From IMG/VR virus record IMGVR_UViG_2713897075_000011: a stretch of DNA of 7,230 bases; one strand, 5' to 3'. The position numbers and the translations under genes are program-made. The notes beneath the pieces are model-generated. The model saw only the letters and a program-made list of their open reading frames with translations. It made no database searches and had not been told where the DNA came from. How positions within the stretch are numbered: position 1 is the first letter of the stretch; every line of letters begins with the position of its first letter. Source of the stretch: a virus (lineage: Duplodnaviria; Heunggongvirae; Uroviricota; Caudoviricetes). This document shows, in pieces, positions 1 through 7,230 of this stretch.

Positions 1-138
1 GGTGTAAGTGAACTGCAGTTGCCATGTTTTACGGCAGTGAGAGCAGAGATAGCGCTGATGTCCGGCGGTGCTTTTGCCGTTACGCACCACCCCGTCAGTA
101 GCTGAACAGGAGGGACAGCTGATAGAAACAGAAGCCAC
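1..138 (-). CDS. insA: IS1 InsA, first 46 codons only (GTG start at 138; gene runs off the window)
   Basis: Minus-strand frame from GTG at 138-136 translates [46 protein letters not shown], matching the InsA N-terminus as I recall it. Confidence 0.8.
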
Positions 139-193
139 TGGAGCACCTCAAAAACACCATCATACACTAAATCAGTAAGTTGGCAGCATCACC
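1..193 (-). mobile_element. IS1, partial copy; its terminal inverted repeat lies at 171-193 and the element continues beyond the window start
   Basis: Reverse complement of 1-193 reads GGTGATGCTGCCAACTTACTGATTTAGTGTATGATGGTGTTTTTGAGGTGCTCCAGTGGCTTCTGTTTCTATCAGCTGTCC..., which I recognise from memory as the IS1 end (terminal inverted repeat GGTGATGCTGCCAACTTACTGAT) followed by the start of insA. Confidence 0.9.
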
Positions 194-871
194 AAAACAG
201 CATAACATAAACGTGGTAATCGTATTTTCAATTTCAGGCTGCAATCGCTTTAACTCCAGCGCCGGACGATGCTGTCGATTACTGGAAGCAACCGCCCCCG
301 CCATCTCTTGCGCCGGATTGTAATCAATTAACCCGCTTTGCACTGCATAACGCATGATGGCCGTGGTGCGCTGTTGAAGGCGGGAAGCCACTTCAAGACG
401 TCCGGATTTCTCCACGGCCTTAATAGGAATTAACAGATCGCGGGTGCCTAGTTCAGCAATGTTGCGAGCACCAATTGCCGGGAAGATATTGTCCTCCAGG
501 CTCTTTTTTACACGATTAGCATGATCTTCCGACCATTTTTGGTTGGTTACGAGCCACTCTCTGGCAACCTTCTCGAAAGTAATAATCTCTTTCGCCTGCT
601 CTTCTTTCACAGCACGCTTATGTTCACGAGGATCGATACCAGCAGCTACCAGCTTTCTGGCCTCTTCCCTTTTCTTCCGCGCATCCGCCAGCGAAACATC
701 CGGGTAAACACCGAACGCCATCAAATGTTGTTTACCGCCAAAACGGAAACGAAATCGCCAATACTTTGAACCGCCAGGTTTTACAAGTAAGGACATGCCG
801 TCGCCGTCAACAAGTGAATACTCTTTCTCCTCAGGTTTCGCAGAGCGAACTTTAGTATCCGTTAGGGCCAT
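194..871 (-). pseudogene. int: P4-family tyrosine integrase, N-terminal ~226 codons only; 3' part replaced by IS1
   Basis: ORF-track frame 167-949 (minus). Likely true start is the ATG at 871-869, preceded by GGAAGGAAG. Translation MALTDTKVRSAKPEEKEYSLVDGDGMSLLVKPGGSKYWRFRFRFGGKQHLMAFGVYPDVSLADARKKREEARK... is the conserved N-terminal arm-binding/SAM-like region of P4-type integrases. The frame runs straight into the IS1 end at 193 (last residues GDAANLLI are IS1-encoded) and stops at 167. No catalytic domain is present; full-length family members are roughly 400+ aa. Confidence 0.85.
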
Positions 872-897
872 AATGGTCTTCCTTCCATTGGTATCTC

Positions 898-949
898 GTG
901 AGTATACAAGCAATATCGAATCGGCAAATATACTCATTAGTATACTCAC
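898..949. repeat. 10-bp perfect inverted repeat GTGAGTATAC (898-907) / GTATACTCAC (940-949), 32-bp spacer, in the int 5' region
   Basis: Seen directly. TATACTCA also occurs as a direct repeat at 929-936 and 941-948. Position just upstream of the int start suggests an operator or recombinase-binding role; function not shown by sequence. Confidence 0.5.
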
Positions 950-1034
950 AAGCCTGTTGATGTGGGTTGAGTCAGGTTGACTTCAGTTGAGGAGAAAAGC
1001 TGGAAAAGCCTTGTGTGGCGCGGATTTCAGGCAT

Positions 1035-1058
1035 AAAAAAAGACCTCAGTTGAGGTCT
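1035..1058 (-). terminator. Candidate intrinsic terminator read on the minus strand (8-bp-arm palindrome AGACCTCA-gt-TGAGGTCT followed by a U run on the minus strand)
   Basis: Plus strand AAAAAAA-AGACCTCAGTTGAGGTCT at 1035-1058; on the minus strand the stem is followed by UUUUUU. It would insulate int from read-through coming from the alpha/crr side. The plus-strand tail (TATTTACAT) is weak. Confidence 0.45.
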
Positions 1059-1071
1059 ATTTACATACTTT

Positions 1072-1091
1072 TGGTGCGAAGGCCGGACTCA
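1072..1091 (-). other. Candidate att core: ~20 bp resembling the 3' end of a tRNA-Leu (leuX-type) gene, tRNA sense on the minus strand
   Basis: Reverse complement of 1072-1094 is TTTGAGTCCGGCCTTCGCACCA, close to the tRNA-Leu 3' end ...TTCGAGTCCGGCCTTCGGCACCA as I recall it (about 21 of 23 positions). No T-arm or D-arm sequence follows upstream, so this is a core copy, not a tRNA gene. P4-type integrases target the 3' end of tRNA-Leu (established). Confidence 0.55.
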
Positions 1092-1145
1092 AATTACAAC
1101 TTAAAATGTTAAATATAAAGAATTTATTTACCACAACTCATTAAA

Positions 1146-1167
1146 GTGCCCCCATTTGTGCCCCCAT
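1146..1167. repeat. Tandem direct repeat GTGCCCCCAT x2 (12-bp register) beside the att core
   Basis: Seen directly: GTGCCCCCAT at 1146-1155 and 1158-1167. Candidate arm-type protein-binding sites. Confidence 0.5.
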
Positions 1168-1234
1168 CATTTTTTAACCCCTTTCAAACGACAACACATT
1201 GATAAGAAAGATTAATAACTTCAAAACATGATCT

Positions 1235-1267
1235 CCGGTTTGGATCCGTGCTACGGATCCAAACCGG
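1235..1267. repeat. Perfect palindrome with 14-bp arms, CCGGTTTGGATCCG-tgcta-CGGATCCAAACCGG
   Basis: Seen directly. Left arm 1235-1248, loop 1249-1253, right arm 1254-1267. Contains two GGATCC motifs. No flanking U run on either strand, so not a typical terminator. Confidence 0.8.
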
Positions 1268-1307
1268 AAGAATGAAGAACCTAAAAAAAACTTTTTTTAC
1301 GGAAAAC

Positions 1308-1398
1308 TGTTCACACTGTTCACTCGCCATTATTTGTCTTTAATTTCAATGCGATATGCAGTGAACAGTCCGTGAACAGTGAACACTTTACTGTTCAC
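1308..1398. repeat. crr-like iteron cluster: six copies of the heptamer TGTTCAC / GTGAACA in both orientations
   Basis: TGTTCAC at 1308-1314, 1317-1323, 1392-1398; GTGAACA at 1361-1367, 1372-1378, 1379-1385. Preceded by an A8-C-T7 tract (1283-1299). Matches the alpha-binding type I iteron (TGTTCACC-like) of P4 ori/crr as I recall it; position just downstream of alpha is where P4 crr lies. Confidence 0.75.
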
Positions 1399-1415
1399 TT
1401 TCCGGGATTTCAGGT

Positions 1416-1440
1416 AAAAAAAGACCGGCTGATGCCGGTC
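1416..1440 (-). terminator. Rho-independent terminator of the primase-helicase gene
   Basis: On the minus strand, 8 nt after the stop at 1449-1451: stem GACCGGC, loop AUCA, stem GCCGGUC, then UUUUUUU (plus strand AAAAAAA-GACCGGC-TGAT-GCCGGTC). Confidence 0.8.
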
Positions 1441-1448
1441 CGGGTAGG

Positions 1449-3782
1449 TTATGTCGCGGTGGTTTCGTCGCACCGGGGCAGCCAGTCGGCGTTGCTTTCC
1501 TCCCTGAGCGCAAGGTTCGTCTGCATCCCCTGATTTGTTCGCCGCCTGGCGTAATTCAGCCCGTACTCTTTCAGCATCGATGACAGCCCTTTGCCGAACA
1601 TGGTCAGGCTGAGAGTGTTCTTGTAGCCGTGCGCCTCCATGTAAACCAGATAGGCGTGATACAGGTACAGGCGCGGCTGTCGCGGGATGATATTCGCATT
1701 CCCCATGTACATACCGTCAGGCTCGGGCAGCGCCTCCAGATAGCCACAAAAATCGAATGTCGGGTCAGCGTCGCGTTTGATGCTGAGTGCCTCGTCGGAG
1801 TTCTGCTGCGACTGGAGCAGTGTTCGCGCGGTCATCGGGTCGCTGAACGTCTGCATAAGCTGGCGCACGATGACGGCCAGCTCCCGGGCGATTTTATCTT
1901 TCAGCGTCGGGTCACGCTCTTCCGGGGCAATCTGTTCCGGGAAGTGCATTATCACCCGGCGACGTGACACCCCGCCGCTGCGGTCGGTGAAGCGCATCGG
2001 ATTGTTGTTTACGGCCAGTATCACCGCCGGAATATGGGTGGAGTACGCATCGCGGTATTTCGGGTCAACGGAGACCGCATCCCCGCCGGTAATGGCCTTG
2101 AGTCCTGCCCCGTCACCGCTCCATTTTTCCTGGTCAGGCAGACGTATCAGCGAGAAGCCAATCAGCGCCGCGCGTTCGCGGGGGGATTCCAGCGTCTCGA
2201 TGGTGGCCGACGTGGCGTTATCTTCTCCGGCGAGCATGGTCGCAATTTCGGCCAGAATACTTTTCCCGCTGCCACCGGGACCGGTCACTTCGAGGAAGAG
2301 CTGCCAGTCATAACGGTTCGCCAGCACCATAAACAGCGCGGCGAGTATCACATCCCGTTTATCGGCGCGCGAACCGGCAGCGCGGTCGAGCCAGCGCCAG
2401 AAATTCGGCGCGTGCGTCTCCAGCGTTTCCCCCGCCACCGGCGGGGTGAAATCCACGTCGCACAGCGTGCGCAGCCAGTGCGTTTTGCTGTGCGGGCTGA
2501 ATATATTGCTTTTGGTATCAAGCACGCCGTTGCGAAAGCCAATCAGCCGCCGTGCCGGGGCGTCCTGCTGCGGAATAATCAGTTTCAGGGTGTCCACCAC
2601 CGAGGCAATTTTCCCCGATGAGAACGGGGCGCGCAGACGCTGGAACAGCCCGGCCACGTCGCGCGCAAAGTCCGACGGCGGAATGATTTTCCATATTCCC
2701 GCCTCATAGCGGGACAGGAGCTGCCCGTTCGCATCCACCGCCAGCGCTTCGCCGTAATGCTCATGCACCCGCATGGCTTTCTCACTGGTGCTCATGGCGG
2801 TAAATTCCGCCTCGCTCATGGTAGAGAAAGGGCTTTCAGCCGGTGGCCGGATGGCGTCATACATGGCTTTACGCATGGCCTCCCCGCCGTGCTGTGTATA
2901 CGCATCATTCCAGTCACCGAACACCGGCGGCAGGGCGACCACGCCCTCGCAGGACTCTGCGGCCGCAGACGCTTTGGTCTGGCCGTCGCCGTTAAGGTCG
3001 CGGTCGGCGGCAATGACAATCCGACAGGCCGGGAATTTGTGACGGGCAAGGCTCGCCAGAGAAAGGAGGTTCACGGAGGACAGCGCCACCATGACGGTTT
3101 CGCCGGTCAGGTGATGCACGGTGAGCGCGGTCGCGTAGCCCTCCGCTATCCACAGCCGTTTTCCCGCCTCTTTTTTCCCGTCGAGAATATGACACGCCCC
3201 TTTCACCTGACCGCCTTTCAGGGTGCGCTTGAGACCGTCCGCGTTAATGAGCTGGACGTTAACCAGTTCGCCGCTATCGTCATACAGCGGGACAACTAAA
3301 TCACCGGCGCGGTACGTCACACCGCCGGTTTTATGCAGGGTGGTGAGCGTCAGACATTCCCGGCCGGGGAAGCCCTTGCGGGTGAGGTAGGCATTGCCGG
3401 TGGCCGGGCGGGCTTTCTCCATCAGTTTTACGGCCAGCGCGGCGGCGGCTTTGCGGTCGGCCTCCGTTTCAGCCTCTGCGGCCACAGTCACCGCCGGGGA
3501 AACCGGCGGCAGGTTGCCGGTCACGGCGTTCACCTTCCCGGCCGCCTCTGACGGGGTCACGCCGAACACTTTCTCAACCAGTTTCAGACCGTCCCCCGCG
3601 CCGCACTGGTTACAGAACCACGTCCCGCGTCCCTCTTTATCGTCAAAGCGAAAGCGGTCGGAGCCGCCACACACCGGACAGGCCTGATGGCGGTTTTTAA
3701 TCACCTTTACACCCAGCGCCGGGAGAATGCGCGGCCAGTGGCCGCACGCCTGTTTGACGGTGTCCGTTACGTTCATTTTCAT
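1449..3782 (-). CDS. P4 alpha-type bifunctional primase-helicase (replication initiator), 777 aa
   Basis: ORF track. N-terminal zinc-binding motif CPVCGGSDRFRFDDKEGRGTWFCNQCG typical of phage primases; central Walker A TGPGGSGKS; same length as P4 alpha (777 aa, from memory) and N-terminus MKMNVT. SD GAGGGAG lies 9 nt upstream of the ATG at 3782. Iteron clusters flank the gene about 5 kb apart. Confidence 0.93.
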   Translation of the reverse strand: MKMNVTDTVKQACGHWPRILPALGVKVIKNRHQACPVCGGSDRFRFDDKEGRGTWFCNQCGAGDGLKLVEKVFGVTPSEAAGKVNAVTGNLPPVSPAVTVAAEAETEADRKAAAALAVKLMEKARPATGNAYLTRKGFPGRECLTLTTLHKTGGVTYRAGDLVVPLYDDSGELVNVQLINADGLKRTLKGGQVKGACHILDGKKEAGKRLWIAEGYATALTVHHLTGETVMVALSSVNLLSLASLARHKFPACRIVIAADRDLNGDGQTKASAAAESCEGVVALPPVFGDWNDAYTQHGGEAMRKAMYDAIRPPAESPFSTMSEAEFTAMSTSEKAMRVHEHYGEALAVDANGQLLSRYEAGIWKIIPPSDFARDVAGLFQRLRAPFSSGKIASVVDTLKLIIPQQDAPARRLIGFRNGVLDTKSNIFSPHSKTHWLRTLCDVDFTPPVAGETLETHAPNFWRWLDRAAGSRADKRDVILAALFMVLANRYDWQLFLEVTGPGGSGKSILAEIATMLAGEDNATSATIETLESPRERAALIGFSLIRLPDQEKWSGDGAGLKAITGGDAVSVDPKYRDAYSTHIPAVILAVNNNPMRFTDRSGGVSRRRVIMHFPEQIAPEERDPTLKDKIARELAVIVRQLMQTFSDPMTARTLLQSQQNSDEALSIKRDADPTFDFCGYLEALPEPDGMYMGNANIIPRQPRLYLYHAYLVYMEAHGYKNTLSLTMFGKGLSSMLKEYGLNYARRRTNQGMQTNLALREESNADWLPRCDETTAT

Positions 3783-3796
3783 TGTTATTTTCTCCC

Positions 3797-4117
3797 TCAG
3801 TGCAGCGCCGGTGCGGTGATATGACGGGCGCAGAGTTCATCCATCACGGTCAGCCCGAGAAAAGACAGCGACGGCGCGGCCTTGAGTGGTCCGGCTTCCA
3901 TTAAATCTTCGAGCAGGGCACAGGCAATCTGACGGCCTTTTTCCTCGCCGTGCTGGCGCAGGTAGAAGCCCTCCAGCTCGGTCGCAATGGCGCTTTCCAG
4001 CGTACTGAGCGTGAGCTGCGGGTAGCGGTGCTGACGTTCGCACAGGGTCAGCCAGGCACAGGCGACCGCCCGGCGATAGAGCGCAGCGCGCAGAACGGGA
4101 GATAATGCGGTTTTCAT
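3797..4117 (-). CDS. Hypothetical protein, 106 aa ([16 protein letters not shown]...), directly upstream of the primase gene
   Basis: Internal start of ORF-track frame 3797-4306. ATG at 4117-4115 is preceded by GGGAGGG and overlaps the stop of the upstream gene as ATGA (translational coupling). The N-terminal extension of the track ORF has no SD. Stop is 12 nt before the primase SD/start region. No family recognised. Confidence 0.6.
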
Positions 4118-4374
4118 ACACTGCCCTCCCCGGTCAGCCAGCGCTGATTGCAGCGGTCGACCACACCATCGAGCCGGGCAGTCATGAGGTAAATCACCGA
4201 GGTGAGCTGTAGCGGCTGCGCCGGATTGTGGCGCAAAGAGGTGCAGTCCTGCACCTGCATCAGGTCGCCGACAAGCTGGCCGACATTGCGAAGATGTTCG
4301 AGACATTCAAGGTCTGCCCGGCTGATGGTGGGCTGGTTTATATTCTGTGGCCGTTCCGTACTGTTAACAGGCAT
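4114..4374 (-). CDS. Hypothetical protein, 86 aa ([28 protein letters not shown]...)
   Basis: ORF-track frame 4114-4419. Preferred start is the ATG at 4374-4372, preceded by AGGAGA with a 7-nt spacer; the upstream ATG at 4419 lacks an SD. The stop overlaps the next start (ATGA). No family recognised. Confidence 0.6.
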
Positions 4375-4393
4375 TATTTCGTCTCCTGAGGAC

Positions 4394-4419
4394 GTGCGTA
4401 TCCCTGCGCAGATACGCAC
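4394..4419. promoter_or_regulatory. Inverted repeat GTGCGTATC-N8-GATACGCAC (9-bp arms) in the 70-bp gap between the 149-aa and 86-aa genes
   Basis: Seen directly. On the plus strand it is followed by ATTTTATTTTT (terminator-like for plus-strand or antisense transcripts). On the minus strand it sits just 5' of the SD of the 86-aa gene with no U tail (possible operator or processing/stability hairpin). Confidence 0.45.
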
Positions 4420-4445
4420 ATTTTATTTTTGGGTGTCGTTTTTAA

Positions 4446-4895
4446 TTACAGATAATGGCGGTAGCTGTTATCCGGTTTTATTTCCGTTTCCGGCCTGAAA
4501 TTATTCCGCCATTTATGCGCCACCGGCGCCGGACGTTTAACCGGGGGAATATCATCAGGATAGTTATCGATATTCCGCGCCCGGTATTGCTGTAATGCCG
4601 GGTCGGCCGCTATTTCGCGTAATACGACGTGGCGGTTTTCAGGGTTACGTTTAAATACATCGGGATGCTCACAGGTAAAGTCCCGCAAAAAACGGCCGAG
4701 CGGAATCTCTGCCATGCGGCCACCGGCAATAATACGAATGAGGATGGTGTAGGTGCGCCGGTACGGGTTCCAGACCAGCCCCGGACAGCGGTACGGCATA
4801 TCCCACGGAATACCGTCGGCCAGCACGCCCGACACCACCACGTCAGGAAATCCTGTACAGCGATATATTTCACCCGGCTGAGGGAAATCAAACAT
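4446..4895 (-). CDS. Hypothetical protein, 149 aa ([39 protein letters not shown]...)
   Basis: ORF-track frame 4446-4937. Preferred start ATG at 4895-4893, preceded by GGAGGGGAG; it overlaps the stop of the upstream 99-aa gene (ATGTTTGA). No family recognised. Sits where P4 has orf151 (from memory, by position only). Confidence 0.65.
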   Translation of the reverse strand: MFDFPQPGEIYRCTGFPDVVVSGVLADGIPWDMPYRCPGLVWNPYRRTYTILIRIIAGGRMAEIPLGRFLRDFTCEHPDVFKRNPENRHVVLREIAADPALQQYRARNIDNYPDDIPPVKRPAPVAHKWRNNFRPETEIKPDNSYRHYL

Positions 4896-5187
4896 GGTGC
4901 TCCCCTCCGTTTCCTGACGTCGTGGCGAGAAAGTCACGGCACAGACCTTTGGCTTTTAGCTCTTCCAGGACGTAGCTGACGTCCTCATGGATATAACTAA
5001 AAATCTGCGGCAGGTATAGCTGGTGTAAACCGTTCAGTTCACGGCGCAGCAAATCTCCACCGATGAACTGCGAGACGGCGCTGGCGCGATTGAGTTTATG
5101 GTACGCCTCTATGCTGAGGTGTTCCTGCATGGGGTTAAGGTCATCACGACGCGCTGAGACGGTCTGAGGGGTGTTTTTATTAGGCAT
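4888..5187 (-). CDS. Hypothetical protein, 99 aa ([32 protein letters not shown]...)
   Basis: Internal start of ORF-track frame 4888-5433. ATG at 5187-5185 preceded by GAGGT with a 5-nt spacer; the start overlaps the last codons of the 65-aa gene (ATGCCTAA). The upstream part of the track ORF lies in the non-coding leader. No family recognised. Confidence 0.6.
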
Positions 5188-5377
5188 GTGATACCTCAAC
5201 AACCGGCAGACGGGCGGCAAGGGAAAGCACGTATTCCCGGACAAGGGTGCGGCGGGCGGCCAGCTCGTCACCGGCCACGGTGCGGAGCATACAGATACGG
5301 GGTTTACGGTCTGCGCGACGGACGGCGGCAAACACAAAGACAAACTGCGGGTGTGACGGGGTGAGGGTCGTAGCCAT
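5180..5377 (-). CDS. Hypothetical small basic protein, 65 aa ([65 protein letters not shown]); first cistron after the leader
   Basis: ATG at 5377-5375 preceded by a strong SD AAGGAGG with an 8-nt spacer. It is the 3' third of ORF-track frame 5180-5779, whose upstream 134 codons are W/C/R-rich, span a terminator and overlap the regulator gene, so only the nested 65-codon gene is called. Sits where P4 has kil (by position only). Confidence 0.55.
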
Positions 5378-5434
5378 AGGGGCAACCTCCTTGAAGTAGC
5401 GGTTATTGCCACCACCGGAGTTCCTACACTCATG

Positions 5435-5513
5435 GGTGGTAGCCCGGACGGGGGTAGGAATACCGGCCTTCAAGGAAACCGGCCAGCCCGAGGGCTGCCC
5501 CGCCCGGACCACC
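5435..5513 (-). ncRNA. Candidate structured regulatory RNA (~79 nt, GC-rich three-way fold) in the leader; possible P4 CI-like immunity RNA
   Basis: Minus-strand sequence GGUGGUCCGGGCGGGGCAGCCCUCGGGCUGGCCGGUUUCCUUGAAGGCCGGUAUUCCUACCCCCGUCCGGGCUACCACC. The ends pair (GGUGGU/ACCACC and CCGGGCGGGG/CCCCGUCCGG with one G-U), enclosing two hairpins (CAGCC..GGCUG and GGCCGG..GGCCGG). Boxes CCUUGAAGG and UUCCUAC are complementary to motifs found twice nearby. Folding was done by eye only. Confidence 0.35.
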
Positions 5514-5580
5514 ATTATCTGATACAGGCCAGTGTGAAACCACCACAGACCAAAAATAAGGTGTGCCTGAGCAACGACGT

Positions 5581-5603
5581 AAAAAAAGACGCATGGCGCG
5601 TCT
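5581..5603 (-). terminator. Candidate intrinsic terminator in the leader downstream of the AlpA/Vis-like gene
   Basis: On the minus strand: stem AGACGC, loop GCCAU, stem GCGUCU, then UUUUUU (plus strand AAAAAAA-GACGC-ATGGC-GCGTCT). The stem is short (6 bp). Confidence 0.5.
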
Positions 5604-5730
5604 GGTGTCGCCTTGAAGTAACACGGGTTCCTACGCCCGGCTGTCGATTTTGCGACAGCGACAAAACTGTACCAGGAAACACACAACGGATGCAAGCCAG
5701 AAAAAGGGACTTTGTGAGAATGGCTCTGAT

Positions 5731-5997
5731 TCATGCGTCGTATTTCCGGTTGCGGTGCGCGACACGTTCTGCCATCCACGCCGTGATTTCAGACTGTAGC
5801 CAGGCGACATTTTTACCCCCTAGGGAAACCTGCGCCGGGAAAGCATTGCGGGCAATTAAATCGTAGAGCGTGGAACGGGACAGGCCGCACTGATGAATGA
5901 CTTCCGGGAGACGTAAAAAACGTTCCTGAGCCGGGGCTGAAACCGGCATCGGGTGCGTGCCAGTGGAGGAAGATGGTACTGATGAAACTGTGTGCAT
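5731..5997 (-). CDS. alpA: AlpA/Vis-family phage transcriptional regulator / excision accessory protein, 88 aa
   Basis: ORF track. Translation contains the AlpA-type helix-turn-helix [52 protein letters not shown] at 5997 is preceded by GAGGT with a 6-nt spacer. Same size and position as P4 vis (first gene of the leftward late transcript), from memory. Confidence 0.85.
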
Positions 5998-5999
5998 AA

Positions 6000-6056
6000 C
6001 GCTACCTCGTTAATATCCGCAGAGATCCGGACGTGTCCGTCCGGTATCAGGTAGCG
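6000..6056 (-). promoter_or_regulatory. Nested inverted repeats immediately upstream of the AlpA/Vis-like gene and overlapping its SD
   Basis: Outer arms CGCTACCT (6000-6007, includes the complement of the SD) and AGGTAGCG (6049-6056); inner hairpin CCGGACG-tgtc-CGTCCGG (6027-6044). Could sequester the SD in the mRNA or act as an operator. Confidence 0.45.
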
Positions 6057-6099
6057 CTCTATTTTGTGAATATTTTTTCTCAATGCAACAGGGGGAAAT

Positions 6100-6117
6100 T
6101 GTACAAAGCACGGGACA
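6100..6117 (-). promoter_or_regulatory. TGT-N12-ACA dyad upstream of the AlpA/Vis-like gene; candidate helper-activated late promoter (PLL-like)
   Basis: TGT at 6100-6102 and ACA at 6115-6117 with exactly 12 bp between. This dyad is the Ogr/Delta activator site centred near -55 in P2/P4 late promoters (established). The dyad centre is ~111 bp upstream of the ATG at 5997. Confidence 0.4.
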
Positions 6118-6149
6118 ACGGGTGCTGTTTTTTTACTCAAGACCATTTA

Positions 6150-6180
6150 AAGGCACTGGAAGGAGTTATAAGGCACTGGA
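6150..6180. repeat. 11-bp direct repeat AAGGCACTGGA x2 with 20-bp period
   Basis: Seen directly at 6150-6160 and 6170-6180, between the divergent promoters and the ori iterons. Confidence 0.5.
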
Positions 6181-6276
6181 GATTTCAAAAGTGAAATGCA
6201 AATTGATTTAATCACCATAAGAGCATGAATTAATAGGATATACCGCATAAAATTTACATTCGGGATGTTCAGACCA

Positions 6277-6378
6277 GTGAACAGTAGTGAACAGTTGGTG
6301 AACACTTCTTTCTCAACTGTTCACTCTTTAATTTATTGTTTTACTTATATTTTTATACTGAGTGAACAGTAGTGAATA
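6277..6378. repeat. ori-like iteron cluster with an AT-rich unwinding stretch
   Basis: GTGAACA at 6277-6283, 6287-6293, 6298-6304, 6362-6368; TGTTCAC at 6318-6324; degenerate GTGAATA at 6372-6378. AT-rich stretch 6325-6360 lies between the copies. Same heptamer as the cluster at 1308-1398, about 5 kb away, as for P4 ori and crr (about 4.5 kb apart, from memory). Confidence 0.75.
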
Positions 6379-6456
6379 GTTATTAGTAAAAAAACAAACA
6401 GAGTGAGGGGTTTACCTGCGACCTTTCTCTGGCCAGCCGGGTTTTTAAGTCCTGTT

Positions 6457-6474
6457 TGTGCCACGTCTGCTACA
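6457..6474 (+). promoter_or_regulatory. TGT-N12-ACA dyad upstream of the plus-strand gene; candidate helper-activated late promoter (Psid-like)
   Basis: TGT at 6457-6459 and ACA at 6472-6474 with 12 bp between. Dyad centre is ~83 bp upstream of the ATG at 6549, compatible with a -55 activator site and a short leader. Confidence 0.4.
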
Positions 6475-6548
6475 ACGGCAATGAATCGAGTTGTTGTCTG
6501 AGGGACGGCAGAATGGCGTCAGGTTGAAAACACAGAGAGAACCCGACG

Positions 6549-7230
6549 ATGAAACCAGATTTGTTTACCGCAGTAATGAAAACCATCGGCAGCACGCAGG
6601 ATGAGAACATCCGCACGGCCATTGACAGCGCACTGGATACCCTTAACGAGAAAGCAAACCAGAACGCAGAGGCCACGATAAATAACGCGCTTGAGGCATT
6701 CAGCAAGGCCAAATCCGCGCACACGGAAAACATGCTGAAACTGAATGATATTGATGCGGCTATTACCCGCAGCGAGAAAGAGCGTCAGAACGCCCTGAAT
6801 GAAAGTGCCGAAGCCGAACAGAACTGGCGTACCCGTTTTCGCGAACTGCGCGGCATGATGACCCCGGAACTGAAAGCCGAACACAGTCAGCGAGTGGCCG
6901 GTCGGGAGCTGGCGGAGGAATTCACCGCCCTGATTGATGAACTCAACGATGATAAGGCCAGTACCATGCTGTCCGCCTGTACATCAGGAGATAAGTACGT
7001 CGGCACGCATTTTACGGTGTTCTCTGCCTACTCCCGGAATGAGTGGGCGACCGTGATGAAAGACATCCCTCCCTCACTGGTGCGCGCATTTGCGTTACGT
7101 CTGCGTGAACTCGAAATGAAGGGGGAAGAACACCCTCACAACATTCTCATTCAGGAACTGGGGGAGAATGTACTGGCGCAAAGCAGGTATTACACATTCA
7201 ACATGGCGCAGGTGTCAACGACGGATGAAA
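6549..7230 (+). CDS. 5' portion (227 codons, no stop within window) of the first gene of the rightward operon; Sid-like by position only
   Basis: Not in the ORF track because it runs off the window. My translation from ATG 6549: MKPDLFTAVMKTIGSTQDENIRTAIDSALDTLNEKANQNAEATINNALEAFSKAKSAHTENMLKLNDIDAAITRSEKERQNALNESAEAEQNWRTRFRELRGMM... continuous to the window end. Composition is strongly helical (A/E/K/L-rich). Divergent from the AlpA/Vis-like gene across ori, as sid is in P4; P4 Sid is about 244 aa (from memory). Weak SD. Confidence 0.6.
   Translation, partial: MKPDLFTAVMKTIGSTQDENIRTAIDSALDTLNEKANQNAEATINNALEAFSKAKSAHTENMLKLNDIDAAITRSEKERQNALNESAEAEQNWRTRFRELRGMMTPELKAEHSQRVAGRELAEEFTALIDELNDDKASTMLSACTSGDKYVGTHFTVFSAYSRNEWATVMKDIPPSLVRAFALRLRELEMKGEEHPHNILIQELGENVLAQSRYYTFNMAQVSTTDE

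Follow-up and report, generated by a model that had tools for sequence, protein, structure and literature searches.

A P4-family integrase remnant between IS1 and a P4-like satellite at leuX of Escherichia coli: probable relic of an older, IS1-eroded defense island

Introduction

The 7,230-bp stretch of DNA analyzed here (the window) carries the 5′ part of a P4-family tyrosine integrase gene (int′) lodged between the end of an IS1 element and a P4-like satellite. Comparison with complete Escherichia coli genomes points strongly (probability about 0.9) to a history in which int′ marks the decayed end of an old island, its integrase broken beforehand, that was later shortened by an IS1-associated deletion and was joined at the tRNA gene leuX by the separate integration of a P4-like satellite.

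The leuX gene is a known hotspot for islands in E. coli (PMC11537424). The core components of P4-like satellites are int, psu, delta, sid, alpA, epsilon, and alpha, and neighboring elements with an integrase of their own, as well as decayed tandem elements, occur (Moura de Sousa and Rocha, 2021; PMC8628076). IS1, P4-family integrase pseudogenes, leuX islands, and decayed or tandem P4-like satellites are all known kinds of sequence, the RefSeq relatives already annotate both the IS1 and the integrase pseudogene, and the finding is one of ordinary mobile-element decay; searches of the literature returned no description of the locus as such or of the core deletion described below. An IS1 beside an integrase pseudogene is routine in genome decay and of little consequence in itself; the lesson of the locus is for annotation practice: an integrase found next to the alpha gene and att core of a P4-like satellite can belong to a neighboring, older island in tandem, and an open reading frame (ORF) that runs into the end of an insertion sequence is no proof that the insertion sequence made the break. 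The locus also documents the IS1-linked loss of a BREX-1/AbiE defense island in a lineage of enterotoxigenic E. coli (ETEC).

Materials and Methods

Window positions 1–1300 are present at ≥99.8% identity in 14 complete chromosomes, mostly of the ETEC O6:H16 type, and the context outside the window was reconstructed from these 14. The one that was compared across the whole window is that of E. coli F5656C1 (NZ_CP024260, 2322159–2329388), which differs from it by 2 mismatches in 7,230 bases. All genome counts were taken over 5,426 complete E. coli genomes.

Results

Tandem Layout at leuX

Gene order in NZ_CP024260 runs from fim through nanC-nanM to brxA and the first 29 codons of brxB (brxB′), then IS1, int′, the att core, and alpha, and continues to sid, IS100, delta-psu, and a truncated P4-type int that adjoins leuX; read from the tRNA gene, the order in the relatives is leuX, P4-type int, (psu, delta), IS100, a sid-like gene and so on to alpha, core, int′, IS1, brxB′, and brxA. 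The satellite (window 1091–7230) thus stands in tandem at tRNA-Leu (leuX). Its distal arm (1091–1448) contains two P4-type arm repeats (GTGCCCCCAT, twice, at 1146–1167), a crr-like unit (1306–1398), and the alpha terminator (~1415–1442), and its far end is marked by the gene for the alpha primase-helicase (1449–3782, minus strand; 777 aa), which has 80% DNA identity to P4 alpha. With the P4-like satellites (PMC8628076) it shares, within the window, alpha, an ORF106 homologue, an ORF of the epsilon region, an Icd-like/cI region with a C4-type RNA, an AlpA/Vis-like helix-turn-helix protein, and a Sid-like gene; psu, delta, and the truncated int are seen only in the complete-genome relatives.

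The satellite has a P4-type int of its own, located at its other end beside leuX, outside the window and about 10 kb away. Compared with P4 Int, the product of this leuX-proximal gene shows 97% identity over 212 aa (P4 Int residues 5–216), and satellite DNA as a whole is ~80% identical to that of P4; at the DNA level int′ hardly resembles P4 int at all, and its product reaches 50% identity with P4 Int over 216 aa. The TGCCCCCA arm repeats of P4 occur in the window only to the right of the core (at 1147 and 1159), with their partners beside the leuX-proximal int. In EC21Z-137, L73, NT1F31, and O111 11128, int′ lies directly downstream of leuX, the position from which the satellite has displaced it in the window. 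By these comparisons int′ is a leftover of the leuX BREX/AbiE island and not the Int of the window's P4-like element. The adjacency of int, att, and alpha mimics circular P4 but is the junction of two tandem elements. The original prediction, which spoke of an otherwise complete recombination module, had in effect merged the two: the core and its arms come from two elements, and the integrase from the older island. Its statement that the element cannot recombine by its own Int survives in part, in that int′, lacking the catalytic domain, is incapable of recombination, but int′ is not the satellite's Int; the P4-like element may indeed be unable to excise, through a different gene and for a different reason.

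From the observed anatomy, the junctions shared among genomes, the missing 17.7 kb, the absent target duplication, and the tandem layout, we infer an order of events and a manner of deletion by IS1. An old defense island (BREX-1, PLD, AbiE) with a P4-family int would have sat at leuX. The 3′ half of this int would have been replaced or deleted, giving a break at codon 209 that was joined to AT-rich foreign DNA and widely inherited. In one lineage, an IS1-associated deletion of ~17.7 kb would then have extended from 52 bp past the old break to codon 29 of brxB, either because a single IS1 end deleted the DNA next to it or because two IS1 copies recombined, and would have left a single IS1 without a target duplication, abutting the tail of int′ at 193/194. 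A P4-like satellite would have integrated site-specifically into the 3′ end of leuX by means of its own Int, pushing the old island away from the tRNA gene and creating a hybrid junction at 1072–1090, with the old-island arm on its left and the satellite arm on its right. The satellite would subsequently have decayed, in the relatives through IS100 and through a deletion from the cos region into int.

The same anatomy could be reached in another order, which we regard as unlikely though by no means negligible: the satellite entered the BREX-bearing island first, the IS1 deletion came later, and strains EC21Z-137 and CT29 then lost the satellite through excision. The intermediate that this order calls for exists in ATCC 43896, which has the satellite in tandem with an intact BREX island in an undecayed array of leuX, full-length satellite int, cII-like gene, beta, gop, cos, psu, delta, and sid through to alpha, followed by the core, truncated int′, the gene for a 220-aa hypothetical protein (hyp220), AbiE, PLD, and complete BREX-1. 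EC21Z-137 and CT29 share the identical IS1/int′ and IS1/brxB′ junctions and carry no satellite, int′ lying directly at an intact leuX. Loss of the satellite from EC21Z-137 sits poorly with its leuX core, which is intact (20 bp), the displaced core of the window being short of one C, so that simple excision would have needed a crossover outside that position; this order also needs one step more than an IS1 deletion followed by integration.

The Integrase Fragment and Its Break

The integrase part of the locus occupies 246–871 on the minus strand and corresponds to codons 1–209, that is, to the arm-binding and core-binding domains only of a P4-family tyrosine integrase; it is a pseudogene remnant of the resident leuX island. 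It is read as part of a chimeric ORF of 234 codons (167–871, minus strand), composed of 209 integrase codons, 17 codons of a tail, and 8 codons of IS1. The ORF starts with the ATG at 869–871 (minus strand; MALTDTKVRSAKP...), reaches position 194 after 226 codons, and extends for 8 codons (GDAANLLI) inside IS1 to a stop at 167–169. The frame is therefore unbroken into the IS1 terminal repeat at 193/194, as had been noted. A Pfam search of the ORF returned Arm-DNA-bind_3 (PF13356) at residues 3–87 (E = 1.6e-29) and Phage_int_M (PF22022) at residues 99–193 (E = 1e-28), which bears out the assignment to the P4 family. The catalytic Phage_integrase domain (PF00589), with the catalytic tyrosine, was not found in the ORF by Pfam, in agreement with the earlier statement that it is missing; in full-length proteins it spans residues 223–384 (P0016) and 227–388 (P4 Int).

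P4 Int (X51522, CAA35897) and the P4-family integrases of tRNA-gene islands resemble int′ in having the PF13356 and PF22022 domains and in adjoining the tRNA gene, int′ lying downstream of leuX in satellite-free strains. Unlike P4 Int, int′ stops at codon 209 and so lacks PF00589, and the repeats of its arm are not the TGCCCCCA repeats of P4. To judge from its domain content, int′ is a fragment of a gene and no functional member of the family.

The end of the homology does not coincide with IS1. A DNA alignment with the int of O157, which keeps 261 codons and whose homology to the window begins at 246, and a protein alignment with relatives of 370–396 aa both place it at codon 209, or window 245/246. 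In the protein alignment identity extends through ...HRPALELKR (residue 209), with the end of homology at residues 209–213; past residue 209 the relatives continue PELLxKIDGYTGRPLTR... and the window continues QPEIENTITTFMLCCF. The 52-bp tail (194–245) is AT-rich non-integrase sequence, GC content falling from 50% in int to 33%, and in relatives free of the IS1 it leads on into hyp220. From DNA alignments, GC content, and its being common to 164 genomes, codons 210–226 (window 194–245) are unrelated AT-rich DNA, the start of foreign DNA that replaced the 3′ half of int. The alignment of the 226 aa with full-length relatives, proposed as a way to locate the break, puts it at residue 209.

Proteins of Salmonella, Citrobacter, and E. 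fergusonii, at 80–86% identity, are the nearest full-length relatives of int′. To place the break, an E. coli orthologue both intact and near-identical was sought, and none was present among the top protein hits. The E. coli and Klebsiella relatives that are at least 90% identical to int′ are all truncated, at varied points, and RefSeq relatives label the gene "incomplete; missing C-terminus."

The 245/246 junction between truncated int′ and the tail is found in 164 of the 5,426 complete genomes. IS1 abuts the tail at 193/194 in only 16 genomes, and 148 of the 164 with the 245/246 junction lack IS1 there. O111:H- 11128, L73, and ATCC 43896 have int′ and the identical 52-bp tail with no IS1 at that position, and in IS1-free relatives the tail is followed by hyp220, AbiE, PLD, and complete BREX-1. 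Relatives free of this IS1 show the truncation at codon 209 as well, so that the cut in the integrase is not the work of IS1. The catalytic half had been lost by an older replacement or deletion, before IS1 arrived, and the 226-codon "IS1-cut integrase" is a chance read-through of 209 integrase and 17 tail codons. The original prediction, that IS1 had cut the gene after ~226 codons in a relatively recent inactivation, is contradicted on both counts: homology stops at 209 with the same tail in IS1-free genomes, and the truncation at codon 209 is common to diverse lineages.

Two integrase genes at this locus are broken at nearly the same place. The break in int′ (residue 209/210, window ~245) and that in the satellite int (residue 212, position 26294 of relative L001) lie no more than ~3 aligned residues apart, at the border that precedes the catalytic domain, in two unrelated integrase genes; a Salmonella int-RadC chimera (P0060) has its break there too, after the homologous ALELNRI. 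These coinciding breaks could reflect a hotspot or coincidence.

IS1 and the Lost BREX Island

Window 1–193 holds the left end of IS1 in reverse complement, with the terminal inverted repeat GGTGATGCTGCCAACTTACTGAT at 171–193 and the 5′ part of insA at 1–138 (minus strand), which encodes the first 46 aa of InsA (residues 1–46); the remainder of the element, which is 768 bp long, falls outside the window, upstream. The segment matches the annotated 768-bp IS1 of NZ_CP024260 at 192 of 193 positions, so that its identification as IS1 is upheld. Matches to IS1 were found in 5,179 of the 5,426 genomes. The inverted repeats of ~23 bp (GGTGATGCTGCCAACTTACTGAT and GGTAATGACTCCAACTTATTGAT) enclose 15426–16193 (768 bp) in L001, and the full insA-insB′ gene in L001 and in EC21Z-137 is annotated "IS1 family transposase; programmed frameshift." The copy resembles the IS1 family in its terminal inverted repeats, its InsA N-terminus and, in the relatives, its 768-bp length and its insAB′ with programmed frameshift. 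It differs in having no 8–9 bp target duplication, since it stands at a 17.7-kb deletion and is not a simple insertion.

The other end of IS1 in the relatives abuts brxB codon 29, in a truncated BREX gene. The 9-bp flanks of the element, cggctccgg and aaaacagca, form no target duplication; the same scan detected the positive controls, a 9-bp duplication (tggcctggc) around another IS1 in EC21Z-137 and an 8-bp duplication (caaaattg) around an IS1A of MY203L1 (L009) that inserted independently 25 bp away. The 3′ part of int was not found beyond the far IS1 end in the relatives. Extension upstream, proposed as a way to find the rest of int and a target duplication beyond the element, led in the relatives to brxB′ without either. 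IS1 promotes adjacent deletions, and the missing duplication fits a deletion derivative and is no argument against the identity of the element as IS1.

Relative to O111:H- 11128, 17,702 bp are absent from the window lineage, with IS1 in their place. The lost segment comprises hyp220, a fragment of an integrative and conjugative element, abiEii/abiEi, an IS3 remnant, a PLD gene, brxL, pglZ, pglX, brxC, and most of brxB, so that only brxA and 29 codons of brxB are retained beyond IS1; the full brxA-brxB-brxC-pglX-pglZ-brxL set (BREX type 1) is present in O111 11128 and ATCC 43896. The old island has in common with other E. coli leuX islands a P4-family int beside leuX and a cargo of BREX-1, AbiE, PLD, and a PT-dependent restriction endonuclease; it differs from them in that only its two ends survive here, around a single IS1.

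That the window's P4-like element carried an intact int into which IS1 recently transposed, with the 3′ half of int beyond the other IS1 end, is very improbable. The ORF does run in frame into the IS1 terminal repeat, and the circular form of P4 has int next to alpha, separated by nothing but att (PMC8628076). Against this stand the end of integrase homology at codon 209 and the 148 of 164 junction genomes without IS1 at 193/194, the far flank of brxB′ with no target duplication, the P4-type int that the satellite owns beside leuX, and a left arm that lacks P4-type arm repeats.

IS1 is found at ≥4 positions within ~0.8 kb of int′ across strains (relatives L003, L004, and L009 among them), and its far sides are brxB′, fimE′, fimD′, or, in a simple insertion, an 8-bp duplication. 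In NT1F31 an IS1 of the same orientation stands at window 240/241 with fimD′ on its far side; in L73 an IS1 of the same orientation stands 768 bp further out with fimE′ on its far side. That the IS1 of L73 stands 768 bp from the int′ tail, a spacing equal to the length of IS1, was taken as coincidence, because the segment is unique DNA for the 220-aa hypothetical protein, which has no Pfam match. IS1 has repeatedly eroded the leuX-fim interval, type 1 fimbrial genes included, and the varied end-points fit IS1-associated deletions, either of the adjacent type or of the type that arises when two IS1 copies recombine.

The Displaced att Core

Between int′ and the satellite lie the upstream region of int′ (872–1071), which forms the old-island arm, and a displaced att core (1072–1090, minus strand; TGGTGC-GAAGGCCGGACTC), which reads TGGTGCGAAGGCCGGACTC in the window and matches 19 of 20 bases of the P4 attP core and leuX 3′ end, one C being missing between 1077 and 1078. 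The old-island arm contains (C)TCRTKAGTATAC repeats at 895–907, 933–945, and 940–952 and the leuX terminator hairpin at 1037–1062; no P4-type TGCCCCCA arm repeats were found in 872–1071, and sequence identical to this region abuts intact leuX in EC21Z-137 and L73. The core was considered as part of a tRNA gene and rejected as such, a tRNA scan of the window having found none. In likeness to P4 attP and a prophage attR, the junction has 19 of 20 core bases and, on the right, arm repeats, crr iterons, and the alpha terminator in the order of P4; it differs from P4 attP in the absent C and in a left arm from another element. As regards a functional attP or attR, the core does not reach 20/20, and the arm repeats of one integrase do not lie on both sides. 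Taken together, 1072–1090 is a hybrid junction of the tandem array (the attR of the satellite), and neither attP nor tRNA. The intact-looking att core that had been placed 200 bp from the start of int does lie 200 bp from the ATG, but it is one C short and is such a junction.

Hardly credible at all is the notion that the window represents a P4-like plasmid or phage genome that has not integrated and is in attP form, with int, attP, and alpha naturally contiguous: the order of int, core, crr, and alpha is that of P4 nt 2607–6969, but window 1–1300 lies between fim/nan and leuX in the 14 complete chromosomes, satellite-free strains have the identical sequence of the left arm downstream of leuX, int′ shows merely 50% identity to P4 Int next to ~80% DNA identity in the rest of the satellite, and the core is one base short.

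The same single-C deletion was present in all four int′-type leuX tandem arrays inspected at the sequence level (window 1072–1090; L005, 5826–5845; L009, 2473–2492; L010, 15061–15080). The upstream elements of these arrays are of three types, namely two sorts of P4-like satellite and a cbtA/yeeU-type island. In 4/4 copies of int′ directly at a functional leuX the core was intact. The deletion was considered as the mark of a single int′ haplotype, a view rejected because the int′ copies that adjoin it represent at least three SNP backgrounds. It was also considered as an obligatory product of tandem integration, and this too was rejected, strain 100117 having an intact 20-bp distal core (L011, ~13033–13052) that adjoins a full-length resident integrase. 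Among the best 30 junctions with a P4-type satellite arm, 25 are of the shortened and five of the intact length. A recurrent deletion of the C (e.g., at the Int cleavage site), or one that is selected, may lock newly integrated satellites and islands in place, which would then decay in situ; this is a tentative and rather doubtful idea, which would fit the IS100 insertion in the satellite and its deletion starting within 3 nt of the cos cut site.

Decay and Minor Features of the Satellite

In the relatives the satellite differs from the P4-like satellites in its IS100 insertion and in being without cos, gop, beta, cII, and the 3′ half of int. At L001 26143–26303 the satellite int is fused to the right end of P4: the sequence follows P4 as far as nt 11621, at a distance of 3 nt from the cos cut, and resumes at nt 3280. 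The cos 19-mer is lacking, and the deletion, which ends at int codon ~216, removes cos, gop, beta, cII, and the 3′ half of int. An end at the terminase cut site suggests cleavage of cos in situ, followed by repair.

IS100 (istA/istB; L001 23236–25300) is inserted in the relatives after the sid-like gene of the satellite. The window begins in IS1 and ends a few bases short of this IS100, and thus resembles a stretch delimited by two repeated insertion sequences.

Two RNA families gave Rfam hits that exceed the gathering threshold, both inside the satellite's Icd-like/cI region: C4 antisense RNA (the P1/P7 C4 immunity RNA family; 84.5 bits; 5432–5519, minus strand) and isrK (74.2 bits; 5582–5659, minus strand). 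The distal arm has a single crr-like unit with TGTTCAC iterons (1306–1398), compared with two 120-bp crr repeats in P4, and a perfect 16-bp palindrome at 1234–1268 is conserved with P4.

Follow-up and report, generated by a model that had tools for sequence, protein, structure and literature searches.

The probable kil-epsilon-orf151 segment of the left operon in a P4-like satellite prophage, and the linkage of orf151 to epsilon

We think that the three overlapping genes at positions 4446-5377 of the window (the whole stretch of 7,230 nucleotides that was analysed) are very probably kil, epsilon and orf151 from the left operon (immunity, early functions and replication) of a P4-like satellite prophage, and that they work as set out for P4 itself. 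The whole 932 bp are colinear with phage P4 (X51522 / NC_001609), with 74.2% nucleotide identity over 100% of the length, and the alignment spans P4 ORF151, P4 epsilon and what used to be annotated as "cI gene product (AA 1-137)". At the protein level (blastp), the first gene is 89% identical over 65/65 residues to P4 Kil, which corresponds to the last 65 residues of the old "cI ORF137" (137 aa), the second is 69% identical to P4 epsilon over its full length, and the third is 64% identical to P4 ORF151, again over its full length (64.9% over 100% of the query by tblastn). The position of epsilon between kil and orf151 is that of the P4-like left operon, as judged by synteny with NC_001609. A sequence-only reading of this DNA had guessed from position that the genes might be those of P4, and had proposed that they were either diverged helper-manipulation genes or replacement cargo. 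Comparison of the proteins with P4 Kil, epsilon and ORF151 gives clear full-length homology for all three, and thus bears out both the positional guess and the first of these two proposals. The same homology takes away the novelty that had been claimed: judged by sequence, the cassette is ordinary P4 left-operon core content, already known biology and not a new cassette.

The features of the window to which the argument refers are the following:

5731-5997, minus strand: alpA/vis homolog, 88 aa, corresponding to P4 ORF88/Vis (64% identity, blastp; Pfam PF05930, 5.8e-19)
5180-5734, minus strand: eta homolog, 184 aa, a long in-frame ORF that contains kil and runs over the isrK/SeqA and CI RNA genes
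5582-5659, minus strand: isrK / P4 SeqA-like leader RNA (Rfam RF01394, 74.2 bits)
5432-5519, minus strand: CI (C4-family) immunity antisense RNA (Rfam RF01695, full-length model match, 84.5 bits, E 4e-16)
5383-5396, minus strand: seqC, the 14-nt target of the CI loop, CUUCAAGGAGGUUG, which includes the kil SD AAGGAGG (5392..5386)
5180-5377, minus strand: kil, 65 aa (NF033153; 89% identity to P4 Kil; dN/dS 0.05-0.34)
4888-5187, minus strand: epsilon, 99 aa, of the helper derepression protein/antirepressor family, overlapping kil by 8 nt
4446-4895, minus strand: orf151 homolog, 149 aa, overlapping epsilon by 8 nt (phrog_10748; dN/dS 0.04-0.32)
4114-4374, minus strand: 86-aa ORF of the "75-aa" family, overlapping the cnr start as ATGA (phrog_10110, 4.9e-40)
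3797-4117, minus strand: cnr/ORF106, 106 aa, copy-number control (89% identity to P4 ORF106/Cnr, blastp; Pfam DUF5375, 4.8e-63)
1449-3782, minus strand: alpha primase-helicase, 777 aa, the last gene of the operon, with Zn-ribbon primase, Toprim, D5_N and Pox_D5 domains (84% identity to P4 alpha, blastp)

The description of three minus-strand ORFs of 65, 99 and 149 residues, overlapping and each with its own SD, holds in coordinates and in sizes. All three start with ATG and all three SD sites are purine-rich: AAGGAGG for the first gene (5377..5180), GAGG for the second (5187..4888) and GGAGGGGAG for the third (4895..4446). Both junctions, ATGCCTAA between the first and second genes and ATGTTTGA between the second and third, are 8-nt start/stop overlaps, and P4 itself has two 8-nt overlaps, GTGCGTAA and ATGTTTGA. 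Full-length homologs can be counted in dozens for each of the three proteins, and those of the second and third are spread over the Enterobacterales (Escherichia, Salmonella, Klebsiella, Citrobacter, Enterobacter, Serratia, Edwardsiella, Hafnia, Buttiauxella and Kluyvera). Purifying selection is observed throughout: in pairwise Nei-Gojobori comparisons of the window with P4 and three further elements (L007, L012 and L028), in which dS reaches 1-1.9, dN/dS is 0.05-0.34 for kil, 0.13-0.32 for epsilon and 0.04-0.32 for orf151. Because these values all lie within 0.04-0.34, we take the three ORFs to be real genes.

The cassette had been called unrecognised, with no motif or family that could be assigned, and this does not survive a search of current libraries, which already recognise all three genes. 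Kil matches NCBIfam NF033153, "host cell division inhibitor Icd-like", over residues 12-59 (71.2 bits for a cut-off of 25), as well as the C-terminus of phrog_6928; epsilon matches Pfam PF25738, "Derepression protein family", over positions 1-95/95 (9.1e-47, 157.2 bits for a cut-off of 27); and ORF151 matches phrog_10748 over positions 1-151/151 (6e-75). In identical DNA, RefSeq labels the three products Icd-like protein, derepression protein and hypothetical protein, and homologs of the second and third genes carry the names "Derepression protein" and "hypothetical protein". A search by sequence for relatives of solved structure, made with Kil/Eta, epsilon and ORF151, gave only noise (E >= 0.29).

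These results also bear on the second proposal of the sequence-only reading, replacement cargo, which could for instance be an anti-phage defence or toxin-antitoxin cassette inserted at the site where P4 has kil, epsilon and orf151. One could cite for this idea the position under immunity control, the toxicity of Kil in P4, and the defence hotspots that P4-like elements carry elsewhere, between int and psu (PMC8628076). However, the known P4 hotspot is precisely at that other location (PMC8628076), the PADLOC-DB defence HMMs give no match to any of the three proteins at E <= 1, and all three are full-length homologs of P4 genes, and we regard cargo as very improbable.

The remark that the first gene lies under a candidate immunity leader proved correct, the C4/CI RNA and the isrK RNA both being found by Rfam directly upstream of it (the gathering scores are 45 for RF01695 and 50 for RF01394). 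An intrinsic-terminator-like hairpin, detected by a terminator scan at 5603..5587, closes the isrK element, and within the isrK/SeqA match, at 5618..5611, there is a copy of seqA, CTTCAAGG. This octamer occurs three times in the window, a number reached in 0 of 200 shuffles. The apical specificity loop of CI (seqB, 5481..5468, CGGUUUCCUUGAAG) is complementary to seqC over 14 nt, if G-U pairs are allowed, and the ATG of kil follows at 5377. The CI/C4 RNA lies 55 nt upstream of kil, and kil is the first translated gene 3' of this RNA, with a ribosome-binding site that is complementary to the RNA loop. In P4, the CI RNA is processed from the leader and pairs with seqA and seqC, leading to premature termination, and IsrK is a structural homolog of P4 SeqA (PMC4825925). 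By analogy, the pairing of the CI loop with the kil SD is the immunity mechanism of P4, the termination step being one that we infer from P4. A scan of positions 3700-6400 for sigma-70 promoters found none.

The pairing is also visible in the comparison of elements, where we observe that seqA, the CI loop and seqC covary three ways among six aligned elements while the flanks are constant, with four specificity types:

window, L007 and L004: seqA/seqC core CTTCAAGG, CI loop CCTTGAAG
P4: seqA/seqC core TTCACAGG, CI loop CCTGTGAA
L012: seqA/seqC core TAACTATG, CI loop CATAGTTA
L028: seqA/seqC core TCCATCG, CI loop CGATGGA

The immunity specificity of the window, CTTCAAGG, is therefore different from that of P4, TTCACAGG, and triplets of seqA, CI loop and seqC provide a simple typing of immunity specificities in P4-like elements.

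Two other systems are worth comparing. In the immI operon of P1 and P7 (c4 - icd - ant), as here, a leader-processed RNA of the C4 family pairs with the ribosome-binding region of a small Icd-type inhibitor, a likeness backed in the window by the Rfam C4 and NCBIfam Icd-like matches. Translation of the Icd-type gene in P1 and P7 is required for expression of the downstream antirepressor. The two cases differ in that epsilon is unrelated to P1 Ant, and in that the operon of the satellite runs on into replication genes. In the isrK-orf45-anrP region of Gifsy-1 in Salmonella, a leader RNA of the IsrK/SeqA type that carries a terminator likewise precedes a processed RNA and a translationally coupled small ORF (PMC4825925); there, however, the leader sRNA acts in trans as an activator of translation and has an antiterminator under its control, whereas the architecture of the window is that of P4 immunity.

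By family membership, Kil is an Icd-like inhibitor of host cell division, and its killing activity is known from P4 (PMC10111431). In the window it is the internally initiated C-terminus of the 184-aa eta ORF (5734..5180), and thus has the same position as in P4, where Kil is a truncated form of Eta and translation of eta prevents termination (PMC10111431). The likeness extends to the 89% identity over 65 aa, to the nesting of kil in a longer eta ORF, to the CI RNA upstream with a loop that pairs with the kil SD, and to the coupling of eta with the gene before it, since the eta ATG overlaps the stop of alpA/vis (ORF88) as ATGA in the window and in P4. Eta is 58% identical to its P4 counterpart and shorter (184 aa against 199 aa), because P4, like L028, has an insertion of 15 codons between the SeqA and CI regions. 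The codons of eta upstream of the kil ATG behave quite differently from kil itself, with a dN/dS of 0.87-1.32 and a dS lowered to 0.13-0.46. A ratio close to 1 combined with a low dS fits selection on the RNA or DNA and on the act of translation, and suggests that the peptide encoded upstream of kil is not itself constrained. The nested eta ORF, with its 184 codons, both RNAs and the coupling to alpA, had been overlooked in the earlier reading; in identical E. coli DNA, RefSeq places a 555-nt "Icd-like" CDS on this long ORF.

The working that we propose follows from P4. The operon would read, on the minus strand, alpA/vis, then eta (with the isrK/SeqA RNA, the CI RNA and kil within it), epsilon, orf151, the 75-aa family gene, cnr and alpha. 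In an immune prophage, the leader transcript would be processed to CI RNA, whose loop would base-pair in the leader (at seqA) and over the kil SD (at seqC); kil would then remain untranslated, and premature termination (Rho-dependent, according to the P4 literature) would keep epsilon, orf151, cnr and alpha silent. Upon infection or activation, transcripts that start upstream of alpA would allow ribosomes to couple from alpA to eta and to read across the CI region, and this translation of eta would, as inferred from work on P4, suppress termination and permit expression of the downstream genes. The Icd-like Kil would then block host cell division, its killing activity being again taken from P4, while epsilon would derepress a P2-like helper prophage by binding its C repressor. 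ORF151, translationally coupled to epsilon, would most likely take part in this same step of helper exploitation, although its role is speculative. The homology, the synteny, the overlaps and the two RNA genes on which this scheme is built are all observed in the window.

For epsilon, the full-length match to PF25738, the 69% identity, the flanking genes and the 8-nt overlaps are all shared with P4, whereas the window protein is slightly longer (99 aa against 95 aa) and its allele is diverged. The E protein of P4 derepresses the P2 prophage by binding to its C repressor, and the sos mutation T67I in P2 C abolishes this binding (PMC2995052); in an engineered P4 system, inducible epsilon switches on P2 late functions (PMC12239096). 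We predict that the epsilon of the window is likewise a helper antirepressor, which would bind C as P4 E does. AF2 models it as a hairpin of two helices (residues 26-51 and 55-79, pLDDT 73.5), the termini being disordered; for this model, Foldseek against the PDB returned no informative neighbour and nothing with E < 2.

A difficulty of nomenclature should be mentioned here. A census of P4-like satellites used Pfam PF10554 as its "epsilon" marker (PMC8628076). In the window this family (Phage_ASH) matches Eta, over residues 22-131 (4.1e-32), and it matches Eta as well in P4 and in an element that has no epsilon, while true epsilon matches only PF25738. This accounts for the fact that only cnr and the 75-aa family were listed by the census as frequent "between epsilon and alpha" (PMC8628076). 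If PF10554 tags the eta/CI-RNA region, true epsilon and orf151 would be accessory and not universal core, and statements on epsilon as a core gene of P4-like elements need to be read again, many such elements being without a true epsilon.

The distribution of the two genes is consistent with this. When loci were anchored on Eta (a single genome for each species, to which three E. coli elements were added), 38 carried both eta and cnr; 34 of these have neither epsilon nor orf151, four have both, and none has only one (Fisher's exact test, P ~1.4e-5 for 38 loci, uncorrected for phylogeny). In the 34 loci without the pair, the order is eta, 75-aa gene, cnr, with a gap of ~230 bp, and the 75-aa family gene is present in 37 of the 38. 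This family was found in 61% of elements in the census and is absent from P4 (PMC8628076). Among the viral contigs of IMG/VR, orf151 accompanies epsilon in 80/80 epsilon-anchored loci and epsilon accompanies orf151 in 79/79 ORF151-anchored loci (159/159 in total, in two sets that share many contigs and in which many loci are near-identical P4-type alleles), and 158 of the 159 show the 8-nt overlap. Epsilon and orf151 are thus a strictly linked pair that is absent from many P4-like elements.

Several loci were examined and set aside. One, H51, looked like an epsilon without ORF151, and was rejected when an internal deletion, by which epsilon has become fused to alpha, turned out to explain it. 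Three proteins were considered as Rosetta-stone fusions: P0042 (epsilon-ORF151, 244 aa) is a P4 sequence with a frameshift near the junction, and P0068 and P0070 are ORF151-alpha deletion fusions. All three are taken to be laboratory derivatives or assembly artefacts, and were not used as evidence of linkage.

In complete E. coli genomes, the module is found over at least 80% of its length in 976/5,426, always on the chromosome. Nearly all of these 976 carry the P4-type allele, which is ~72% identical in nucleotides to the epsilon and orf151 of the window, and the allele of the window itself, at >= 95% identity, is present in only 17 of the 5,426.

About 35 years have passed since P4 was sequenced, and to our knowledge ORF151 has yet to be characterised; a literature search on orf151 and satellites found no paper. 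The window protein is like that of P4 in its position, in its identity (64% at full length) and in its ATGTTTGA overlap with epsilon, and differs in length (149 aa against 151 aa) and in a tail that is variable save for the terminal PDNSYRHYL. The family as a whole has a conserved N-terminal domain of ~105 aa, in which Cys37 and Cys75 are nearly invariant, followed by this variable C-terminal tail with its conserved end. The predicted core resembles, weakly, an SH3/Tudor-like barrel. Searches of Pfam, NCBIfam and PADLOC gave no match for ORF151, the PDB contains no relative detectable by sequence, and a profile search of 1.84 billion representative proteins retrieved only 29, each of them a member of the ORF151 family or a piece of one.

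The strict linkage to epsilon, together with translational coupling, nevertheless leads to a concrete and testable hypothesis on ORF151, which is that it acts with epsilon, or right after it, in helper exploitation; this is speculative. A stronger version, which we put forward tentatively and consider possible rather than probable, is that ORF151 is the obligate functional partner of epsilon, that helper takeover is a two-protein affair, and that true epsilon and orf151 form an accessory module defining a subclass of P4-like elements. If this were true, the picture of epsilon acting alone, held since the 1990s, would be incomplete; ORF151 could serve as a co-antirepressor, could lend specificity or stability, or could be a second effector directed at the helper, and the effector would combine an SH3/Tudor-like core with a conserved C-terminal docking motif. 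One comparison calls for caution on the idea that ORF151 acts with epsilon. Between L028 and the window, the flanking genes are 94-99% identical and ORF151 is 99% identical, but identity falls to 77% in the central helices of epsilon, which means that the core of epsilon can be exchanged without a change in ORF151. It is conceivable, though again we would not bet on it, that ORF151 is independent of epsilon and that their linkage reflects shared inheritance only. Under that explanation ORF151 might be, to give doubtful examples, an RNA-polymerase- or nucleic-acid-binding factor of the Tudor/SH3-like type, or an anti-defence or superinfection-exclusion protein.

We finally come to the element itself. 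Taking int, psu, delta, sid, alpA, "epsilon" (PF10554) and alpha as the core set of P4-like satellites, one finds alpA, PF10554 (on Eta) and alpha in the window, and psu, delta and sid in the flanks of an identical E. coli locus. Fourteen complete E. coli chromosomes match the window at 100% identity, among them those of the ETEC-type strains O6:H16 2014EL-1346-6 and TW10598. In strain 99-3165, the locus begins with a tRNA-Leu, a truncated integrase, psu, delta, an IS100 and a sid-like ORF, continues with alpA, eta, epsilon, orf151, the 86-aa gene, cnr and alpha, and ends with a second truncated integrase, an IS1 and BREX remnants. In the window, ARAGORN found no tRNA, and the single copy of the P4 ori type-1 repeat TGTTCACC, at 6297-6304, has no significance. 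The window's integrase fragment (871..230) retains arm-binding and central domains and lacks a catalytic one. This, with the damage to the locus, indicates that the satellite has decayed and is probably immobile, with its left operon intact.

A more pessimistic interpretation has to be taken seriously, in which the genes are intact relics without a current role, in a defective and immobile P4-like remnant whose cassette is silent or decaying. We see this as a real possibility, if not the one that we favour. It can draw on the truncated integrase and the missing int-psu hotspot of the identical E. coli locus, on the IS100 that splits delta from sid, on the IS1 and second partial integrase after alpha, on the rarity of the allele (the 17 genomes mentioned above), and on the related element in which epsilon has been fused to alpha by deletion. 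Against it, all seven ORFs of the left operon, both RNAs and the seqA/B/C pairing are intact, the family-wide dN/dS is low (though this measures the family rather than the copy in the window), and the sequence is the same, without a single difference, in the 14 genomes.

Surveys of P4-like satellites take Pfam PF10554 (Phage_ASH) as their 'epsilon' marker (PMC8628076). What this profile matches is Eta, in its N-terminal and central portions (5378-5734 on the minus strand of the window, 8366-8767 in P4 and 4144-4695 in L004, another P4-like element), that is, the stretch lying over the CI and SeqA/isrK RNAs. The 95-99-aa epsilon proteins have no PF10554 match and are recognised by PF25738 only. 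Since PF10554 matches Eta and not epsilon, 'epsilon' in surveys of this type is a tag for eta.

The eta codons located 5' of the kil start (5378-5734, minus strand) have a dN/dS of 0.87-1.32 with a low dS (0.13-0.46), in contrast to kil, for which dN/dS is 0.05-0.34. What is conserved as the 'Ash protein family' is probably held constant by constraint on the RNA or DNA, the act of translation being more important than the peptide it yields.

An alignment of six P4-like elements reveals a three-way covariation of seqA (the leader copy), the CI antisense RNA loop and seqC (the target covering the kil SD), at window positions 5611-5618, 5468-5481 and 5383-5396, respectively, on the minus strand. 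It defines at least four immunity specificities among the six elements (CTTCAAGG, TTCACAGG, TAACTATG and TCCATCG), and such sets could serve for the typing of satellite immunity groups. In vis, kil, orf151, the 86-aa gene, cnr and alpha, two P4-like elements, L028 and L029, share 94-99% identity with the window. Their epsilon (6593-6892), by contrast, is only 77% identical to that of the window (4888-5187), the differences being limited to the central helical hairpin (approximately residues 18-73), and their CI loop specificity is unlike the window's. By this sequence comparison L028 and L029 are mosaic elements, and the combination of near-identical flanks with a divergent epsilon core and CI loop suggests that different alleles of the antirepressor core and of immunity have been exchanged.

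In an alignment of the ORF151 family (window 4446-4895), an N-terminal domain of about 105 aa is conserved, with Cys37 and Cys75 nearly invariant. It is followed by a variable, predicted-disordered tail and, at the C-terminal end, by a conserved motif, PDNSYRHYL, which resembles a short linear docking motif. Public data also contain a 244-aa epsilon-ORF151 frameshift fusion (P0042) and cases of ORF151 fused to the alpha C-terminus (P0068 and P0070), and E. coli SRY206 carries a natural epsilon'-'alpha deletion (L043, 3493-4310). These fusion ORFs look like artefacts of assembly, remains of decaying elements or P4 derivatives made in the laboratory.

Two further features lie between orf151 and cnr:
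4114-4374, minus strand: 86-aa ORF (phrog_10110, '75-aa' family), overlapping the cnr start
4394-4419: hairpin with a 9-bp stem (GTGCGTATC...GATACGCAC), in the 71-nt gap from the orf151 stop to the 86-aa ORF start

The 86-aa ORF has a counterpart in 37 of the 38 Eta-anchored loci that also have cnr; P4 lacks the ORF and has only a 21-codon remnant (MPYQLMQPARNAVICHREKSK). The hairpin sequence is kept in P4, and a T-run follows it on the plus strand only; a role in RNA processing or regulation is possible.

Finally, the element in which these genes reside is a P4-like prophage in decay. The two ends of the window (1-949 and 6549-7230) contain:
Window start: IS1 end (RefSeq annotation)
871..230, minus strand: truncated integrase without catalytic domain
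From 6549, plus strand: sid-like ORF running past the window end

The whole locus was also viewed in E. coli 99-3165 (L003): in the flanking DNA, IS100 separates delta from sid, the element's own integrase, in truncated form, adjoins tRNA-Leu, and a BREX remnant is found further out.

Follow-up and report, generated by a model that had tools for sequence, protein, structure and literature searches.

The window (the whole stretch of 7,230 nt of DNA that was analysed) matches, at 100% identity, a segment of the chromosome of E. coli O6:H16 as well as 13 other genomes, and the segment lies in a P4-like prophage adjoining tRNA-Leu. The gene order matches that of the left operon of the satellite phage P4: AlpA/vis, leader, Kil, epsilon, an orf151-like gene, DUF5375 (orf106), alpha and int. 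The alpA/vis homologue takes the position of ORF88 in P4. The gene that follows kil is a homologue of epsilon (Pfam 'Derepression', E = 9e-47); after it come satellite replication genes, with an alpha primase-helicase of 777 aa that is intact. Further on, the prophage also carries sid, delta and psu, as seen in Pfam and NCBIfam matches and in the RefSeq annotation. Decay of the prophage shows in two int pseudogenes, in an IS1 at the left end of the window and in an IS100 between sid and delta.

Several details of the neighbourhood lie outside the leader. The prophage looks tandem (window 1-138 and 167-949; 5492-6871 and 13279-17177 of the locus L002): IS1 cuts off one N-terminal int fragment, which comes after alpha in the window, and a second N-terminal int fragment lies beside tRNA-Leu. 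Remnants of BREX (brxA) are found beyond IS1. An 86-aa ORF at 4117-4374 on the minus strand (PHROG 10110, function not assigned) sits between the orf151-like gene and DUF5375, a place for which the P4 annotation table has no gene. Few complete E. coli genomes carry this exact leader, with an identity of 99% or more in 15 of 20,395 records, and some homologue of it is present in 2,823 of 5,426 genomes.

Between the alpA/vis homologue and kil, and partly overlapping both the leader and kil with the reading frame of eta, we find the following features, listed in the direction of transcription:

5731-5997, minus strand: alpA/vis homologue (P4 orf88), upstream of the leader; Pfam Phage_AlpA, E = 5.8e-19
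5180-5734, minus strand: eta homologue, 184 aa; its ATG at 5734 overlaps the alpA/vis stop codon as ATGA, and it ends where kil ends
5666-5695, minus strand: PLE-like promoter; -35 TTGCAT (5695-5690), 18-nt spacer, -10 TACAGT (5671-5666), TGn before the -10
5582-5659, minus strand: IsrK-like leader RNA (the 'seqA' leader of P4); Rfam RF01394 isrK
5611-5634, minus strand: seqA target; box 2 GUAGGAA (5634-5628), box 1 CUUCAAGG (5618-5611)
5581-5603, minus strand: rho-independent terminator, equivalent of t1; 7-bp stem (5603-5587), 3-nt loop, seven U to 5581
5432-5519, minus strand: CI RNA gene (C4 antisense RNA family); Rfam RF01695
5454-5475, minus strand: seqB; box 1 CCUUGAAG (5475-5468, loop of hairpin 2), box 2 UUCCUAC (5460-5454, single-stranded junction)
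5386-5427, minus strand: seqC target; box 2 GUAGGAA (5427-5421), box 1 CUUCAAGG (5396-5389)
5180-5377, minus strand: kil, 65 aa, Icd-like; ATG at 5377

Elements of the leader

The PLE-like promoter aligns with the same region of P4, which reads TTGCCT, 18 nt, TATAGT. A consensus promoter scan of 5150-6100 called no sigma-70 site, and the promoter assignment therefore rests on homology; by analogy with P4 the putative promoter would be active. The -10 TAnAGT and the GGCTTGC at the -35 are kept among the leaders of relatives (alignment A2, described below). At 5666-5674 on the minus strand the -10 TACAGT is preceded by TGG, an extended -10 'TGn' that P4 does not have: P4 and most relatives carry (A/G)G(A/G)TATAGT at this place, without the TG.

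Scanning the window with Rfam at gathering thresholds yielded exactly two matches. The first is RF01394 (isrK), which scores 74.2 bits (cut-off 50, E = 6e-15) and covers model positions 1-77 of 77; the second is RF01695 (C4), which scores 84.5 bits (cut-off 45, E = 4e-16) and covers model positions 1-87 of 87. Homologues of IsrK have been equated with the seqA leader of P4, and the C4 family with the CI RNA of P4 (PMC3632133, Barquist et al.; PMC4825925, Hershko-Shalev et al.). The IsrK-like leader is made up of a 5' hairpin, a hairpin presenting box 2 of seqA, box 1 of seqA and the terminator t1, the hairpin of which starts 7 nt past seqA box 1. Terminator prediction called t1 independently of the Rfam isrK match; P4 has a near-identical sequence at the same position, and the element is invariant or nearly so in alignment A2.

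The CI RNA element folds into a 17-bp closing stem spanning 5514-5437 that encloses two internal hairpins. Its predicted minimum free energy is -54.5 kcal/mol (z = -4.8), and none of 200 shuffled sequences is as stable. This predicted fold agrees with the structure of the C4 model, with the boxes in the second loop and in the 3' junction; the loop that holds box 1 is partly closed in it by three weak pairs (U-A, U-G and U-G).

The boxes of seqB are complementary to both flanking targets at 15 of 15 nt each. On the minus strand CCTTGAAGG is found at 5475-5467 and TTCCTAC at 5460-5454, both within the CI element, while GTAGGAAC occurs at 5634-5627 (seqA) and 5427-5420 (seqC), and ACTTCAAGG at 5619-5611 (seqA) and 5397-5389 (seqC). 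The window of 7.2 kb matches the pattern GTAGGAA-N(1-30)-CTTCAAGG three times. The two minus-strand matches are seqA (5634-5611) and seqC (5427-5389), and the single plus-strand match, at 5454-5475, is the complement inside the CI element. The same pattern has no match in 200 dinucleotide shuffles. In a sliding duplex scan with a 31-nt segment of seqB, a noisy scan because the segment includes GC-rich stem bases, seqA and seqC came out as the best minus-strand sites (-33 and -31 kcal/mol) over a background of -16.5 +/- 5.3 kcal/mol. Box 1 of seqC overlaps the Shine-Dalgarno sequence of kil, GGAGG at 5390-5386, with CTTCAAGGAGG at 5396-5386.

Much of this layout had been anticipated by a first-pass annotation of the same DNA. 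The structured element of ~79 nt that it placed at 5513-5435 corresponds to the closing stem and to the somewhat longer Rfam match, and the two complementary targets that it described on either side are both present, the upstream one adjoining a terminator (stem, then a T-run to 5581) and the downstream one covering the Shine-Dalgarno sequence of the 65-aa gene. The motifs that it quoted on the minus strand are all found within one base of where it had put them; the downstream target, for instance, starts at 5427 and had been given as 5428.

The product of kil is 89% identical to P4 Kil and contains an Icd-like domain (NCBIfam NF033153 phage_ICD_like, 71 bits); a Pfam search of the 65-aa Kil gave no family. 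By homology with P4, kil would be the first gene translated from the PLE transcript and would contain the Rho-dependent terminator timm. In P4 coordinates timm lies at 8365-8209 (PMC3177188), which corresponds to about 5377-5221 in the window.

The frame of eta spans the promoter, seqA, t1, CI and seqC. Across the leader this frame is free of stops in 145 of 158 related loci among the matches listed, and the other two frames have on average 5.4 and 2.3 stops in the same loci. The spacer between t1 and CI, which comes in 16 distinct lengths (66-149 nt) among the matches listed, is congruent to 1 modulo 3 in 159 of 165 loci among them. We considered whether the 184-aa RefSeq CDS could be an over-extended start, with the Icd-like domain making up residues 131-178 only, and rejected this, as the frame is conserved and matches known eta: the CDS is not an artefact, it is the known eta gene. 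That kil is the tail of eta and that translation of eta prevents termination is described for P4 in a passage of PMC10111431 that cites Forti 1999. One stretch of DNA here is at the same time promoter, terminator, antisense RNA, two target sites and coding sequence. That the whole leader lies inside the conserved eta frame is a point absent from the first-pass annotation.

Covariation among related loci

We have scanned two public collections with a pattern in which only hairpin 2 and the beginning of the closing stem are specified, while the boxes may take any sequence. The scan yielded at least 240 loci, at least 231 of them with full flanks; at least 181 of the full-flank loci have a downstream Kil homologue, a criterion that is independent of complementarity. 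Eighteen pattern matches in Actinomycetes and other GC-rich genomes have neither complementary flanks nor a Kil homologue and were discarded as chance matches. In 174 of the 181 Kil-homologue loci among the matches listed, seqA and likewise seqC show no more than one mismatch in 15 nt to the complement of the seqB of the same locus. When the seqB of other loci is used instead, mostly 3-5 mismatches are seen.

For a column-wise comparison we used alignment A2, comprising 104 distinct leaders from the matches listed with at most three per box type. For seqA with seqB the share of paired cells is 99.0%; double-change cells number 420 versus 111 in shuffles, and controls in which the pairing was slid reach at most 51%. 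For seqB with seqC the paired share is 99.4%, double-change cells number 424 versus 113 in shuffles, and slid controls reach at most 46%. The complementarity, the loss of which in related elements without compensatory changes the first-pass annotation had named as evidence against its proposal, is kept across the 104 leaders. As for the internal fold of CI, all 27 pairs are 100% paired in the 104 relatives and 9 pairs covary, though pairs in helix 3 and in the inner closing stem are uninformative, as the search pattern itself prescribes them. At one box position, 28-30 sequences of A2 have wobbles of U (in seqB) with G (in the target). On the other strand the same wobbles would be A-C mismatches, which points to a constraint that acts on the minus-strand RNA.

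In L009 (7047-7427; A2 columns 124-150) box 2 of seqA, GTGAGAA, meets a seqB box of UUCCUAC with one mismatch and one wobble, and there are a few recombinant-like loci in which seqA is imperfectly and seqC perfectly complementary to seqB. This hints that seqA tolerates more mispairing than seqC.

Comparison with P4 and a candidate mechanism

Over 501 nt around the leader the window aligns with the cI region of P4 at 70.8% identity. The locus matches the P4 immunity region (PLE, seqA, t1, CI RNA/seqB, seqC, kil/eta, timm) in order, spacing, strand and structure. The RNA stems, the terminator, the 5' hairpin and the promoter hexamers are conserved and the flanking genes are alike; the spacer between t1 and CI is 45 nt shorter than that of P4, a difference that stays in frame. 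The boxes are another matter. Box 1 of seqB reads CCUGUGAA in P4 and CCUUGAAG in the window, and box 2 reads UUCUCAC in P4 and UUCCUAC in the window; correspondingly, seqA and seqC both read GUGAGAA...UUCACAGG in P4 and GUAGGAA...CUUCAAGG in the window. In all, 6 of the 15 box positions differ, each of them compensated at both targets.

The predicted duplex energies follow the same division. Cognate duplexes of the CI element with its two targets come to -24.9 and -30.8 kcal/mol for the window and to -27.0 and -32.4 kcal/mol for P4, while cross duplexes between the window and P4, in either direction, are predicted at -12.2 to -21.7 kcal/mol, that is, weaker by 9-15 kcal/mol. As 6 of 15 box positions differ and the targets have changed to match, heteroimmunity to P4 is to be expected: judging by its boxes and by the modelled duplexes, the element should be immune only to satellites that carry the same boxes.

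Every sequence-level feature by which membership of Rfam C4, of isrK and of P4-type immunity is recognised is present at the locus. The features of the P4 type comprise a seqA followed by an intrinsic terminator, a seqC over the start of kil, a kil that is the end of eta, and a satellite genome around them. The first-pass annotation had seen the design of P4 immunity in this leader and had added that the specificity may differ. The design is borne out by the two full-length Rfam matches, the homology to P4 cI and the P4-like left operon, and the compensated box changes with their weaker predicted cross-duplexes speak for a different specificity as well. The locus is an ordinary member of the known P4-type system with a specificity allele of its own, and the earlier proposal was a correct rediscovery of that system.

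The locus, then, is an antisense-RNA immunity switch in a decayed P4-like prophage of enterotoxigenic E. coli. More fully, we read it as the homologue, in a P4-like satellite prophage, of the P4 immunity region PLE-seqA-t1-cI-seqC-kil, acting by the P4-type mechanism with heteroimmune boxes, and we assign this reading a probability of roughly 0.88.

The mechanism has been described for P4 (PMC4825925, PMC3632133, PMC10111431): P4 genetics identified the RNA as the immunity factor (PMC4825925, PMC10111431), and CI RNA is a listed substrate of RNase P (PMC5499578). By analogy with P4, the constitutive PLE-equivalent promoter (~5695-5666) would start a transcript at ~5659, and the stem-loop 5514-5437 would be excised from this leader transcript to yield a stable small CI RNA, presumably as in P4, where RNase P makes the 5' end and the 3' end is trimmed in a PNPase-dependent way. 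Pairing of CI with seqA (5634-5611) would enhance termination at t1 and in this way limit the synthesis of CI itself. Pairing with seqC (5427-5389) would mask the ribosome-binding site of kil, so that kil is not translated, and this predicted duplex could extend over GGAGG by an A-U pair and two G-U pairs. The untranslated transcript would then terminate before epsilon and alpha; in P4 it does so at t4 and, inside kil, at the Rho-dependent timm. Again on the P4 model, ribosomes translating eta through the leader would let transcripts from the upstream late promoter escape termination. Work by Briani et al. 2000 and Forti et al. 1999 reportedly underlies part of this P4 mechanism.

A faithful copy of a P4-type switch could also be an inactive relic, no longer expressed or needed in a prophage whose int genes are truncated and which has taken up IS1 and IS100. 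That IsrK-like elements of P4-like prophages were required in transposon screens of S. Typhi (PMC3632133) weighs against this, and so does the state of the locus itself. All of its parts are intact, from the promoter, the terminator and the RNA to the two targets (15 of 15 nt each), eta/kil, epsilon and alpha (777 aa), and an intact kil and alpha would need continued repression. With all parts of the switch and the genes that it would silence in place, the locus argues for continued function, without proving it, and we hold decay into a relic to be unlikely.

Related systems and diversity of the boxes

The C4 RNA of phages P1 and P7 (c4-icd-ant) belongs to the same Rfam family as the CI element, has two exposed boxes that pair with sites in the same transcript, and regulates a first ORF that is Icd-like. 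Specificity differs between P1 and P7 through compensated box changes. Processing of the P1/P7 C4 RNA by RNase P has been reported (PMC5499578). Unlike in P1 and P7, the locus studied here is without an antirepressor gene and its operon encodes satellite replication functions; it also differs in having an intrinsic terminator after the upstream target and in having the RNA inside the eta frame. It is not a c4-icd-ant unit of the P1/P7 type, because no ant gene follows.

One could still suppose that the RNA acts solely as it does in P1 and P7, that is, as a translational repressor masking the ribosome-binding site of the Icd-like gene, with any effect on transcription due to Rho polarity and with seqA serving as a decoy or a processing element. 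The shared Rfam family, the Icd-like domain of the regulated ORF and the overlap of seqC with the Shine-Dalgarno sequence would all be explained, but the place and the conservation of seqA would not: it lies directly before a conserved intrinsic terminator, as in P4, and covaries with seqB as tightly as seqC does. CI moreover reportedly enhances termination at t1 of P4 (Briani et al. 2000), and kil is followed by epsilon, not by an ant gene. We consider a purely translational switch of this kind distinctly improbable.

An IsrK-like leader followed by a C4-like processed RNA is also found in Gifsy-1 (IsrK/STnc1160, Salmonella), in N15-type phages (phiKO2, PY54) and in Stx phages (PMC4825925). 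Unlike the window, these systems control the expression of an antirepressor in complete temperate phages; IsrK reportedly switches on translation in trans, and the leader here is not expected to play that role. In a BLAST search the C4-like part of the query matches N15-type phages (phiKO2, PY54) and Vibrio and Ralstonia phages, as well as many Stx-converting phages, where it lies beside ant or 'regulatory protein' genes. The C4-like part also has 919 places on E. coli plasmids that are annotated 'ash family protein'. The C4-like RNA is generally hidden under protein annotations.

Transferred to the window, activation as described for Gifsy-1 IsrK/orf45/anrP (PMC4825925) would mean that the leader RNA 5659-5582 opens a read-through transcript in trans and turns on the downstream ORF. 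The isrK model is indeed matched over its full length, and a predicted fold of the whole leader (292 nt) pairs the region upstream of CI with the seqC/Shine-Dalgarno region; yet that fold is not robust (its ensemble frequency is 0.0007), and the leader has the polarity and the sequence of seqC and is complementary to CI only, not to the Shine-Dalgarno region. As the locus is moreover P4-like and not Gifsy-like, activation in trans is very hard to credit. Least plausible of all, to the point of being negligible, is that the repeats are features of DNA or protein, such as half-sites of a protein-repressor operator or repeated peptide motifs of Eta, as the conserved open reading frame around the leader, the old P4 annotation 'cI gene product (AA 1-137)' and the PHROG label 'transcriptional repressor' might suggest: seqB is reverse-complementary to seqA and seqC and stays so when both partners change, and only one strand tolerates G-U wobble, a pattern that fits RNA pairing and neither an operator nor a peptide repeat; the Rfam covariance model matches, and P4 genetics named an RNA as the immunity factor (PMC4825925, PMC10111431).

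A P4-type switch with changed boxes has a known counterpart in the retronphage phiR73, which is P4-like and heteroimmune to P4 and which, going by its description, is the same kind of variant as the window. The specificity of phiR73 reportedly resides in seqB, with compensating changes in seqA and seqC (Sabbattini et al. 1996, Virology 216:389; cited in PMC7567579). A large census of P4-like elements does not mention the immunity RNA (PMC8628076), and in the searchable literature, which is incomplete, we have found no survey of box diversity in P4-like immunity.

Among the matches listed, the 181 Kil-homologue loci contain 25 box-1 and 8 box-2 sequences in 49 combinations, and one and the same box 1 occurs with up to four different box 2 sequences. 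The box type of the window (CCUUGAAG/UUCCUAC) is a common allele in this sample, being present in 16 of the 181 Kil-homologue loci among the matches listed. Among close relatives, divergence in the box columns runs 6-12 times faster than elsewhere in the leader. Near-identical leaders that differ by 0.6% outside the boxes differ by 3.6% in the 45 box columns; where divergence outside the boxes is 1.5%, it is 18% in these columns, and where it is 3.2% outside, it is 24% within. The hypervariable box columns of A2 are 124-150, 333-354 and 384-424. For example, the loci L001 (P4), L015, L030, L036 and L048 have near-identical backgrounds and four different box combinations.

Such divergence of the boxes, with seqA, seqB and seqC changing together, speaks for diversifying selection or for immunity specificities that are often exchanged as modules. 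We incline, by a little over even odds, to seeing the boxes as a fast-evolving modular 'barcode' that is under diversifying selection for exclusion and coexistence between one satellite and another. If the barcode reading is true, the sampled loci carry dozens of heteroimmune classes.

For annotation, the value of the locus lies in what is now missing from it: RefSeq shows only a CDS for an 'Icd-like protein', and two curated RNA elements and the RNA switch that they belong to are unannotated. The comparative data are a very clean natural example of three-site RNA-RNA covariation. In the ETEC strain, the toxic kil and the alpha replication gene of this decayed prophage are probably silenced by the switch, and the switch would set which incoming P4-like satellites the strain excludes. 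For P4-like satellites at large, the data suggest that immunity specificity is highly diversified, and knowledge of the boxes could help to predict which satellites are compatible.

Follow-up and report, generated by a model that had tools for sequence, protein, structure and literature searches.

In the satellite phage P4 (X51522, approximately 9030-9583), the genes vis and sid are separated by a control region in which the promoter PLL, the type-2 repeats, six type-1 iterons of the origin and the promoter Psid follow one another in this order. Activation of PLL and Psid by the Ogr/Delta proteins has been known since the 1980s-1990s, and the delta/Ogr sites of the two promoters are said to have been mapped by Dale in 1986, Deho in 1988, Van Bokkelen in 1991 and Julien and Calendar in 1995. 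Other activators of this family and their promoters, such as 186 B, PSP3 Pag, phiR73 delta and Serratia NucC, share the PF04606 fold and the type of dyad. The consensus of the binding site is TGT-N12-ACA and the motif of the Ogr protein is CX2CX22CX4C (PMC3931495), and a passage of a further publication, in which a mutational analysis of a P4 late promoter is also cited, places the inverted repeats bound by Ogr around position -55 of the P2 late promoters (PMC3152322). Delta is a homologue of Ogr, and both proteins activate the late genes of P2 as well as those of P4 (PMC8628076).

The window analysed here, i.e. the whole stretch of 7,230 nucleotides taken from the IMG/VR record IMGVR_UViG_2713897075_000011, contains a region of the same kind. 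Blastn and alignment identify the interval 5998-6548 as orthologous to the region between vis and sid of P4, origin included: the DNA from 5700 to 6600 is 68.5% identical to P4 over 815 nt (blastn), and ORF88/vis, the ori repeats and sid, as annotated in the P4 record (X51522), follow one another as they do in the window. We put the probability at roughly 85% that this interval is a P4-family vis-ori-sid control region with late promoters of the Ogr/Delta type and an RNA leader. The columns of the two dyads, the -10 elements, the spacings and the inverted repeat of the leader are the same as in P4, even though the DNA is only ~68-81% identical. The region is thus a defective representative of a thoroughly characterised kind of element and its arrangement of dyads is ordinary; since activation of P4 PLL and Psid by Ogr/Delta is long known, little is added biologically by finding it again. 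What is gained is that (i) the promoter parts are now mapped for an intergenic stretch of ETEC genomes that carries no annotation and (ii) a reading of the raw sequence is seen to be enough to recognise a P4-type late control region.

Both flanking genes have counterparts in P4. To the left, on the minus strand, an 88-aa open reading frame (5731-5997) encodes Vis, an AlpA-family regulator and excisionase and the first gene of the leftward late operon, which is 64% identical to ORF88/Vis of P4 and matches Pfam PF05930 (E=5.8e-19). To the right, on the plus strand, lies sid (6549-7230), the gene of the capsid size-determining scaffold, which is named by its homology to P4 Sid and by the RefSeq annotation, the identity being only 35% over 147 aa. 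Downstream of vis, and also on the minus strand, Rfam places the C4 family (the P4-type immunity RNA) at 5432-5519 and isrK at 5582-5659. Further along, a 777-aa open reading frame (1449-3782), annotated in RefSeq as a primase-helicase zinc-binding-domain protein, sits where alpha is found in P4 and is taken as alpha on the grounds of position and annotation. Three small open reading frames in the intergenic region (6033-6194, 6083-6211 and 6147-6305) were considered as genes and set aside, as P4 annotates no gene there.

At the level of whole genomes, the stretch 5700-7230 is found at an identity of at least 99% in about 15 E. coli genomes, most of them at 100% and many of them ETEC O6:H16. 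In one of the 100%-identical genomes, the gene order is tRNA-Leu, a partial int, psu, an ogr/Delta-like gene, IS100, sid and ori, and onward from ori it continues with vis, an icd-like gene, a derepression protein, alpha, a second partial int, IS1 and a BREX remnant. All members of the P4-like core set (int, alpha, epsilon, alpA/vis, sid, delta and psu) are present, but not in working order, with sid truncated and the integrase partial. Specifically, IS100 cuts sid short just beyond the end of the window (228 aa versus 267 aa in intact relatives) and sits between sid and the genes delta and psu, separating both of them from Psid, so that delta can no longer be read from that promoter, while psu abuts the partial integrase next to tRNA-Leu with no cos/gop/beta/cII region between the two. 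The window is therefore part of a decayed, defective P4-family satellite prophage of E. coli, disrupted by insertion sequences in a way that P4 is not.

This state of decay raises the question of whether the promoters and dyads are simply intact relics, which either have no present role or would, upon infection by a P2-like phage, drive a futile or even harmful expression of the genes from vis to alpha. The truncation of sid, the separation of delta and psu from Psid and the damage around the partial integrase all fit such a reading, as does the near-identity of the region in ~15 ETEC-type genomes, which is what clonal inheritance rather than selection would leave behind; in so decayed an element, the circuit may have lost its importance for the host. 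On the other hand, the promoter elements, the leader, ori, vis, alpha and delta are all intact, and Ogr supplied by a helper could still act in trans, where it would find both sites. We consider it rather unlikely that the promoters are only relics and, in any case, the answer would bear on the present usefulness of the sequence and not on its identity as a P4-type control region.

The starting point for the identification of the promoters was a pair of exact TGT-N12-ACA dyads that an earlier note on this DNA had reported at 6100-6117 (TGTACAAAGCACGGGACA) and 6457-6474 (TGTGCCACGTCTGCTACA), both of which were recovered by pattern search. The count of two for the interval 6000-6480 was, however, too low, as a third exact match inside it had been missed (6266-6283, TGTTCAGACCAGTGAACA), and two more lie just outside (5606-5623 and 5668-5685); in the whole window of 7,230 nt, five exact dyads are observed versus 1.53 expected. 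An expectation of ~0.1 dyads by chance had also been given, and this figure is reproduced when the composition of the whole window is used (0.12 per 551 bp), but it about doubles, to 0.22-0.26, in local shuffles of the intergenic region that preserve dinucleotides. With these shuffles, the probability of at least two dyads is 0.02-0.027 and that of at least three is 0.001-0.002. The counts by themselves are thus only moderately significant, suggestive rather than decisive, and the real proof comes from positional homology. The notion that each dyad ‘faces’ one of the genes had to be dropped, because the motif is its own reverse complement and cannot point anywhere; the direction of transcription is set by the -10 elements.

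When the window (5980-6560) is aligned with P4 (X51522) from the start of vis to the start of sid, a comparison that the earlier note had called for and that gives a column identity of 81%, both dyads fall exactly in the columns of P4 dyads. The one at 6100-6117 lies on TGTTCAGGCTGTCTTACA (X51522 9133-9150; L001 1901-1918) and the one at 6457-6474 on TGTGTCAGGGCTGGCACA (X51522 9493-9510; L001 2261-2278), which we take to be the delta/Ogr sites of PLL and Psid, respectively. A chance origin of the two dyads, in an intergenic region rich in AT and in TG/CA, could draw on the local expectation, which is above the figure first given, and on the incidental nature of one of the three matches; against the alignment with P4, the shuffles, and the fixed spacing and free centre of the Psid dyad across the family (described below), it is effectively refuted. 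The incidental match is the one at 6266-6283, in which two origin iterons in inverted orientation (TGTTCAg...GTGAACA) supply the half-sites. The aligned position of P4 lacks a dyad, among relatives a dyad occurs there only sporadically, and whenever present it is made of iteron sequence; this dyad was accordingly rejected as an activator site, and it is probably a by-product of the iterons that the window has in addition to the sites of P4.

For the comparison across the family, one genome per species was scanned, yielding 80 loci with relatives of Vis (57-94% identical) that range from Citrobacter to Pantoea, Rahnella and Serratia, of which 76-78 were usable in the counts. On the sid side, the dyad of site I (6457-6474, TGTGCCA-N4-TGCTACA) is an exact match, and 52 nt on from its start a -10 element CAGAAT is found on the plus strand (6509-6514); in P4 the same spacing leads to CACAAT. 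An exact dyad with CA[G/C]AAT at start+52 is present in 53 of the 76 loci with enough flanking sequence (CAGAAT in 43, CACAAT in 10), and a Pantoea group shows this arrangement with an offset of 1 nt. The predicted start of transcription, placed 7 nt after the hexamer at ~6521 and possibly in error by 1-2 nt, would put the start of the dyad at -64 and its centre at -55.5. Conservation was also assessed with an anchor-only test, in which 56 distinct sequences were anchored on the -10 element and the adjacent TGT. In this set TGT is found at -52 in 50/56 and ACA at -37 in 46/56, the central 4 nt are free, and the consensus is TGTGCCA-N4-TGCCACA; half-sites that are kept around a centre that is free to vary are the signature of a dyad bound by protein.

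Psid has a second, degenerate site that had not been listed in the earlier note. It starts 38 bp downstream of site I (6495-6512, TGTCTGAGGGACGGCAGA), deviates from the motif by one mismatch, is centred at -17.5 and overlaps the -10 element. The corresponding site in P4 is exact (L001 2299-2316), and the loci with canonical geometry divide into 10 with an exact site (P4 and nine others) and 43 with one mismatch, to which the window belongs. Just upstream of the dyad of site I, a GC palindrome followed by a T-run (6428-6446, plus strand) has the appearance of a terminator and is conserved across the family.

On the vis side, the -10 element of PLL is CAAAAT on the minus strand (6061-6066). It belongs to a block that almost all of the 78 loci share (AAAATATTCACAAAATAGAG), and 52/78 have CAAAAT as the hexamer itself. 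The exact dyad at 6100-6117 leads to it with a spacing of 51 nt from the start of the dyad to the hexamer (6066-6061, minus strand). The predicted start, derived from the -10 element and again subject to an error of 1-2 nt, is at ~6054-6057, with the centre of the dyad at -54.5 and its start at -63. Between the two elements, a conserved TGTTGC (6085-6090, minus strand) forms a weak -35 region, and it is also the junction where the upstream modules, which vary across the family, meet the conserved core. A second activator site in the manner of Psid was looked for at around -18 and rejected, as PLL has only a TGA-N12-ACA with one mismatch at about -19.5 and P4 offers nothing convincing.

Unlike Psid, which keeps its dyad almost everywhere in the family, PLL varies widely in what lies upstream. 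Of the 78 loci, only ten have an exact N12 dyad, namely the window, P4 and L050, L006, L057, L069 and four Pantoea loci, and its spacing to the -10 element never differs among them; in approximately 18 of the 78 there is instead a TGT-N11/N13-ACA centred at -53/-54, reminiscent of P2 PV, and more than 40 of the 78 have neither form, some of them carrying another palindrome (CAATGTTTG...CAAACATTG). The core of the promoter, from TTGTTGC through the -10 element and on into the leader, is conserved almost everywhere, whereas the sequences upstream of TTGTTGC fall into unrelated classes. Indeed, L004 and L005 have a different upstream module even though their Vis is 98.6% identical to that of the window. 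Since the exact dyad is restricted to 10 loci, control of PLL by Ogr/Delta is not a rule for the whole family. The wiring of PLL to Ogr/Delta may rather be a swappable module joined at TTGTTGC, and this may not have been described before; we offer this tentatively, jointly with the leader stem discussed below, and give the two together somewhat less than an even chance. A helper-responsive input to PLL that is specific to certain lineages of P4-like satellites, in contrast to the one at Psid, bears on how satellites sense their helpers.

The geometry predicted for both promoters agrees with that of the P2 late promoters PP and PO. In the P2 RefSeq record, the measured starts of PP and PO are annotated at 3016 and 3127, and the activator site that they share (TGTGTCAGTGATAAGCCA) starts at -64 from both. 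As proposed for the promoters of the window, those of P2 are divergent, lack a -35 element, depend on an activator, namely Ogr, and have an inverted repeat centred at -55.5 from the annotated starts (PMC3931495, PMC3152322). They differ in that a single site serves both starts, which are 111 bp apart, whereas the promoters of the window are ~465 bp apart and have a site each, with the origin between them. The sites of P2 are also imperfect, with one mismatch in PP/PO (TGT-N12-CCA) and in PF and N11 in PV, while the two sites of the window are exact and thus match the consensus better than the sites of P2 itself; it follows that the exact motif is neither necessary nor proven sufficient. A scan for sigma-70 consensus promoters, which is a weak test, returned none on either strand of 5950-6600, as expected of promoters that depend on an activator.

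A candidate activator is encoded by the element itself. The ogr/Delta-like gene seen in the identical genomes encodes 80 aa with a single finger (CX2C-X22-CX4C; PF04606, E=5.6e-18) and shares 50% identity with P2 Ogr; its identity to either half of P4 delta, which differs from it in being a tandem form of 166 aa, is 35-42%. The proposed mechanism is that the interval 5998-6548 would act as a control region in which an alpha-dependent origin is flanked by two late promoters that diverge from it and depend on an activator. PLL would fire leftward from ~6054-6057 into vis and the left operon through alpha, and Psid rightward from ~6521 into sid and, originally, also into delta and psu. Each promoter, having no usable -35 element, would rely on its dyad ~55 bp upstream of the start, to which a small Cys4 zinc-finger activator of the Ogr/Delta type, either Ogr of a P2-like helper or the 80-aa Delta of the element, would bind and recruit RNA polymerase via its alpha subunit; Psid has, in addition, the weaker second site over the -10 element. 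Helper activation of both divergent transcripts had been predicted in the earlier note, and for the window and for P4 the activation of both by a helper or by delta is well supported by the orthology with P4; the predicted geometry fits, and the element has an Ogr/Delta gene. Observation and prediction thus hold in essence but need to be qualified, as a third dyad had been missed, the element is defective and the dyad of PLL is not general in the family.

Binding of the dyads by some other factor, be it Vis, the replication protein alpha or a CRP-type host factor, has a certain appeal, because the origin lies between the dyads, an additional dyad is composed of the iterons of alpha and Vis is said to act on both promoters in P4. 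Yet the same dyad is found at the same distance at the late promoters of P2, where there is no Vis, no alpha and no ori, the iterons of alpha have a different sequence (GTGAACA) and the CRP consensus has a spacing of N10, on which ground the CRP-type reading was rejected. The PpsR/CrtJ proteins, which do use TGT-N12-ACA, belong to purple bacteria and were rejected on host range. In sum, a binder other than Ogr/Delta seems very improbable.

The origin that had been proposed between the two dyads is real. Six GTGAACA iterons (GTGAACAGT) are found in 6277-6381 (plus strand), at 6277, 6287, 6298, 6315-6324 (inverted), 6362 and 6372, and this succession of three direct, one inverted and two direct copies is that of the annotated type-1 repeats of the P4 ori. 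TGTTCAC/GTGAACA repeats also occur at ~1300-1400, beside the alpha gene (1449-3782), where they represent the crr copy. Between the origin and PLL, the positions 6147-6180 (plus strand) correspond to those of the type-2 repeats and cox-boxes of P4, and contain a single perfect cox-box, TTAAAGGCA (6147-6155), as well as a AAGGCACTGGA repeat in two copies 20 bp apart. The activation of PLL by P2 Cox runs through cox-boxes, TTAAA(G/C)NC(A/C), which form an array of at least about six boxes, with a spacing of 10-11 bp, upstream of the promoter (PMC3936717); that Cox activates PLL is also stated in a note to the P2 RefSeq record. In the window, only the one perfect box and an imperfect one 20 bp off are present upstream of PLL, as compared with three in tandem in P4. 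An array of this kind was therefore rejected, and the small number of boxes makes it doubtful that PLL of the window responds to P2 Cox.

The remaining element is the nested inverted repeat at 6000-6056, which had been put forward as a possible translational or operator control. The repeat itself is real, its outer arms (6000-6007 and 6049-6056) being complementary at 8/8 positions. Given the predicted start of PLL, these arms would be located at the extreme 5′ terminus of the vis mRNA, whose leader (5999-6057, minus strand) would consist of an outer stem of 6049-6056 with 6000-6007 and an inner hairpin at 6024-6048, with 7-10 bp. The 5′ segment CGCUACCU pairs with AGGUAGCG, which holds the Shine-Dalgarno sequence GAGGU (GAGGT, 6008-6004) 6 nt before the AUG. 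Folding of the RNA from 5985-6057 (minus strand) gives -29.9 kcal/mol with z = -4.46, a stability that no shuffle out of 200 attains; in most relatives the stability of the leader is ordinary (median z -1.1).

The pairing, in turn, is widely kept. Among 69 distinct leaders, RNAalifold predicts the outer helix GCUACC/GGUAGC, which is kept in 68-69 of the 69 (99.5% paired), and in minimum free energy folds the first six nucleotides pair into the Shine-Dalgarno region in 66/68 leaders. In the family alignment (A3), the structure of two helices has 89% of cells paired versus 16-39% for slid controls, and a covariation score of 0.148 versus 0.03-0.05 when slid. Of the seven inner pairs, four vary in both partners, and the outer helix shows a double change from CG to UA in nine sequences of a single clade, in addition to four G.U wobbles, so that the covariation of the outer stem amounts essentially to one compensatory event in one clade.

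It might still be argued that the repeat works as DNA, for instance as an operator for autoregulation of PLL by Vis, because it lies just downstream of the predicted start of PLL and Vis reportedly represses PLL in P4, such that a Vis site close to the promoter is expected. An operator of this kind is improbable in view of arms that are 41 bp apart, unlike those of wHTH/AlpA operators, of wobbles and compensatory changes that preserve pairing in RNA, in the outer helix as well as in the inner one, and of a 3′ arm that is the Shine-Dalgarno sequence itself. Of the two roles first suggested, the translational one thus gains from the pairing at the level of RNA while the operator loses ground, and the nested repeat is best read as an RNA structure, one in which the 5′ end of the leader, by pairing with the Shine-Dalgarno sequence, would restrain the translation of Vis, protect the 5′ end of the late leftward mRNA, or both.

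In this respect the vis leader resembles the general class of bacterial 5′-terminal stem-loops and leaders that sequester the Shine-Dalgarno sequence, with which it shares the pairing of the 5′ end and its conservation with covariation; it differs from them in having no element that senses a ligand, an sRNA or temperature, and in being absent from Rfam, where a search of 5900-6600 gave no match at E<=1 and the C4 and isrK matches lie elsewhere (5432-5659). A conserved stem between the 5′ end and the Shine-Dalgarno sequence in the PLL transcript of the P4 family, serving as a brake on Vis, as a stabiliser of the 5′ end or as both, is perhaps undescribed, and we hold this, taken together with the swappable module of PLL, to be a possibility a little short of even odds. 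As by-products of the analysis, the conserved pairing and the lineage-specific input to PLL are both of modest value.

Finally, the two exact dyads outside the interval recur as well, those at 5668-5685 and 5606-5623 being found at fixed offsets in ~15 loci each. The centre of the dyad at 5668-5685 lies 17.5 bp upstream of the 5′ end of isrK, the same geometry as that of the second site of Psid, and its ACA falls in a likely -10 element (TACAGT).

Among the loci encoding Vis relatives (L004-L083), P4-like satellites have mosaic sequence upstream of the conserved TTGTTGC junction, some 30-80 bp ahead of the start predicted for the leftward late promoter PLL. The canonical TGT-N12-ACA dyad is present there in 10 of the 78 loci and a version with a spacer of 11 or 13 nt (TGT-N11/N13-ACA) in about 18, and what remains are unrelated palindromes (e.g. 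CAATGTTTG...CAAACATTG) or nothing recognisable. The cox-boxes near PLL also differ from those of P4, which has three in tandem, whereas the window has only one perfect box (TTAAAGGCA) within 6147-6180; in place of the P4 tandem, this segment carries AAGGCACTGGA twice, as a direct repeat with 20-bp spacing.

The annotated activator sites of phage P2 (3057-3087, 10239-10266 and 17555-17583) differ from the exact dyad, since the PP/PO and PF sites read TGT-N12-CCA and the PV site reads TGT-N11-ACA. There are five exact TGT-N12-ACA matches in the P2 genome, all of them away from the annotated activator sites.

In the window, two further exact dyads are found downstream of vis, at 5668-5685 and 5606-5623, each at a fixed offset in about 15 related loci. 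Two RNA families are matched in this region on the minus strand, namely the C4 antisense RNA (the P4 CI-type immunity RNA; 5432-5519, Rfam, 84.5 bits) and isrK (5582-5659, Rfam, 74.2 bits). The dyad at 5668-5685 overlaps a likely early-promoter -10 (TACAGT), and the distance of 17.5 bp from its centre down to the isrK 5′ end reproduces the geometry of site II of the rightward late promoter Psid. The dyad at 5606-5623 is contained within isrK itself.

The control region for which the earlier note claimed two dyads (6100-6117 and 6457-6474) holds a third exact one at 6266-6283, made of an inverted pair of ori type-1 iterons; at the aligned position, P4 is without a TGT-N12-ACA dyad. Just upstream of the Psid dyad, a GC-rich palindrome with a T-run (ggccagccgggtttt, 6428-6446) is conserved across the family. 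Beside alpha, a crr-like cluster of TGTTCAC/GTGAACA iterons (~1300-1400) is adjoined by a long near-perfect palindrome (CTCCGGTTTGGATCCG...CGGATCCAAACCGGAAG, ~1231-1268).

On the right (window end, 7230; L003 10531-12609 in the matching E. coli locus), IS100 (IS21 family) cuts sid to 228 of 267 aa and sits between Psid and delta plus psu; psu directly adjoins a partial integrase next to tRNA-Leu, and the cos/gop/beta/cII region therefore appears to have been lost. On the left (window 1-193, 230-871, 1071-1092; L003 1-4400), an IS1 end at the window start truncates an integrase gene, beyond which lie BREX remnants and IS5. Between this integrase and crr/alpha the tRNA-Leu 3′ end is repeated imperfectly, with 14 nt identical, and the gene therefore seems to belong to a second, tandem island rather than to the P4-like satellite.
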